Source: Squalus acanthias | Taxonomy: Eukaryota | Assembly: GCA_030390025.1 (NCBI GenBank) | Contig: CM059432.1 | Location: 86,678,001-86,742,000 of the forward strand | DNA length: 64,000 nt | Direction: 5' to 3' | In this document: positions 1-64,000 of the stretch, piece after piece | How positions within the stretch are numbered: the first letter of the stretch is position 1 | Layout of the letters: every line of letters begins with the position of its first letter | Notes under the pieces: model-generated | The model's input: only the letters and a program-made list of their open reading frames with translations | Told to the model about the DNA's origin: nothing | The model's database searches: none | Translations under genes and position numbers: made by a program

Positions 1-19
1 GAAGGAATAATGCTCCAGT

Positions 20-1420
20 CACTCTGACATTAGATATCAACATTTCAACCCTTCTCTACACTGTCTCCAAAGCCTCTGTGACTAGAAATGAATGCAGTCA
101 CGACGCAGAGTACTATACAACTTCAGCATAACAGTATCAGATTTGTACTCTAATGATTTGGCAATATAACTCAGCAGTCAACTTGATTTGTTGATTATTA
201 CTCAATGGTAACTGTATATGGTGAGTACAGGGCCTACCATAACTCCTGATCTCGACTAGATGTCTCCTATTCTTTCTTCCAATATGTAATACCTTGCACT
301 TATCTGTATTCATTTCCAGCTGCTAAAGGTCTGGCCACTTGCAACTTATGTTCAGGTCTTTCTCAGTCCCTTAGCTGTCCGACCAGACTCAATTATCCCT
401 CCTAGGTTCTCATCTGAAAATTTGGCCAAATTGCATTGCTTTTCTGAATCCAGGTATTTATGTAAACTTAAGACAATAGGATCCCCAGCACTGATCCCCG
501 GGGCACTCGACTCAATACATTGCCCCAGCTTGGCATCACTCTCCTAACTAGCATACTGTTTCCTCTCTTTCAGACAATTCTTTATTTACCTCCACGTTTT
601 ACAAAAGATGTTCAATGCCATTTTTATTTTAATCAGCTTATTTTAACATAATTTCATGTAAAACTTAAATTTTCTGGAATTCTAAGAATGCTACATCATT
701 GACTTTCCAACAGTCACTTGAGATGTTACTTCCTTTGGGGCTACACGGTAGCATAGTGGTTAGCACTGGTGTCTCACAGCGCCAGGGACCCGGGTTCGAA
801 TCTGACCTCGGGTGACTGTCTGTGTGGAGTTTGCACATTCTCCCCGTGTCTGCGTGGGTTTCCTCCGGGTGCTCCGGTTTCCTCCCACAGTCCAAAAATG
901 TGCGGGTTAGGTTGATTTGGCTATGATAAATTGACCCTTAGTGTTAGGGGGGATTAAATATGTGGGGTTATGGGGATAGGATGGGATATGTTAGGGGGAA
1001 TTAAATATGTGGGGTTACGGGGGGTAGGGTGGGATATGTGTACTGTGGGGATTAAAGCAGGGACAGGGTACTGGATTTGGATGATCAGCCATGATCGTAT
1101 TGAATGGTGGAGCAGGCTCGACGGGCCGAATGGCCTACTCCTGCTCCTAGATTCTATGTTTCTATGTTTTTCCTCAGAAAAAGATTGATTAGGCAGTATC
1201 TCCTTCTTCTGAAACCTTGTTGGCTGCCATTCACTAAATGTGTCATGTTAGGTAATCCTCAAGTTTGTTCTTAATGTCCAATTCCATTATTTTTCCAGCT
1301 AATAATGGATTTAGCTGCATTTATTTTCACAACTTTTTGAAAATACCTACCATGTTGTCTCATTTTCAATACAGAGAGCGCTCCTGGAGCAACTGATTTC
1401 CTCATTATAACTACAAGTAT
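20..1420 (-). mobile_element. Old degraded CR1 LINE interrupted by the V-SINE
   Basis: Reverse-strand remnants of GVPQGSVLG (about 480-510) and FADD region; homology resumes after 1170. Confidence 0.55.
737..1167 (+). mobile_element. HE1-type V-SINE (tRNA head, V domain, CR1-like tail)
   Basis: A/B boxes (tagcatagtgg; ggttcgaatc), V-domain tgtggagtttgcacattctccccgtgtctgcgtgggtttcctccgggtgctccggtttcctccca, tail shared with neighbouring CR1 3' ends. Confidence 0.88.
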
Positions 1421-1587
1421 GCAACTTCAAAAACAGCTTCAACTTACACTATTTATTTGATAGTATAACTCAACATACTGTTTGCTTTGTTGATTGCTGT
1501 TTCATGTGTTGAGTCTGCTATCACATCCAGATATCTTTCAGCCTCTCCTCTAGCAATTCAGTATAAAACTAAACAAACAAAATATAC

Positions 1588-2957
1588 AAGACCCCGTTAG
1601 GCCTCATCTAGAATACTGTCCAGTTTTGGCCCCCTCACACAGTGGGTGATATTGAGCCATCGGAAAAGGATCGAGGGAGGGCTAAGAGAATGATCCCTAG
1701 CTTAAAAGCACTTAGTTATCATGATAGCCTTAGAGAGCTGGGGATTTTTAACTTTAGAAAAGTGTAGACTTCGGAGAGATTGAATTGAAATATTTAAAAG
1801 GTTGAAGGGACTAGACTGTGTCTGTGTGGATAGACTATTTGAGCTAGATAGGTTACAGAAAAAGAGGGGCCTATCAGCTACACAAGCATAGGACTAGGTT
1901 AGACATCAGGAGATATTTTAATACGCAGAAGGTTGTTGACATCTGGGCCAAGTTGAGAAGGCTGTTAAAAAAGCATATGGTATCCTTGGCTTTATTAATA
2001 GAGGAATAGAGTACAAAAGAAAGGAAGTCATGCTAAACCTTTATAAAACAGAAGTTAGACCTCAGCTGGGGTATTGTGTCCAATTCTGAGTGCCACACTT
2101 TAGGAAGGATGTTAAGGCCTTTGATAGGGTGCAGAAGAGATTTACTAGAATGGTACCAGTGATGAGGGCCTTCAGTTACGTGGAGAAACTGGAGAAGTTG
2201 GGGTTCTCCTTAGGGCAAAGAAGGTTAAGAGGAGATTTGATAGAGGTGTTCAAAATCATGAAGGGTTTTGATCAAGTAAATAAAGAGAAACTGTTTCCAG
2301 AGACGGAAGAGTCGGTAGCCAGAGGACATAGATTTAATGTGATTGTCAAAGAACCAGAGGTGACATGAGGAAACATTGTTTTGCACAAGTTATTGTGATC
2401 TGGAATGTACTGCCTGAAAGGGCGGTGGAAGCAGATTCACTTGTAATATTCAAAAGAGAATTGGATAAATACTTGAAGGAAAAAATTACAGGACTATGTG
2501 GAAAAAGCAGGGGAGTGAAATTAATTGGATAGCCAAAGAGCTGGCACAGGGACGATGAGCCGAATCGCCTTCTTCTGTGCTGTATCATTCTATGATTCTA
2601 AGTTATTGGTATGAGCGGTGAGTGTGGACTTGCTGCGACAGTTCAAAAAGGAACTGGACGGGTTCCTTGTTTTTATCTAATATCACTGCGTTGAGAAGGT
2701 AGGTGGTCATTGTGATCTCCTGAAACTTGATTTTGACCGCCTTAGGGGGTCAAAGAGGAATTTCCTAGATTTTGTTTCTCCTGAATTGACATAGGGTTTT
2801 GTTTTAAATCTGTTTTTTTGCCATTGTCAGGAGACTGCATGACTACTAGAGGGAGGGAACACTGGGAGTCATAATGCTTTGTTGCATTGTTACTGTTTGG
2901 GACAGGCTCGATGGATTAGCCGTTTTTCTCCTGTCTGCCTTTTCTTATGTTCATATG
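1588..2957 (+). mobile_element. CR1 LINE 3' fragments: younger copy (about 1945-2600) nested in an older copy
   Basis: RPQL.YCVQF..PH.RKD..RVQKRFTRM..RRLRGDLIEVFKI motifs; the older copy resumes after the attctatg tail. Confidence 0.82.
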
Positions 2958-3133
2958 TGTTTCAAATTGCATATTATATTTAGTAATTTGGAGGTCCTGA
3001 CAGTTGACGGGATTGCTGGGGGGGCTTTAGGCAAGTACTAACTAGTGTAAAGGCCAGACAAAGTGATATTTTTTCTACACTGTGCTCATTGAAAAATAAA
3101 AGAATCATGGCATAATACAGATATCAAACTTAC

Positions 3134-3247
3134 CTGAATCTGTAGAGAAGTTCCCATTTCTAACTTCCCATTGCATGCAGAACTTCTAAAAGGAAATGTT
3201 ACAGGACCTTTTCTTCTGCTATTGATAATATTTTGAGGGTCCATCTC
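3134..3247 (-). other. Candidate 114-nt exon with ATG in good context
   Basis: tctctttactttgtgaacag|GAGATGG...ATTCAG|GTAAGT; open only in frame 0: EMDPQNIINSRRKGPVTFPFRSSACNGKLEMGTSLQIQ. Confidence 0.3.
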
Positions 3248-3879
3248 CTGTTCACAAAGTAAAGAGATTCACCAGTCCTTGACTTAGTTTAATGGCTAAG
3301 CAGCAATTTTTTGCATATTTGTCTCAAGATCTTTCAAATCAAGACTTCCCTGATTTTAGATTAATGTACTGAACTGGTTTTGAAGTTGATGTATCCCATT
3401 TGGAAACACCAAATTAACATGTGTTCTGAAGCTACCTTTTCTCCATTCTCTTCTGCTGTAGCAATTCATGCTGGAGTACAGTTCTAAACGTGATATTAGC
3501 CACCTGGTACCTCATTCATAGTCTTCATATGCAAGTATGGACAGCAAGTATTGGCGGGCTATTCAATCACAGGGAGTCACACTCGGGCCCCATAATCCTA
3601 TTCTCACTCAACATGCTCACCAGATAGCAATAAGGAGGAGGAACCCAGCAGTGACACTGAGGCTAATTAATGCAGCACACTGTCACATGGCTGAAACTCA
3701 AATAAATTTAACATGGTCCAAATTGTGCAGATTCCCAATTTTGACTGTCACAGGAACATGTGTCAAAGGCTCAATAACAACTGGGAGGATATCTGAGCCT
3801 TTCATGGCACCAGGACTGGGGAGAGAGAGAGCTGTTCCGTTGGGACGGACTACACCTGAACCATGCTGGGACCAGAGTT

Positions 3880-6615
3880 CTAGCGAATCGAATAACTAGG
3901 GAGGTAGATAGGGCTTTAAACTAAATAAGGCGGGGGGGAAGGTCCCGGTGGGGAGGGTCCCGGTGGGGAGAAATCTAGAATGCTAAAAAGAAAAGACAAG
4001 GAAGCAGTGCAGGAAAGTGATTGGGGTAAGGATAACCAGATTGTGTCAGGAAGGGTCAGAGCGTACAAACAAAAGAGTGCACGAACAAATAGGGTCCGGG
4101 TAAAAAAAAATGGTAAGACAAATAGGGCCATAGTGCAAAAAAATGTTAAGATGTCTAAAAATGTTAAAAAGACAAATCTAAAGGCACTGTATCTGAATGC
4201 ACGAAGCATTCATAATAAGGTAGATGAATTAACAGCGCAAATAGATGAAAACGGATCCGATATAATTGCGATTACGGAGACATGGCTGCAGGGTGACCAA
4301 GGCTGGGAGCTGAATATCCAAGGGTATTCGATATTTAGGAAGGACAGGCAAAAAGGAAAAGGAGGTGGGTGGCATTGTTAGTAAAGGATGAAATCAGAGC
4401 AATAGTGAGAAAGGATATTGGCTCAGAAAATCAAGATGTAGAATCAGTCTGGGTGGAGCTAAGAAACACCAAGGGGCAGAAAACATTGATGGGAGTTGTC
4501 TATAGGCCTCCAAACAGTAGTGGTAATGTAGGGGACGGCATCAAACAGGAAATTAGAGATGCATGTAACAAGGGTACTACAGTAATCATGGGTGACTTTA
4601 ATCTACATATAGACTGGCCAAACCAAATTAGCAATAATACTGTGGAGGATGAATTCCTGGAGTGTATACGAGATGGTTTTTTAGACCAGTACGTTGAGAA
4701 GCCAACTAGGGAACAGGCTTTCCTAGATTGGGTATTGTGCAATGAGAAGGGGTTAATTAATAATCTTGTTGTGCGGGGTCCTTTCGGGAAGAGTGACCAT
4801 AACATGTAGGAATTCTTCATTAAGATGGAAAGTGAAGTAGTCCAATCTGAAACTAGGGTCCTAAATCTAAACAAAGGAAACTACGAAGGTATGAGGAGTG
4901 AGTTGGCTACGATAGATTGGGGAGCTTCATTAAAAGGCATGAAAGTGGATAGGCAATGGCTAACATTTAAGGAACGAATGCATGAATTGCAACAGTTATA
5001 CATTCCTTTCTGGCGCAAAAACACAAAAGAAAAACGGCCCAACCATGGCTAACAAAAGAAATTAAGGATAGTATTAGATCCAAAGAGGAGTCATATAAAG
5101 TTGCCAGAAAAAGTAGCAAGCCTGAGGACTGGGAGCAGTTTAAAGTTCAGCAAAAAAGGACCAAGAGATTGATTAAGAGGGGAAAAATAGAGTATGAGAG
5201 TAAACTTGCAAGGAACATAAAAGTGGACTGTAAAAGCTTCAACAAGTATGTAAAAAGAAAAAGATTAGTGAAGACAAATGTAGGTCCTTTACAGTCAGAA
5301 ACGGGAGAATTTATAATGGGGAACAAGGAAATGGCAGAGCAATTAAACAAATACTTTGGTTCTGTCTTCACGGAAGAGGACACAAATAACTTCCCAGAAA
5401 TGCGAGGGAACCAAGGGTCTAGTGAGAAGGAGGAATTAAAGGAAATTAGTATTAGTAAAAAAATAGTGCTAGAGAAATTAATGGGACTGAAAGCTGATAA
5501 ATCCCCAGGGCCTGATAGTCTGCATCCCAGAGTACTAAAAGAGGTAGCCATGGAAATAGTGGATGTATTGGTTGTTATCTTCCAAAATTCTATAGATTAT
5601 GGAACAGTTCCTGCAGATTGGAGGGTGGCAAACGTAACCCCACTATTTAAAAAAGGAGGGAGAGAGAAAACAGGGAACTACAGACCGGTTAGCCTAACAT
5701 CAGTAGTAGGGAAAATGCTAGAGTCTATTATAAAGGATGGGATAACAGGACACTTCGAAAATATCAACGGAGTTAGACAAAGTCAACATGGATTTATGAA
5801 AGGGAAATCGTGTTTGACAAACCTACTGGAGTTTTTTGAGGATGTAACTGGTAGAATAGATAAGGGAGAACCAGTGGATGTGGTGTATTTGGATTTTCAG
5901 AAGGCCTTTGATAAAGTCCCACATAAGAGGTTAGTGTGCAAAATTAAAGCACATGGGATTGGGGGTAATATACTGGCATGGATTGAAAATTGGTTAACAG
6001 ACAGGAAACAGAGAGTAGGAATAAATGGGTCTTTTTCGGGGGGGCAGGCAGGTGACTAGTGGGGTACCGCAGGGATCAGTGCTTGGGCCCCAGCTATTCA
6101 CAATATATATCAATGATTTGGATAAGGGAACCAAATGCAATATTTCCAAGTTTGCTGACGACACGAAACTAGGTGGGATTGTGAGTTGTGAGGAGGATGC
6201 AAAGAGGCTTCAAGGCGATTTAGACAAGTTGAGTGAGTGGGCAAATATATGGCAGATGCAGTATAATGTGGATAAATATGAAGTTATCCACTTCGGTAGG
6301 AAAAACAGAAAGGCAGAGTATTATTTAAATGGTGATAGATTGGGAAATGTTGATGTACAAAGGGGCCTTGGTGTGAGAAATTTCTTCACTCAGAGGGTGG
6401 TGAACCTGTGGAATTCTCTACCACAGAAGGCTGTGGAGGCCAAGTCACTGAATATATTTAAGGAGATAGATAGATTTCTAGACGCAAAAGGCGTCAAGGG
6501 GTATGGAGAGAGCGGGAATTTGGTATTGAGATAGAGGATCAGCCATGATCATATTGAATGGCAGAGCAGGCTCGAAGGGCCGAATGGCCTATTCCTGCTC
6601 CTATTTTTCTATGTG
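3880..6615 (+). mobile_element. CR1 LINE, long copy with APE endonuclease and RT, frameshifted, internal 3' deletion
   Basis: LYLNARS, IAITETWL, MGDFN, SDH (endonuclease); NYRPVSLTS, DFQKAFDKV, GVPQGSVLGP, FADD (RT); jump at about 6372 into the 3' end. Confidence 0.95.
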
Positions 6616-6691
6616 CATTTTAGCCTCTAATTGCCTGGGTAGAAAGGGTGCCAATCCCAGCTCTCCTCAACATTAGCTGCCTATAGAGAAA

Positions 6692-7640
6692 CGAGTGTAA
6701 TGTATCCAAGTTTGCGGACGATACAAAGCTAGGTGGAAAAGTAAGCTGTGAGGAGGACACAAAGAGCCTGAAAAGGGATATAGACAGGTTAAGTGAGTGG
6801 GCAATAAGGTGGCAGATGGAGTATAATGTGGGGAAATGTGAGGTTATTCACTTTGGTAGGAAGAATAGAAAAACAGAATATTTTTTTAAATGGTGAGAAA
6901 CTATTAAATGTTGGTGTTCAGAGAGATTTAGGTGTCCTCGTGCAAGAAACACAGAGAGTTAGCATGCAGGTACAGCAAGCAATTAGGAAGGCAAATTGCA
7001 TTTTGGCCTTTATTGCAAGGGGGTTGGAGTACAAAAGTAAGGAAGTCTTACTACAATTGTACAGGGCTTTGGTGAGACCACACCTGGAGTACTGTGCACA
7101 GTTTTGGTCTCCTTATCTGAGGAAGGATATATTTGCCTTAGAGGCAGTGCAACGAAGATTCACTAGCTTGATTCCTGGAATGAGAGGGTTGTCCTATGAG
7201 GAGAGAATGAGTAGATTGGGTCTATACTCTCTGGAGCGTAGAAGAATGAGAGGTGATCTCATTGAAACATAAGATTCTGAGGGGGATTGACAGGGTAGAT
7301 GCTGAGAAGTTGTTTCACCTGGCTGGAGAGTCTAGAACTAGGGGGCAGTCTCAGGATAAGGGGTCGGCCATTTAAGATTGAGATGAGGAGGAATTTCTTC
7401 ACTCAGGAGGGTTGCGAATCTTTGGAATTCTCTACCCCAAAGGGCTGTGGATGCTGAGTCGTTGAGTATATTCAAGGCTGAGATAGATAGATTTTTGGAC
7501 TCATGGGGAATCAAGGCATATGGGTATAGGGCGAGAAAGTGGAGTTGAGGTTGAATATCAGCCATGATCTTATTGAATGGCAGAGCAGTCTCAAGGGGCC
7601 ATATGGCCTACTCCTGCTCCTAATTCTTATGTTATGTTCC
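6692..7640 (+). mobile_element. CR1 LINE 3' fragment
   Basis: FADDTKL through RPHLEYCAQFWSP to the 3' UTR and ttcttatg tail. Confidence 0.92.
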
Positions 7641-8370
7641 AATCACACACATCATCCATGTGGCTTGTGTTTAGTCAAGAAAACTTGACCCTGTGGTTTT
7701 CTACAATTTGGTTTTAGACATGACCAATGTTAATATCTCCTCTCTGGAAGGACAATTATTTAGCAATCTTTTCTAACACATTTTATTTGGACAACAGAGG
7801 ACAGTAATTTATATTGAAAGGACTTTTTCCTCTACACCCCCCTGCCCCCACCCTAGGTGACACTCTCCTTTATTATTCTATGATTTAAAAACACTACAAT
7901 TATCTAGGGGCATCATTTCCACAGATCAAAAGTCCTGGACCTTGATTATAAGAATAACCTGACAAAAATCAAAGCTTATAATCCAACAGAGATGAGGCAA
8001 ATGAGTAGCTGTAGGTTGGAATGCTGGAAGCAACGTGAATATGTAGCTCACTTGGAACATCTAGTGAAGGAAGCCAGGTACTGCAGCAATATAATAATAA
8101 GCAGCTTCTTATCCTGGCCTTACAGATAACCTGTTTTTAAGTGGTAAATCCTGTATTAATAGAAAAAAAATCTGGTCCCCAAAATTGTATGGGAGAAAAA
8201 TGACAATTTTTTTTACAAACTTATCATCTGTCCAATGTTACCAGCCCCTCTCCAAAATAGCTACCAAGATTTCAGAGAAATCAAACTTCTAAAAGAGCTG
8301 CAGAGAAACTTAACATATATAGAAAATCCCAACATGTCAAATTGGCTCAGTGGTAGCACTGTTGCTCCAC

Positions 8371-8849
8371 GGTGTCAGCTGTGGCTCAGTTGGTAGCACT
8401 CTTGTCTGTGAGTCAGAAGGTTGTGGGTTCAAGTCCCACTCCAGAGACTTGAGCACAAAATCTAAACTGACACTCCAGTGCAGTACTGAGGGAGTGCTGC
8501 ATTGTCGGAAGTGCCATCTTTCGATGAGACGTTAAGCCGAGGCCCCGTCTGCTCTCTTGGCTGGACATAAAAGATCCCATGACACTATTTCGAAGAAGAG
8601 CAGGGGAGCTATCCCCAGTGTCCTGGCCAATTTTATCCCTCAATCAACATAAAAAAAACAGATTATCTGGTCATTATCACATTGCTGTTTGTGGGAGATT
8701 GCTGTGCGTAATTTGGCTGCCGCGTTTCCTACATTACAACAGTGACTCCACTTCAAAAGTACTTCATTGGCTGTAAAGTGCTTTGGGACGTCCTGAGGTC
8801 GTGAAAGGCGCTATATAAATGTAAGTCTTTCTTTTTCTTTTTTCTTTTC
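8371..8849 (+). mobile_element. tRNA-derived Deu-domain SINE (SacSINE1/AmnSINE1-like), nested in an older copy (about 8335-9150)
   Basis: A/B boxes tggctcagttgg, ggttcaagtcc; Deu-like core gtgcagtactgagggagtgctgca...; L2-like tail aggcgctatataaat. Confidence 0.82.
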
Positions 8850-9498
8850 AGTGCAGTACTGTCAGAAGTGCCTTCTTTCAGGTGAAACATAAACAGAGTC
8901 CTGTCTGCCATGGCACTATTCAAAGAGTGGGGAAGTTCTCTCAGTGTCCTGTTCAAGACTTATTCTTCAACCAATACCACCAAAACAGATGACCATTCAT
9001 TCATTTGCTATTTGTGAACCTTGCTGTGTGCAAGATGGCTGCCATATTTGTTTTATATAACAGCATTTCAAAAGTACTTTATTAGGTGTCATGCACTTTG
9101 GGGCATCCTGACGATATGAAAGGCACCATATAAATGCAAGTTCTTTCTTTACTTGCTACTTGACACAACTTCCAAAAAACGATGCATCATTTAGTAATGT
9201 TTCGCCCAAAAGCAAAATTGGGTACAGTAATAAGGTTAGGATTATGTGGCCTCTTTGCTAACTTACATTTACTGTGAGCCACTGGCATATCACTTTCCCC
9301 GTTTTACAAAGAACTGAAAACTGGCATGAAACCACCTGCAATGAAATTAAATTGGAAAAAGGGTTTTGTCCATACAGATGTGTAGGTTTCAGTCCCAGCT
9401 TCACATGCAGACAAGAAAACAACAGTCAAATTTTTCACCAACTCATCAGCAAAGGACATTAACATACGTAAAATTCTGTGGCTACACTATTTTATATT

Positions 9499-10474
9499 GA
9501 CCGCGAATTTGCGGGGTAGCTAAGGAGTACGCCGCCGACATCCGAACAAAATCCGCACTTACCTCGTACGAACCCCCCTTCGAGAAGTTGTTTTCAAACG
9601 TTGCAGAGTTGTGCGCAGCGTAGTGGCTCACGGATCCCAGGAACGCACCGTTGTGCTTATGCGAACCTGGAATCACGTGGGGCGGTGCTCCTTTCACTTC
9701 CTGAAACTTAGCCAATCAGGAAACAGAGGAGATCGCTGATTTGCCCACAACTCATTTTAAATAATTTAGCAGTTAGAAATGCTATTTTATTGATAAATTA
9801 CATAATTGCAATAGTATTTAATACACAAACCAAGATTTCAACATTAATAGAATTCGATCAAACACTGAAAAGTCTCGAGATACTTTTTACTAAAGGTGAC
9901 CATAATACAATAAATCTCGATTAGGATGCTTTTATACAAAGCATGCAGAGAGTTTAAATGTCTGATAACATGAGGAAATCATGAAAGTGAATTAAATCAT
10001 ATCTAAATAGAAGTTGGGAGACAATTAAACCGAAACTACAAAAGGCTTTTGGGCAGCAAAGACGGTGACACAAAAAGGCCGTGTTTTCAAACTCAAACAA
10101 ATGAAAGTTTCTTTCAAAGTTCAAAGCTCAGACACGAACCAGTGCCTCATTGTTATGGGCTGTAGCATAAACCTAGCTCAACATTAATACAATTTTCTCA
10201 TCCCACCTCCCCTTACGCTGTGCAACAAGCTCCTGTGTCTGTTTGCACCAAACGTAAACATTTTCAGGGTAATTAATTCGCAGTAAGTGAACAATTCTCC
10301 CAACTTTTCACCAGCATTTGAATGAGGAGGTGAAACATGCAGTGAAGCCTATGTGCAGTCGGAACTTGACAGATTACAAGGTCAGGATAAATCCTGAACT
10401 TGCGGTCAATTTCAAAGGCGGTATGACTGCATACTCTCAAAGTACGCCGCCATACCAACCGCAAATTCAGGGCC
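9499..10474. mobile_element. Non-autonomous Harbinger-type element (MITE)
   Basis: Imperfect TIR gaccgcgaatttgcgg / ccgcaaattcagggcc (13 of 16), 3-bp TSD ATT on both sides, CpG-rich ends. Confidence 0.75.
9674..9719. promoter_or_regulatory. Promoter-like motif cluster within MITE
   Basis: CACGTG (9674-79), GGGCGG (9680-85), CACTTCCTG ETS-like (9695-9703), AGCCAATCAG CCAAT box (9710-19) within 46 bp. Confidence 0.4.
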
Positions 10475-10504
10475 ATTAATTTACAATCGCATGGTATTAA
10501 TATA

Positions 10505-11890
10505 TTACTGTTTTCTCTCAGTTCCTCTTCTGAAGGTACTTATATGTATTGAGATACAGTGCAACAAGTGCCAGCAGTCCTCCAGCTCCTTGCCCAAGTG
10601 GCAATTTCTCAAGCGCGACTCTAGACAGATAGTGTCAGCAAGCTTCTTGCCCATTACTGTCTGATCTTCTTCTAACCCAATGTCCACAAACATTTTCCAC
10701 ATAGGATCACTAGATAGCAATCAAGAGCAGTGAACTGGCTGATTTGTGTCCACCTAACCCAGGAACTCTGATGCCAACTATAGCTACCCCTGTTTGATAT
10801 CACATTGAGGATGGAATCTGAAAACTCCTGGTCTGTATCATTTAGTGCTATACCAGACGTTGCCCCTACTAACTAAGCCACTGGGAGACTCCTTTTGTCT
10901 CTTCTAAACAGACTATATCCTTTTACCTCATGGCTGCTTTCTCATTCACTATTTCTTTCCTCACTCCATTTTCCTTCATCAATTTATATCTGTATTCAAA
11001 ATAGAAACATACTACATCACAAGAAACAAGATTTCTTGAATTTGATACATTGTCAGTTATATTCCTTTCCAATTTCACATTTGCTTAAAGCACAGTTTAA
11101 CTTTTTAAGGTTACGACAAAGGTTTTTTGGTTAAATTGCTGCCACCCAAAATAGCAAAGTGCACATTATTGGAATGCTTATTATTTTTGTTGGGTGTATG
11201 GATGTCAAGAAACGTCAGACAAAGCCTCATTGCTCATTTAGCTCTTAGCGGTAGTTTACAAAAGGGTGTGAGGCATTCACACTTCTCTGACGTAGAAGAT
11301 CTGGATCAGTGAGATAACATGTTGGAATTCAGGAATGTGAGCTAAAAATATCTTGGGTGTATTATGTAAATTTTTCTTAAAGTTTCCTATTCAGAAGCAT
11401 TTGCAGTAGTATTCCTAACATCCAGAGCTCAAAAGTCACAAGGTAATTAAGGGGAAAAAATTCAGGAGCAATAATATTTTTTTGGTTCTTCTGTCATCCA
11501 CTTTTCTCCCCTTCTCAAGACACAAGCTCATGCTGGTTTTGAGTTCCAATGTGCCAACCACCTTTTGGTAGCTTGCCGAAATGCCTATGCTTTGCGTGGG
11601 AGTTTAGTCACAATATGTTGACGCAGAGCCCAACCCTTTCTTAACCTGATGTTCTCATATGTACACTCTCCAGCAGGAATTACTGGATAGCCGTTAGGTG
11701 TGGCAATCTTGGCTGATTTTTCCACCCCACCCCCTGCCCCGCCAGCCCAGAGATACTAAACTCAACTGTATTGCCTCAATGCCATCCCAGCTGAGATTAA
11801 CTAACTCAGCACAGACTAGGGATTGAACCCTAGCCCTTCCTGTTCTTTATGACTCAGGTCCGCTTAAAGCAGCCTTTTCAACAACTGAGA
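10505..11890 (-). mobile_element. Two copies of an old tRNA-headed SINE family (about 10505-10890 and 11480-11890)
   Basis: Shared motifs (actttccagca, cttggctgattt, aactcagcacagac, ggattgaacc); further copies at about 17340-17940, 19280-19560, 36850-37270, 52270-52630. Confidence 0.55.
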
Positions 11891-11984
11891 ATTGAAAAGC
11901 AGAGCTCCAACCTATTCCCTGCTACCAGGAATATGTATCCCATTAATGATTACATAACCAGGCCTATGTAACCTCAGCTTTTCC

Positions 11985-12665
11985 ATGTCCATTCGCATGC
12001 GCATTTTGGCTGCCGCTCCAGACCCGAGCCATTCACTTCTTTTCCCACTTTTGTCTCCCCCCTTTCCCTATTCGCTCTATCCCTCTCTGACCACTCTCTC
12101 CTATCATCATGCCTTCATTTCATCTCCTCTCTCGGATACACTGCCCTCACAAATCCCTACCTCAATCCTTCATTACTCTTCAACCTTCCTACTCTCCTGC
12201 CGTCGTCCCAGGCTTGACTCCCTCTTAGATAAGCCTACAGCTTCCCTCTGTGCCTCTCTTGGCATCCTACGAAGGGCCCATCAAGGCACTCGTCGCTGCC
12301 TCCTCATGAGCAGCAACCCCACCTGTATCATCCTACTCACTCATCGACCTTCCCGCCCAGCGCACCCGCTGGGGGCTAATCATGCCAATCTCCTCCCCGT
12401 CCAACTCACCCCTCCCAGCACTGACCATGTGGATGCTAGCAGTGGGTCAGCCATCACCGACTCTCTCCGCATCTCCCTCCACAATGTCTGTTCACTTGCA
12501 GAAAAGGCCCTTGCCATCCATGAGCTTATCGTGGATGATTGCATCGACATCGTGGCCCTGACGGAAACTTGGCTGAGGGGTGATGACACCTTCCCCCTAA
12601 ATGAAGCCTCCCTGCCTGGCTATACCTTCCACCACTTGCCCCGCCCAGACCACCGGGGTGGTGGT
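11985..12665 (+). mobile_element. L2-like LINE fragment with start of APE endonuclease
   Basis: LRISLHNVCSL...DIVALTETWL...PGYTFHHLPR...GGGV; truncated by a SINE. Confidence 0.75.
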
Positions 12666-13316
12666 GTGTGCCGTCTTTCGGATGAGACGTTAAACCAAGG
12701 CCCCGTCTGCTCTCTCAGGTGGATGTAAAAGATCCCATGACACTATTCGAAGAAGAGCAGGGGAGTTATCCCCGGTGTCCTGGCCAATATTTATCCCTCA
12801 ACCACAAAACAAAAACAGATTATCTGGTCATTATCACATTGCTGTTTGTGGGAGCTTGCTGTGCGCAAATTGGCTGCCGCGTTTCCCACATTACAACAGT
12901 GACTACATTCCAAAAGTATTTAATTGGCTATAAAGCGCTTTGAGACGTCCGGTGGTCGTGAAAGGTGCTATATAAATGCAAGTCTTTCTTTCTTTCTTAC
13001 CTATCAGGAAAGGTTGAACAGGCTGGGTCTCTTTTCTCTAGAAAGGAGAAGACTGAGGGGTGACCTGATAGAGGTCTTTAAGATTATGAAAGGGTTTGAT
13101 AGGATAGACGTAGAGAAGATGTTTCCACTTGCAGACAAGAACAGAACTAGGGGCCACAGTATAAGATAGTCACTAATAAATCCAATCGGGAATTCAGGAG
13201 AAATATCTATTGAAGAGGGGTGGGAGGAGGCTCGTGTGGAGCATAAACACCGGCATGGATCTGTTGGATCGAATGGCCTGTTTCTGTGCTGTAAATACTT
13301 TGTAATACTTTGTAAC
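12666..13316 (+). mobile_element. 5'-truncated Deu-domain SINE (to about 12995) abutting a CR1 3' fragment
   Basis: Similar to 8510-8849, then ERLNRLGLFSLERRRLRGDLIEVFKI. Confidence 0.82.
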
Positions 13317-15394
13317 TAAGCTATCAGAAGAGCTGGACACAATATTTAATATTCTGGTAAATTTGCTTAATTTCCCTGCAAGTGAAATATTGAATTAAAT
13401 GCATCATGCAACTGAAGTAAGTGTGGATGCTTTGTGCCATGGAATGGTAGTGCAGGAGGGAAGTAGCATAGCAGAAGGAAAAAACATCTAATTATGACAA
13501 GGAAAATGGGATAAGTAGATGAGATACAAACGAGAAAAAAAGTCTTGCATCTAGCATGTCAGTTACAACACAAAATGTCACACTTGAAAGTACGGTACTT
13601 GCAAGATCTGTCACATTTGCAGTTGATTGACTCAAACATCATTCACAAAACAGCAAATCAAGACCAAATAATCTTAAGAAAGCCAGTGCTTTCCAGTGAT
13701 TTCTGTTGACTTTCACAACCTGGCCTCTTCCCAAGATTTAATTGTCAATTTAGACCACTTCTCCACAGAAAGTACACTTTGTGGCCTTAGACGAAAGCCA
13801 CATTAAACACAGCTTTAAACCGTAGCAAGCAGACAGCTTAATTCAAGTCAGTCCTTTTACACCTACTAGGAAAGAGCCATCAAACATCAACATCTCTCTT
13901 GTTTTTATATAATATTGTGTGCTATATAGTTTAATACTGTCATTATAAAACAGCATATCATCCAAATTATTTTGAAACCGACCAGTTGTGTAAAATATAT
14001 TTTATATCTGAATTGCAAGTACACAGGTGCTATTTTAATGAGTAATATTTTAAGTGCTAGGACCTATAGTGCTCTGCAATTTTGTGGTCACTGACATTAA
14101 CACCAGACACAAAATTTCTCCCCTATTTTTCTCATTTTCTTGCCCAAACCATTTTCCCCATTATAATTGAATTGGAACCAATAACCATATCAGCAACTAC
14201 AGCAACTTAAACATATATATAGTGTCTTTAATGTAGAAAAACATTCTAGGCCCTTAAATCAATGCCAATACTTGGTGTCTGATTCTGTAATGGCGTCAGA
14301 GACTAACCTTCCAATTATATACAGTTCATTCATTTTCATGAATTTTGCAATATACACACTTCAGTTGCAGCTGAAGTGTGCAAGGTGTGAAGTGAATAGT
14401 GATTATATAACTCAATTTATTTCAGCTCTTTAGTTAGCTGACTCTGCAGAAGTTCTGAACCAAGTTTTGCAGGTAAGTATGCAAGCTGTGAAATGTATAG
14501 GAATCAATAAACTACCAAATGGGGATTAGAAGACTAATGGTAGGCTGACCCCTTCCAATTCAGAACACAAAGTATTTGTATACCAGGTATTGGTTCCTAC
14601 TCGTCAACACTTAACTGCTGTGACTCGGCACACTAAACTTTTTAGAACAGTGAATGCATAATTTTTCTAAAGAAAAGCCAATATTTTATTATACATTCTT
14701 TTTAAAAAAAAATAATATTAAGATGTCCCCAAGCACTGGACAGTCTTACCAAAGAATCTACATTTCATGCTGCAGAATTTGGTTGAGATTGCCACGGATT
14801 TCTACAGGCCCTGACTTTTGTTCAAAGTCTGCCCAGGAACCCCCTCACCCCCAAATGTAAACATCTTTAAAGAGGTACTCTGGTACTGTCAAAAACTCAT
14901 TCCATGTCACATTGACAGTAGTAAAATTGCAATTATAATATACATTTAACTTTCATAAAGTTTATTTTATTTTAAACACTGTTACCAGTCATTTGTCTCA
15001 ATGCCCACTTCGGTAAGCTGCAGTCACATACCAGCACCAACACTTGAAAAGTAGAGAAGGGAAGTGGAAAAGCAAAACACACTCAAACAAAAATAAACTA
15101 ACGCCGCAAAGATATTCCACTTTATTTCTCTCAATTTCTGAAATCTTAAGAAACACTGAATAACTGGTCAGTGTCGATAATGGCCAGTGATTTTTTCACT
15201 TTGCAATGCCCCACTTAGACGGGCTTTACGGCCTGCAGTTTAGGAACCACTTGCTTTGGAATCAATGGATGCTCCAAGGAAGTATATTTTGATAAACATG
15301 TCAAAAAAAATCAATTCTTGGAAAGTGTACTTTAATGCAAATTAACCATCACTTGATTAACCAGTCTCGCTGGTTCATCCATTAATTAGCCACC

Positions 15395-15635
15395 CAGAGC
15401 GTGGTTAAAATGTGGAACTCGCTATCACAGGGAGTAGTTGGGGCAAATAGCATAGATGCACTCAAGATAAGCTAGATAAGCACGAGGGAGAAAGGAATAG
15501 AGGGTTATATTGATGGGGTTAGATGAAGAGGGGTGGGAGGAGGCTCGGGTGGAGCATAAACACAGGCATGGACCTGTTGGGCCGCATGGCCTGTTTCTGT
15601 GCTGTAAGTACTTTGTAATTGTAATACTTTGTAAT
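15395..15635 (+). mobile_element. CR1 3' end fragment
   Basis: Same 3' UTR as 13210-13316 and 38785-38955 (gaagaggggtgggaggaggctc..gtggagcataaac). Confidence 0.75.
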
Positions 15636-16430
15636 TGATGACTTTCTCGTGATAACCAAATATAAGTCCTCCAAGCCTTCCTGTGCTTCCAGCAACCAAC
15701 AATCTCAATTTCATGAAATATATATTCTCATTACAGTTGTTTTTGGCTGCAATACACAGAAAACAAAACGCTCCCAAAAGCAAAGTTCTCCTTTAATCTG
15801 CAAATGTACAATAGCAGTTTTTGACTGCGACATTGAACTCTATTTAAGTAAATCAGTAAATCTGTTCTGTGGCATTCTGGACCAGGTATTATGGTAGAGT
15901 ATTCGCAAAAAAGCGGTGTCCAGTCTAAATCAGGTCTTTTTAGGGCTAACATGACTAAGTATATTCTTCCTTTCTCTATTTAATGGTTTCCATGTGTCAC
16001 ACCATGTGCAGCCAAGATGCTGGGCAGATAACCTGCTCCAAGGAGTCTGCCAATACCACTCAAATTATCCACCAAGCAGTTCACAAGAGTGGTATGGCAT
16101 GTCTCTTCCTCCAATTCCTGGAGGAAAAATGGTCACAAACCAGCACTTGTGGGGTGACCTTTTCCCAGTCATTCAGAAGAACATGAGACTGCACCCTAGA
16201 CTTTGAATTTCCCTCTTTCCAATTGCTGGCAGAGGAAGTCTCGCATCTCTGCTCAGCACCTCATCCAACAAGACTGAACTTGCCACACAGGGAAATCACA
16301 GGCACAAACCTGTATCCCACTGCTCATTGTAGGTTGAGGAGATAGAATAAAATTATACATAGCATGTAATATTTGGTTTGAAACTGGGCTTGGAAAAGTC
16401 AGTAAAACTGAAGAAAAATGTTCAAAGGAT

Positions 16431-16672
16431 ACAGAAAATGCTGGAAATACTCAGCAGGTCAGGCAGCATCTGTAGAGAGAAACAGTTAACGTTTCAGGTC
16501 GATGACCCTTCGTCAGAACTGGTACTTAGTACCGTTTCTGATGAAGGGTCATCGACCTGAAACGTTGACTCTGTTTCTTTCTCTACAGATGCTGTCTGAC
16601 CTGCTGAGTGTTTCCAGCATTTTCTGTTTTTATTTCAGATTTCCAGCATCTGCAGTATTTTACTTTTGTATT
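16431..16672. mobile_element. Non-autonomous Penelope-derived hairpin insertion with hammerhead motifs
   Basis: Inverted arms of about 95 bp (16431-16525 / 16529-16627); flanked by 14-bp direct repeat aatgttcaaaggat (16417-16430, 16673-16686); same sequence as the 3' end of the Penelope at 41995-43075. Confidence 0.88.
16483..16521 (-). ncRNA. Minimal type I hammerhead ribozyme motif (Penelope type)
   Basis: Minus strand CAGUU-CUGACGA-AGGGUC-AUC-GACCU-GAAAC-GUU-AACUG: conserved core, stem II, palindromic ACGU stem III, 5-bp stem I. Confidence 0.72.
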
Positions 16673-17034
16673 AATGTTCAAAGGATGTTCAGCTGGAAAA
16701 TGAACAACTCTTGCAAAAATATTCTGTGGTTTTTAAATTATCCTTTAAAATGAAGTTTAAATACTATTCAAAGTGAAAATTGCTAAGAGCTTGCACTTAG
16801 TACTGTTTTCCCTTAAAATTCAGGCTACTAATCATTCTAATACACAAACAGAAACCAGATACAGAACAGATTTTTAAAAAAATGACAGAACCTTGAATAT
16901 CAGCTCATTTAATGATTTTTTTTAATTTTTGAGAATACTCAAAAATCAAAATGGTTTAACTTTAAAGGAGCAATGTAGCTCATTTGCAGCTTAAAATGGG
17001 CCTATTCTAAAACAATTACCAAAATATTTCTTAC

Positions 17035-17079
17035 CCGTTGGTCTCGCTAATCAGATTCTCTGTTTCTGCACATTCAGGC
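17035..17079 (-). other. Candidate 45-nt cassette exon of stau2 (phase 2 to 2)
   Basis: aatttttcttttag|GCCTGA...CAACGG|GTAAGA; open only in phase 2, the phase of this intron: (R)PECAETENLISETN(G). Confidence 0.45.
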
Positions 17080-18126
17080 CTAAAAGAAAAATTATTTGCA
17101 GTTTTAATGATAAGAGGATCAATCCCCTAAATGCATATTGGGACCACTATCCCTTCAGTCCCTTCCCAAGCAAACCAGAAATGGCAACAGACCTGAATAG
17201 GAAGTGAGACTTTCACTTTGGCTGTTACAAACTAATAAAATGAGCACAAGAATACTTAATAGATTCATACAGATCCTAAACTAAGGGAACTAAACAGCAA
17301 ACTTAAAAATAAATTAGAATTCCCGATACACCAGTTTGTTCCCTTCAATTTCCTGTCTTCTTTTTCTCAGGCTCATGATGGAGAGAGGTTTCATTGGTGC
17401 TGGGATCCCTCTGATACCTCACTGAAGGAATCATTCTTCACATGAGTAAAAAGCTAGTCATCAGGTTATTTAACCTTGGAGATCACAGACAAGCCCAATT
17501 CGCCTCTCACCGAATATCCCCCTTCACATACTTCCCCCAGCAGAAGTCGCTGAGTAGCAACTGGAAGCAGGGACATGGGTTAATTTTTTTTTCTAACTAT
17601 ACCACAAGATACAGAGCTTAATTTTAATTTTCCTACCACTGTGCCAACTGGCAATATCTTTGACCAAATTTTCCCTACTATTCAACTGTAGATAGCATCA
17701 CAGATAAGCCCAATCCTGCTCTCACCCGACATCCACACACATGCACTTTCCAGCAATAATCCCTGATGAATATGGGCAGAATCCATGCCTGATATCCCTT
17801 CCCTAACACAAGGGCTAATTGTAGGCCTCCAGTTGCTGCTCCAGCTGACATCAGCTAAGTCGGTAGAGACTAGGAATTGAACCTGAAACTTTTTGATCTG
17901 TATGGCTCATTATTACATTTGTACCTTTACTCACTTGGCAGCAGTCTGAAAAGAATCAAAATATTGGCACAGATATATTATAATGACATAGATATTTTAT
18001 ACGAAAAGTGTACTAAAATAAAAGTAGACTGAAGTAGAGAATTTGAAGTAACTGGAATGAAGGATATTTTAGATTTTAAAAAAAGTATGACTGTTGTTTT
18101 ATAATAATATTTGTAACGGTTACCGT

Positions 18127-18885
18127 GGTCTCGATATTAACACCCACCACCCCCCATGATGGGTGGGAGAGGGTCGGAGGGAGGGGTTAAACAGTTAAGT
18201 ATGGGGAGCACTTCACCAACACGCAGGCACAGGCTGCTTTTTTTTGGCGGTGGTATCGGGGCGTCTGAGTGTCCCACCATGCAGAGCAGGACACTTAATT
18301 AGCGTATTCAAATTGTGCTCCCACAATGTAATTTGGAGCCCGATTTAAAATTCACTGTTGCTGCACAGGTTTCCCAGGAGTCGGAAAACCCAGCAGTGAA
18401 AGGGAGGCAGAAGCTGCCGGCTTCACAAGCTAAGTGCCTTTTTCAGTACTCGTTGTGGGCCAGGAGGAGCAGGAGTGATCCCAGCCCCTCAAGGAAACCT
18501 TTGGCCTCTCCCCTGCCATTAGCAGCCTCTCTCTCACCCGTTGTGTTTGCCAACCTCCAACCCCAGCCCCAATGGCCTCTCTCCGCCACCACCCCCCCCC
18601 CCACACCGCGTTTACCACCTCCCCCAGCCCCCAATTGCCGACCTTCCCCCTCCCGATTGCCAGGGACCGTCCCCAAGTTTCCCCGGCTGTGTCCTCCTGC
18701 TGCTGGTTTTCCCTCCTAGCTGTTGGCCAGGTTGTCAATTTGGTCAACAGCTAGGAGGGAAACTGAACAAAAAATGATAATGAGGTCCTGCCGTTAAGTT
18801 CAGCAGGAACTTCGCATCCCCGGCCTTGCTGGGTTCTTCGGCCATCTTCGGCCTCCCGTGCACCCTACCCATAAATATCAGGGCC
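18127..18885. mobile_element. Non-autonomous Harbinger-type element
   Basis: GC-rich island with imperfect TIR ggtctcgatattaa / taaatatcagggcc; flanks CGT/TGT. Confidence 0.55.
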
Positions 18886-20707
18886 TGTAGCAGCGCTCTG
18901 GAGCTCCCGCGCTGCCGGCTCACTGGCTTTTAAATAGGGAAAACCACACATGCGCGGTTTTTTAAATGGGCTGCGCGGCCCCATCACCCAAAAATATTAA
19001 AGGGAACATTGGCCTGTATATCTGCTTTCTATTCAGATGTGTTCTATCAAAGTATCGACAGATTCCCATTGTTCACTGAAATGGCTGCTGAATTATTTTT
19101 TTATTTTTTTAAATGTTTAATTTTTCTTCAGTTGCTTTATGGAAAAAACTCTGTTTCTTCTTGTGTGCCAATATTTCACTTCCCAGTCGTATTAGATCTT
19201 TCAGGCTATTGGAGGTGGTGCATCAGACGTAACTGCATCATAGGGAAAATAATTCAATATCATCAATCTCACGGCCTTCCCCCCCATATTTGTTCCCATT
19301 TCCATTCCTCTCCTGCAAAGCTGAAACTTATTTGCATATACACCAACAGCCCCCTATAATCTCAGCTATTATTCTTCATGTGGACATACACAATGCGTGT
19401 CCATTGTCTATTTATTCATGGAGCTCAAACCTGTCCTCATCTGACATCTACACACACACTTTCCACCAAGCTCACTGGACAGCAATCCGAAATAGGAACC
19501 CAAGCTGGTTGGTATGGTGTACCAGTATCTCACCATGCCAATGAAACAATGCCTCTTTGTAACCTGGTAAGTCTGTAGATATCTGAATTTAAGAGAGTAG
19601 TGAGTAAGTTAAGGGGAAACAGATTAGAATGCAGTAAGTACATATTGTTGGGGATATACTCGCCTGTCATTTTATTCTCCGGACCACTCCCACTCTGACC
19701 TCGGCCTCCTACACTGTTCCAAGGGAAAAAAACAGGCGAGTATCTTTGCGCTCCAGGCTGATCTTGGAGTAATGGGTGATTTTTCTGGGAACAAGATCAT
19801 CAAACGTGGAGCTGAGGAAGTAGTTTAGTAAATCAACATCAAATGGAACGCCAACAGCTATGCAGTTGGGACTTTGAAAATGCAGTTGTAAGTGACTTGG
19901 GAGAGAGGAGGGAGAAGAGTTTTTTTTCGAAGGAAGAGGTAGGGGGTGGGGATGGTGAGAGGTACAAGGAAGTGGTTGGAGATGACTTTATCAGTGATCA
20001 AGACTATGGGAATAGAGAGACCACATGAGAGTAGAGATGGCAAGGTCGAGGGGGTTTGTAAGCATGTAGGTAGGAGAGATTATTTGGAAGAATAGGTTTG
20101 GGAGGATAAGAGGGCAGTGAATTCAGAGAAGAGAGGCAAGGGGAGCTGAGTCGCTCAGTGCGGAGGCTGATGGAGGATATCTCAGGGAGAAAATCGAGGT
20201 GGGGTGATAGACAATGAGATTTTAAAGAGATGAGAGGTCAGGATCAGGCATTAATCTTCCACTTTCCTGCCCCATTCCAAACTCTGTCCACATCCACGAC
20301 GTTTGATGCTGATTCAAATGAGACAATACCTTTCAACCATGTTTTGATTTCATAATTATATGCATAATTGTATTTTGTTGTACAGTTGTATAGTTACAAT
20401 TTTTATCTCTATCTGATAGAGCTCCTGCATAGAACCCGCAACAATTCTTCATTCTTTCACTCACTTATCCAGTCCCAAAAGACTCAACAGCTGAAAATTT
20501 TAAAACTTCAGACTTACTCACATCCAGGAGCTTCATTAACCAGTTAAGATCATATGGGCCAAAATCTAGGGCATTCTGCAGAATCTACATATTGAAATCA
20601 AGCCTTGTAAACTTCCTGCACCATCCTCTCTTCCTCAATGCCTTCCTTACCACTCTGAAGTGCCATTTGGGTTTGGACTAGGATCGTCTTGGTTCTTCAG
20701 ACCCATA

Positions 20708-21055
20708 TTAAGAACATAAGAAATAGGAGCAGGAATAGGCCATTCAGACCTTCGAGCCTGTTCCAATATTCAATATCATGGCTGATCTACCTCTACTCCA
20801 CCTTCCTGCACTATCCCCATATCCCTTTATGCCCTTAGTATCCAAAAATCTATCTATCTCAGCCTTGAATATACTCAACGACTGAGCATCCACAGCACTC
20901 TGGAGTAGAGAATTCCAAAGATTCACAACCCTCTGAGTGAAGAAATTTCTCCTCATCTCAGTCCTAAACGGCCAAACCCTTATTCTGAGACTGTGACCCC
21001 TGGTTCTAGACTCCCCAGCCAAGGGAAACATCCTCCCAGCATCTACCCTGTCACC
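20708..21055 (-). mobile_element. CR1 3' fragment
   Basis: MFPLAGESRTRGHSLRI...RRNFFTQRVVNLWNSL; cataagaa tail. Confidence 0.9.
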
Positions 21056-21757
21056 CCCAGGTACGGATGCTCCAAAATACTGGCAGTAACCAGGGAACTA
21101 TTCAAAGGATTTTTGCCATATCCCTCATAAAACATTTTTTTTTAAAAACACAATGCTTCATGATCCAGAGAACCTCTGAAAACTGAGGGGGTGGGGGTAA
21201 CTTAGGGAGTGCAACTCCTCTATACACGTCAGGAGCAGTGGGGCACAGGGGGTGCAAACCTGATGACATCATGACAGGAAAAAGTGATACACCAGAATCA
21301 ATCAAGATAATACAAGTTTCCATAGTGCGACGAATGCTTGAGTGACAAAGAACCAGTTTTTCCATAGGCACAGAAGAACCTGGTGATCTGGAAAATCAAC
21401 AAGTTTTCAACAACTACTGCTCGATTGTTTTAATTTCTCTCAGAATCTAGAAAACCTAATCTGGTAGGTCTCCATGACATCTATATCTGGATCACCCTGT
21501 CTATCGAATGAAGATTCCATTCATAGCATGGTCCCCTAAAATATATGCACTGCAAAACTGTACACCATAAAAGGCATTCTGCAGAAAGGAAGAATAATTC
21601 TCTCCACATTTATATGCCTTACAGCTGTGAAATTGTCCATCCAGGCTGTACTGATTTGATGCAGAAGTATTTTTTGAAGAACAGACTAGCCAGGTTGTTT
21701 GAAGTTCAAATTTGTTCACAAAGCTACATAAATAGCTTTGCACTACCTGGGCTCATT

Positions 21758-22446
21758 GGGCTGGATTTTGATACTGGGGCGGGTTGGGGTCGTGTCATCC
21801 ACTTTTCGTGTTATCCACCCGACTGCAATTGGATGCGGGAGATTGATGCGATTTTCACCTAATTGGGCAATTGAGTTCCAGCATGTGGGAACCCATGACC
21901 CAATTAGTGTTTTCAGTCTGAAAGTCGCCTCTGATGATGTCATCATTGCTGCTGCATTGAAGGTCTGCAAAGACTGCCTGGTCTTTGCTGTGAGAGGACC
22001 TGGATGCAAAATGAGCAGCAGCAGCCCTAAGTCTACTCCCAGATAGTTTTGCACCACCACTCCCAGATATGTCTCCCATCCACCACCACTCCCAGATATG
22101 TCATCCATCCATCCATCCAGCCTACCTGCCTGTCAGCTATCGAAATGTGCTCCCGCCAGGTTTCACATTCGTGGTTCAGAACAGGCGTGCTTCATGCAGA
22201 AAAAGGGTTAAAATCACAAAGGCCTTTCAAAATGGCATTATAGAGGCAATTTAGTGCATGTTAAGGGCCTTAACAGCCTATCCTGCCTCTTAGAGGCGGG
22301 ACGGAGTCGGGACCAGCAGACACGATTTAATGAAAATTGCGTGGAGGCGGGATGGAGGCGGGCTTGTGCCCACCCGCCAGTTTTCGCAATTTTAACCCTC
22401 CACACGCCTCCAAACCCACCTCCACGGGTCAATGAAAATCCAGCCC
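21758..22446. mobile_element. Non-autonomous Harbinger-type element
   Basis: Perfect 12-bp TIR GGGCTGGATTTT / AAAATCCAGCCC; flanks ATT/AAT. Confidence 0.8.
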
Positions 22447-24760
22447 AATGTCTTCAACAAGTATACCTCACCTTTCGAGGGTTGCAGGAGTTCCCACTAA
22501 GAAAGAGATGGGAGCAGACTGCAATGACAATCTGCATTCTTTTTGCTCATGACCAGCATCTTCAAGTATCACCTGTCCCTTGGTTGATCTTGACTTCTTG
22601 AGCAAGCGTTTAGGTGATCATTAAGTAAGTAGATTTTATTGCAATGGTCTCATGTAAAGTTTTGCAGCAGGCATTACAAATATAGCTGCTGCCATTATCC
22701 GATCCAGAATTCACGAGAAATGTTGAGCTTAGATTCTGACTCCTAATCTGTATTCAAATTGAAGCATTGTACTGGTGGTGAAACCATAAGGTTAATTGTG
22801 CAAATCTTTACTCCTGGCACAGAGCCTTGCAAGCGTGTAGGTACAGTAGTGGAGATAACTGTAGCCCCAATTTTCTGACCCATTTTTGCCCCTGGCAAAA
22901 TTTCACTCCCGAAGTGAAGCCTTGCAAAATTAACCCTTTATTTCATGTGGTCAGGATAATGCTCTGCAGAAAGACAGGTTCTGTACTGTTTGCAACTAAA
23001 TTTTTCTCAATTGGTGATAAGGGCCGACCTTTCTCAAAGGCTCAGTCCATGCTGTTTCCTGGGAGGGCATATGTGTAAACATCTCAGTCCAAGAAATATT
23101 GCTACAACAAACAAGTCCTGGGAGAACATGAAGCCATATTTTGGTTCCAACCTATTTGGATTTCTGGATTCTTAGATCCTGATACGAACATACGCACCCA
23201 TGAGCTGCGGGGCTGCTGATGTGCAGTGCCTGGACTGATCTGTATTAATGTTACAACCTTGATGTCATGCTTCATTAGAAATAAATTCAGTATCCGTCCA
23301 GGATGAAATCCACCTATACTCTTTCAGTCTACAAAGTAACAAGAGTAAAACCGTGAGATTTTCTGGCTGAGGTACTTTTCGGCAGCTTGCAAAAGTAGCA
23401 GGTAACCAAGTGCTCTCTGTTTTGCATAAGCCCAAGAAAAATTATCAGCATGTAATAAGATCTCTTCCTGGAATTTTCAGCAGTGCAGCGGGTGACTTGA
23501 AGGGTGGGAGCCACAGAGGCAGTAGAGGTTCATGTTTCTAATACTTGCTGTCTGGCTAACTAAATCATTTGAATCCCTAAAGCAAAGTCTTCTATTCTGG
23601 CCCAAAAAGCCATCCACCTGTCCTATTTTCACAGGCTGCACAATGACAACTTGCACTTAAATAGTTTATTAATCACGGCAAAAAGATCCAATGGTGCTTT
23701 ACTGGGGAGGGAGTGGGGGAAAGAGGGGCAGGTAGGATGTGATTTCACATAACATGCCTGGTAGAACAGGCAGATGCTGAAGATGCTTACCTTAATAAGC
23801 TACTTCAACATAATGACTCACTTTGTCTTGGACTGTTCCTGGAATGCATAGCAGAATTTACAGGTTGCAAGAGCTATAATCCATGGGGAAACAACAGCGA
23901 CATCACGTGAATATTCACTACAAGAAATGCCTTCATACAGATTTTGGAGCTATCACAGGTTTGACTTTATTTTAAATAAAGTTTATGAACGAAACCTTAC
24001 AGCCAGAGGAAGTGATACCACTAATGACATTATAAAGTTCTCACCTATGTGGCAGCACATGACAGATATGAATGACCGAGCACAGAACCGAAGAAATAAA
24101 TACTTGAGAATACTATAGTGGACACAGAAAGGTGAAACCATGTGACAGGATGAGATAATGTATTCAAACAGATATAGATGTCAGAAAATGTTATGTTGTC
24201 AGCTATGTTGGCTACAAGAAGAATTTCCCTCACCAAACAGAATTTGCATGCAACTGGTATGAACTCTCAACTTTTATTTAAATGTCCTGTAATTTAAACA
24301 ATCAAAGGAACTAAGTTATAATAGGTTTTCAGTGAATCTAGAAACCTCAACGTTCCATTAAATACTTTTTCAGAAATGTACTTTTCTAGCCTAAACAAAC
24401 ATTTTAATTCAGATGCCTTTAATTCAGAATTGCCTTTCTTTGGACTTTTTCACCTGCAGATTCTAAAAAGTGAGACACCAGTCACAAAATTGAAAATGTT
24501 TAAAAAAAAATTATTTTGGAGCAGCACAATACTCACAGCCTACAGCTAAAAATGTTTTTCTTATGTGGTTGAGAGACAAAAGATTCAGGCAAGACCTACA
24601 TTATAGATTTTGAAGGAAACTTTTTGTAACATTTCCTAAATATTGCATGAATTGCATCATACTTATTCCTATAACAAATGAATAAAAATATAATTTAATT
24701 ACAAATAAGTACTTCAATTAGCAATGATTTACCAATAAGTAAAAAGCTCACCAGACTAAC

Positions 24761-24896
24761 CTTTGATTGTACATGCCCTTAAAGTTATAGTTAGCTCTGT
24801 AGTTGAGGATTGGCTTTGGCTCCAATGGTCTATAGATAGCAGGCTCTCCCCTCTTCATTGCAAGACCATTCAGCTCTACAGTCGGCGTTATGCTAC
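24761..24896 (-). CDS. stau2: Staufen homolog 2, coding exon (first half of split dsRBD2), 136 nt, phase 1 to 2
   Basis: ttgtgttgcag|GTAGC...CAAAG|GTTAGT; encodes (G)SITPTVELNGLAMKRGEPAIYRPLEPKPILNYRANYNFKGMYNQ(R); phase matches the 160-nt exon. Confidence 0.96.
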
Positions 24897-24994
24897 CTGC
24901 AACACAAAATCCTTTTTTATCAATAACTTCTAAAAACATGACTAAACAATATAACATTTTTATTCGCACTCTTGGTTGAAATCGACAGTTATTC

Positions 24995-25920
24995 ATAGAC
25001 TCGTAGAACCATAAAAGTTTGCAGCACAGAAGGAGGTCATTCAGCCCATTGTGTCTGTGCCGGCCAAAAAAGAGCTATCCTGCCTAATCCCGCTTTCCAG
25101 CTCCTGTAGATAACGGCACTTCAAGTGCATATCCAAGTACTTTTTAAATGTGATAAGAGTTTCTGCCTCTACCACCCTTTCAGGCAGTGAGTTCCAGACC
25201 CCCACCATCCTCTGGGTGAAAAAATGTCTTTTCAACTCCCCTCTAATCCTTCTACCAATTACTTTACATCTATGCCCCCTGGTTATTGACCTCTCTGCTA
25301 AGGGAAATAGGTCCTTCCTATCCACTCTATCTAGGCCCAACATAATTTTATAAACCTCAATTAAGTCTCCCCTCAGCCTCCTCTGTTCCAAAGAAAACAA
25401 CCCCAGCCTATCCAATCTTTCCTCATAACTAAAATTCACCAGTCCTGGCAACATCCTCATAAATCTCCTCTGTACCCTCTCTAATGCAATCACATCTTTC
25501 CTGTAATGTGATGACCAGAACTGTATGCAGTAGTCTAGCTATGGCCTAACTAGTGTTTTATACAGTTCAAGCACAACCTCCCTGCACTTATATTCTATGC
25601 CTCGGCTAATAAAGGGAAGTATCCCCCGTATGCCTTCTTAACCACCTTATCTACCTGTCCTGCTACCTTCAGGGATCTGTGGACATATACTCCAAGGTCC
25701 CTCTGTTCCTCTATATTTCTCAGTATCCTACCATTTACTGTGTATTCCCTTGCCTTGTTAGCCCTCTCCAAATGCACTTCTCCGGATTGAATTCCATTTG
25801 CCACTTTTTTGTCCATCTGACTAGTCCATTGATATCTTCCTGCAGTCTGCAGCTTTCTTCTTCATTATCAACCACAGGGCCAATTTTTGTAACATCTGCA
25901 AACTTCTTAATCATGCCCCC
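24995..25920 (-). mobile_element. CR1 3' fragment
   Basis: ALERVQRRF..RRLRGDLIEVYKI..FFTQRMVGVWNSLP. Confidence 0.9.
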
Positions 25921-26380
25921 TATTTATTGATACGTATACCCGTGCAAATTTATTTTAATATTCACTCTAGTCTAGGTTAAATACTGTAGTTATTTAATGA
26001 TTCATCAGCATTACTGGCCAATATGAAAGGTTAATGATATCGATGGCATATTTTGTTGTACAGTTATACCTATTTTGATGGACCTTTATTGTTATGACAG
26101 AGTGATAGTGTGCTATTTAAAAAAACTCTAAGATGAATGTGAACAGGACAGACCAGGAAGTATACACAAAATTGGCTGAAGAAATCTAACATTATACCAA
26201 AATCTCATGGAATAAATGGCACTGGCTCATTTAGTTGAGATACAGTGAAATTTGTAAATTAGAGACACCTAAGGAACTTGCATCAGGTGTCCTTTTTTCC
26301 AAAATGGTCATTGCATGTGCAGTAAACTGGATGAGCCAAATATCCTGGGATTGGCTGTATCGCCTGCAGCGTTCCTTCCA

Positions 26381-27650
26381 TGTCAACATGGATTTATGAA
26401 AGGGAAATCCTGTTTAACAAACCTATTGGAGTTCTTTGAGGATGTAACCAGTGGAGTAGACAAAGGGGAACCGGTAGATGTGGTGTATATGGATTTTCAG
26501 AAGGCCTTCGATAAGGTCCCACACAAGAGGTTGGTGAACAAAATTAGGGCACATGGAATTGGGGGTAATATACTAGCATGGATTGAGAATTGGTTAACAG
26601 ACAGAAAACAAAGAGTAGGGATAAACGGGTCTTTTCAGGATGGCAGGCTGTGACTAGTGGGGTACCGCAAGGATCGGTGCTTGGGCCCCAGCTATTCACA
26701 ATCTGTATCAATGATTTGGATGAGGGGACTAAATGTAACATTTCAAAATTTGCTGATGATACAAAGCTAGGTGGCAGTGTCAGTTGTGAAGAGGCTGTGA
26801 AGAGGCTTCAAGGGGATCTCGACAGGCTCAGTGAGTGGGCGAGAACATGGCAGGTGGAATATAATGTGGATAAATATGAAGTTATCTTCTTTGGTAGAAA
26901 AAACAGAAAGGCAGAGTATTTCCTAAATGGTGAAAGACTGGGGAATGCAGATGCTCAAAGGGACCTGGGTGTCCTTGTACATGAGTCACTGAAAGTGAAT
27001 GTGCAGGTGCAGCAAGCCATTAGGAAGGCAAATGGTATGCTGGCCTTCATTACAAGATGATTTGAGTACAGGAGTAAAGAAGTCTTACTCCAATTATATA
27101 GGGCCTTGGTGAGACCACACCTGGAGTACTGTGTACAATTTTGGTCTCCTTACCTAAGGAAGGATATACTTGCCATAGAGGGAGTGCAATGAAGGTTCAC
27201 GAGATTGATTCCTGGGATGGTGGGACTGTCGTATGAGAAGAGATTGAGTAAACTAGGCCTGTATTCTCTTGAATTCAGAAGAATGAGAGGGGATCTCATT
27301 GAAGCATACAAAATTATTACAGGGCTTGATAGGGTGGATGCTGGGAGAATGTTTCCCTTGGCTGAGGAGTCTAGAACCAGGGGCCACAGCCTCAAGGGTA
27401 GGCCATTCAGGACTGAGATGAGAAGAAATTTCTTCACACAGAGGGTGGTGAATCTTTGGAATTCTCTACCCCAAAGGAGGCTCAGTCATTGGGTATATTC
27501 AAAACAGAAGTCGATAGATTTCTGACTAGTAAGGGCATCAAGGGATATGGTGATAGGGCCGGTGAATGGAGTTGAGGCAGAAGGTCAGCCATGATCTCAT
27601 CGAAGGGCCGAATGGCCTACTCCTACTCCTATTTCTTATGTTCTTATTTT
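26381..27650 (+). mobile_element. CR1 LINE RT and 3' end
   Basis: QHGFMKGKSCLTNLLEFF, DFQKAFDKV, GVPQGSVLGP, FADD; stops and frameshifts. Confidence 0.93.
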
Positions 27651-28434
27651 TCACACGTAACCTGAGATCATGTCTAATTCTGGAGCCCTGCCAGCGGGGT
27701 GTGGTTTCAGTTCATTTTCTGTTCGTTGGGTTTCCAGTTCATTGCCATCCGGGGGTCCTTTCCCACTGAGGAAGGAATGTCCTGATCCCGGAATCTGCTA
27801 TGTTGGTAGCCTGCACAGGGCGAGGTGGCTACTGTAGGAACAGTGTGTCTGAGAAATCCCAGCCAAATTGGGTGGATTAATGTCCTGCAGATCCTTGTCC
27901 GGGACCACCTCCTTCCACGCAGCTGCTAATGTTTGAAGCGCTGAGGGGTGGGTAGGGGGCCGTTAGCAGCTCATCAGTACCTGATGTACTGGTGGAGTGA
28001 GATGTGGTCTTGCCTGGTGCAACTCCTGGCTTTTGTTGAATGGGGAGCCGTGCAAGCATTCAATCCCAGAGATAAGCCGTTTCTCTGCCACTATGATTGC
28101 TGGGTAAAGAGCTCCCCAATCCACAAAAGCCAATTCTTTCACCTGCTGCCACCTTGTGCTGACCTGCGTGTCCCATGTTTTAAGTTGTTAACAGACTTGG
28201 TGCTTTGAAGGCTGTCCGTAGTTCGTAATTTGCAAGTGTCCGTGATTGCAAGGGGCAGCTTGTATGTGTTCCAATGCAAGTTATTTGGGACTGTCAATAA
28301 GTGTCTGTTTATTGCAGGTGTCTGTTTTTTTGGGAGTGTCCATTAGTACAGGTTTCACTGTACTTAGATTACTGACAGCTGGTTAAAGCAGAAAGTTACA
28401 ACAGGTGGCAGTATTTTCAATTTAATATACTTAC

Positions 28435-28474
28435 CGCTCATGTCTTCTCTCGGCTCAATACTATTTTGCAAATT
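28435..28474 (-). other. Candidate 40-nt alternative exon of stau2 (phase 0 to 1)
   Basis: atttttcttctgcag|AATTTG...ATGAGCG|GTAAGT; reads NLQNSIEPREDMS(G) in frame with the 24896 exon. Confidence 0.4.
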
Positions 28475-28841
28475 CTGCAGAAGAAAAATCTGATGTGGAG
28501 CTCTGAGCATACTGACCTTTTCTATGTTCTGTGTTGCTCTTGGTCACTATCAGTTTGCAATATAAACTATGGACTCGAATTGACATATGAAAATTTAAAA
28601 GGTGACAAATTCTATTGTCCCCTGGGGGAGATGCTCCCAAGATGAGATCTACAAATGGCAACTGATAAATGTCAGTCTTCTGACAAAAAGAAACATTTGA
28701 AACATAATTCATGCTTGCAGCCAAAGGTTTGGAAATTTTTAAACAAAGAACTTTCCTCACAATATTCTCTTTTAAGGTCATCACAGCTTCACCCAGTCAA
28801 GGAGTTCTCAATCTCAAGCATGCAATCTTGAAAGCAAGAAA

Positions 28842-30116
28842 GCAAAACTTGCATTTATGTAGTGGCTTTCGTGACCCCAGGACGTCCCAAAGTGCTTCAC
28901 AGCCAACAAAAGTACTTTTGAAAAGTAGTCACTATTGTAATGCAGGAACCGCCGCAGTGAATTTGTGCACAGCAAGCTCGCAGCAACGTGATCATGACCA
29001 GATCATGGGGGAAAAATTCAGTTGATTGGCGCCTCGGGGCGCAAAGCAACTAGTGCCCGAGCGCGGCGATGTTTGCGCCGCTTGCGAAATTGACCAGACA
29101 TTTTGCGGCGTTGTTAAACACTACCACCACGATTTCCTGCGCCCGCAGATCATGATATCAGTCGAGCGTGCAACGCCCCAGTAGCTCCCTGGACCGGATA
29201 TTGAGTGGCGCCCCCTGCCTTTCCGCCTGCCACTAGCAACGACAGGTGGAGGGGAACATTTTGCAGTCGGGAAGGGGCTGGGGGAGCGCTATTTAAAGGC
29301 GGCCGCTTCCTGCCTTTTTTGTCGGCAAAATTTTTGCTACACGCAGGTTGAGACACGTCTGGAAAGATTTAACACTGTCTTAAGGAGTTTTGGCCCTTAG
29401 CACCACTTTTGAGGTTCCTAAGCGCCGAGCTCTTTCCCTGGGCCTATCCATTGGTGGTTCCAGTAGAATTGATGTACAGGTCTCTCCAAGCCGAGATTCA
29501 AGGCTGCAATGAGCAGGGTGTGGCTGGACAGCAACATTGACCTTCCCCTTTAAGAACTGGCCGGCGCCAGTCAGTCTGTGTTCCATTGCTAACTGACATC
29601 ACCTGAGCTTCGCCAGCGCTCTGAGGTAGCGCCTCGCTCCTCGACGTTAGCGCCTTAAGACAGGTGTATAGCACCTGATTTCGCTCTCCAATCACCTCCG
29701 GGGCGATGGAGGCCAAGTTTGCAGTCGGAGGCGATAATTAGTGGTGGGCGGTAAACTTTGCGCCCGACCGATAACAGCGCCCCAAACGGGGCGATATCGA
29801 ATTTCCCCCCCCCCCCCCGCCCCCATGTCTTTTAGTGATGTTGATTAACGGATAAATATTGGCCAGGGTACCGGGGATAACTCCCCTGCTCTTCTTCAAA
29901 ATAGTGCCATAGGATCTTTTACGTCCACCTGAGAGCGCAGACGGGGCCTCGGTTTAACGTCTCATCTGAAAGACGGCACCTCTGACAGTGCAGCTCTCCC
30001 TCAGTACTGCACTGGAGTGTGAGCTTAGATTTTTGTGTTCAAGTCTCTGGAGTGGAACTTCAACCCACAACGTTCTGACTCCGAGGCAAGAGTGCTACCC
30101 AACTGAGCCATAGCTG
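28842..30116 (-). mobile_element. Deu-domain SINE split by a MITE
   Basis: Reverse complement of 8371-8849 at about 28842-29006 and 29824-30116. Confidence 0.82.
29007..29823. mobile_element. Non-autonomous Harbinger-type element nested in a SINE
   Basis: Ends GGGGGAAAAATTC / GAATTTCCCCC..., probable CAT TSD, very CpG-rich, splits the SINE at 28842-30116. Confidence 0.78.
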
Positions 30117-30770
30117 AGACTCAGGACTAGCTGATTCTTGATTCCTTGGCCTTCTGATTTTAAAATTTAAATCAGATAGACAGACTTTTGAAAGATAAGG
30201 GAGTCAAGGCTTATGGGGAGTGGGCAGGGAAGTGGAGTTGAGGCCAAGATCAGATCAGCCATGATCTTATTGAATGGCGGAGCAGGCTTGAGGGGCCAAA
30301 TGACCTACTCCTGCTCCTACGTCTTATGTTCTTATGTAGATAACCACAATTATTACTCTTTGAAGGAGGAATTGCAAAATTTGGGTCAAACCTGATAACT
30401 CCCTAAGATTGTTGACTAAAAGCCAAATAAAATAGTAAGATTAAGGCCTAGAAATTCAGTATCCCCCGAAAATGGGCACGGGGATCACGATGCAATAGCA
30501 AACCACGCCCGTTCGGAGGACTGCAGGCAGCACGTAAAATTTGTGCCGCCTGCTACTTTGCATGATTGTAGCGTTCAGCCGAGCTCTGAACGCGCTGCTG
30601 AGTGGTTGAATGCTCAGCAGGAGGCCCAAGTCCATGCGAGGCTAGCTCCAATTAAAGCTAGCCTGCACTACTTAAAGGCAGACTGCACCTCTTAAAGGGG
30701 AGGTGTTGTCTGCCTGCAACAGGTGCTGGAACTGCTTGTGGAGGCTACTGTCAAACAAGCAGATGGAGTA

Positions 30771-32790
30771 ATGTCTCAACAGGCCAGAGAAAGGGTTCTA
30801 AGGCTCTTGGATGCAGGACTGGAGGCGTTGGTCCAGGAGGTCAACTCCAGGAGGGAGGTCCTCTTCCCACAGGGACTAGGAGGCCCTCCAGGCAACAGAC
30901 AAGACTGCAGTGGGAGCAGATAGCCAATGTGGTCAATGCCAGCAGTATAGCCGCGAGGACCTGGACTCAGTGCAGGAAGAAGTTTAATGACCTCACATGA
31001 GTGATCAAGGTCAGTGAATTCATCTTCAAATGCTACATCACACCATCTGCACCACTAGCCTCACACACTGCTCAATGCACCACACCCCCATCACTCATCT
31101 ACTAACAATCTCTACCAAACACGACTCATACCTCACATTCATAGCTTTACCTCACCTGCATCCACTTACCACTGTTGCAAGCCTCGCACTCACATCTCAC
31201 AGCTTGAACACACTGTCAGCTATTCAGACATGACAGGCACATCACCCAAATACGTTTCACCACACTCACTGATACAATTCCCTTTCTCTTGCAGGACAAG
31301 GTGGCACATACTCCATTACCTGGAGTACTGTGCACAGTTTTGGTCTCCATATCTAAGGAAGGATATACTTGCCTTCGATGAAGGTGCAACGAAGGTTCAC
31401 TAGATTGATCCCTGGGATAAGAGGGTTATCCTATGAGGAGAGATTGAGTAGATTGGGCCGATACTCTCTGGAGTTTAGAAGAATGAGAGATGATCTCATT
31501 GAAACATGTAAGATTCTGACAGAGATTGACCAGGTAGCTGCTGAGAGGTTGTTTCCCCTGGCTCAGCATAAGGGGTCGGCCTTTTAAGACTGAGGAGGAG
31601 GAATTTCTTCACTTGAAGGTTGTGAATCTTTGGAATTCTCTGCCCCAAAGAGCTGTGGATACTCAGTCATTGAGTATATTCAAGGCTGAAATAGATAGAT
31701 TTTTGGACTCTAGAGGAATCAAGGTATATGGGGATAGGGCAGGAAAGTGGAGTTGAGTTCGAAGATCAGCGATGATCTTATTGAATGGCGAAGCAGGCTC
31801 AACAGGCCGTATGACCTACTCCTAATTCTTATGTTCTTATAACAGATCTTAACCAGCGTGGACTGTCTCGCCCGCATCACCTCATCCCCTTGGAGGAGAC
31901 GGTGCTGGCCACTGTTGGCAGGGGCATGGCTGAGCCCGTGGCCAGCAATGGGGCTGAAGGAATACAAGATGCCGGTATCCTCGTACATTATCCTCCTTCT
32001 CACATCCCACTTCCCCCTCATCCCACAATCTCTTCTGATTTACAATCTGCACATGGTGTAAGCATGCACCTCTTCCTTTCCCGCCCTCGCCTCACCACCA
32101 CCCTACCCTTGTGCATTTCTCATTTCTGACACCCAAGAAATCCAGCCTGCCCAGCCAGTGGTGGAGAAAGAAGAGGAAGAAGAAGAACCACTGTTTCTCG
32201 ATTTCATACTCCCAGCCACCAGCTCAGATAATGACACTCCGCAAACTTTAGACGTGGGATCTGCACAAGGTAAGACACCAGCATGAGTGGCCTGAAGCCA
32301 GGGCAGGGGGAATGGGTAGCTCAGGTGCCAGATCGACGAAGAGCAAGGTCACACACAAGTTCTGCTGCACAGGACTTGATGAAGACCTTGAAGAGGCAAC
32401 CTACAGAACAAAGCTGATGGGTATGCACAATGAAATGTTTGGTGCATTGGCAGGTCTGCCAGAAAGCCTGAATGCAATATCAAGGAGCATGGAGGAGTCC
32501 AGCTCCAGCCTTGCACAGGGCTTTGGGCAGAGCTTGGAACCCATCATTTCCAGCGTGGAAGGGCTGGGGAGATCCATTAACGCACTAGTGAGCCCAACCA
32601 TGATGCTGCGTATGATGGCCGAAGTCTCAGCTTCCATTACAGCACAAGCAGAAGCCACCCAATGTCTGAGTGCTGCAATGGAAGCTCAGACTGAAGTCAT
32701 GCAAGCAGACTGCTGCCATCATGGCTGGGTTTACCAGTGTTGAAAGGAGCTTACAGGGTGTCACAGCAGTCTGTACTCCATCAGATTACT
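30771..32790 (+). pseudogene. Harbinger Myb/SANT-like DNA-binding protein remnant (spliced, interrupted by CR1)
   Basis: MSQQARERVLRL.D..LEALVQEV..RREVLFP...WEQIANVVNA...RTWTQCRKKFNDL; frameshift and stop; donor AAG|GTCAGT at 31009, acceptor near 31293. Confidence 0.82.
31316..31840 (+). mobile_element. CR1 3' fragment inserted in the Harbinger Myb gene
   Basis: LEYCAQFWSP...RRFTRLIPG; ttcttatgttcttat tail; Harbinger sequence resumes afterwards. Confidence 0.9.
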
Positions 32791-32829
32791 AGGATTGTAG
32801 GGCTCCTCCAGAATGGTCCAGGCAGCGGA

Positions 32830-33733
32830 ACCATTGCTTGTGCACCCCAATGGTCTGCTCTATGATGTTTCATGTGGCAGCATGGCTCGCATTGTACACA
32901 TGCTGGCCAGGTGTGGTTGGGTTGCGGAGCCAGGTGGTCAATGGATAGCCTTGTTGCCTAGTAGCCAGCCTCTGGTTTGTCTTGGTGCCTCAAAGACTGA
33001 GGGAACAGAGGACTGGCGCAGAATAAAAGCAGCACGACTGCTGCCAGGATACTGGGCATTCACCATCATTATATGCTGAGCATGGTCGCACGCCAACTGC
33101 ACAGTGGGTGGTAACCTTTGCAGTTGTGGTACATCTCAGCATTTAGATGCAGCGCCCGTAAAGTCATGTGCGTGCAGTCGGTGGCACCCTGCACCATGGG
33201 GAAGCCCACTATCCTGGCAAAGCCATGTGCACGCTTTGCCTACTTCGCTCTGGTCAGAGAGAAGACAATGAAGTTCCCCCTCTTGGCATAAAGAGCGTCT
33301 GTCACCTCTCTTATGCAGCAGGGAACAGTGAACTGTGAGATTTTACAGATGTTATCTGCTCCAGCCTGGAAGGATCCCGACGCAAAGAAATTCAGGACCT
33401 AAGTCACCTTCACAGCCACTGGCAGCGCTGTCCTTGCCCTGAGGTGTGGCTGCAGGTCTGGTTGCAAGAGGTGGCAGGGTTCTGTGAGCACCTCCTTCGT
33501 AAAGCGCAGACTATATAATTCTCTTAACTCACACTCTGCTCCTGGTTCAGGTTGAGGTAAGAGAATTGCTCTCGGATGTCCCTAGGTTGGTAAGTTATCC
33601 TGCTGAGAGCCCTTCTTCCCCTCCTCCTCCATCTGCGAGCAGTTTGTCCTCTTCTTCGCTGCCTATGCTTCATCTCCCTGTCTTGCTGCAGGCCAATGAG
33701 GATAACAACTAGAACACCCACAAATGGGAGCAA
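32830..33733 (-). pseudogene. Harbinger (HARBI1-like) transposase remnant
   Basis: Minus strand FARIVGFPMVQGATDCTH...YHNCKGYH...QLACDH...VNAQYPGSS..AFILRQS; frameshifted and internally deleted. Confidence 0.85.
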
Positions 33734-34439
33734 GTGGTCTGCCCAGAACTCTTAAAGTCAGAAGCAAGGTCTTCTCCACTTGCAGCAGCATTCCCTGTCA
33801 CCTCACCAACTTTAAATAACTCTAGAAAGCTCCAAACACTTCCACAAACTTACACAAAGCCAGTAGAAATAAAAAAGCAAGTTTCTTGAAAGTTGGTGAT
33901 GATTAAATAGCACTGGTGGAGGGGTGTGTCCTTCCTGCTGCTGAATGCATGTTCAGCTGTGCAAGGTTAAGAGAGGGTGCTAGCGCCAGCAGTGACGACA
34001 AAAATGTCACAATCTGCCTACTTACCATACTTCTAGCGCACAGTCCCAACAGCTGCACTACTGCCCTCACCAGGATGGCATCCAGCGCGGCCCACACCAT
34101 ATGTGAGCACACGCTGCTCGGACACCATTGTGGTCCAATTCTGCACCTGTAGCGCCCAAACAGCGGGCGCTACACAACCGAATTTCTAGGCCAAAGACTC
34201 TAGCGCGCCTCCTTTGACAACTCATGGCATGCTGTTCAATGATTTATTGGGTACATTAATCTTTGAATTGCTGTTATTTCCCAATCAAACCTGAAGATTT
34301 CTTATGAACTTATTTAAAAAACTTGAAAAAGCATGAATTTGCTCACACCTGTTTTCATCGAATTTGTGACCTGACTCAAAAAAGAAGAAAAAAAAATCAG
34401 TAGATGTCTTGACTCACAACTTTAGATCAGTGGACAATT

Positions 34440-36260
34440 CAACAACTACATTGTGCCTTTACCATAGAAAATGTCACAAAGTGCTTCATAGAGACTTAAT
34501 CAAAAAAATAGATGGTAAGCCAAGGAAGCAGATATTAGGAGGAGTGACCAAAAGCTCGAAGAGGGCGGTTTTAAGGAGGGTTATAAAAAATGTGAAGGTG
34601 GCAGAGAACTAGATGGGTTTAGGGATGGAATTCCAGAGTGTGGCCTAGGCAGCTGATGGCACGGCCAGCAATGGTGGCTGAGGGGTGGGGGAGGGGTGCT
34701 GGAATGCACAGAGTTAAAGAATCAGAGAGGCTTGGCTGGGGGGAAGGGGGTTGAGGGGAGTAGGACTGGAGGTTACATAGTCAGGGCGGAGCGAGGTCAT
34801 GAAGAGATTTAAAAACGAGGATGAGAATTTTAAATTGGTGGCATGGGGTCAATGCAGGTTATCAAGTAGCAGGGTGATGGGTGGCAGGACTTGGCACACG
34901 ATGATACAGGCAACAGAGTTTTGAATGAGCTGAAGTTCATGGAGGATGGGAGGCCGACCAGGAGAACATTGGAATAAGTAATTCTTGAGGTGACAAAGGC
35001 ATGGATGAAACTTTCAGCAGCAGATGGGCTGAGGTTGGGGAAAAAGTGAACAATATTACGGGGGTCTAAGTAGGCAGGCTTTGTAATGGGGTCCAATGGG
35101 ACGCCAAGGTTGCGAACAATCGGGTCCAGCCTCAGACAGTGGCTGAAGAGGGGAACGAAATTGGTGGCAAGGCCACGGAGTTTACAGTTTCAGTCTTCCA
35201 AATGTTTAACCATAGGAAACTGAAACTCATCCAAGACTGGATGTCGGACAAGCAGTCCGACAACACAGAGGCAGTAGGGAGAGGAGCGTAATAGAATTGT
35301 GGGAGGGGTATAGCTGAGTGTTATCAGCGTACATCTGGAAGCTGACCCAATAGCTGCATGTAATAATATCAAGGGGCAACATGTAGATGAGGAAGAGGTC
35401 AAGGACAGATTCTTGGGGGACTCCAGGACATAATGGTGCAGGTTGAGGAACAGAAACCATTGCTGAAGATGCTCTAACTACGATCCAATAGGAAAGACTG
35501 AAACCAAGTGAGAACAGCTCCAATGGACAATGGAGACGTTGGAGGACGATGGTGTTGTCATCTCTGTTCAAGGCTGCAGAGAAGTTGAGGAGAATGAGGA
35601 GGCATAATGCACCCCAGTTACAATCACAAAGAATGTCTTTTGTGACTTTGGTAAGGCCCGTTTCGGTCCAGGAACTGGGGTGGAAACCTGAGTGAAGAGA
35701 TTTAAACAGGGAGTTACGAGAAAGATGGGTATGGATTTGGGAGGTGACAACATGTTTGAGAACGATGGAGAGCAAAGGGAGGAGAAAGGGAGGTTGGAGA
35801 TGCAGCAGTAGTTCACAAGGACAGAGGGGTCGAGGGCGGATTACTTGAGGAGAGGGTTGACGATGGCAAATTTGAAAGGGAGGGGGTCAATACCTGAGGA
35901 AATAGGACTATTTGCAATGTTTGCTAGCATGGGTAGCAGGAACAAAAATCATCAGTTTAGAGGGAATGGGGTCAAGAGAGCAGGAGGTTGGTCTCATGGG
36001 TAAGGAGATCTTGGAGAGTGGGCGAGAAATGAGAGAGATGCAGGCTAAGAGCTAAGGCAGGGAGATGCTTGGATTGGTGGGCAAGAGAAGATGGGGGAAG
36101 CTACGGAGGCAGCTGAACAGATGGTTTCAATCTTAATGACAAAAAAATGCAGGAGCTCCTCGCACTTCTTGTTCGAGGGGAGGGTGGAGGAGAATGGGGA
36201 GAGAGTTCAAGGAGATGGTTGGTAGTGGAGAAAAGAAGCCAGAGATTACCTTTCATGACA
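34440..36260 (-). mobile_element. L2 LINE, degraded
   Basis: SGF.P...TETGL.KV..DIL, GVPQ.SVL, MYADNTQLY, IHAFVTSR; similar to 60027-62310. Confidence 0.85.
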
Positions 36261-37566
36261 ATTTGTTCCCTATTTAACTGGCAAAGCTGCAGAATAGACT
36301 ACAAAGTCATCCAGGCTGTCACCCTGCTCACAGTGTACAGCTCCTATAAATCTCAGTAGTCTACTGGTCATCTCTTCATTTAACATTTAATCTACAGTAG
36401 ATTGAGAAACTATATAGTAAAAATAGCACTAATTTAACCTTATAATTCTAGAACTTGCATCAAAACAAAACAGAATTGAATTTAAATCCATCCTGAAAAA
36501 TGGCTACAGAATAATCAGCAATATCACACTAATGTTCTCATACTTGCAGCACTTGAGTTATGTGATTTATGACTTTTACACTCATGAAAGAGCAGTAATG
36601 CTCCATTACTGTCAGGATATCCTTGTTATCTGCACCTCCCACCTGCAGCAAACATACAGGATACAAGACAGGATTTGGGAGTTTACCACAAAACAATAAA
36701 AAACTACTGAGCAGAAAGACATTTATCTGATTTATAAAAAGAAATAGGGAAGATAAAAATGGAGTTAAATCAAACAACTTTACCCTTAAATAGGAAACTG
36801 AAATTTGTTAAATGTGTTTATCCCTTTTCTTGGATTTATATTTGCATATTTGTTTTGTAAATTCCAGTTTTATCCCGTTTACCTCCTCCTCTCTGGCAGG
36901 TTTACACCTTGCTGGGGTAAGTTACACATTTGTCAGTGGCCCTCTGGTACCTCATCTGAGTGGTCATAAGCATTGCACATTCACAGGCTTTTAATGTGGA
37001 AGGAATTACAACTGAGTCTGACCTTGCCCTCAACTAATATCCAAAAACACATTCAAGCAGGAATCACTGAATTAAATGAAAAGCAGGAACCCCATTTAAT
37101 TTTTTTCCCACTCCCTAGCCCAAGGGTGCTGAGGCCAAGTGCACCATCTCAACAGCTGACCTGGCTGAGATCAGCTAACTCAGCACAGACCAGAAATCAA
37201 ACCTGGACATTCTGATCTGTGGGGTTTAGTGTTACAACAAGTAGTGCCTTTACCCACACAGCCATTGGAGAGCTCAAATCCTGGAAGATCAGCGCAATTC
37301 CTGGAGACTCCAGAGCAATCCTGGAGGGTTGGCAACCCTAATCCCAGGTAGGGGGGAGAGGGTCTGATTACCCCAACACCCCAGGGTAACTGGGAGCAAC
37401 AAGACCCTGTATGGGGAGAGGGTTTGATACCCCCACCCCGGGGTAACAAGGCTCTGTTTTAGGGACAGGTCTGACACCCTCCCCCATCCCAAGGCAACCG
37501 GGCCCAGTTTGGGGAAATGGGCAAAAGATCTGAGACCCCACCCAAGGTAACCAGAGCAATTGCCAT

Positions 37567-37741
37567 CAATGTTCTCTATAAGCTGCATGCATGCACGGCT
37601 ATGCAGTAATTTGCAAGGTACCGCGCAGGCCGCTCACAAGCTTTTTCCATTTGAAAAACTGTGCATGTGCAGAAATTTAAGGGGACTGCGCATTGAAATA
37701 AACAGGCCACGCACAACAAAGACAAATTAGAGGGAACATTG
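37567..37741. mobile_element. Short hAT-like MITE
   Basis: TIR caatgttctct / agggaacattg, 8-bp flanks attgccat / attgcaac; a related right end occurs at about 18886-19011. Confidence 0.65.
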
Positions 37742-39074
37742 ATTGCAACCCTCTCTGCAACTGGAATTATTATAATCACCTCTGGGTTACTTATAAACAT
37801 TTCACTAAAATGCCTTCTACACTCAAGGAGGTCCCAGCAATTATTCAGATTAGAAGAATAACTGCAAATGGTGGAGATCTAAAATAAAATCAGTATACCC
37901 TGGAAACACAATAAAATCATCAGCATCTAACTGATTAACCTTTCAGCTGAGGCAGAAATGGAGAGTCCTCACCTGTTTTCTCAGATGCTGACTGACCTGT
38001 TGTATATATGAAAAATGTTGTCATTATTTCTTAACAATTTTTTGTGTGCATGTGTGTGTGATAGATGCTGTTTGTTCTCTTCAAGTCTGAGCCTTCCTGT
38101 CTGTTGCTTTGTTCAACAACTGTCTCACTGATGCAATCTTATTGACTTATTTTTGTCAAGATGTGGGTTTGAGTTATATTAAATGCAGTGAAAATACACT
38201 GTGGTCTCTGCTAAAGGGTGTCAAACTGGGTGTTCAGTACTGCAGTGAAAATTCCTTATGCAAAAATGGTTTCTATCATATTCACATCCAGTACTGTTAA
38301 CAATACCCAGTCCCATATAGTTGTTGTTTTTCAAAATGGTAAACCATATTGTCAATAGGTGTATCGCTACTGGAACCATTATATTGTGTATGAAAAAAAT
38401 GCACTTGTCACTGCATTGCTTGTGCTAATCTAATTCAAATTACAGCCACCGCCAGTGACAGTCCTACTTGCACAGCCTCTGACATGCAAAAATGTCCCAT
38501 GTTTAAATGTACTGTATGAATTGTAAGACTTAAAAACACTAATGGAAATGGTAGACTTGCGGCTCTTGCCGATGCTGCTGATCTGTTCTTCAGCTCCCTG
38601 TTATTCAGCTCTAAATTGCCTCTCTAGGCACAACACAAATTTGGAAGTACAGAACATATAGCTATACTGCTGAATGATTTTCACAGTTCAAGTGGACACA
38701 GCATGAAAATTTCAAACACCTGCCATTTTGTTTTACTGAAATTCTAGGCTGACCTACATTTTTTTTTACCACAAGGAGCTGTTGAGGATTGATGCATTTA
38801 AGGGAAAGCTAGATAAACACAAGGGAGAAAGGAATAGAAGATTATGCTGATAGGGTTAAATGAAGAGGGGTGGGAGGAGGCTCATGTGGAGCATAAACAG
38901 CGGCATGGACCAGTTGGGCCGAATGGCCTGTTTCTGTGCTGTGCATTCTATGTAAAAACCGCATACAACAAAATATGATTAAAAGATTGGTATTCTATCA
39001 ACGTAATGCAAATATATTTAAATTGTTATACCCGTATTTAGGTAATGCTTATATGAAACTCAAACAATTAGCAT

Positions 39075-40554
39075 AAATCATAGAATGGTTACAGCATGGA
39101 AGGCGGCCATTCGGCCTGTCGAGCCCGTCCTGACTCTCTGTAAGAGCACTTCAGCTAGTCCCACTCCCCCACCCTTTCCCCGTAGCACTGCAAAATTTTT
39201 TCCTTCAGGTACTTATCCAACTCCCTTTTGAAAATCGTGATTGAGTCTGCCTCCACCACCCTTTCAGGCACTGCATTCCAGATCCTTGAGTTTTTCCTCA
39301 TGTCGCCTTTGGTTCTTCTGCCATTCACCTTAAATCTGTGTCCTCTGGTTCTCGACCCTTCTGCCAATGGGAACAGTTTCTCTCTATGTATGCTGTCCAG
39401 ACCCCTCATGATTTTGAACACCTCTATCAAATCTCCTCTCAATCTTCTCTGCTCTAAGGAGAACAACCCCAGCTTCTCCAGTCTATCCACACAACTGAAG
39501 TCCCTCATCCCTGGAATCATTCTCGTAAATCTTTTCTGCACCCTCTCTAAGGCCTTCACATCCTTCCTAAAGTGCGGTGCCCAGAATTGGACACAATACT
39601 CCAGTTGAGGCCGAACCAGTGTTTTATACCTGTTCATCATAATTTCCACATTTTTGTACTCTATACCTCTATTCATGAAGCCCAGGATCCCATAAGCTTT
39701 TTTAACTGCTTTCTCAACCTGCCCTGCCACCTCCAACGATTTGTGCACATATACCCCTAGGTCTCTCTGTTCATGCACCCACTTTAGGATTGTACGCCCT
39801 TTAGGATTGTACCCTTTAGTTTATATTTCCTCTCTTCATTCTTTCTACCAAAATGCATCACTTCGCACTTTTCTGCGTTAAATTTCATCTGCCACGTGTC
39901 CGCCCATTCCACCAGCCTGTCTATGTCTTCTTGCAGTCTATCACTATCCTCCTCACTGTTCACTATACTTCCAAGTTTAGTGTCATCTGCAAATTTTGAA
40001 ATTGTGCCCTGTACACCCACATCCAAGTCATTAATATATATCAAGAAAAGCAGTGGTGCTTGAACCGACCCTTGAACACCACTGTATACCTTCCTCCTGT
40101 CTGAAAAACAACCGTTCACCACTACTCTCTGTTTCCTGTCACTTAGCCAATTTTGTATCCATGCTGACACTGTCCCTTTTATTCCAAGGGCTTCAACTTT
40201 GCTGGCAAGCCTATTATGTGGCACTTTGTCGAACGCCTTTTGGAAATCCATGTGCACCATGTCAACCACATTGTCCTAATCAACCCTCTCTGTTACCTCA
40301 TCAAAAAACTCGATCAAGTTGGTTAAACATGATTTGACTTTAACAAATCCGTGCTGGCTTTCCTTAATTAATCCACACTTGTCCAAGTGACTGTTAATTT
40401 TTTCCCCTGATTATTGTTTCTAAAAGCTTCCCCACTACCGAGGTTAAACTGACTGGCCTGTAGTTGCTGGGTTTATCTTTACACCCTTTTTTGAACAAGG
40501 GTGTAACATTTGCAATTCTCCAGTCCTCTGGCACCACCCCCGTTTCTAAGGAGG
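39075..40554 (-). mobile_element. CR1 LINE RT and 3' end, about 23 nt from a stau2 donor site
   Basis: [31 protein letters not shown]; homology ends at about 40554. Confidence 0.93.
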
Positions 40555-40577
40555 TGTACCAGTAAATGCACCAGTAC

Positions 40578-40737
40578 CTGGATTATTATTCATAATTGTT
40601 TTTGGTGGCCGTGGGGATGGTTTTGGGAGAGCAGTCTCATTCAATGCTTTGGCTGCAGCAGCATGTTGAGCCTTTTTAATACTGCTTCCTTCTGCTTCCC
40701 AGGTTTGATCTCCAAGGGTCAACTGTACAGTGAAGAT
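40578..40737 (-). CDS. stau2: Staufen homolog 2, coding exon (rest of dsRBD1 and linker), 160 nt, phase 0 to 1
   Basis: cttttcatgcag|ATC...CCAG|GTACTG; encodes IFTVQLTLGDQTWEAEGSSIKKAQHAAAAKALNETALPKPSPRPPKTIMNNNP(G); continues the previous exon in frame. Confidence 0.96.
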
Positions 40738-41994
40738 CTGCATGAAAAGAAAATCAAAATCAATTACGTCAATGATTGGGGTTTACCATTTTCTATAAAC
40801 ATCTTAAATGGTCCATCAGAGCTTAACACAGCAATCTCACCAGGGCATATACAAAGTGTCTCCAAATCCTACATTTTTTCATCTACCTTTTCAATAAAAA
40901 GATTCTTTATCTATTTCACAGAATTAAACTACAAAGAGCCAGATACTTTTAGAAGTAGAAGTTAGTTTCCAATTAATATTCACAGAACATAATTCTTGTC
41001 CTTGATCATTCTCTGCATAAATAATTGGTTTTAAACTATTTCAAATTTTGCATTGTGTTGAAATAACCTGTGTATGCAAAGTATTCTCCATTTGTTAAAT
41101 ACAGCAATGTGATGAAATAGATGTTTCAAAGGAAAGGCTAGCTAAATGATATGTTGAGCTACTGAAAATCAGTTTCTACCCAACTTATGAAACCAAGGCT
41201 TTAGTTACATATCATGCAACTCAGATCACGCCAGGTTTTTTTTCAAAATGTACTGTTTAAGCTACATTTACCTCCTATCAGGACAGTTCTGATTATCAAT
41301 AATGAACCGTGCATGCTCACAATACCCACAGTTCACATCACCTGTTACTAGCGGCAAGCTCCAAGCAAGTCAAATTCAGGTCTGAAACAAAGCCAATTTA
41401 CATAACTGAATCTAGAAGCATCAGACCTATTAAAAATAAGGTGCCACGCACATTGAGACAATTTAACAATATTTGTCTGCGTGCTGGATAGGCACCACCA
41501 TTTTCAAAGTGTTTAGACATTCATACTTTGTTGGCTTTTGCCAGTACCTAAAAGGGAATTATTATCCAGTAAGTGCTCCTTTTCCTTAAGATATTTTGAT
41601 TAGTTGTGTTGAGATTTCCCCAATCCTATACACCCACAGTGTTAGTTTTTGTGGTGATCTCTATATTAATTTGGCGGTATTTGTGGGCTACCAAGACTGA
41701 AAACCACCATATAAATCCCTCTAATGGCACCAGAGATTTAATAAAACCTCTACTGTTGAACTGGCTTTCAAATGCAAGTAAAATATAAAAAAAGCAATGG
41801 AAGGCAATGAGGGGAAAAAATGGTTGCAGTCCTGCAGATTTCATTCCAAACTGTTGATTGAGGGATAAATGTTGACCAAGATACCAGGAAAATTCCCCTG
41901 CTCTTCTTCAAATAGTGCCATAGGGTAGCACCAGAATAAATCACACTTAAAAATCGTACGTTACATAAATTATCATTACACCTTATAATTAGTA

Positions 41995-43075
41995 GAAAAG
42001 CAAAATACAATGGATGCTGGAAATCTGAAATAAAAACAGAAAGTGCTGGAAATACACAGCAGGTCAGGCAGCATCTGTGGCGAGAGAAACAGAGTTAACG
42101 TTTCAGGTCGATGACCCTTCGTCAGAACTGGAAAAGTTAGAGATATAACAGGTTTTAAGCAAGTGCAGAGGCAGGGAAAGGGGGAAGGGGAGAAAAGAAC
42201 AAAAGGGAAGGTCTGTGATAGGGTGGAGGGCAGGAGAGATTAAATGGCAAATGGTATGATTGTACAAGGCAAAAGGAGATGGTAATGAGACAAGTAAAGC
42301 AACAAAAGATGGGTCTAGAAGAGGTGTAAATGTTGAGTCCAGGAGGCTGTAAAGTGCCTAATCGAAAGATGAGGTGCTGTTCCTTGAGCTTATGTTGTGC
42401 TTCATTGGAACAGTGTAGGAGGCCGAGAACAGAGATGTCAGAGTGGAAGTGGAATGGAGAATTAAAGAGACAGGCGACCGGAAACTCGGGATCACGCTTA
42501 CGGACTGAATGGAGGTGTTCTGCAAAGCGGTCATCCAATCTGCGTTTGGTCTCCCCAATGTAGAGGAGACCGCATTGTGAGCAGTGAATACAGTATACTA
42601 AATTGCAAGAAGTACAAGTAAATCACTGTTTCACCTGGAAGGAGAAGCCCTGGATGGTGGGAAGGGAGGAGGTAAAAGGACAGGTGTTGCATCTCCTGCA
42701 CTTGCACAGGAAGGGGAGAGGGTGTTGGGGGTGATTGAGGAGTGGACCAAGGTGTCACGAAGGGAACAGTCCCTTCGGAATGCTGAAAGGGGAGGGGAGG
42801 GGAAGATGCGTTTGGTGGTGGGATCACGCTAGAGGTGGCAGAAATTGCGGAGGATGATCCGTTGAATGTGGAGGCTGGTGGGGTGGAAGGTGAGGACAAG
42901 GGGAACCCTATCGTGGTTCTGGGAGGGAGGGGAAGAGGTGAGAGCAGAAGTGCGGGAAATAGAACAGACACGGTCGAGGGCGCTGTCCACCATGGTAGTG
43001 GGGAATCCTCGGTTGAGGAAAAAGGAAGACCTATTGGAAGCACTAGTATGGAAGGTGACATTGTCAGAACAGAAT
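41995..43075 (-). mobile_element. 5'-truncated Penelope-like retroelement (GIY-YIG remnant and 3' terminal repeat)
   Basis: Minus-strand translation gives LVYCI.CSQCGLLYIGETKRRL.DRFAEH...KEQHLIFRLGTLQP.GLN, typical of the Penelope GIY-YIG endonuclease; frameshifted. Confidence 0.88.
42093..42129 (-). ncRNA. Minimal type I hammerhead ribozyme motif (Penelope type)
   Basis: Minus strand AGUU-CUGACGA-AGGGUC-AUC-GACCU-GAAAC-GUU-AACU, downstream of the GIY-YIG remnant on the same strand. Confidence 0.72.
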
Positions 43076-45400
43076 TTCCTGGTGATGGTGTTCCCATGAC
43101 ATTGCTGCGCTTGTCCTTCTCAATGGTAGAGGTCACAGAACTGGGAGGTGCTGTTGAAGTAAGTTTGGTGAGTTGCTGCAGCGCATCCTGTAGATAGCAC
43201 TTACTGCAACTACCGTGAACCGATGGTGTAAAGGAATGATGGTGGAGTTCAGTAACAGAGTGCAAATCAAGCAGACTTTGTCCTGGATGGTGTTGAGCTT
43301 CTTGAATGTTGCTGCAGTTGCAGCCATCCAGGCGAGTTGCTTGGTGAAGAGACATTCAGGTGGTGAGCCTCTGTCCCGCTCTTATAGCCATGGTGCTGAT
43401 ATAGCTTATATGGCAGTTAAGTTTCTTGTCAATGGTGATCCCCAGGATGTTGATGGCGGTGTCTAGGCAATGGTGGTGCCATTGAAGGCCAGGCCAGAGG
43501 TGGTTGGGCCTTTTCGGGTTAGAATGGTCATTGACTTAACACTTATTTGGCATGAATATTATCTGCCACTTATCTGCCCAAGCCTGGATGCTGTCCAGGT
43601 GCTGCTGCATTACCGGAGGAATTGTGAACTGTGCTAAACACTGTGGCATCATCATTGAACAGTCTCACTCCTAACCTTCTGACAGAGGGAAAGTCACTGA
43701 TGAACCAACTGAAGGTGGTTTGAGGAAGTTGCAGAAGCAATGTTCTAGGGCTGCCATGAATAGCCTCCAACAACCACAATCATCTTCCTGTATGTCAGGT
43801 ATGACTCCAGACAATGGAGGGTTTTTTCATCGACCACTATTGAGCTCAGTTTGCTAGGACTCCTTGGTGCCATTTTCAGTCAAATGTTGCTTTGATGTTG
43901 AGGGCAGCCATTCTCACCTCTGTTCTGGCATTCAGCTCTTGCATCCATGTCTGAACAATGTTTTGTTAAGGTCAGGACTCAAATGGTTCTAGCAGAACCC
44001 AAACTGAGCATCGGCGAGCAGGTTATTGGTGAAACTTGATTGCATTATTGATTACTTATTTCATTAATTTGCTGATGATTGGATGAAGCCTGGTCAGACA
44101 GTAATAGGCCAGGTTATATATATCCATTTTGTCATAGCTGCACTGGAATATCTTGGCTCGGGGACTGGCTAGCTCTGCTGCACAGGTCTTCAGCACTCCA
44201 GTCGGAATGTTACCAGGGCACATAGTCTTTGCTGCATATATGTACTCAGCTGCTTCTTAATATCAGATGAAATGAAGCACATTGGCTCGACAATGGCATC
44301 TAAGATGGTGCGGTCCTTGGAAGGAAGCCGAGTAGGAGCTACTACTTGCCACTTAAGGCTGAAGACACTTGCAAACAGCTTTGTTGCTCTGCCATGGTTG
44401 AGGATAGGGATGTCCACTGAGCCTCCTCTTCCTGTTATTTACCAGGTTTCCTCCCACCATTCTTGACTGATATAGTAACATTACAGAGCTTTGTTCTAAT
44501 CTGTTGATTGTGGGACACTTAGCTTTGTCTATAACCAGCAGCTTTTGTTGATTAGGATGCAGGTATCCCTATATTGTAGCTTCACTAGCTTTGTGCCACA
44601 TTCTATGGTATGCCTGGTGCTTCTCCTGGCATGACCTTCTACAATCCTCTTTGAACCAGGGCTGATCTCCCAGCTTGATGGGGATTAAGGAGTGAGGGAT
44701 GTGTCAGACCATGAAGTTATAGATTGTGGTGGTATACAATTCTGCTGATGGTCCACAGCACCTCATCAATGCCCAGTTCTGTCCTTAGTCTATCCCACTT
44801 ATTGCTACACTACACAATGGAGAATGCTCTCACTGTGAAGGTGAAACTTTGTCTTCACAAGGATTGTATAGTGGTGATTTCTGTCATTGCTATTGCAAAA
44901 AAACATGTCTGTGACAGGACAAAGTCAAGAAAGTTATTCCTTTGTGTTAGTTCCCTCACCACCGGACACGGGGCTAATCTGGCAGCTATGTCTTTCAGAA
45001 CTTGGTCAGTGGACTGCGTTACCCAGAGTACATTTTGTGCTTCCTCCAAGTAGTGATCAATATGGAGGAGTACTGATTTGTCAGTTGACCAGAGTGGGGG
45101 CTTGGGGCGGGGGGGAAAGAGGGCTGTAGATGGTAATCAGCAGGGTTCCTTAGCCTTGTTTGACCTGAAGGGATAAGACTTCATGAGTCTATGTTAAGGA
45201 CTCCCAGCCAACTATCAAGCATCCGCAATATCTTGCTTTTGAATACCACTACAGTCTGATGGGTCTATCTTGCCAGTGGGCCAGGACAAACTCAAACATG
45301 GTGATGGAGAAGTTTGGGATGTTAGTTGATAGATATTATTCTGTGAGTACGACTATGTTAGGCTTGCCTACCTTGGTAGGCAACTTGGGCACCAGTTCCC
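43076..45400 (-). mobile_element. Degraded non-LTR retrotransposon (clade not assigned)
   Basis: RT-like LFNDDATVFS, endonuclease-like ELTQRNNFLDFVL; same family as 52742-53610. Confidence 0.65.
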
Positions 45401-45429
45401 AGAGGAGGACAAATTTGCATGGTTAGCAA

Positions 45430-46680
45430 TGTCTTGGCTCCTGGTCCGGCAATGCCTCGATTTTAAAATTCTCATCATTGTTTTCAAATCTCTCCATGGC
45501 TTTGCCCCTCCCTATCTCTGTAATCTCCTCCAGCCCTATAACACTTTCAAATCTCTTCACTCCTCCAATTCTGGCCTCTTGCGCATTACCGATTTCAATC
45601 ACTCCACACCTTTGGTGGCTGTGCCTTCAGCTGCCGAGCCCTAAGCTCTGGAAATCCCTCTCTAAACCTCTCTGCCTCTCTACCTCTCTTTCCTCCTTTA
45701 AGATGTTTCTTAAAACCTACCTCTTTGACCAAGCTTTTGGTCATCTGCCCTAATATCTCTTTAGGTGACTCGGTGTCAATAGTTTGTTTCATAGCACTCC
45801 TGTGGTGCGCTTTACTACATTAAAGGCACTATATAAATGCAAGTTGTCGTTGTCAGATATTTGTCTAATATTCTATTTTGTAGCAGTTGTTCTACAACTG
45901 GGTACCTTGCTGGGACCACTTCAGAGGGCATTAAGAGTCAACCACATCTTCTGGGTCTGGAGTAACTTGAAGGTCAGAATGGGGAGTGGCATGTTCCCTT
46001 TCTTGAAGAACATTATTGAACCACTTGGATTTTTAGGGCAATCTAGCAATTTTCTGAATTAAATTTTGTAACATGTCGTGATTTGAACTCTCAATCGCGG
46101 CTGCTAGTCCAGTACCATAACCGGTTTGTGCCTTTAACGTAGAAAAATGCCTCAAGGCACTTCACAAAGGCACAAGGAAAATTAGGTGGGTTTTAAGGAC
46201 AGTCTTAAACAAGGAGAAGGAGGTAGAGGAGCAAGGGATTTAATAACGGAATTCCAGAGCGTGCAGCCTAGGCAGCTGAAAGCACGCTGCGAATGGTGGG
46301 GTGAAGTGAAGTGAAGAGGGGGATACACAAGTGGCTAGAGTTAAAAAAACAGATGGTTGGGCTACAGGAGATTATAGAGATAGGGAGAGACAAGGCAATG
46401 AAGGAATTTAAACATAAGGATGAGAATTTTAAACTTAAGACGTTGGGGGAATGGGAGCCAATGTAGGTCAGCAAGAACAGGGGTGATGGGTGAGTGGGAC
46501 TTGGGGCAGGATAGGATAACACACAGTAGAGTTTTGGATGAGCTAAAGTTTATCAGGATGCAGGATGGGAGGTTGGCCAAGAGAGCCCTGGAATAGTTGA
46601 GTCTGGAGATGATAAAAGCATGAATGTGGGTTTCAGCATCAGATGGGCTAAGGTAGGGGCGGAGGTGGTAATTAGCCTGG
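45430..46680. mobile_element. Two L2 3' fragments in opposite orientation (about 45430-45850 plus; 46130-46680 minus)
   Basis: HWL....FKIL...FK.LHG.AP.YL motifs; L2 tail ggcactatataaatgcaagttg. Confidence 0.8.
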
Positions 46681-46767
46681 GAATTACACTGAGGAATAAC
46701 ATACAAAAACTCTTAACAAGTCCATATTGATTTTTTCCCCACTATTTTAATAGCAGCATTATCCTAT

Positions 46768-47172
46768 CAGTGTTAGTTTGGTTCAGTTGGTAGCACTCTC
46801 ACCTGAGTCAGAAAACTGTGGGTTCAAGCCCCACTATAGCCGCAGCACATAATCTAGACCAAGACTGCAGCATTCTCTCAGTACTGCCCTGAATTGTCGG
46901 AGGTGCCGTCCTTCAAATGTCTAAACAATCTCGTCTGTCCTTTCAGGCGCATATAATAGATCCTAGGACACTACTCAAGGAAGAGCACCTCTAGCATCCG
47001 TGTTAACACACATCTCGCGTCCTTCATTTCATTGCTGTCTCTGGGACCTTGCTGTGCGCAAACAGGCTGCCACATTTATCTATAAAAACAGTGACTACAC
47101 TTCAGAAAGAATTAATTTGCTCTGAAACTCTCTGAGGACATGAAATGCGCTATGTAAATGCTAATTCTTTCT
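46768..47172 (+). mobile_element. Diverged Deu-domain SINE
   Basis: tRNA-like head, ggaggtgccgtc core, gcgctatgtaaatg tail. Confidence 0.72.
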
Positions 47173-47574
47173 TAAAACCAAGGGGCAATTCTCATGTTAA
47201 AATAGCAGACAGAGGAATTTGAAACAAACGTGCTAAGCATTCATATGATAATATCGCTCAGTGTAATTTCCAGGTAATACAGGAAACTTTCGTTTATCCG
47301 GCATCGACGGGACCGGCGTGGTGCCGGTTTATCGAAAGTACCGGATAACGGAGAGTTATATCTACCGAGGCTATTTTTAACATAAAAAAATCAAGAAATG
47401 TGCAGTATACAGTATTTGGGTACTCACCTACAGAATGTTGTGTTAAATGGATAGTGGAAGATGCTTGATTAAGTACAGTACTGCCAGTTGAGGGTAATCC
47501 ATAACTCTTTAATTACTTAACAGTAAAACAAAACTTATAAACGACTGTCTACAGTACTGTAGTTGACTGTACAC

Positions 47575-49347
47575 TTATTCCGAGTCATCTGGTTCATCAG
47601 AAATATCCGTATCCGTGCCAGCTGGGTCATCAGGATCACGCAGTTCCACCGATGCCACAGATTCTTCAGGCACTTCCACTGCTGCGACTCTTTTGGAAGC
47701 TTTCTTAAACATGTTGCGGATGTCGGTTTGCTTAGTGGACTCTTGCCTTTTCTGTAGAAAGGTGGAATGCAGAATATGGAGTTGCATAACTTCTTGTGCA
47801 GTGTAGCAATTCTGCCTTTCAGCAAATTTGAGGATTGTAGAAAATCCTTCTGCAGCTTTAGCCCAAGAAATCTTCTCTTCTTCAGAAATCTCATCCTCTT
47901 CACTTTCCATCTCGCTTTCCTTTTCTTTCTTTGGATTCAAAACATTCTCAATTATTTCATCATCACTTAGCATATGCACAACACCAACTTCTCTATCTGC
48001 ATCAACCCACTGCTCGATATCACTTTCACTGAGGTGACGTAGAGGGTTTGCTGCGCCTGCATTTTTCACCATTCCAGCCATTTCCATTATTGTACTCTTC
48101 TTGGGACGAACACTGAACCCATGAAATTCCTCCTCTGAAGAAGAACCTTCAGCAAACATTACAGAAGGCCACAATTTGCGCCAGGCTTGCCTCAGAGTGT
48201 GACCTTTCACCAATTTCCAGGAACATGCAACATTATAGATGGCATCTTTAATATTGTATTCCTTCTGCAATTCTTGAATATTGTCATCTTGGCTTATCAG
48301 TTTACGTAGGAAGTCTTTCTTGTAATGACACTTCAGATTTTGGATAACGCCCTGGTCCATGGGTTGGATGAGAGAAGTTACATTTGGTGGCAAATAAATG
48401 GTGAAAATATTTCCCGAAACCAACTGGGATTCATGCGGATGGGCTCTGCAATTATCAAGCAATAAAATGCATTTGCTATCTTCAGGTTTCCCTATTTTGC
48501 GGAAATGTTCCCTCCTAGATGGACCAAAAATATGATGGAACCAATCGGAGAAGATTTCCTTATCCATCCAAGCATTTTTTTGAGCTTTGTACTCAACAGG
48601 TAAGTGCCTCACATTTTTAAATGCACGGGGATTTTTATACTTCCCGATAACAAGAAGTTTAACCCGGTGTGATCCAGCAGTGTTCGCACATGTTAGCACG
48701 GTTACACAATCTTTATTTTTCTTGCAACCTGAAGTATTAGCCTCACTAGCCCCAGCAAGCGTTGATTCTGGCAAAAACCTCCAAAACAAGCCAGTTTCAT
48801 CGGCATTGTATATCTGTGCTGGCGACAAATCATGTTGCTGCACAATCCGATTGAAATAATCGCAGTATTCTTCTGCGGCTTCGTGATCAGCTGATTTCTT
48901 CTCCCTGGAAATATCGAGTCGTCGTATCCCGTGCCGTAACTTGAAGCACGTTAGCCATCCATCGGAGAAAGCACACTTGTCAGTGAGCTCCATCCTTACA
49001 TAGAAATCCTTCGCTTTCTCGATTAGCATGGGTCCGGAAATTGGAACACCCTCTGAACGCTTAAGAGAAAACCATTCACAAAGCACGGTATCCAGCTCTT
49101 CAAGCTTAGGCTTACGAAGCGTACGCTGTTTCTCTACACTCTTGCATGTCTCCGAGCTTGAATAAAACTTGAGCAGCTTATCCTTCTGCGATTTGATGTC
49201 GTAGATTGTTGACGAACCGATTTTGAATTCATTCATAATGTTGATACGCTTCTCTCCCCTTTCTAGTCGTTGGCATATCTCGATTTTCTGTTTTAAAGTT
49301 AAGACCACTCTCTTCCTTTTGCTTGGACCAGCTTTTGGGAATTCCAT
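47575..49347 (-). CDS. Tigger/Jerky/CENP-B-like DDD transposase, 590 aa from first ATG
   Basis: N-terminal HTH ([14 protein letters not shown]), CENP-B-type HTH (WF...GPMLIEKA...SDGWL..FK.RHG), catalytic [19 protein letters not shown] with 32 residues between the 2nd and 3rd Asp, acidic C-terminal tail; no stops or frameshifts. Confidence 0.95.
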
Positions 49348-49386
49348 AATGCAAGATGGAGGAGATAATTGCCGATGAAGATGGAA

Positions 49387-49795
49387 AGACACACAGAACA
49401 ATGGTGGCTAGGAAGAGACTACCAGCAGCGTGGCAGACACACAGTAAAATGGTGTATCAGAAGAGACTACAGTACCAGCAGCGTGGCAGACACACAGCAA
49501 AATGGTGTATCAGAAGAGACTACAGTACCAGCAGCGTGGGAGACACACAGCAAAATGGTGTATCAGAAGAGACTACAGTACCAGCAGCGTGGCAGACACA
49601 CAGTAAAATGGTGTATCAGAAGAGACTACAGTACCAGCAGCGTGGGAGACACACAGCAAAATGGTGTATCAGAAGAGACTACAGTACCAGCAGCGTGGGA
49701 GACACACAGCAAAATGGTGGATCAGAAGAGACTACCAGCATCGTGGGAGACACCCAGCAAAATGGCCGATCCGAAGAGACTCCAGGCAGCGCGGG
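49387..49795. repeat. 53-bp tandem minisatellite inside the Tigger 5' leader
   Basis: Unit starts (agacac) at 49387, 49435, 49488, 49541, 49594, 49647, 49700, 49748: periods 48,53,53,53,53,53,48. Confidence 0.93.
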
Positions 49796-49921
49796 AGAAT
49801 CAAATCCTGCTACTGCAATGTTTCGGACTTGCAACAGCGCCAGGAGGCCGAGTAGTGGCACTTTTGAAAAGTACCCCTACTGACTAAATCGGCGTTCGCG
49901 GACTCGGACTCGGACTCGGGA

Positions 49922-50030
49922 TCGGCAACATTGCCGGTTATTTGAGAGGAGTTTTCGGAGCACTTGGCGTTCGCGGAGACTCGACTGCGACTCGGCAACA
50001 TTGCCGGTTATTTGAGAGGAGTTTTCGGAG
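49922..50030. repeat. Subterminal 39-bp direct repeat pair in Tigger
   Basis: tcggcaacattgccggttatttgagaggagttttcggag at 49922-49960 and 49992-50030; contains TGCCGGTTA resembling the inner TIR motif TGCCGGATA. Confidence 0.88.
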
Positions 50031-51191
50031 GATGATTTTTGCCGGTTAAGCGAAAATTCCGGATATTTGGGTGCCGGATAAACGAAAGTTTCCTGTAATG
50101 GTTTATGAATATTTAGATAAAAATTACTGGAATCTTTCAACAAGCAAGCTTTACAGATACACAAATGGGACACATGGACATTCTTCCCATTATCAAAATT
50201 AGTACAATATTAGATAACAGAAAGTCACGGTAAAATCTAGTGAGGCATTTAAATTATTGACCAGATAAGTTACACCTTCTGGACACAGGTACAGAGATAT
50301 AAACAGTTTTTCAAAAGAATCCACTGAGGCTTTATCACTTCTGAGTTTGATGTTATCTCCTCCTATTATACACAGATGACAAACTGAAAACCATTATTTG
50401 TATGACACTTTAGGAAGGAGAGTCAGTGCAGTGTGTTGAGGGGATTGGGAATGCTCGTATTGAAATTGTTTAACGAAACAAAGTTGAGAGGAATCCTTGG
50501 GCACAATGAGCCTGATCAGAGGAAATCTTTCACCAAGTTGATAGAGAGTTTTAAAGCCAATTGAAGTTTAATACTCAAAGACAATGTTTAATTATTTGAA
50601 TTTGCATACAGTGACGGCAGGGCCATATTAAAGGAACTCAGAGGCTGATGAGAACGTGTCATTTATTAAATTTGGTTAAAATCAGTAAAATTTGAATCTG
50701 AAAAAATTGTATACAAGTGGACAAGTCATAACTTAAATGGCCACTGCTTTTTAGGGGAGATGGGGAGAATTAATTTAAATGTTTTCTACTAATTGATGTG
50801 CACTTAATTGAACTTAAGAGGAGGGAAAAACAACTGGAAATAAACTACTAGAAAAACACTATAACCATCCAAAGATCTATACATCCATCACAAAGTCAAG
50901 TATCTATTCACTGATAATGGTGCATTTAATTTGAGACATATCAGATCACACAGATAAAAGCGTGCCTTGCATTAATGTCCTTATTCATTTTACAAGACCA
51001 TCTAGAAGTCAAGATTATTTCATCTTCAATATTCAATTATTAGACAATGGCACCAAGATCACGATAACAGAATTATAAAAGGGGAAATCCTGGATTGAAT
51101 GAGTATTACTTTCTAAATCAATATGCAAAGAGAAGTAATGCTACAAAATTCTAATAAAAACTTTAAAAAAAAAATGCTATTCAACTATTAC

Positions 51192-51305
51192 CTTGGCATG
51201 GGCAGGCCCTCTTTCATTCAGAAGCTTGTACTGGGGCTGGATTCTGTTGAAACGGGCTAACTCATTCACCAGACACATTGGGGTTTTCTCTTTGGGGTTT
51301 GCCAT
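51192..51305 (-). CDS. stau2: Staufen homolog 2, first coding exon (start of dsRBD1)
   Basis: Encodes MANPKEKTPMCLVNELARFNRIQPQYKLLNERGPAHAK, closely matching the vertebrate STAU2 N-terminus as I recall it; donor AAG|GTAATA after 51192 (phase 0); candidate acceptors put the exon start at 51322 (ttgcag|) or 51311 (ttccag|). Confidence 0.96.
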
Positions 51306-52741
51306 GTTATCCTGGAAAGAAACTGCAACCAACACATTTAAGATAACATACCACGTAACAATGCCCAGCTTTGGAGAAAATAAATATTCACTTTGCAAAT
51401 AAAAAAATATGACTCACACTTCACATTGCTTTAACTTATTGCCTGTACAAGACCTTGGTTAGGCCCCATCTAGAATACAGTGTCCAGTTCTGATCCAGAA
51501 AATGACCATGAAAGCAGCTGGATTGTTGTAAAAACCTAACTGGTTCACTTATGAACTTCAGGGAAGGGGACCTGCCACCCCAGCAGGTCTGGCCTCCAGT
51601 TCCACACTATGTGGTTGACTCTTAATGCCCTCAGGATGGGCAATAAATATTTCTTTGGCTGTGTCGCCCACATCCCAAGAATAAATATTAAAAAAAAACT
51701 TTATATGTCAGTTAAATTATTTCAATTAACTGTAAATGCCAGAACCATCAATGCGACTTTAAAAAAGTAACAAAAAACACCATCAGATTCTCAGCGCTAA
51801 ACAATAAATCAAAATCCAGGTTATGAAAATAAATTGGAACCAGTAGCAAGGCTTTTTTGTCCCAAAATGGATGGTTTCATGTGCACGTTTTAAATGAGAT
51901 GGCACTGCGTCATCTCGCATGTAAATTTATCACTCCTCCCAATCCTAACATATGCATAAACTAGGATGATATCCCCACATTTTAACTAATGCCCCAGTTG
52001 TCAGAGTCAGAGATATTTCTAGTGGTACAGGTCGTACTTTAATCAGAGCTCTGTACATGCATACTTAAACGTGTTCACCAGCTTCTGACATTTGATGAAA
52101 TTTCTAACATGAGACAGCTGATAGAATAGTATGCTTTCTAATATTAAAATTTTACAAAGTCAGACCACCTAAATTCTTTTTAAAACTGCACGTTTTGATA
52201 TGGAAACATCGGCTCTGCAGTAGCTATAATTAAACAAGTGACATGTAGCACTTGAGCTTTAAAACAACCCTTCCTTTACTTTTCTATTTTCTACCCTCCT
52301 TACCTGAAGGCATTACCTCTTGCTGGGATACAGTTCCACAGTCAGCAGAAGCCATACCAAAGTGTACCAAAGTAGTTGCTCTTCACGTGTGAGCCTAGAT
52401 AGCAATTGTCAGTTGGTCATTCGTCTGCAGAGTTTTACACTGAAACCTGATTTTGTTCCCACTTGACATCCAAACACACTTTCCAGTTGGTGTCACTTAG
52501 TAATAATCAGGAGTGGGAACCTTGGCTGATTTGTTCCCCTTTCTAAACGAGGAGCAGTGAAACCAATTACAGAACTTTTAGGGACCTTCTAGTCTGTGCA
52601 ACTTAGTACCCTTCTCTGGGTGAGACTTAAAGGCAGTCTCACTATCGACACCAAACTGCTGATTTTTCAAGAATTTTTACATGATAGATACGAATAAGGA
52701 AGGCCATTGTTCCATCTTAGTTCAAGCACCATTTTAAAAAT

Positions 52742-53610
52742 TCATTCTAGGATGTGGGCGTCGCTGGCAAGGCCAGCATTTATTGCCTTGCCCTTGAGAA
52801 GGTGGTAGTGAGCCGCCTTCTTGAACCGCTGCAGTCCGTGTGGTGAAGGTACTCCCACTGTGCTGTTAGGGAGGAAGTTCCAGGATTTTGGCCCAGCGAC
52901 GATGAAGGAACGACAATATATTTCCACGTCAGGATGGTGTGTAACTTGGAGGGGAACTTGCAGGTGATGGTGTTCCCATGTGCCTGCTGCCCTTGTCCTT
53001 CCAGGTGGTAGAAGTCGCGGGTTTGAGAGGTGCTGCCAAAGAAGCCTTGGCGAGTTGCTGCAGTGCATCTTGTAGACACTGCAGCCAATGATGCGCCGGT
53101 GGTGGCGGGAGTGAATGTTCAAGGCTTGGATGGGGTGCCCATCAAACGGGCTGCTTTGTCCTGGATGGTGTCAAGCTTCTTGAGTGTTGTTGGAGCTGCA
53201 CTCATCCAGGCAAGTGGAGAGTGTTCCATCACACTCCTGACTTGTGCTTTGTAGATGGTGGAAAGGCTTTTGGTGAGTCAGGAGGTGAGACACTCGCCGC
53301 AGAATACCCAGCCTGACCCGCTTTTGTAGCCACAGTATTTATGTGGCTGGTCCAGTTAAGTTTCTGGGCAATGGTGACCCCCAGGATGTTGATGGTGGGG
53401 GCTTCGGCGATGGTAATGCAGTTGAATGTCATGGGGCAGTGCTTAGACTCTCGCTTATTGGAGATAGTCATTGCCTGGCACTTGTGTGGCGCGAATGTTA
53501 CTTGCCACTTATCAGCTACATGCGGGCATGGACTGCTTCATTATCTGAGGAGTTGCGAATGGAACTGAACACTGTGCAATCATCAGCGAACATCCCCACT
53601 TCTGACCTTC
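52742..53610 (-). mobile_element. Non-LTR retrotransposon 3' fragment (clade not assigned)
   Basis: EVGMFADDCTVFSSIRNSS RT motif; 3' end gcaataaatgctggccttgccagcgacgcccacatcc. Confidence 0.78.
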
Positions 53611-54261
53611 CTCCAGAAAGACAATACAGGTTGGCTCCCCCTCTAGACCGAACTCTTATGGCATCCAACTGTTAAATGGTTCTAGGGTTCTCGCCTTCAC
53701 TAACCTACCCAGAAGCCTATTCAATATGTTGTGTGAAGAAATTCCAGACATCCGTTCTAAATTTGCCTTTTACTGGGTTTGAACTGATGTCCTCTTATCG
53801 TACTGTCATGGTTTAGTTGAAGTAAAGATCAGGATCTTCATTTTCTATCTGCTATTTTATATACCTCTGCATATTCACCTTTCAGTCATCTCCTTTCAAG
53901 GCTAAAAAGCCCAAGTTTCTCCAGTCTTTCCTTATTGCTCAGTCCTCAGACATTAGGGATTAACTTTGTGCCACTTCTCTGAACTGTCTCCAGGGCTTGA
54001 ATCTTGGTAACTAGAAATGGACACAGTACTCAAGATGTGGTCTAACCAGAGCATTATACAGTTTGAGCATAACCTCCTCTCACCTATACTCTACTATATG
54101 GACTATACAGTCCAGCATTCAACCTGCTTTGTTGATTACCACTCCAAAGTGATTGGACATGTTGCGTGCCGAGACAACTCCTGGATTGCTCAGCGTCATC
54201 CATAGCTATTCCGACATAATTTATGATGTCAGATCCGGAGGGGAGTTGGTATCTAAGAGTT

Positions 54262-54560
54262 GTTGAAGCTGCAGCTCCTCTGGACCCATTTTTTTGTTTC
54301 TTTACTTGTCCCATTACCACCCCCTTTTGCCTCGTACCATCATCCCTTTTGTCTTTTAATCTCTCCTGCCTTCCACCCTATCACAGACCTTCCCTTTTTT
54401 CTTTCCTCCCATCTCCCCCTTTCCCTGCCTCTGTACTTGCTTAAAACCGGTTACATCTGCAACATTTTCCAGTTCTGACAAAAGGTCACCGACCTGAAAC
54501 GTAAACTCTGTTTCTCTCTCCAGACACTGCCGGACCTGCTAAGTATTTCCAACATTTTCG
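54262..54560 (+). mobile_element. Penelope 3' terminal fragment with degenerate hammerhead
   Basis: Reverse complement of about 42030-42320; core reads CTGACAA (G8 lost). Confidence 0.75.
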
Positions 54561-54706
54561 ATCAATATTGTCAGGTTTGTTGGTTTATCTCCAAGGTTGT
54601 AATGAGACAGGAACCAAGCCACGTAATGCAATCATAAACACCACTGTGATTACATAGGACTGTAGTGGACTGGGAATGACTATTGCAGTCCATCTAGCCA
54701 GTCCCA

Positions 54707-57700
54707 GGGCGAAAAGTTCGGGGGTGTACGCCACCCGTTACTTTTAAAAAATGGCAAAAGAGCAGCAGCTGCCGCTCTTTCGCCAGCTGGTGTTCTTTCG
54801 CCAGCTGGTATTCTTTCACCAGCTGGCGGCGGGTCCTGCAGCATCCTCCATTTTCATTGTCCCGGTGGCGCTGCCAGTAACAGGTATTACCCTGCAAAAA
54901 AAAATGGCCGATTGGTGGCATGACTTAACGTCACCATGGCCAACTTCGACCCCAGCGCGGAGCTCAGCGCTGGGTCATAACCACGCCAGGAAAACCCAGC
55001 ATGCAGAGGCACTGTCAGCACCGCTTAAAGGGGGACACACATCTTTCAGGTAAGTATGCATTTAAGCTTTTGGACTGTTTTTTTTTATTTTATTGAAGTA
55101 GTGGCTTGCTGCAATAGATGTTAAAAGTTTTTTTTAAGTGTGTAGGGAGTGCTGCTGGACGCTTGCAAGGCCTCCAATGGTAAAGGAAGGACTCTGAGGA
55201 AATAGAAAATGCTGCAAATACTCAACAGGTCAGGCAACATCTGTGGAGAGAGAAACAGAGTTCACGTCTCAGGTCGAGATGCTGCCTGACCAGTTGAGTA
55301 TTGCCAGCATTTTATGCTGGCATTTCAGATTTACAGCTTCTGCTCGCAGAGGGAAGAGGAAAACACAGAAGAGTTTCAAGAGTAAAGTCATTGTTGCACA
55401 TGTCTTAGCATGAGAAGTCAGCTCGTACTAAGTGGCAGAGGTCTACAAATGGAGGGGAAACTGCCACTATACATGAGGTCACCCCATTTTAGGAGTGCGC
55501 ACTCCAAATTCAAGGCCAGTATATGGAAGAGAAAGCCAGAGATTGCAAAGCAGGAGAAATGCTCCCAGCGGTAGGTCGGTGTACATCTGCCCTCTTTAGA
55601 GTACTCAGACGCAATATTCAAAATGTTGTGATCCAAGAAGGGAAGTACTGCTTTCGCTTAATAGCATATCCTGAAAGTGCCTCAAGTTCCAAGCAGTTAG
55701 CCTTCCATTATCCTTTTTTTTGTCTTTTCTGGTGCAGATGACCAATCAAAGCCAGGTCCTCCAACTACCAGATCTGCAAGCACTCACAACTCATCCCATC
55801 ACTCCCTTCTGATCTTCCAAGATCCATTCACCCTGGGCGATTTAGGTGGTGAACTTTAGGGTAACATAACCAGTGAAGCACAAAACACGGGTGACTAGGA
55901 GTAAGGGGAATAGGTGATAGAGGAAGATGTCTGTTGTGGGGATGGGGGGGGCGGGGGGGGGGGTGGGCGCGCAGGGGGACAGTGTGAGGGCAAAGGGATA
56001 TCCCCACAACTGTCTGTTTCAGGGATCCAGATATGCAGGATCCTGCTTGCTTTCAAACAAAGAATACTCAGATCATTGCTTGCTGCAGTCTTTGAGGAAA
56101 GGGCAAAGCAGTTCCTGACACATGGCAGCTAGTGTGGAGGAATCTATGAGACGCACGTGTGGGGTTCTGATACAATATAGTGAGGGCATGCAGAATGCCT
56201 TGAAGTGAGTGACAGCTCCCAGGCCATGTGCAGCACAGCCCTTAAGCAATGCCATTCTAGTTATCAAACATGAATGCCCGCAAGGCTGCAATTTAAGCAT
56301 TGTAGTGTGTGTTTCTCAATGGACAGGTTCACGGATAAGCTGAGACAAATGAGAAGGTGTATGGCTTCAGGATTCAGTAGTGGAAAGGTCTGCCGTAACG
56401 CGCCAGTCATCACACTGATGAGCAAGCACAGTGCATAGAGTCCATGAATAGGAGTGGGATGGAGGTCACTGCAGCAGATGTATACTCTCCAACCTGTGCT
56501 ATTATTGGAGAACCCATTCCACCCTCTGCCCTGGAAAGTAATTCTAAGAGTGACTAAAAACCTGCAGGTCAGAATGCTGCCCCACTAGAGGAGGTGCAGC
56601 CTAAAGCAGGCTCATCTGGTTCCAAAGCACACACAGATCAATAGCAACCGCAGTCCAAGGAGCTTTCATATAGTTGGCTGTTAATCTCTTGCTCTACTCC
56701 TGCCACAGGGGATGCACCAGGAAGGAAAAAACTTGTACTTGTATAGCACCTTTCATGATCTCAGGATGTCCCAAAGCACTTTACAGCCTCTGAAATAGGG
56801 CCTGAACCATAAACCTTCTGCCTCAAAGGGGAGAGTGCTACCACGAAGCCGACACCTAAGCACGAGAGTCACGGCAGCTAAACACAAGACATAGGGTTAA
56901 AGGAGAGTTTAGCACAGTAGCAAGAGAACTTGGATGTAGGCTCACCGATAGGATTTTATGTCATTAAAAATCATGACATTTCATTTATGTTTTCGTTTCT
57001 GAGATGTTGACATTCTTGTATTTGTTTCAGAAGGACTTTGGTGGAGGCTTTATTGGCAGGTTTATTGCGATTGGGGGGGGAACCTAGGATCAGATGGACT
57101 CAAATAAATCAGAGATGGGAGAGCAAGATGTAGTTGGAAAGACGGAGATCTCCAGGAGAAGGCATCAGTAATAAGGGTCTGCCTGGCTGCAATATCAGAA
57201 TGTCCGAGATCTACCTTAGGGCAATCTTCAGACTCTCTCATTTCCCCTAGTTGCCAGTATAAGACCCTAGCCTACAGCAATGTTATGCAGCATGCCACAA
57301 TGATCCTGGATATTTTGGTAGGACAGTAGTGCAAGACTATTCCAGAGCAATCCAAGCACCGGAATCTCTGCTTCGAGATTCCTCTAGTGTTCTCAATGCA
57401 TGACCCGAGTAGATGCATTCATGTCGCATTTATGCTCTGAGGCAGATGTTAAATTCTGCAGAGGGTCATCAGCTGCGCAATGAGGCTTTGCATGGCCTCT
57501 CAGCATCCATCCCTTACTTCAGTGCACTGCTGGGATTAAGGGTGAAATGGTGGTCTGTCTCAGAATGAAAGCATCATGTGAGCTGCCGAGAAATTGTATT
57601 CACCTGTATGATTTTATGCTGGTGGTCGCAAACGAGTTGAACATTGTAGGTGTTCACCATGTCACCTGTTGCCCCAAAAACTTCTGGTAGCAAAGAATTT

Positions 57701-58362
57701 CAGAGCTGTGGCCAGTGACTTCAACAGTGACAGGAAAAGTGGTGCCAGCACTGCAATGAGACTCTACGTCGGCCCTGAGAAGGTCACAGATCTTGCTCAC
57801 TACTTCCCTAGTAAACCTTGTCACCAGATGCACTGTTCCTCTGACAAGTGTAAAAATGTCCACCGGGGCCAATATATTCTTGCAATATATTCTTGTTCTC
57901 AGGTAATTGCAGACACTATCATGCATGATGGCTTTCTTAGGTTGCAGAGTTCAAAAATGCCACAGTTATTTACCCTCCTCTAAGCTGCCAAAGCCTTTTC
58001 AGATAAGCTTCTGCTCAAATACTGCTTCGGAATTTCAAAGTACCAATCTATAATGGCTTCCTCAATGGTAATGACTAAAATGCTTACTTTCAAAGTTCAC
58101 AATGCTTAACTTATCTGAATGTAAGCAGTGTCTGACCTGTGACTGCTGGAAGTACAGGAAAAAAGACTGCCAATTAGTATGATGTTATTGAAATGGTATA
58201 TAATTGAGGTACCAATTCCAATATCTCATTGAGGCACAATAAAATTCGAGACAAGCAAAACAGCTGCAGCATTAATGGAGCACCAAATAGGAGCAATGGG
58301 ATAGCGCCCAATTTTCTAATGTGTCGTGCTTTATCAGGCATTATACCCAGGAAAATCTACCC
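54707..58362. mobile_element. Second, more decayed PIF/Harbinger element
   Basis: HARBI1-like remnants on minus strand about 57180-57920 (RFTREVVSKICDLL; GSSHDAFILRQ); GGG-starting ends match each other poorly, so boundaries are uncertain; contains nested Penelope and SINE fragments. Confidence 0.62.
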
Positions 58363-60026
58363 TATAGTATAAACAGGGCATTAAAGTCCAACTCCCACAC
58401 AATCTCTCTCTATCTGATTTGTTAGAAAGACTACACATTTGATGTTTGAATCATTTAATCACAAACATACACCAGAAAATGTTGTTAGTGTTTGTGATTT
58501 GAAGTGTTGAAAGATGTAACACAGCCATCAAAATCCCTACTCTCTCAACAATATATAGTATTTCAAATTCAGTACATTCCATTGAAAAGTCTTATATAAA
58601 CCAACTCAAAGAGAATTTTTGTTGCAAAAACGTATTTTTTTTAAATATCTATGATGCCAGTAGGTGGCACTGTGCTGTCATAGTTTCCCCACCATGTAAC
58701 ACCCACTATTTTAGTAAGTGTCCTGCAGGGACTCAGTCAAATGTTTTAAATCTTCTACCTGCCATTGCAGGTCTCCCACCACTGGTGATGCTGTGGCATG
58801 AGTCGCCAGGTCCTTTTTTGATCCATGTCCATTAATCAGTATTTTGTGAAAAACTTATAATTTTTTTAATCTTTTATTTCTAACTTTTTAAAAATCAAAT
58901 TTCAAAATTACCTACCACTTGTCCATTTCACCTGCTCCAACTCTGCCATGCTCCATCACAAAATGGCACGCCCTGCTACCACATATCCCTGACTGCTTCC
59001 CAAGACATTCTGCACCAAACTCTGGCGAATGGCGATCACCTGTTGCCAGCCAAAGATTGGGAACTGCGCTTCTATCTCTAAAAAAAATAATCACAGTCGA
59101 CATCTCTCCCAGGTATTTCCCAGATCGTGATTAACACTTTTGGCCAAAGACAGGGCAGACAGCTGCCTGAACTATCACGATTAGGCACACAGTGAGTCCA
59201 TACATCTGACGTCCAGCACCAAAAATCAGGCAAGATAATTTGGGTGCGATGACAACAAGAGAAAGCACTAGAAACAGATGCAAAATATAGATGAGAAAAG
59301 AGAGAAATCAAGGCAAAAGAGATTAGTCAAAGAGAAACAGAAATTAAGACCATACACTGAGAGAAATCAGCAGCAACAGATTGGAAACAAGACAGAAATC
59401 ATTGCAAAAAGACACTGCGTTCACAGACAGCGGCAGATCAACACGACAAAGACTTAGAGATAGGTCAGTCAAAGTCTCCCCCTTCCCCTTCCCCCCCCAC
59501 CCACCCCGCCATAAAGCTACTCTACCTTCTCCCCTCCCTGGCCTCTGGCTCTAACCCTCCTTTCCCTTCCCCTTTGCCATCCCTAGTCTCTGAGCCTGCT
59601 ATATGTTTCTCCCTCCACCCTCTAACTCCACTCTGCCTCTCCCATCACCCCTACCTGCTCTACCTTCCTCGTGTGGCCTGCAACATTATGACCCTACCTA
59701 GCCCTGGTTCAAGATTCCTTCAATAATCCATTACTTTCAACAGATGTCACTACTGGGGCTTTTGTACATTACTGCACATAAAAAGTGGTCAGATCAGGAC
59801 AGTTGGGAGTCTTTTAACGGGACATTCCAAAAAAATCTAACTCGCTCCTCCAAATGTTGAAAGTCAGACAAGTTAATCAAAATTCTATTAACATTACACA
59901 TTTTACATTGTTTATCTTCATTGGTATTTAATTGAAATGTTATGAGAAGACAGTCCATTAGCTACAACGTTAGTATATAGAAAAGTACAAAATCAGATTC
60001 TCTAAATGCAATTTTACCTTATATAC

Positions 60027-62310
60027 ACCAACAACAACAATTTGTATCTATACCTTTAACGTAGTAAAACATTCCAAGGTGCTTCACAGGAGTATTGTAA
60101 GACAAAAATTTGACACCGAGCCACATAAGGAAAAATTAGCACAGATGACCAAAAGCTTGGTCAAAGAGGTAGGTTTTAAGGAGCGTCTTAAAGGAGGAAA
60201 GAGAGGTAGCGAGGCGGAGAGGTTTAGGCAGGGAATTCCAGAGCTTAAGGCCGAGGCAACTGAAGGCACAGCCACCAATGGTTGAGCGATTATAATCAGG
60301 GATGCTCAAGAGGTCAGAATTAGAGGAGCGCTGATATCTCGGGGGGGGTTGTGGGGCTGGAGGAGATTACAGAAAGAGGGAAGGGCGAGGCCATGGAGGG
60401 ATTTGAAAACAAGGATGAGAATTTTGAAAAATCGAGGCATTGCTTAACCAGGAGCCAATGTAGGTCAGCGAGCACAGGGGTGATGGGTGAACGGGACTTA
60501 AGAACATAAGAAATAGGAGCAGGAGTAGGCCATTTGGCCATTCAATAAGATCATGGCTGATCTTGTACCTCATCTCCACTTTCCTGCACTATCCCCATAT
60601 CCCTTGATTCCCTCAATATTCAAAAATCTATCGATCTCTGTCTTGAATATACTCAACGACTGAGCCTCCACAGCCCTCTGGAGTAGAGAATTCCAAAGAT
60701 TCACCACCCTCTGAGTGAAGAAATTTCTCCTCATCTCAGTCCTAAATGGCTGGCCCCTTATTCTGAGACTTGGTGCGAGTTAGGACATGGGCAGCAGAGT
60801 TTTGGATAACCTCAAGTTTACGTAGGGTAGAACGTGGGAGGCCAGGCAGGAGTGCGTTCGAATAGTCAAGTCTAGAGGTAACAAAGGCATGGATGAGGGT
60901 TTCAGCAGCGGATGAGCTGAGGCAGGGGTGGAAATGGGCGATGTTACGGAGGTGGAAATAGATGGTCTTAGTTATGCTGCGGATGTGTGGTCAGCAGCTC
61001 ATCTCAGGGTCAAATATGACACCAAGGTTGCAAACAGTGTGGTTCAGCCTCAGACAGATGATAGGGAGAGGGATGGAGTCGGTGGCTAGGTAACAGAGTT
61101 TGTGGCGGGGACCGAAAACAATGGCTTTGGTCTTCCCAATATTTAATTGGAGAAATTTTCTGCTCATCCAGTACATGGACAAGCAGTCTGACAATTTAGA
61201 GACTGGAGGGGTCGAGAGAAGTGGTGGTGAGGTAGAGCTGGGTGGCGTCAGTGTACATGTGGAAACTGACACTGTGTTTTCGAATGATGTCGCCGAGGGG
61301 CAGCATGTAGATGAGAAATAGGAGGGGGCCAAGGATGGATCCTTGGAGGACACCAGAGGTAACGATGTTGGAGCGAGAAGAAAAACCATTGCAGGTGATT
61401 CTCTGGCTATGATTAGATAAGAATGGAACCAGGCGAGTGCAGTCCCACCCAGCTGGACGACGGTGGAGAGGCGTTGGAGGAGGATGGAGTGGTCAACCAT
61501 GTCAAATGCTGCAGACAAGTCAAGAAGGACGAGGAGGGATAGTTTACCTTTGTCGCAGTCATAAAGGATGTCATTTGTGACTTTGATGAGAGCCGTTTCG
61601 GTACTGTGGCAAGGGCGGAAACCTGATTGGAGGGATTCAAACATGGAGTTCCGGGAAAGATGAGCACGGATTTGGGAGGCGACAACACATTCAACGACTT
61701 TGGAGAGGAAAGGGAGGTTGGAGATGTGGCGGTAGCTTGCAAGGGGTCAAGGTTTGGATTTTTGAGGAGAGGAGTGATGACGGCAGATTTGATGGAGAGG
61801 GGGACAGTACTCAAGGAGAGAGAGAACCGTTAACAATGTCAGCTAACATGGGAGCCAGAAAAGGAAGTTGGGTGGTCAGCAGTTTGGTGGGAATAGGGTC
61901 GAGGAAGCAGGAAGTGGGTCTCATGGACAAGAGGAGCGCGGAGAGGTCAAGAGGGGAGGGAGATTGGAGAGAAACTGGAGAAAGATGTGAGATCAGGGCT
62001 AGGGCAGGGGGGCACCTTAGAGGAAGTTTGGCTCGGTGGGCTATGGGAAGGATATGTGTTTGGGAGTTTACATGGAGGCAGAGATTAAGGGAGGATAGGA
62101 GGGTAGTGAACTCAGAGGAGAGAGAGCATGATGAATTGAGATGGAGGTTGAAATCACCGAGGATGAGAAATCGCTCGATGCAGAGGCTGAGGGAGGAAAG
62201 CAGTGAGGATATCTCGGTGAAAACATTCTTATGGTACTTGGGTGGGCGGTAGAGAATGAAAATTTTAAATGAGAGCTGAGGGGGTGGAATAAGATGAGAT
62301 GCTCAACGTG
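60027..62310 (-). mobile_element. L2 LINE with a nested CR1 3' fragment (about 60498-60770, minus)
   Basis: FESLQSGFRPCHSTETALIKVTND, LLDLSAAFDMVDH, LGDFNLH; (caa)n tail; CR1 3' UTR interrupts PITPVL motif region. Confidence 0.92.
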
Positions 62311-62744
62311 CTATACATGCAGTACTATTACAGCCTGTCCCAAATTCAAATATAAAATGGTAATTCTACTGGCCCACATTTTTGTGGGTTTCATTCACTA
62401 ACTTGTCTAAATTTAAATGGAAAACTATGTAACCAGACTCCGTCTCTTTTTGCAATAGGAATTGTGGATCTCCAGCTCCCAGAGAAGGGGGCAAGAACAA
62501 CAGCATTAAGGTAAAGCAAATGGGGGAGTGCAGCAAACCTAGGCCATGGCTTGAGGCACCATAAAAGTGGCTAATTTCAAATGAAGGCTGAAAACTACAT
62601 CCTGGCTTTACCTGGGAGTAAGTTTGTCTATCATGGGACAAGTTTTAAAAGTGACAGTCAACCAACCATATTGCAAACAAAGCACACTATAGCATGTGGA
62701 CAGGTAAAAGTCAGAATTTTGTATACTGAATGCTTATGCACACT

Positions 62745-62862
62745 TCTCTGTAACATCTCCTGGTTCTGACAAAAGGCCATTGACCTGAAACGTTAACCCT
62801 ACCTTCCTCTCTCCACAGATGCTGCCTGATCTGCTGAGTGTTTCCAGCATTTTCTGTTTTTA
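62745..62862 (+). mobile_element. Penelope terminal fragment with degenerate hammerhead
   Basis: gttctgacaaaaggccattgacctgaaacgttaac...gatgctgcctgatctgctgagtgtttccagcattttctg. Confidence 0.72.
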
Positions 62863-64000
62863 ATTGTGGAATGCTGTCATTTTTTTCATCTTCTCTCCTC
62901 TTTTCAACCTTTCCATGATGAGAGGAACTTTCTGCCACTTCAATTGTGCACGTTAATTCAGTTTTCTCTCATACTCATTATCTCATCCCAACCAGTTCCC
63001 CCAATGATGCCATTAGGTATTATACAACTGGCCCAGGAAAGATTTACGGTACTTTTATATTGCACAAAATCCATGCTATTGCCGCTGAATTCTCCAAGCA
63101 CAGGTGTTGCACAGCCAGCTACAAGCCAAATATAAAACCAATAGGACTCGCTGATACTGGCCATCAGAAAGACTAGTTTTTAGCGGTTTCAGTTCTTGGG
63201 GAATCTGGTGACACTAGCGCAACATAAAAGCAGCTTTACCTTCCTTCTCTGTAGGAAAGCAGCTAGAATCTCCTCTGTGCCACCACCGACATCTGCCCTG
63301 AAGCAAGGTTGGCCCAGTTGGCAGCAGTAATTTGTGGGTTTAAGCCCCAAACCAATATTTGAGCACATAATCTAGGCTGGCACTCCAGCTCAGTATGAAG
63401 GAGTGCATCATTTAAGTGTTGTCCTTAGATTAAACTGAGGCCCTGTCTACTTGTTCAGGTGAACATTAAAAAGCAAACTAAAATGGGCTGTCATCCTGGA
63501 AGGATGAAATCAAATGGTCCAATGAGTCTTTATCTGAGCCCATCTTGTAAGAACCTGTCTTGTGGGAGGGGTGAGGGGCCGGGGGAAGAGTACAAACCCA
63601 CATTCCATCACTTGATCAAATAATCCATTATTAAATATATTGTGTGAACCAACTTTCATTATTTTGACATTGTATTAGATTTAACATGTTCATTATTTTC
63701 TTTTCCAAACATTTCTGAGTAGAACTAGTCCACCAATTAGTCTGCCTTGTACAATACAAGCAATTTATTTATTATCACATCATTTAAAATACATTTTTAA
63801 AACCACCTTCAATAAATATTGCATAGGAGAGATTTATGACTGTTGCTTGCTTTTCTAGTTTGCTTAGAGACATAGTGGATTCTGTACATTAGATTAATAC
63901 CATGAAAACAACTCTACTAGATATACAAAGGAAGCTAGTTCCAGATTTTTAAAAATATTTAAAATAACTCAGTATGTTACACACCGCAAAAAGTAAATGG

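What the first reader, a model, noticed from the sequence alone, without database searches (positions are those of the whole stretch)
47280..50095. Intact, recently inserted Tigger/pogo transposon among otherwise dead elements
Seen: perfect 24-bp TIRs, TA TSD, retained CpGs, and an unbroken 590-aa ORF with DD32D triad; every other element in the window is frameshifted or truncated. Two Cys residues sit where pogo transposases usually have Arg (GWLTCFK, KDCVT), both explicable by CpG transitions, so this copy may be starting to decay. Inference: a young, possibly active or horizontally acquired family; retained TIRs argue against an old domesticated JRK/TIGD gene.
Basis: partly seen in the sequence, partly recalled or inferred. 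Interest (0 to 1): 0.72.

Follow-up and report, generated by a model that had tools for sequence, protein, structure and literature searches.

The report
Young shark Tigger transposon, JRK relative
This is a complete but already mutating copy of an abundant cut-and-paste jumping gene, sitting in an intron of the STAU2 gene of what appears to be a shark; it is ordinary as a transposon, and of modest interest because its family is a close relative of the one that gave mammals their JRK gene.

Summary
Observation confirmed: a 2,816-bp element with perfect 24-bp TIRs, TA on both sides, CpG o/e 0.76 (rest of window 0.33) and a 590-aa CENP-B_N/HTH_Tc5/DDE_1 transposase with DD32D. It lies sense in a STAU2 intron. 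Public runs show a dispersed family (roughly hundreds of ORF copies, at least four deletion derivatives, about 98% identity across runs), so it is not a domesticated single-copy gene. This copy is probably not functional: 14 of 33 listed ORF variants are private to it, 13 of them nonsynonymous, several at near-invariant residues (R74, Y90, R214, A223, V275, V278). Its age is roughly 4-13 My on a borrowed shark clock, and an open frame at that age is expected without selection. No sign of horizontal transfer: best protein 71%, and the tree groups it with carpet sharks, near coelacanth/reptile Tig1-like elements and mammalian JRK (weak support). New member of the Tigger family. The scan did not report this element before; it did report a related, probably domesticated copy in a carpet-shark genome. 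Activity and empty site untested.

The parts
47278..47279 (.). TA target-site duplication, left
47280..47303 (.). 24-bp TIR at the 3' end of the transposase sense; three further CCGG-core motifs follow within 65 bp (inferred transposase-binding repeats)
47420..47427 (-). consensus splice donor downstream of the stop codon, followed by a T-rich tract and AG (possible small 3' UTR intron; use not shown)
47575..49347 (-). 590-aa Tigger transposase ORF, open but with 12 private amino-acid changes
48181..48711 (-). DDE_1 match (aa 213-389); catalytic Asp codons at 48799-48801 (D183, just before the Pfam match), 48454-48456 (D298), 48355-48357 (D331)
   Evidence: RNase H-like fold in the model
48919..49101 (-). 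HTH_Tnp_Tc5 DNA-binding domain (aa 83-143)
49165..49320 (-). CENP-B_N DNA-binding domain (aa 10-61)
49408..49410 (-). candidate weak splice acceptor 20 open codons upstream of the ATG, in frame with the ORF and in phase with the upstream STAU2 exon (use not shown)
49420..49785 (.). 7 x 53-bp tandem array in the 5' region
49891..50030 (.). two about 70-bp subterminal repeats, each with a TIR-like CCGG-core motif
50072..50095 (.). 24-bp TIR at the 5' end of the transposase sense
50096..50097 (.). TA target-site duplication, right
51192..51311 (-). host STAU2 exon (start of first dsRNA-binding domain), 1.1 kb upstream of the element on the same strand; ends in phase 0
40576..40740 (-). next STAU2 exon (approximate limits); the element lies in the intron between this and the previous exon

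Best explanation
A full-length copy of a multi-copy Tigger (pogo superfamily) DD32D transposon family that inserted at a TA in a STAU2 intron some millions of years ago and has drifted neutrally since. Mechanism of the family (inferred from pogo/Tc1-mariner biology and the fold, not assayed): the two N-terminal helix-turn-helix domains bind the inner TIR motif and its subterminal repeats, the DDD domain cuts both ends and joins them to a TA, repair duplicates the TA, and the same enzyme moves internally deleted copies in trans. This copy still has usable ends but its own protein is probably impaired. The family is most simply a vertically inherited shark branch of the Tigger lineage that also holds coelacanth, turtle and crocodilian Tig1-like elements and mammalian JRK.
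For: Shown: TIR, TA, domains, triad; model pLDDT 81 whose best matches are CENP-B and Mos1 transpososomes. Multi-copy: in run X2 a flank contig identical to the window (509 bp, 0 other letters, 1 gap) has depth 9.4 and a single ORF contig depth 5180; TIR ends run into different flanks; loose ends join the left part to the right part at four places, one of them in 4 of 4 runs. Neutral decay: 14 of 33 listed ORF variants are private, 13 nonsynonymous and 1 synonymous (neutral share of synonymous 0.27, P 0.075), 6 are CpG decays; conserved residue found in 114, 110, 117, 116, 104 and 115 of 120 homologues at positions 74, 90, 214, 223, 275, 278. An ORF survives 14 random substitutions without a stop with P 0.59, both TIRs stay perfect with P 0.56-0.68. 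Kinship: groups with Chiloscyllium and Rhincodon proteins 99/96; best hits 62-71% are coelacanth, turtles, alligator, carpet sharks; TIR core matches the reptile Tig1-like rows of Gao 2020 Table S1.
Against: No genome was held, so copy number is a depth ratio from contigs, which the tool warns is not a copy number; 18 of 58 variant rows were hidden. 'Private' is relative to run majorities: the copy may come from a minor subfamily and be younger. The empty site was not seen. The join of the shark clade to the JRK clade has only 41/81 support, with an unnamed protein inside; the AU test does not reject it (p 0.29) but does not show it. The organisms holding the element are coded, so a non-shark holder is not excluded. 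Loss of function is inferred from conservation, not assayed. The host being a shark is inferred from relatives and earlier notes.
Confidence: 0.8

Rival explanations
1. The family is still transposing in this host, driven by other copies that carry the conserved residues; this copy is a passenger.
For: Long contigs in X6, X10, X12 cover the ORF without gaps and carry the conserved residues; none of the 33 listed variants makes a stop. Different runs have different majority haplotypes, as expected if amplification went on in separate lineages. Divergence under 2% is the range that PMC9219625 takes as possibly current activity.
Against: Eight coded organism labels hold 0.53-0.68 of the words, which fits a burst older than their split; shark clocks are slow; no identical copies or insertion polymorphism were shown.
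Confidence: 0.15
2. The family entered the shark lineage recently by horizontal transfer.
For: Low divergence among copies; not seen among full-length proteins of annotated sharks above 71%; Tigger transfers are reported in animals.
Against: No protein above 71% among the 120 listed near-length hits or above 66% among the 120 listed shorter hits; nearest tree neighbours are shark proteins; host repeats of the flank are also covered to some depth in all 4 runs laid.
Confidence: 0.08
3. The copy is being captured by STAU2: the upstream exon splices to an acceptor in front of the transposase and makes a STAU2(1-38)-transposase protein.
For: Same-strand intronic position; an acceptor-like TAG 20 open codons before the ATG, in phase with the exon; acceptors just upstream of the ORF are the usual route to fusions; KRAB fusions exist among relatives (P0010, P0066).
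Against: The acceptor is weak and being in frame has a 1 in 3 chance; no RNA evidence; the ORF shows no purifying selection; sense intronic Tiggers are normally spliced out in mammals; none of the 120 listed STAU2 hits carries a DDE domain.
Confidence: 0.05
4. A domesticated single-copy JRK-like gene kept by selection.
Against: Perfect TIRs, a dispersed multi-copy family, 13 of 14 private changes nonsynonymous.
Confidence: 0.02

Closest known systems
Tig1-like / Tig1-like1 Tigger elements of turtles and crocodilians (Gao et al. 2020, PMC7386202, Table S1: Chpi-Tig1-like1, Pesi-Tig1-like1, Apsp-Tig1-like, Almi- and Alsi-Tig1-like)
   Same: TA TSD, 22-26-bp TIRs with the same inner core, 2.3-2.8 kb, 586-597-aa transposase in most rows, DD32D in the intact ones, Cys at position 134; 63-65% protein identity to proteins of the same species and length
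   Different: TIR starts CAGGA, not CAGTA/CAGCA; identity is too low for one family; they are listed at 4-9 copies, this family appears far more abundant; 53-bp array
Coelacanth 'jerky protein homolog' family (P0002 cluster; a matching sequence is filed under JRK in Gao Table S2, and the text calls such fish sequences pseudogenes)
   Same: best hit, 66% over 98% of the length; 15 members on several chromosomes, so also a multi-copy family
   Different: separate branch, nearer to JRK in the tree; its ends were not examined here
Mammalian JRK and its presumed source family Tigger15a (Codebook, PMC13538051 supplement and bioRxiv 2024.11.11.622097)
   Same: same domains, DD32D/E spacing, 63-68% identity in the DNA-binding region; JRK still binds the terminal repeats of Tigger15a
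   Different: JRK is a host gene under purifying selection, with a short deletion after the third catalytic position; identity with Tigger15a itself could not be tested (no Dfam)
Carpet-shark JRK-like proteins (Rhincodon XP_048474049, Chiloscyllium GCC36032)
   Same: sister group in the tree, 99/96; 63-71% identity
   Different: long stem branch, clusters of 1-2 members; reported in an earlier scan note as a probably domesticated copy with decayed TIRs (locus not checked here)

Membership tests
Tigger (pogo superfamily, Gao 2020) | TA target-site duplication | tested here: met
   other insertion sites also end in TA
Tigger (pogo superfamily, Gao 2020) | TIR of at most 40 bp, element 1.2-5.2 kb | tested here: met
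   24 bp, 2,816 bp
Tigger (pogo superfamily, Gao 2020) | CENP-B_N plus HTH_Tnp_Tc5 DNA-binding domains | tested here: met
Tigger (pogo superfamily, Gao 2020) | DDE_1 domain with DD29-36D triad | tested here: met
   DD32D
Tigger (pogo superfamily, Gao 2020) | placement in the Tigger clade against the other five pogo families | tested here: inconclusive
   nearest relatives are JRK and proteins matching Tigger-sheet rows by species and length; no tree with pogoR, Passer, Lemi, Mover, Fot was built
Reptile Tig1-like1 family (same family?) | same terminal pentamer and over 80% identity | tested here: not met
   CAGGA against CAGTA/CAGCA; 63-65% protein identity: a sister family
Tigger15a | similarity to the Dfam consensus and JRK motif match in the TIR | not testable with these tools
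   no Dfam or motif matrix was available; only text passages were read
Domesticated JRK/TIGD gene | single copy without intact TIRs | tested here: not met
Domesticated JRK/TIGD gene | purifying selection on the locus | tested here: not met
   13 of 14 private changes nonsynonymous; small sample
Domesticated JRK/TIGD gene | syntenic orthologues across species | not testable with these tools
   no animal genomes held; flanks not covered in X6, X10, X12
Active autonomous element | open ORF, triad and perfect TIRs | tested here: met
Active autonomous element | conserved transposase residues retained | tested here: not met
   six near-invariant positions changed
Active autonomous element | identical copies, insertion polymorphism, excision activity | not testable with these tools
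   contigs only, no assembly or assay
Host-transposase fusion (Cosby et al., bioRxiv 2020.05.07.082677) | same-strand intronic insertion with an in-frame acceptor upstream of the ORF | tested here: met
   sequence only
Host-transposase fusion (Cosby et al., bioRxiv 2020.05.07.082677) | spliced fusion transcript under selection | not tested
   no RNA run was laid; the single read-laying run went to four large runs

The most novel reading that the evidence does not exclude
The family is still mobile in this shark, making it a living, abundant transposon of the lineage that hosts have captured repeatedly (mammalian JRK, a carpet-shark gene, KRAB fusions). Natural competent copies would then allow a direct comparison of a working transposase and its ends with JRK, which still binds its ancestral TIRs. 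An added possibility (about 0.05 by itself) is that this copy is exonised into a STAU2-transposase fusion through its in-frame acceptor.
Probability: 0.15. Interest if true: 0.55.

Novelty: new member of a known kind. Interest (0 to 1): 0.3.

Why it matters
As found, it adds a young and apparently abundant Tigger family to sharks, where the 4 chondrichthyan rows seen in one survey table list 1-41 copies of elements with other TIRs. It also suggests that many 'jerky homolog' or 'JRK pseudogene' entries in fishes are transposon copies. Because human JRK still binds the ends of its source transposon, a little-diverged family from this lineage with complete ends is useful material for studying how a transposase becomes a transcription factor. 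The coelacanth and reptile families serve the same purpose and lie closer to JRK, so the shark family is not unique. If active, it would be one of very few active vertebrate Tiggers (PMC9219625 names two candidate species).

Tried and rejected
Own genome: none held, so no direct copy count, no empty site, no synteny. No second copy or MITE of this family elsewhere in the window (blastn and tblastn). Rfam: 0 matches in the window. Flanks are not covered in X6, X10, X12, which says nothing on orthology. The laid stretch stopped before the 53-bp array, so the right junction and an empty-site joint could not appear. First structure model from 24 sequences was too poor to use (pLDDT 54); the second shows the fold but does not test the substitutions. 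Atlas search of the exon gave only a lead of 0.85; the name STAU2 rests. C134 as CpG decay: rejected (no variant listed at that codon among the 40 rows shown). Searches of the scan's notes by this protein and by both element ends found nothing. Literature searches and searches of two survey supplements for this TIR start did not show this family; Repbase and Dfam could not be searched, so it may be catalogued there.

Full report
Observation. The element spans 47280-50095 (2,816 bp). Its 24-bp TIRs are perfectly complementary and each is flanked by TA. One minus-strand ORF, 47575-49347, encodes 590 aa with CENP-B_N, HTH_Tnp_Tc5 and DDE_1 above Pfam cut-offs and D183, D298, D331, that is DD32D. 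CpG o/e is 0.76 against 0.33 in the rest of the window and at most 0.58 in any other slice of equal size. The other 9 long ATG ORFs are at most 274 aa; 5 of the 8 scanned are reverse-transcriptase or endonuclease fragments. A model from 126 sequences (pLDDT 81) matches CENP-B and Mos1 transpososomes best. Of 11 CCGG sites in the element, 9 lie at the two ends, in or near the TIRs, in a similar context; I read these as transposase-binding repeats by analogy with pogo (recalled, not tested).

Setting. The window is the STAU2 locus. An exon at 51192-51311 (minus) gives 95-100% identity to STAU2 in the 120 listed hits, and further exons lie near 40576-40740 and 24760-24897. The transposon sits in the intron between the first two, on the same strand. 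The host is taken to be a shark: its nearest tree neighbours are shark proteins and earlier notes on this genome say so (unchecked).

Copy number. No genome was held. Of 24 listed public runs, 20 hold the element or part of it and 14 hold half or more of its words; shares of 0.53-0.68 fall on eight coded organism labels, equal to about 1.2-2% divergence. I laid four runs on 45900-49385. In X2 a 509-bp flank contig with no other letter has depth 9.4, so this run is the same or a very close species, while one 91-bp ORF contig has depth 5180: a ratio of several hundred, rough because contig depth is not a copy count. TIR ends run into different flanks after TA, and a variant TIR occurs. Loose ends at 47382, 47424, 47526 and 47556 continue with letters from the element's far end, that is at least four internally deleted derivatives, the one at 47526 in 4 of 4 runs. 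X6, X10 and X12 hold the ORF on gap-free contigs with 15 of 884, 16 of 1118 and 26 of 1305 letters different. This is a dispersed family, not a single host gene.

State of this copy. One search showed 40 of 58 variant rows; 33 lie in the ORF and all 33 were analysed. In 14 of them all four runs carry another letter than the window: 13 nonsynonymous (12 residues), 1 synonymous, 6 of the 14 CpG decays. The neutral share of synonymous changes is 0.27, so there is no excess of silent change (P 0.075 for at most 1). The changes hit positions where 120 homologues have R74 (114), Y90 (110), R214 (117), A223 (116), V275 (104, the rest A or I) and V278 (115). The other 19 variants separate subfamilies; 14 are nonsynonymous too, but mostly conservative or toward the common residue. 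C134 is not: 14 of 120 homologues have it, among them coelacanth, turtles, alligators and carpet sharks. An open frame is no proof of function: 14 random substitutions leave it free of stops with P 0.59, and both TIRs stay perfect with P 0.56-0.68. With the whale shark-zebra shark synonymous clock (0.061-0.111 over about 50 My, PMC13100897, passages) the copy is 7-13 My old, or 4-7 My without CpG sites. Hidden rows would raise this, descent from a minor subfamily would lower it, and the host's own clock is unknown; shark mutation rates are low (PMC10587355, passages).

Relatives. The near-length search scored 8,000 candidates, found 1,168 hits and listed 120; the best are coelacanth (66%), turtles (64-66%), alligator (63%), Chiloscyllium (63%) and a partial Rhincodon protein (71%), then marsupial JRK (58%). 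The shorter-length search listed 120 of 461, none above 66%. In a 30-row tree chosen from these hits the window protein joins the two carpet-shark proteins (99/96). That group, with one unnamed protein, lies beside the coelacanth, crocodilian, turtle and mammalian JRK group with weak support (41/81); holding the 14 vertebrate rows together is not rejected (AU p 0.29). This fits vertical descent and gives no sign of recent transfer, though the coded runs cannot exclude a non-shark holder.

Comparison with the literature. Gao et al. 2020 (PMC7386202; parts 1-4 of 7 read, supplement rows searched) define Tigger by TA, short TIRs, CENP-B_N/HTH_Tnp_Tc5 and DD29-36D, derive JRK (DD32D/E) from Tigger, and call JRK-like sequences of cartilaginous and lobe-finned fish pseudogenes. 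Their Table S1 lists turtle and crocodilian Tig1-like elements with the same TIR core, 4-9 copies where given. Codebook reports that human JRK binds the terminal repeats of Tigger15a, its best Dfam match (bioRxiv 2024.11.11.622097 passages; PMC13538051 supplement passages, one file not searched, motif figure not seen; PMC11601254 passage). Diaby et al. 2022 (PMC9219625; passages, section 3.2, four chondrichthyan rows of Table S1) find Tigger activity low in vertebrates and list shark and ray Tiggers with other TIRs. My searches (TIR terms) did not show this family; Repbase and Dfam were out of reach.

Mechanism and rivals. Shown: anatomy, dispersed copies, deletion derivatives, neutral-looking private changes. 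Inferred: cut-and-paste into TA by a DDD transposase that binds the end repeats, trans-mobilisation of the short copies, and impairment of this copy's protein (confidence 0.8). The family may still be active through other copies (0.15). Recent horizontal entry is unsupported (0.08). Domestication of this locus is contradicted (0.02). One further reading: a weak acceptor at 49408-49410 lies 20 open codons before the ATG, in phase with the upstream STAU2 exon, the arrangement that Cosby et al. describe for host-transposase fusions (bioRxiv 2020.05.07.082677, passages); sense intronic Tiggers are normally kept intronic in mammals (PMC10901741, passages), and no RNA was examined (0.05).

Verdict. 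A real, well-preserved but decaying copy of a young Tigger family; a new member of a known kind. Interest 0.3, mostly for its kinship with JRK.

Noticed in passing
window 51192-51311, 40576-40740, 24760-24897 (minus): Three exons of the host STAU2 gene; the window lies largely within its introns.
   Followed up: yes
window 46676-47274: Small MITE-like element with 23-bp imperfect TIRs, ending 3 bp left of the Tigger's TA, with a SINE-like repeat (about 46760-47175, similar to 8372-8522 and 12837-12990) nested in it.
   Followed up: partly
window 47420-47427 (minus): Consensus splice donor with a T-rich tract and AG behind it in the transposase 3' UTR; the Apalone Tig1-like row of Gao Table S1 shows the same donor motif at a similar distance from the TIR (compared by eye). 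Possibly a conserved small intron.
   Followed up: partly
window about 29010-29800: CpG-rich insertion with G-rich/C-rich terminal repeats, apparently splitting a SINE; looks like a younger non-autonomous DNA element (class not tested).
   Followed up: no
window 16416-16642: About 225-bp palindromic repeat, with related copies near 42000, 54500, 55250 and 62800.
   Followed up: no
run X10, loose end at 47363: A contig with the element's left end runs on for 255 or more unrelated letters: perhaps a derivative carrying other sequence or a nested insertion.
   Followed up: no
proteins P0006, P0002: Two coelacanth families fall apart in the tree; P0006 groups with turtles and mammalian JRK (99/97) on a short branch, which may reflect old parallel lineages or an old transfer.
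   Followed up: no
proteins P0010, P0066: KRAB-transposase fusions from this broader lineage in Pelodiscus and Geotrypetes.
   Followed up: no

Follow-up and report, generated by a model that had tools for sequence, protein, structure and literature searches.

A sense-oriented Tigger transposon in a stau2 intron of Squalus acanthias: a cryptic in-frame acceptor common to a young, high-copy family

The Tigger element found in an intron of stau2 is one of at least 860 recently amplified copies, was inserted in sense at a TA and is likely removed with its intron; the AG that lies in frame with its transposase would be a weak cryptic site common to the family, and no working exon trap. The locus is likely an intronic passenger with the raw material of an exon trap, of a known kind (transposase capture). 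A preliminary description had proposed that the stau2 donor could splice onto the transposase; the mechanism was plausible and has good precedents, the frame arithmetic was right and the acceptor did come from the family's own sequence, but the tests gave no support for its use at stau2. Positions refer to the window, i.e., the whole stretch of 64,000 nucleotides that was analysed; a vertical bar marks a splice junction.

Element and its parts, up to the end of the reading frame:
47280..50095, minus strand: full-length Tigger (pogo superfamily) DNA transposon, 2,816 bp; TA at 50096-50097 and at 47278-47279.
50072..50095, minus strand: 5' terminal inverted repeat of 24 bp, without a mismatch to its 3' counterpart.
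47280..47303, minus strand: 3' terminal inverted repeat.
49790..50071, minus strand: 5' region rich in CpG; a direct repeat of 48 nt lies in it at 70-nt spacing.
49420..49785, minus strand: array of 48/53-nt units, in tandem within the 5' untranslated region, CCATTTT in each unit.
49408..49419, minus strand: putative acceptor tctcttcctag|, a derived variant of the last array unit.
49348..49407, minus strand: AG-free, stop-free stretch of 60 nt (20-codon linker).
47575..49347, minus strand: transposase open reading frame, 590 aa, with CENP-B_N, HTH_Tnp_Tc5 and DDE_1.

Terminal inverted repeats, a TA target duplication and dispersed copies were all present, as expected of Tigger/pogo elements. 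The three domains were found in one reading frame, each above its curated cut-off, and the catalytic triad D183/D298/D331 (DD32D) falls in the pogo range of DD29-56D (Gao et al. 2020, PMC7386202). Domain set, triad (DD32D, as in JRK with DD32D/E), TA duplication and short terminal repeats resemble the JRK-related Tigger lineage (PMC7386202). The best transposase matches were 'jerky protein homolog' models of coelacanth, turtles, alligator and sharks (62-71%); in a FastTree tree (25 of 121 rows, midpoint root) the element grouped with whale shark and bamboo shark proteins (0.999), the link to the clade holding mammalian JRK having support of only 0.60. Judged by its sequence, the element is a Tigger family member near the JRK lineage; JRK is a single-copy gene, whereas the family of the stau2 element is mobile and high-copy. 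KRAB fusions have been formed by distant relatives (P0009, P0066), a point against the preferred reading.

The claim of an intact transposase held for the reading frame and the DD32D triad; elsewhere conserved residues were substituted (see below). The element lies on the minus strand within the host intron, in sense to stau2, as had been stated; the distance of 1.1 kb from the donor at 51192 was correct for the end of the element (1,094 nt), the AG itself being 1,784 nt away. CpG observed/expected was 1.4 in the 5' region of the element vs 0.24-0.29 in the flanking intron. Together with the CCATTTT motifs, which we take to be YY1-like cores, this CpG richness hints at a candidate internal promoter at 49790..50071, from which the element may formerly have been expressed; the case is weak, because any young element is expected to be CpG-high.

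Host exons:
51192..51322, minus strand: second coding exon of stau2, 131 nt long when acceptor 51322 is used; donor AAG|GTAATA, phase 0.
40580..40737, minus strand: next stau2 exon, normal partner of donor 51192; strong acceptor; dsrm positions 31-65.

The exon with donor 51192 belongs to STAU2 (95-100% identity over 40 aa among the 120 matches listed); it contains an internal Met at 51305, and an alternative AG gives a start at 51311. It had been taken for the stau2 start exon and proved to be the second coding one: 13.4 kb further upstream, barely beyond the window edge (G000:C8:86742709-86742910), is a coding exon (MAQVK...) that birds and amphibians have in conserved form; it finishes in phase 1 and joins acceptor 51322 in frame. 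An acceptor 9 nt 5' of the ATG in the MAQVK exon implies a further non-coding stau2 exon upstream of it; some 35 kb upstream, a stretch rich in CpG is a candidate, and only that, for the stau2 promoter. The intron from donor 51192 to the exon at 40737 measures 10,454 nt and harbours the Tigger.

The predicted product of 38 + 20 + 590 aa is correct if counted from the second Met only; since the MAQVK exon joins in frame at 51322, the predicted fusion would start at the MAQVK Met with 111 host residues and comprise 111 + 20 + 590 = 721 aa. Exon 51192..51322 encodes positions 1-29 of the 66-position dsRNA-binding motif (dsrm); positions 31-65 are in exon 40580..40737, which the fusion would skip. 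The host part joined to the transposase would therefore be an incomplete domain (dsrm 1-29 of 66 only).

The junction ctggtagtctcttcctag|CCACCATTG, with exon start 49407, was verified to be in phase 0 to the ATG at 49347, with 20 open codons between. Among the 29 AGs between 50200 and 49347 it is the sole in-frame, open one; the competing AG mentioned earlier was located at 49418, 11 nt upstream and out of frame. The AG at 49407 is part of the in-frame TAG stop that bounds the reading frame upstream, and any such stop would yield equal geometry. A phase-0 open AG within 99 nt was encountered at 60% of random positions (20,000 positions), at 7% if YAG and at least 12/17 pyrimidines were required; dinucleotide shuffles of the 150 nt 5' of ATG 49347 (n = 5,000) gave 48%, and 25% under the YAG/pyrimidine rule. 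An in-frame open AG is common by chance.

Acceptor strength was estimated with a home-made scorer, small and rough, built on 19 stau1/stau2 acceptors placed by protein alignment, 1-2 of these being ambiguous between tandem AGs. T-weighted model: 49407 scored -4.0, with 0/19 real sites lower (leave-one-out), and ranked about 239-241 of the 659 AGs in the intron, 41 of the 74 AGs closer to the donor outscoring it. C/T-symmetric model: 49407 came 88th among the 659, and 6/19 real sites scored no higher. Acceptor 40737, the true one, ranked 1 and 9 in the two models, in-sample. The AG-free run before 49407 is 9 nt (at least 13 in 19/19 real stau1/stau2 acceptors), and two branch-point-like motifs (-38 and -50) lie both upstream of the competing AG 49418. 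Pyrimidines amount to 12/17, the median of the real acceptors, and to 8/9 in the nearest positions, where none of the 19 is higher. Weak to middling is a fair reading of these scores for acceptor 49407. In short, the transposon supplies an acceptor in frame with the host donor and present in the family majority, yet its strength is weak to middling and its occurrence is within what chance would produce.

Exact phase 0, the open linker and a score that falls among those of real acceptors under the symmetric model speak for a leaky exon trap, in which a minority of stau2 transcripts, most likely in testis, splice to 49407 and give an unselected 721-aa (or 648-aa) fusion message ending at ATTAAA. 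Known captures have been driven by transposon-supplied acceptors (Cosby et al., bioRxiv 10.1101/2020.05.07.082677), and SAFB loss turns sense intronic Tiggers into gene traps, the splice sites being most raised in testis (PMC10901741). The linker-bearing protein was not found: neither the fusion nor the 20-aa linker appeared among the 120 transposase and 120 STAU2 matches listed or their cluster members, a result with almost no power and near-uninformative, as the collections are without this Tigger family and their best match to it is at most 71% identical. P0295, the top of 12 matches in the linker search, was rejected as a tandem-repeat artefact; none of the 12 holds the linker. Such leakage is judged unlikely.

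The family was surveyed in the genome. The 30-nt acceptor motif gave 599 exact matches (reversed control 0) and its degenerate form 860; all 150 scored protein matches to the transposase were 96-100% identical. From 60 loci examined, chosen as best matches to the stau2 copy, 3 duplicates were dropped; the acceptor was exact in 55 of the 57 distinct loci, the other 2 retaining an AG, and hence belongs to the family consensus, a question that had been left for checking. ORFs of at least 585 aa were retained in 24/30 full-length copies, which makes the open frame a sign of youth, not of domestication. Five core array units had been described as reading tctcttctgat; six were counted, and the AG of 49407 was indeed absent there. 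The last array unit carries the AG, the remaining seven units reading GAT at that position.

A sister subfamily that lacks the AG (82 exact genome matches) has 1-4 short array units and differs from the young majority at 32/1,200 ORF bases. It is older: private divergence was 0.86% in 21 copies (of 30 fetched loci, those with a near-complete 1,200-nt segment) vs 0.26% in 30 young copies; the family had thus spread widely without the AG. A search for older families with a more distant transposase (P0120) returned the same family. A hand count of the first 100 of the 860 listed matches gave 76 CTAG, 20 CGAT/TGAT/CAAT, 3 CGAG and 1 CTAA, which suggests that the AG arose stepwise, CGAT -> CGAG -> CTAG, each step improving an acceptor. 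Ordinary pyrimidine content for a real acceptor, and an AG that is in the family majority and arose in two improving steps, speak on their side against the preferred reading. Between the young and older subfamilies 6/60 nt of the linker differ, including another adjacent pair, so that two hits at the acceptor over the same interval are unremarkable; with 4/6 changed codons nonsynonymous, the linker is not evolving like protein.

If 30-50% of copies lie in introns, half of these in sense orientation, and phase-0 introns make up about 45% of all introns (assumed, unmeasured fractions), some 40-70 copies would share the stau2 geometry by chance. A wider scenario, to which we give little credence, would have germline trapping of host transcripts favour the spread of the subfamily, the AG being gained in two steps as the 5' array and the copy number grew, and a downstream donor limiting the trap in soma; dozens of sense copies would then lie in frame within introns, that in stau2 among them, giving a direct view of transposase capture at step two in a cartilaginous fish, and at least 27 copies that later acquired a better in-frame acceptor (CAG) by one CpG change would be the leading candidates.

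3' End of the element:
47508..47513, minus strand: ATTAAA, variant poly(A) signal, 61 nt past the stop; in 28/30 full-length copies.
47422..47430, minus strand: splice donor of consensus type, TAG|GTGAGT, with 47428 as the last exon base, 79 nt past ATTAAA.
47428..47515, minus strand: possible 88-nt cassette exon, predicted only; from a U-rich AG to the 47428 donor, opening with a phase-0 stop.

The ATTAAA was confirmed at the position described; no U/GU-rich downstream element was evident by eye after it. AG|GTRAGT occurs nowhere in the 10.45-kb intron but at the 47428 donor, which the preliminary description had not mentioned, and three times in all on the minus strand of the window. AG|GTGAGT was present in 50 of the 55 loci holding the region (60 examined) and GTGAGT was kept in 4 more; the donor is also present in both AG-less copies seen in full. 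Upstream of 49407, no strong internal donor that would make an intron of the element's own was found with the two donor patterns tried. Splicing at 49407 would probably define a 1,980-nt internal exon with its stop 147 nt before the junction; by the 50-55 nt rule for the distance between stop and junction, such a transcript is predicted to be a decay substrate. The downstream donor would therefore favour read-through and decay over a 3' trap.

The same donor, the sole AG|GTRAGT of the intron, would serve a different outcome, in which any disturbance of stau2 is a truncation and not a fusion, either through the 88-nt stop-containing cassette (47515-47428) or through an out-of-frame acceptor, e.g., the TACAG|G at 50092, a cryptic site formed by the 5' terminal inverted repeat and its flanking TA. 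Exon definition suits an 88-nt exon better than a 1.9-kb terminal one; with T-weighting, 47515 comes 16th and 50092 21st among the 659 AGs, and every alternative site tested meets a stop within 71 codons. In the symmetric model, however, 47515 drops to rank 160, and it has AAG at the junction. Truncation by these routes is regarded as quite improbable.

Private changes in 30 copies were 162 nonsynonymous vs 37 synonymous (pN/pS 1.15; shared changes, 0.5), a pattern by which the family is under constraint while mobile and drifts once inserted. The ORF of the stau2 copy shows 23 differences from the majority, being 1.3% from the family majority and 1.5% from the closest examined relative. It has 6 private single-base changes in codons, nonsynonymous in every case (p 0.25 under neutrality; 0.007 for an omega of 0.2). 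R74Q, Y90C, R214C and V275G alter columns occupied, in 120 homologues, by R (115), Y/F (118), R (117) and V (105); R74Q and R214C are CpG changes, common to one and two other copies, respectively. The altered residues fall in DNA-binding and catalytic parts alike, and the transposase of this copy may well be crippled.

A domesticated STAU2-transposase fusion gene under selection, a shark counterpart of CSB-PGBD3, is accordingly held to be very improbable. The 590-codon open frame, the intact triad and the perfect phase would suit it. Against it stand private changes that all alter amino acids, the substitutions at conserved residues, the mere 1.3-1.5% by which the copy differs from its family, a host part of half a domain and an acceptor no better than that of the family at large; no purifying selection was seen on the transposase of this copy, the numbers being small and from one genome. 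Young fusions may not yet display purifying selection, which weighs against the preferred reading. A search of the assembly for an empty-site allele or a second flank allele returned the locus itself and one weak 74-nt match. Flank strand skew, as a proxy for loss of sense copies, had no power: the skew in stau introns was weak and unstable and flank means were within noise.

CSB-PGBD3 is alike in having a full transposase ORF in sense in a host intron, with an in-frame acceptor 5' of the first Met and a poly(A) signal past the stop (Newman et al. 2008, PMC2268245); the passages of that paper on the element describe the acceptor and the poly(A) signal only. It is a piggyBac element, the present one a Tigger; its acceptor lies 7 nt before the Met, follows a long pyrimidine run and is perfectly conserved in five primates, whereas that of the stau2 Tigger is 60 nt from the Met, with an 8-nt tract and a competing AG. 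Its poly(A) signal is AATAAA, against ATTAAA followed by a consensus donor; its fusion mRNA is as abundant as the host mRNA, the stau2 fusion being a prediction from sequence; and the fusion, which includes 465 host residues, has been conserved for at least 43 My (PMC2268245), in contrast to half a host domain with no sign of constraint.

Host-gene insertion and a transposon acceptor 5' of the ORF correspond to step one of the three-step capture model of Cosby et al. (bioRxiv 10.1101/2020.05.07.082677), who found the acceptor in the family majority in 9/9 captures traced. Their fusions, in tetrapods and including KRAB-Tigger, differ in having RNA-seq support at all junctions, dN/dS < 1 where testable, and usually a whole regulatory domain such as KRAB as host partner, compared with half a dsrm in the stau2 exon; the survey is of tetrapods, and the word 'shark' does not occur in its main text (same source). 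Among the papers listed in the literature searches, none reported this Tigger family or a STAU2-transposase fusion; related shark elements may be included in the supplementary data of Gao et al. and of Cosby et al.

SAFB proteins keep sense intronic Tiggers intronic in human cells, and the sites so suppressed are used more in testis (Ilik et al. 2024, PMC10901741). The stau2 element resembles these Tiggers in being sense and intronic, with an A-rich ORF (32% A here vs >33% in Tigger1) and latent splice and poly(A) sites; the suppression was demonstrated for extinct human Tiggers in human cells (PMC10901741) and is carried over here by analogy.

The preferred reading, removal with the intron, would run as follows. 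The Tigger was inserted into the stau2 intron during a recent burst and would be transcribed within the stau2 pre-mRNA, then spliced out with its intron, donor 51192 presumably pairing with the strong acceptor 40737; SAFB-type repression of sense intronic Tiggers may extend from human cells to this case. A stray splice to 49407 would tend to pass the weak ATTAAA, take donor 47428 and, with the stop 147 nt before the exon junction, be degraded. An acceptor common to about 600 copies and the changes in conserved residues make it likelier that the element is spliced out than fused.

As it stands, the stau2 locus is an ordinary intronic insertion; if true, the fusion would bring cartilaginous fish, and a host gene whose product binds RNA, within the range of transposase capture, at an observably young stage. 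The more useful result is the family, with hundreds of near-identical Tiggers with and without the acceptor in one genome. These copies amount to a natural experiment, in which one could ask if splice sites evolve in transposons as a means of expression from host genes.

The Tigger copy in the stau2 intron is bounded like a giant internal exon, with an acceptor at its 5' side and a donor at its 3' side. The sequences considered were:

47422-47430: consensus splice donor in the Tigger 3' untranslated region.
49420-49785: 5' tandem array of the stau2 copy, compared with family copies L001-L030 and L075-L134.

The donor is common to the young and older Tigger subfamilies. At the opposite edge, the TA duplication and the first bases of the element together spell TACAG|G (50092-50097), so any Tigger copy inserted after a U-rich flank would acquire a cryptic edge acceptor. 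In the stau2 copy this acceptor ranks above the site put forward in the preliminary description (exon start 49407), and is out of frame. The array comprises 1–4 units of 48 nt each in the older subfamily and 3–12 units in the AG-bearing copies, those of the stau2 copy being 53 nt long; it appears to have enlarged along with the family. A frame stays open back to purine-rich AGs with 48-nt units, not with 53-nt units.

At 27 places in the genome assembly searched (G000), among them copies L003, L018, L095 and L098, CGG has become CAG by one CpG substitution, which gives the element another phase-0 acceptor, 24 nt upstream of the transposase ATG and preceded by a long pyrimidine stretch free of AG. 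Scores of this CAG acceptor were 3.6–5.3 (T-weighted model) and 2.5–4.4 (symmetric model) vs −4.0 and 0.8, respectively, for the 49407 site; the copies that carry it would be better candidates for capture than the stau2 copy.

The predicted products of two coelacanth gene models, P0250 and P0254, belong to a related Tigger family; a stretch of ca. 36 aa ahead of the transposase is common to both, and their N-termini differ, as if, in these models, distinct upstream exons had been spliced onto one acceptor.

A stau2 exon has two acceptors of its own, 11 nt apart:

51322: preserves the long N-terminal stau2 frame.
51311: scores far above 51322, but breaks this frame.

Via 51311 the protein would begin at the second Met. 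Residue spacing ahead of this Met is the same in bird and fish models, a hint of a conserved isoform switch.

Elsewhere in the window are fragmentary open reading frames that resemble reverse transcriptase and endonuclease pieces, presumably of CR1/L2-type retrotransposons:

3537-7272
25041-27525
39155-40260
60991-61644

A further family copy lies ca. 165 kb from that in stau2:

G000:C8:86893654-86894253, strand opposite to the stau2 copy: 262-aa open frame.

Over the first 200 aa, the scores of several dozen copies in G000 were identical; these copies have open frames of 605 aa, and divergence within the closest pairs is 0.6%. The data point to a very recent, possibly ongoing, Tigger burst.
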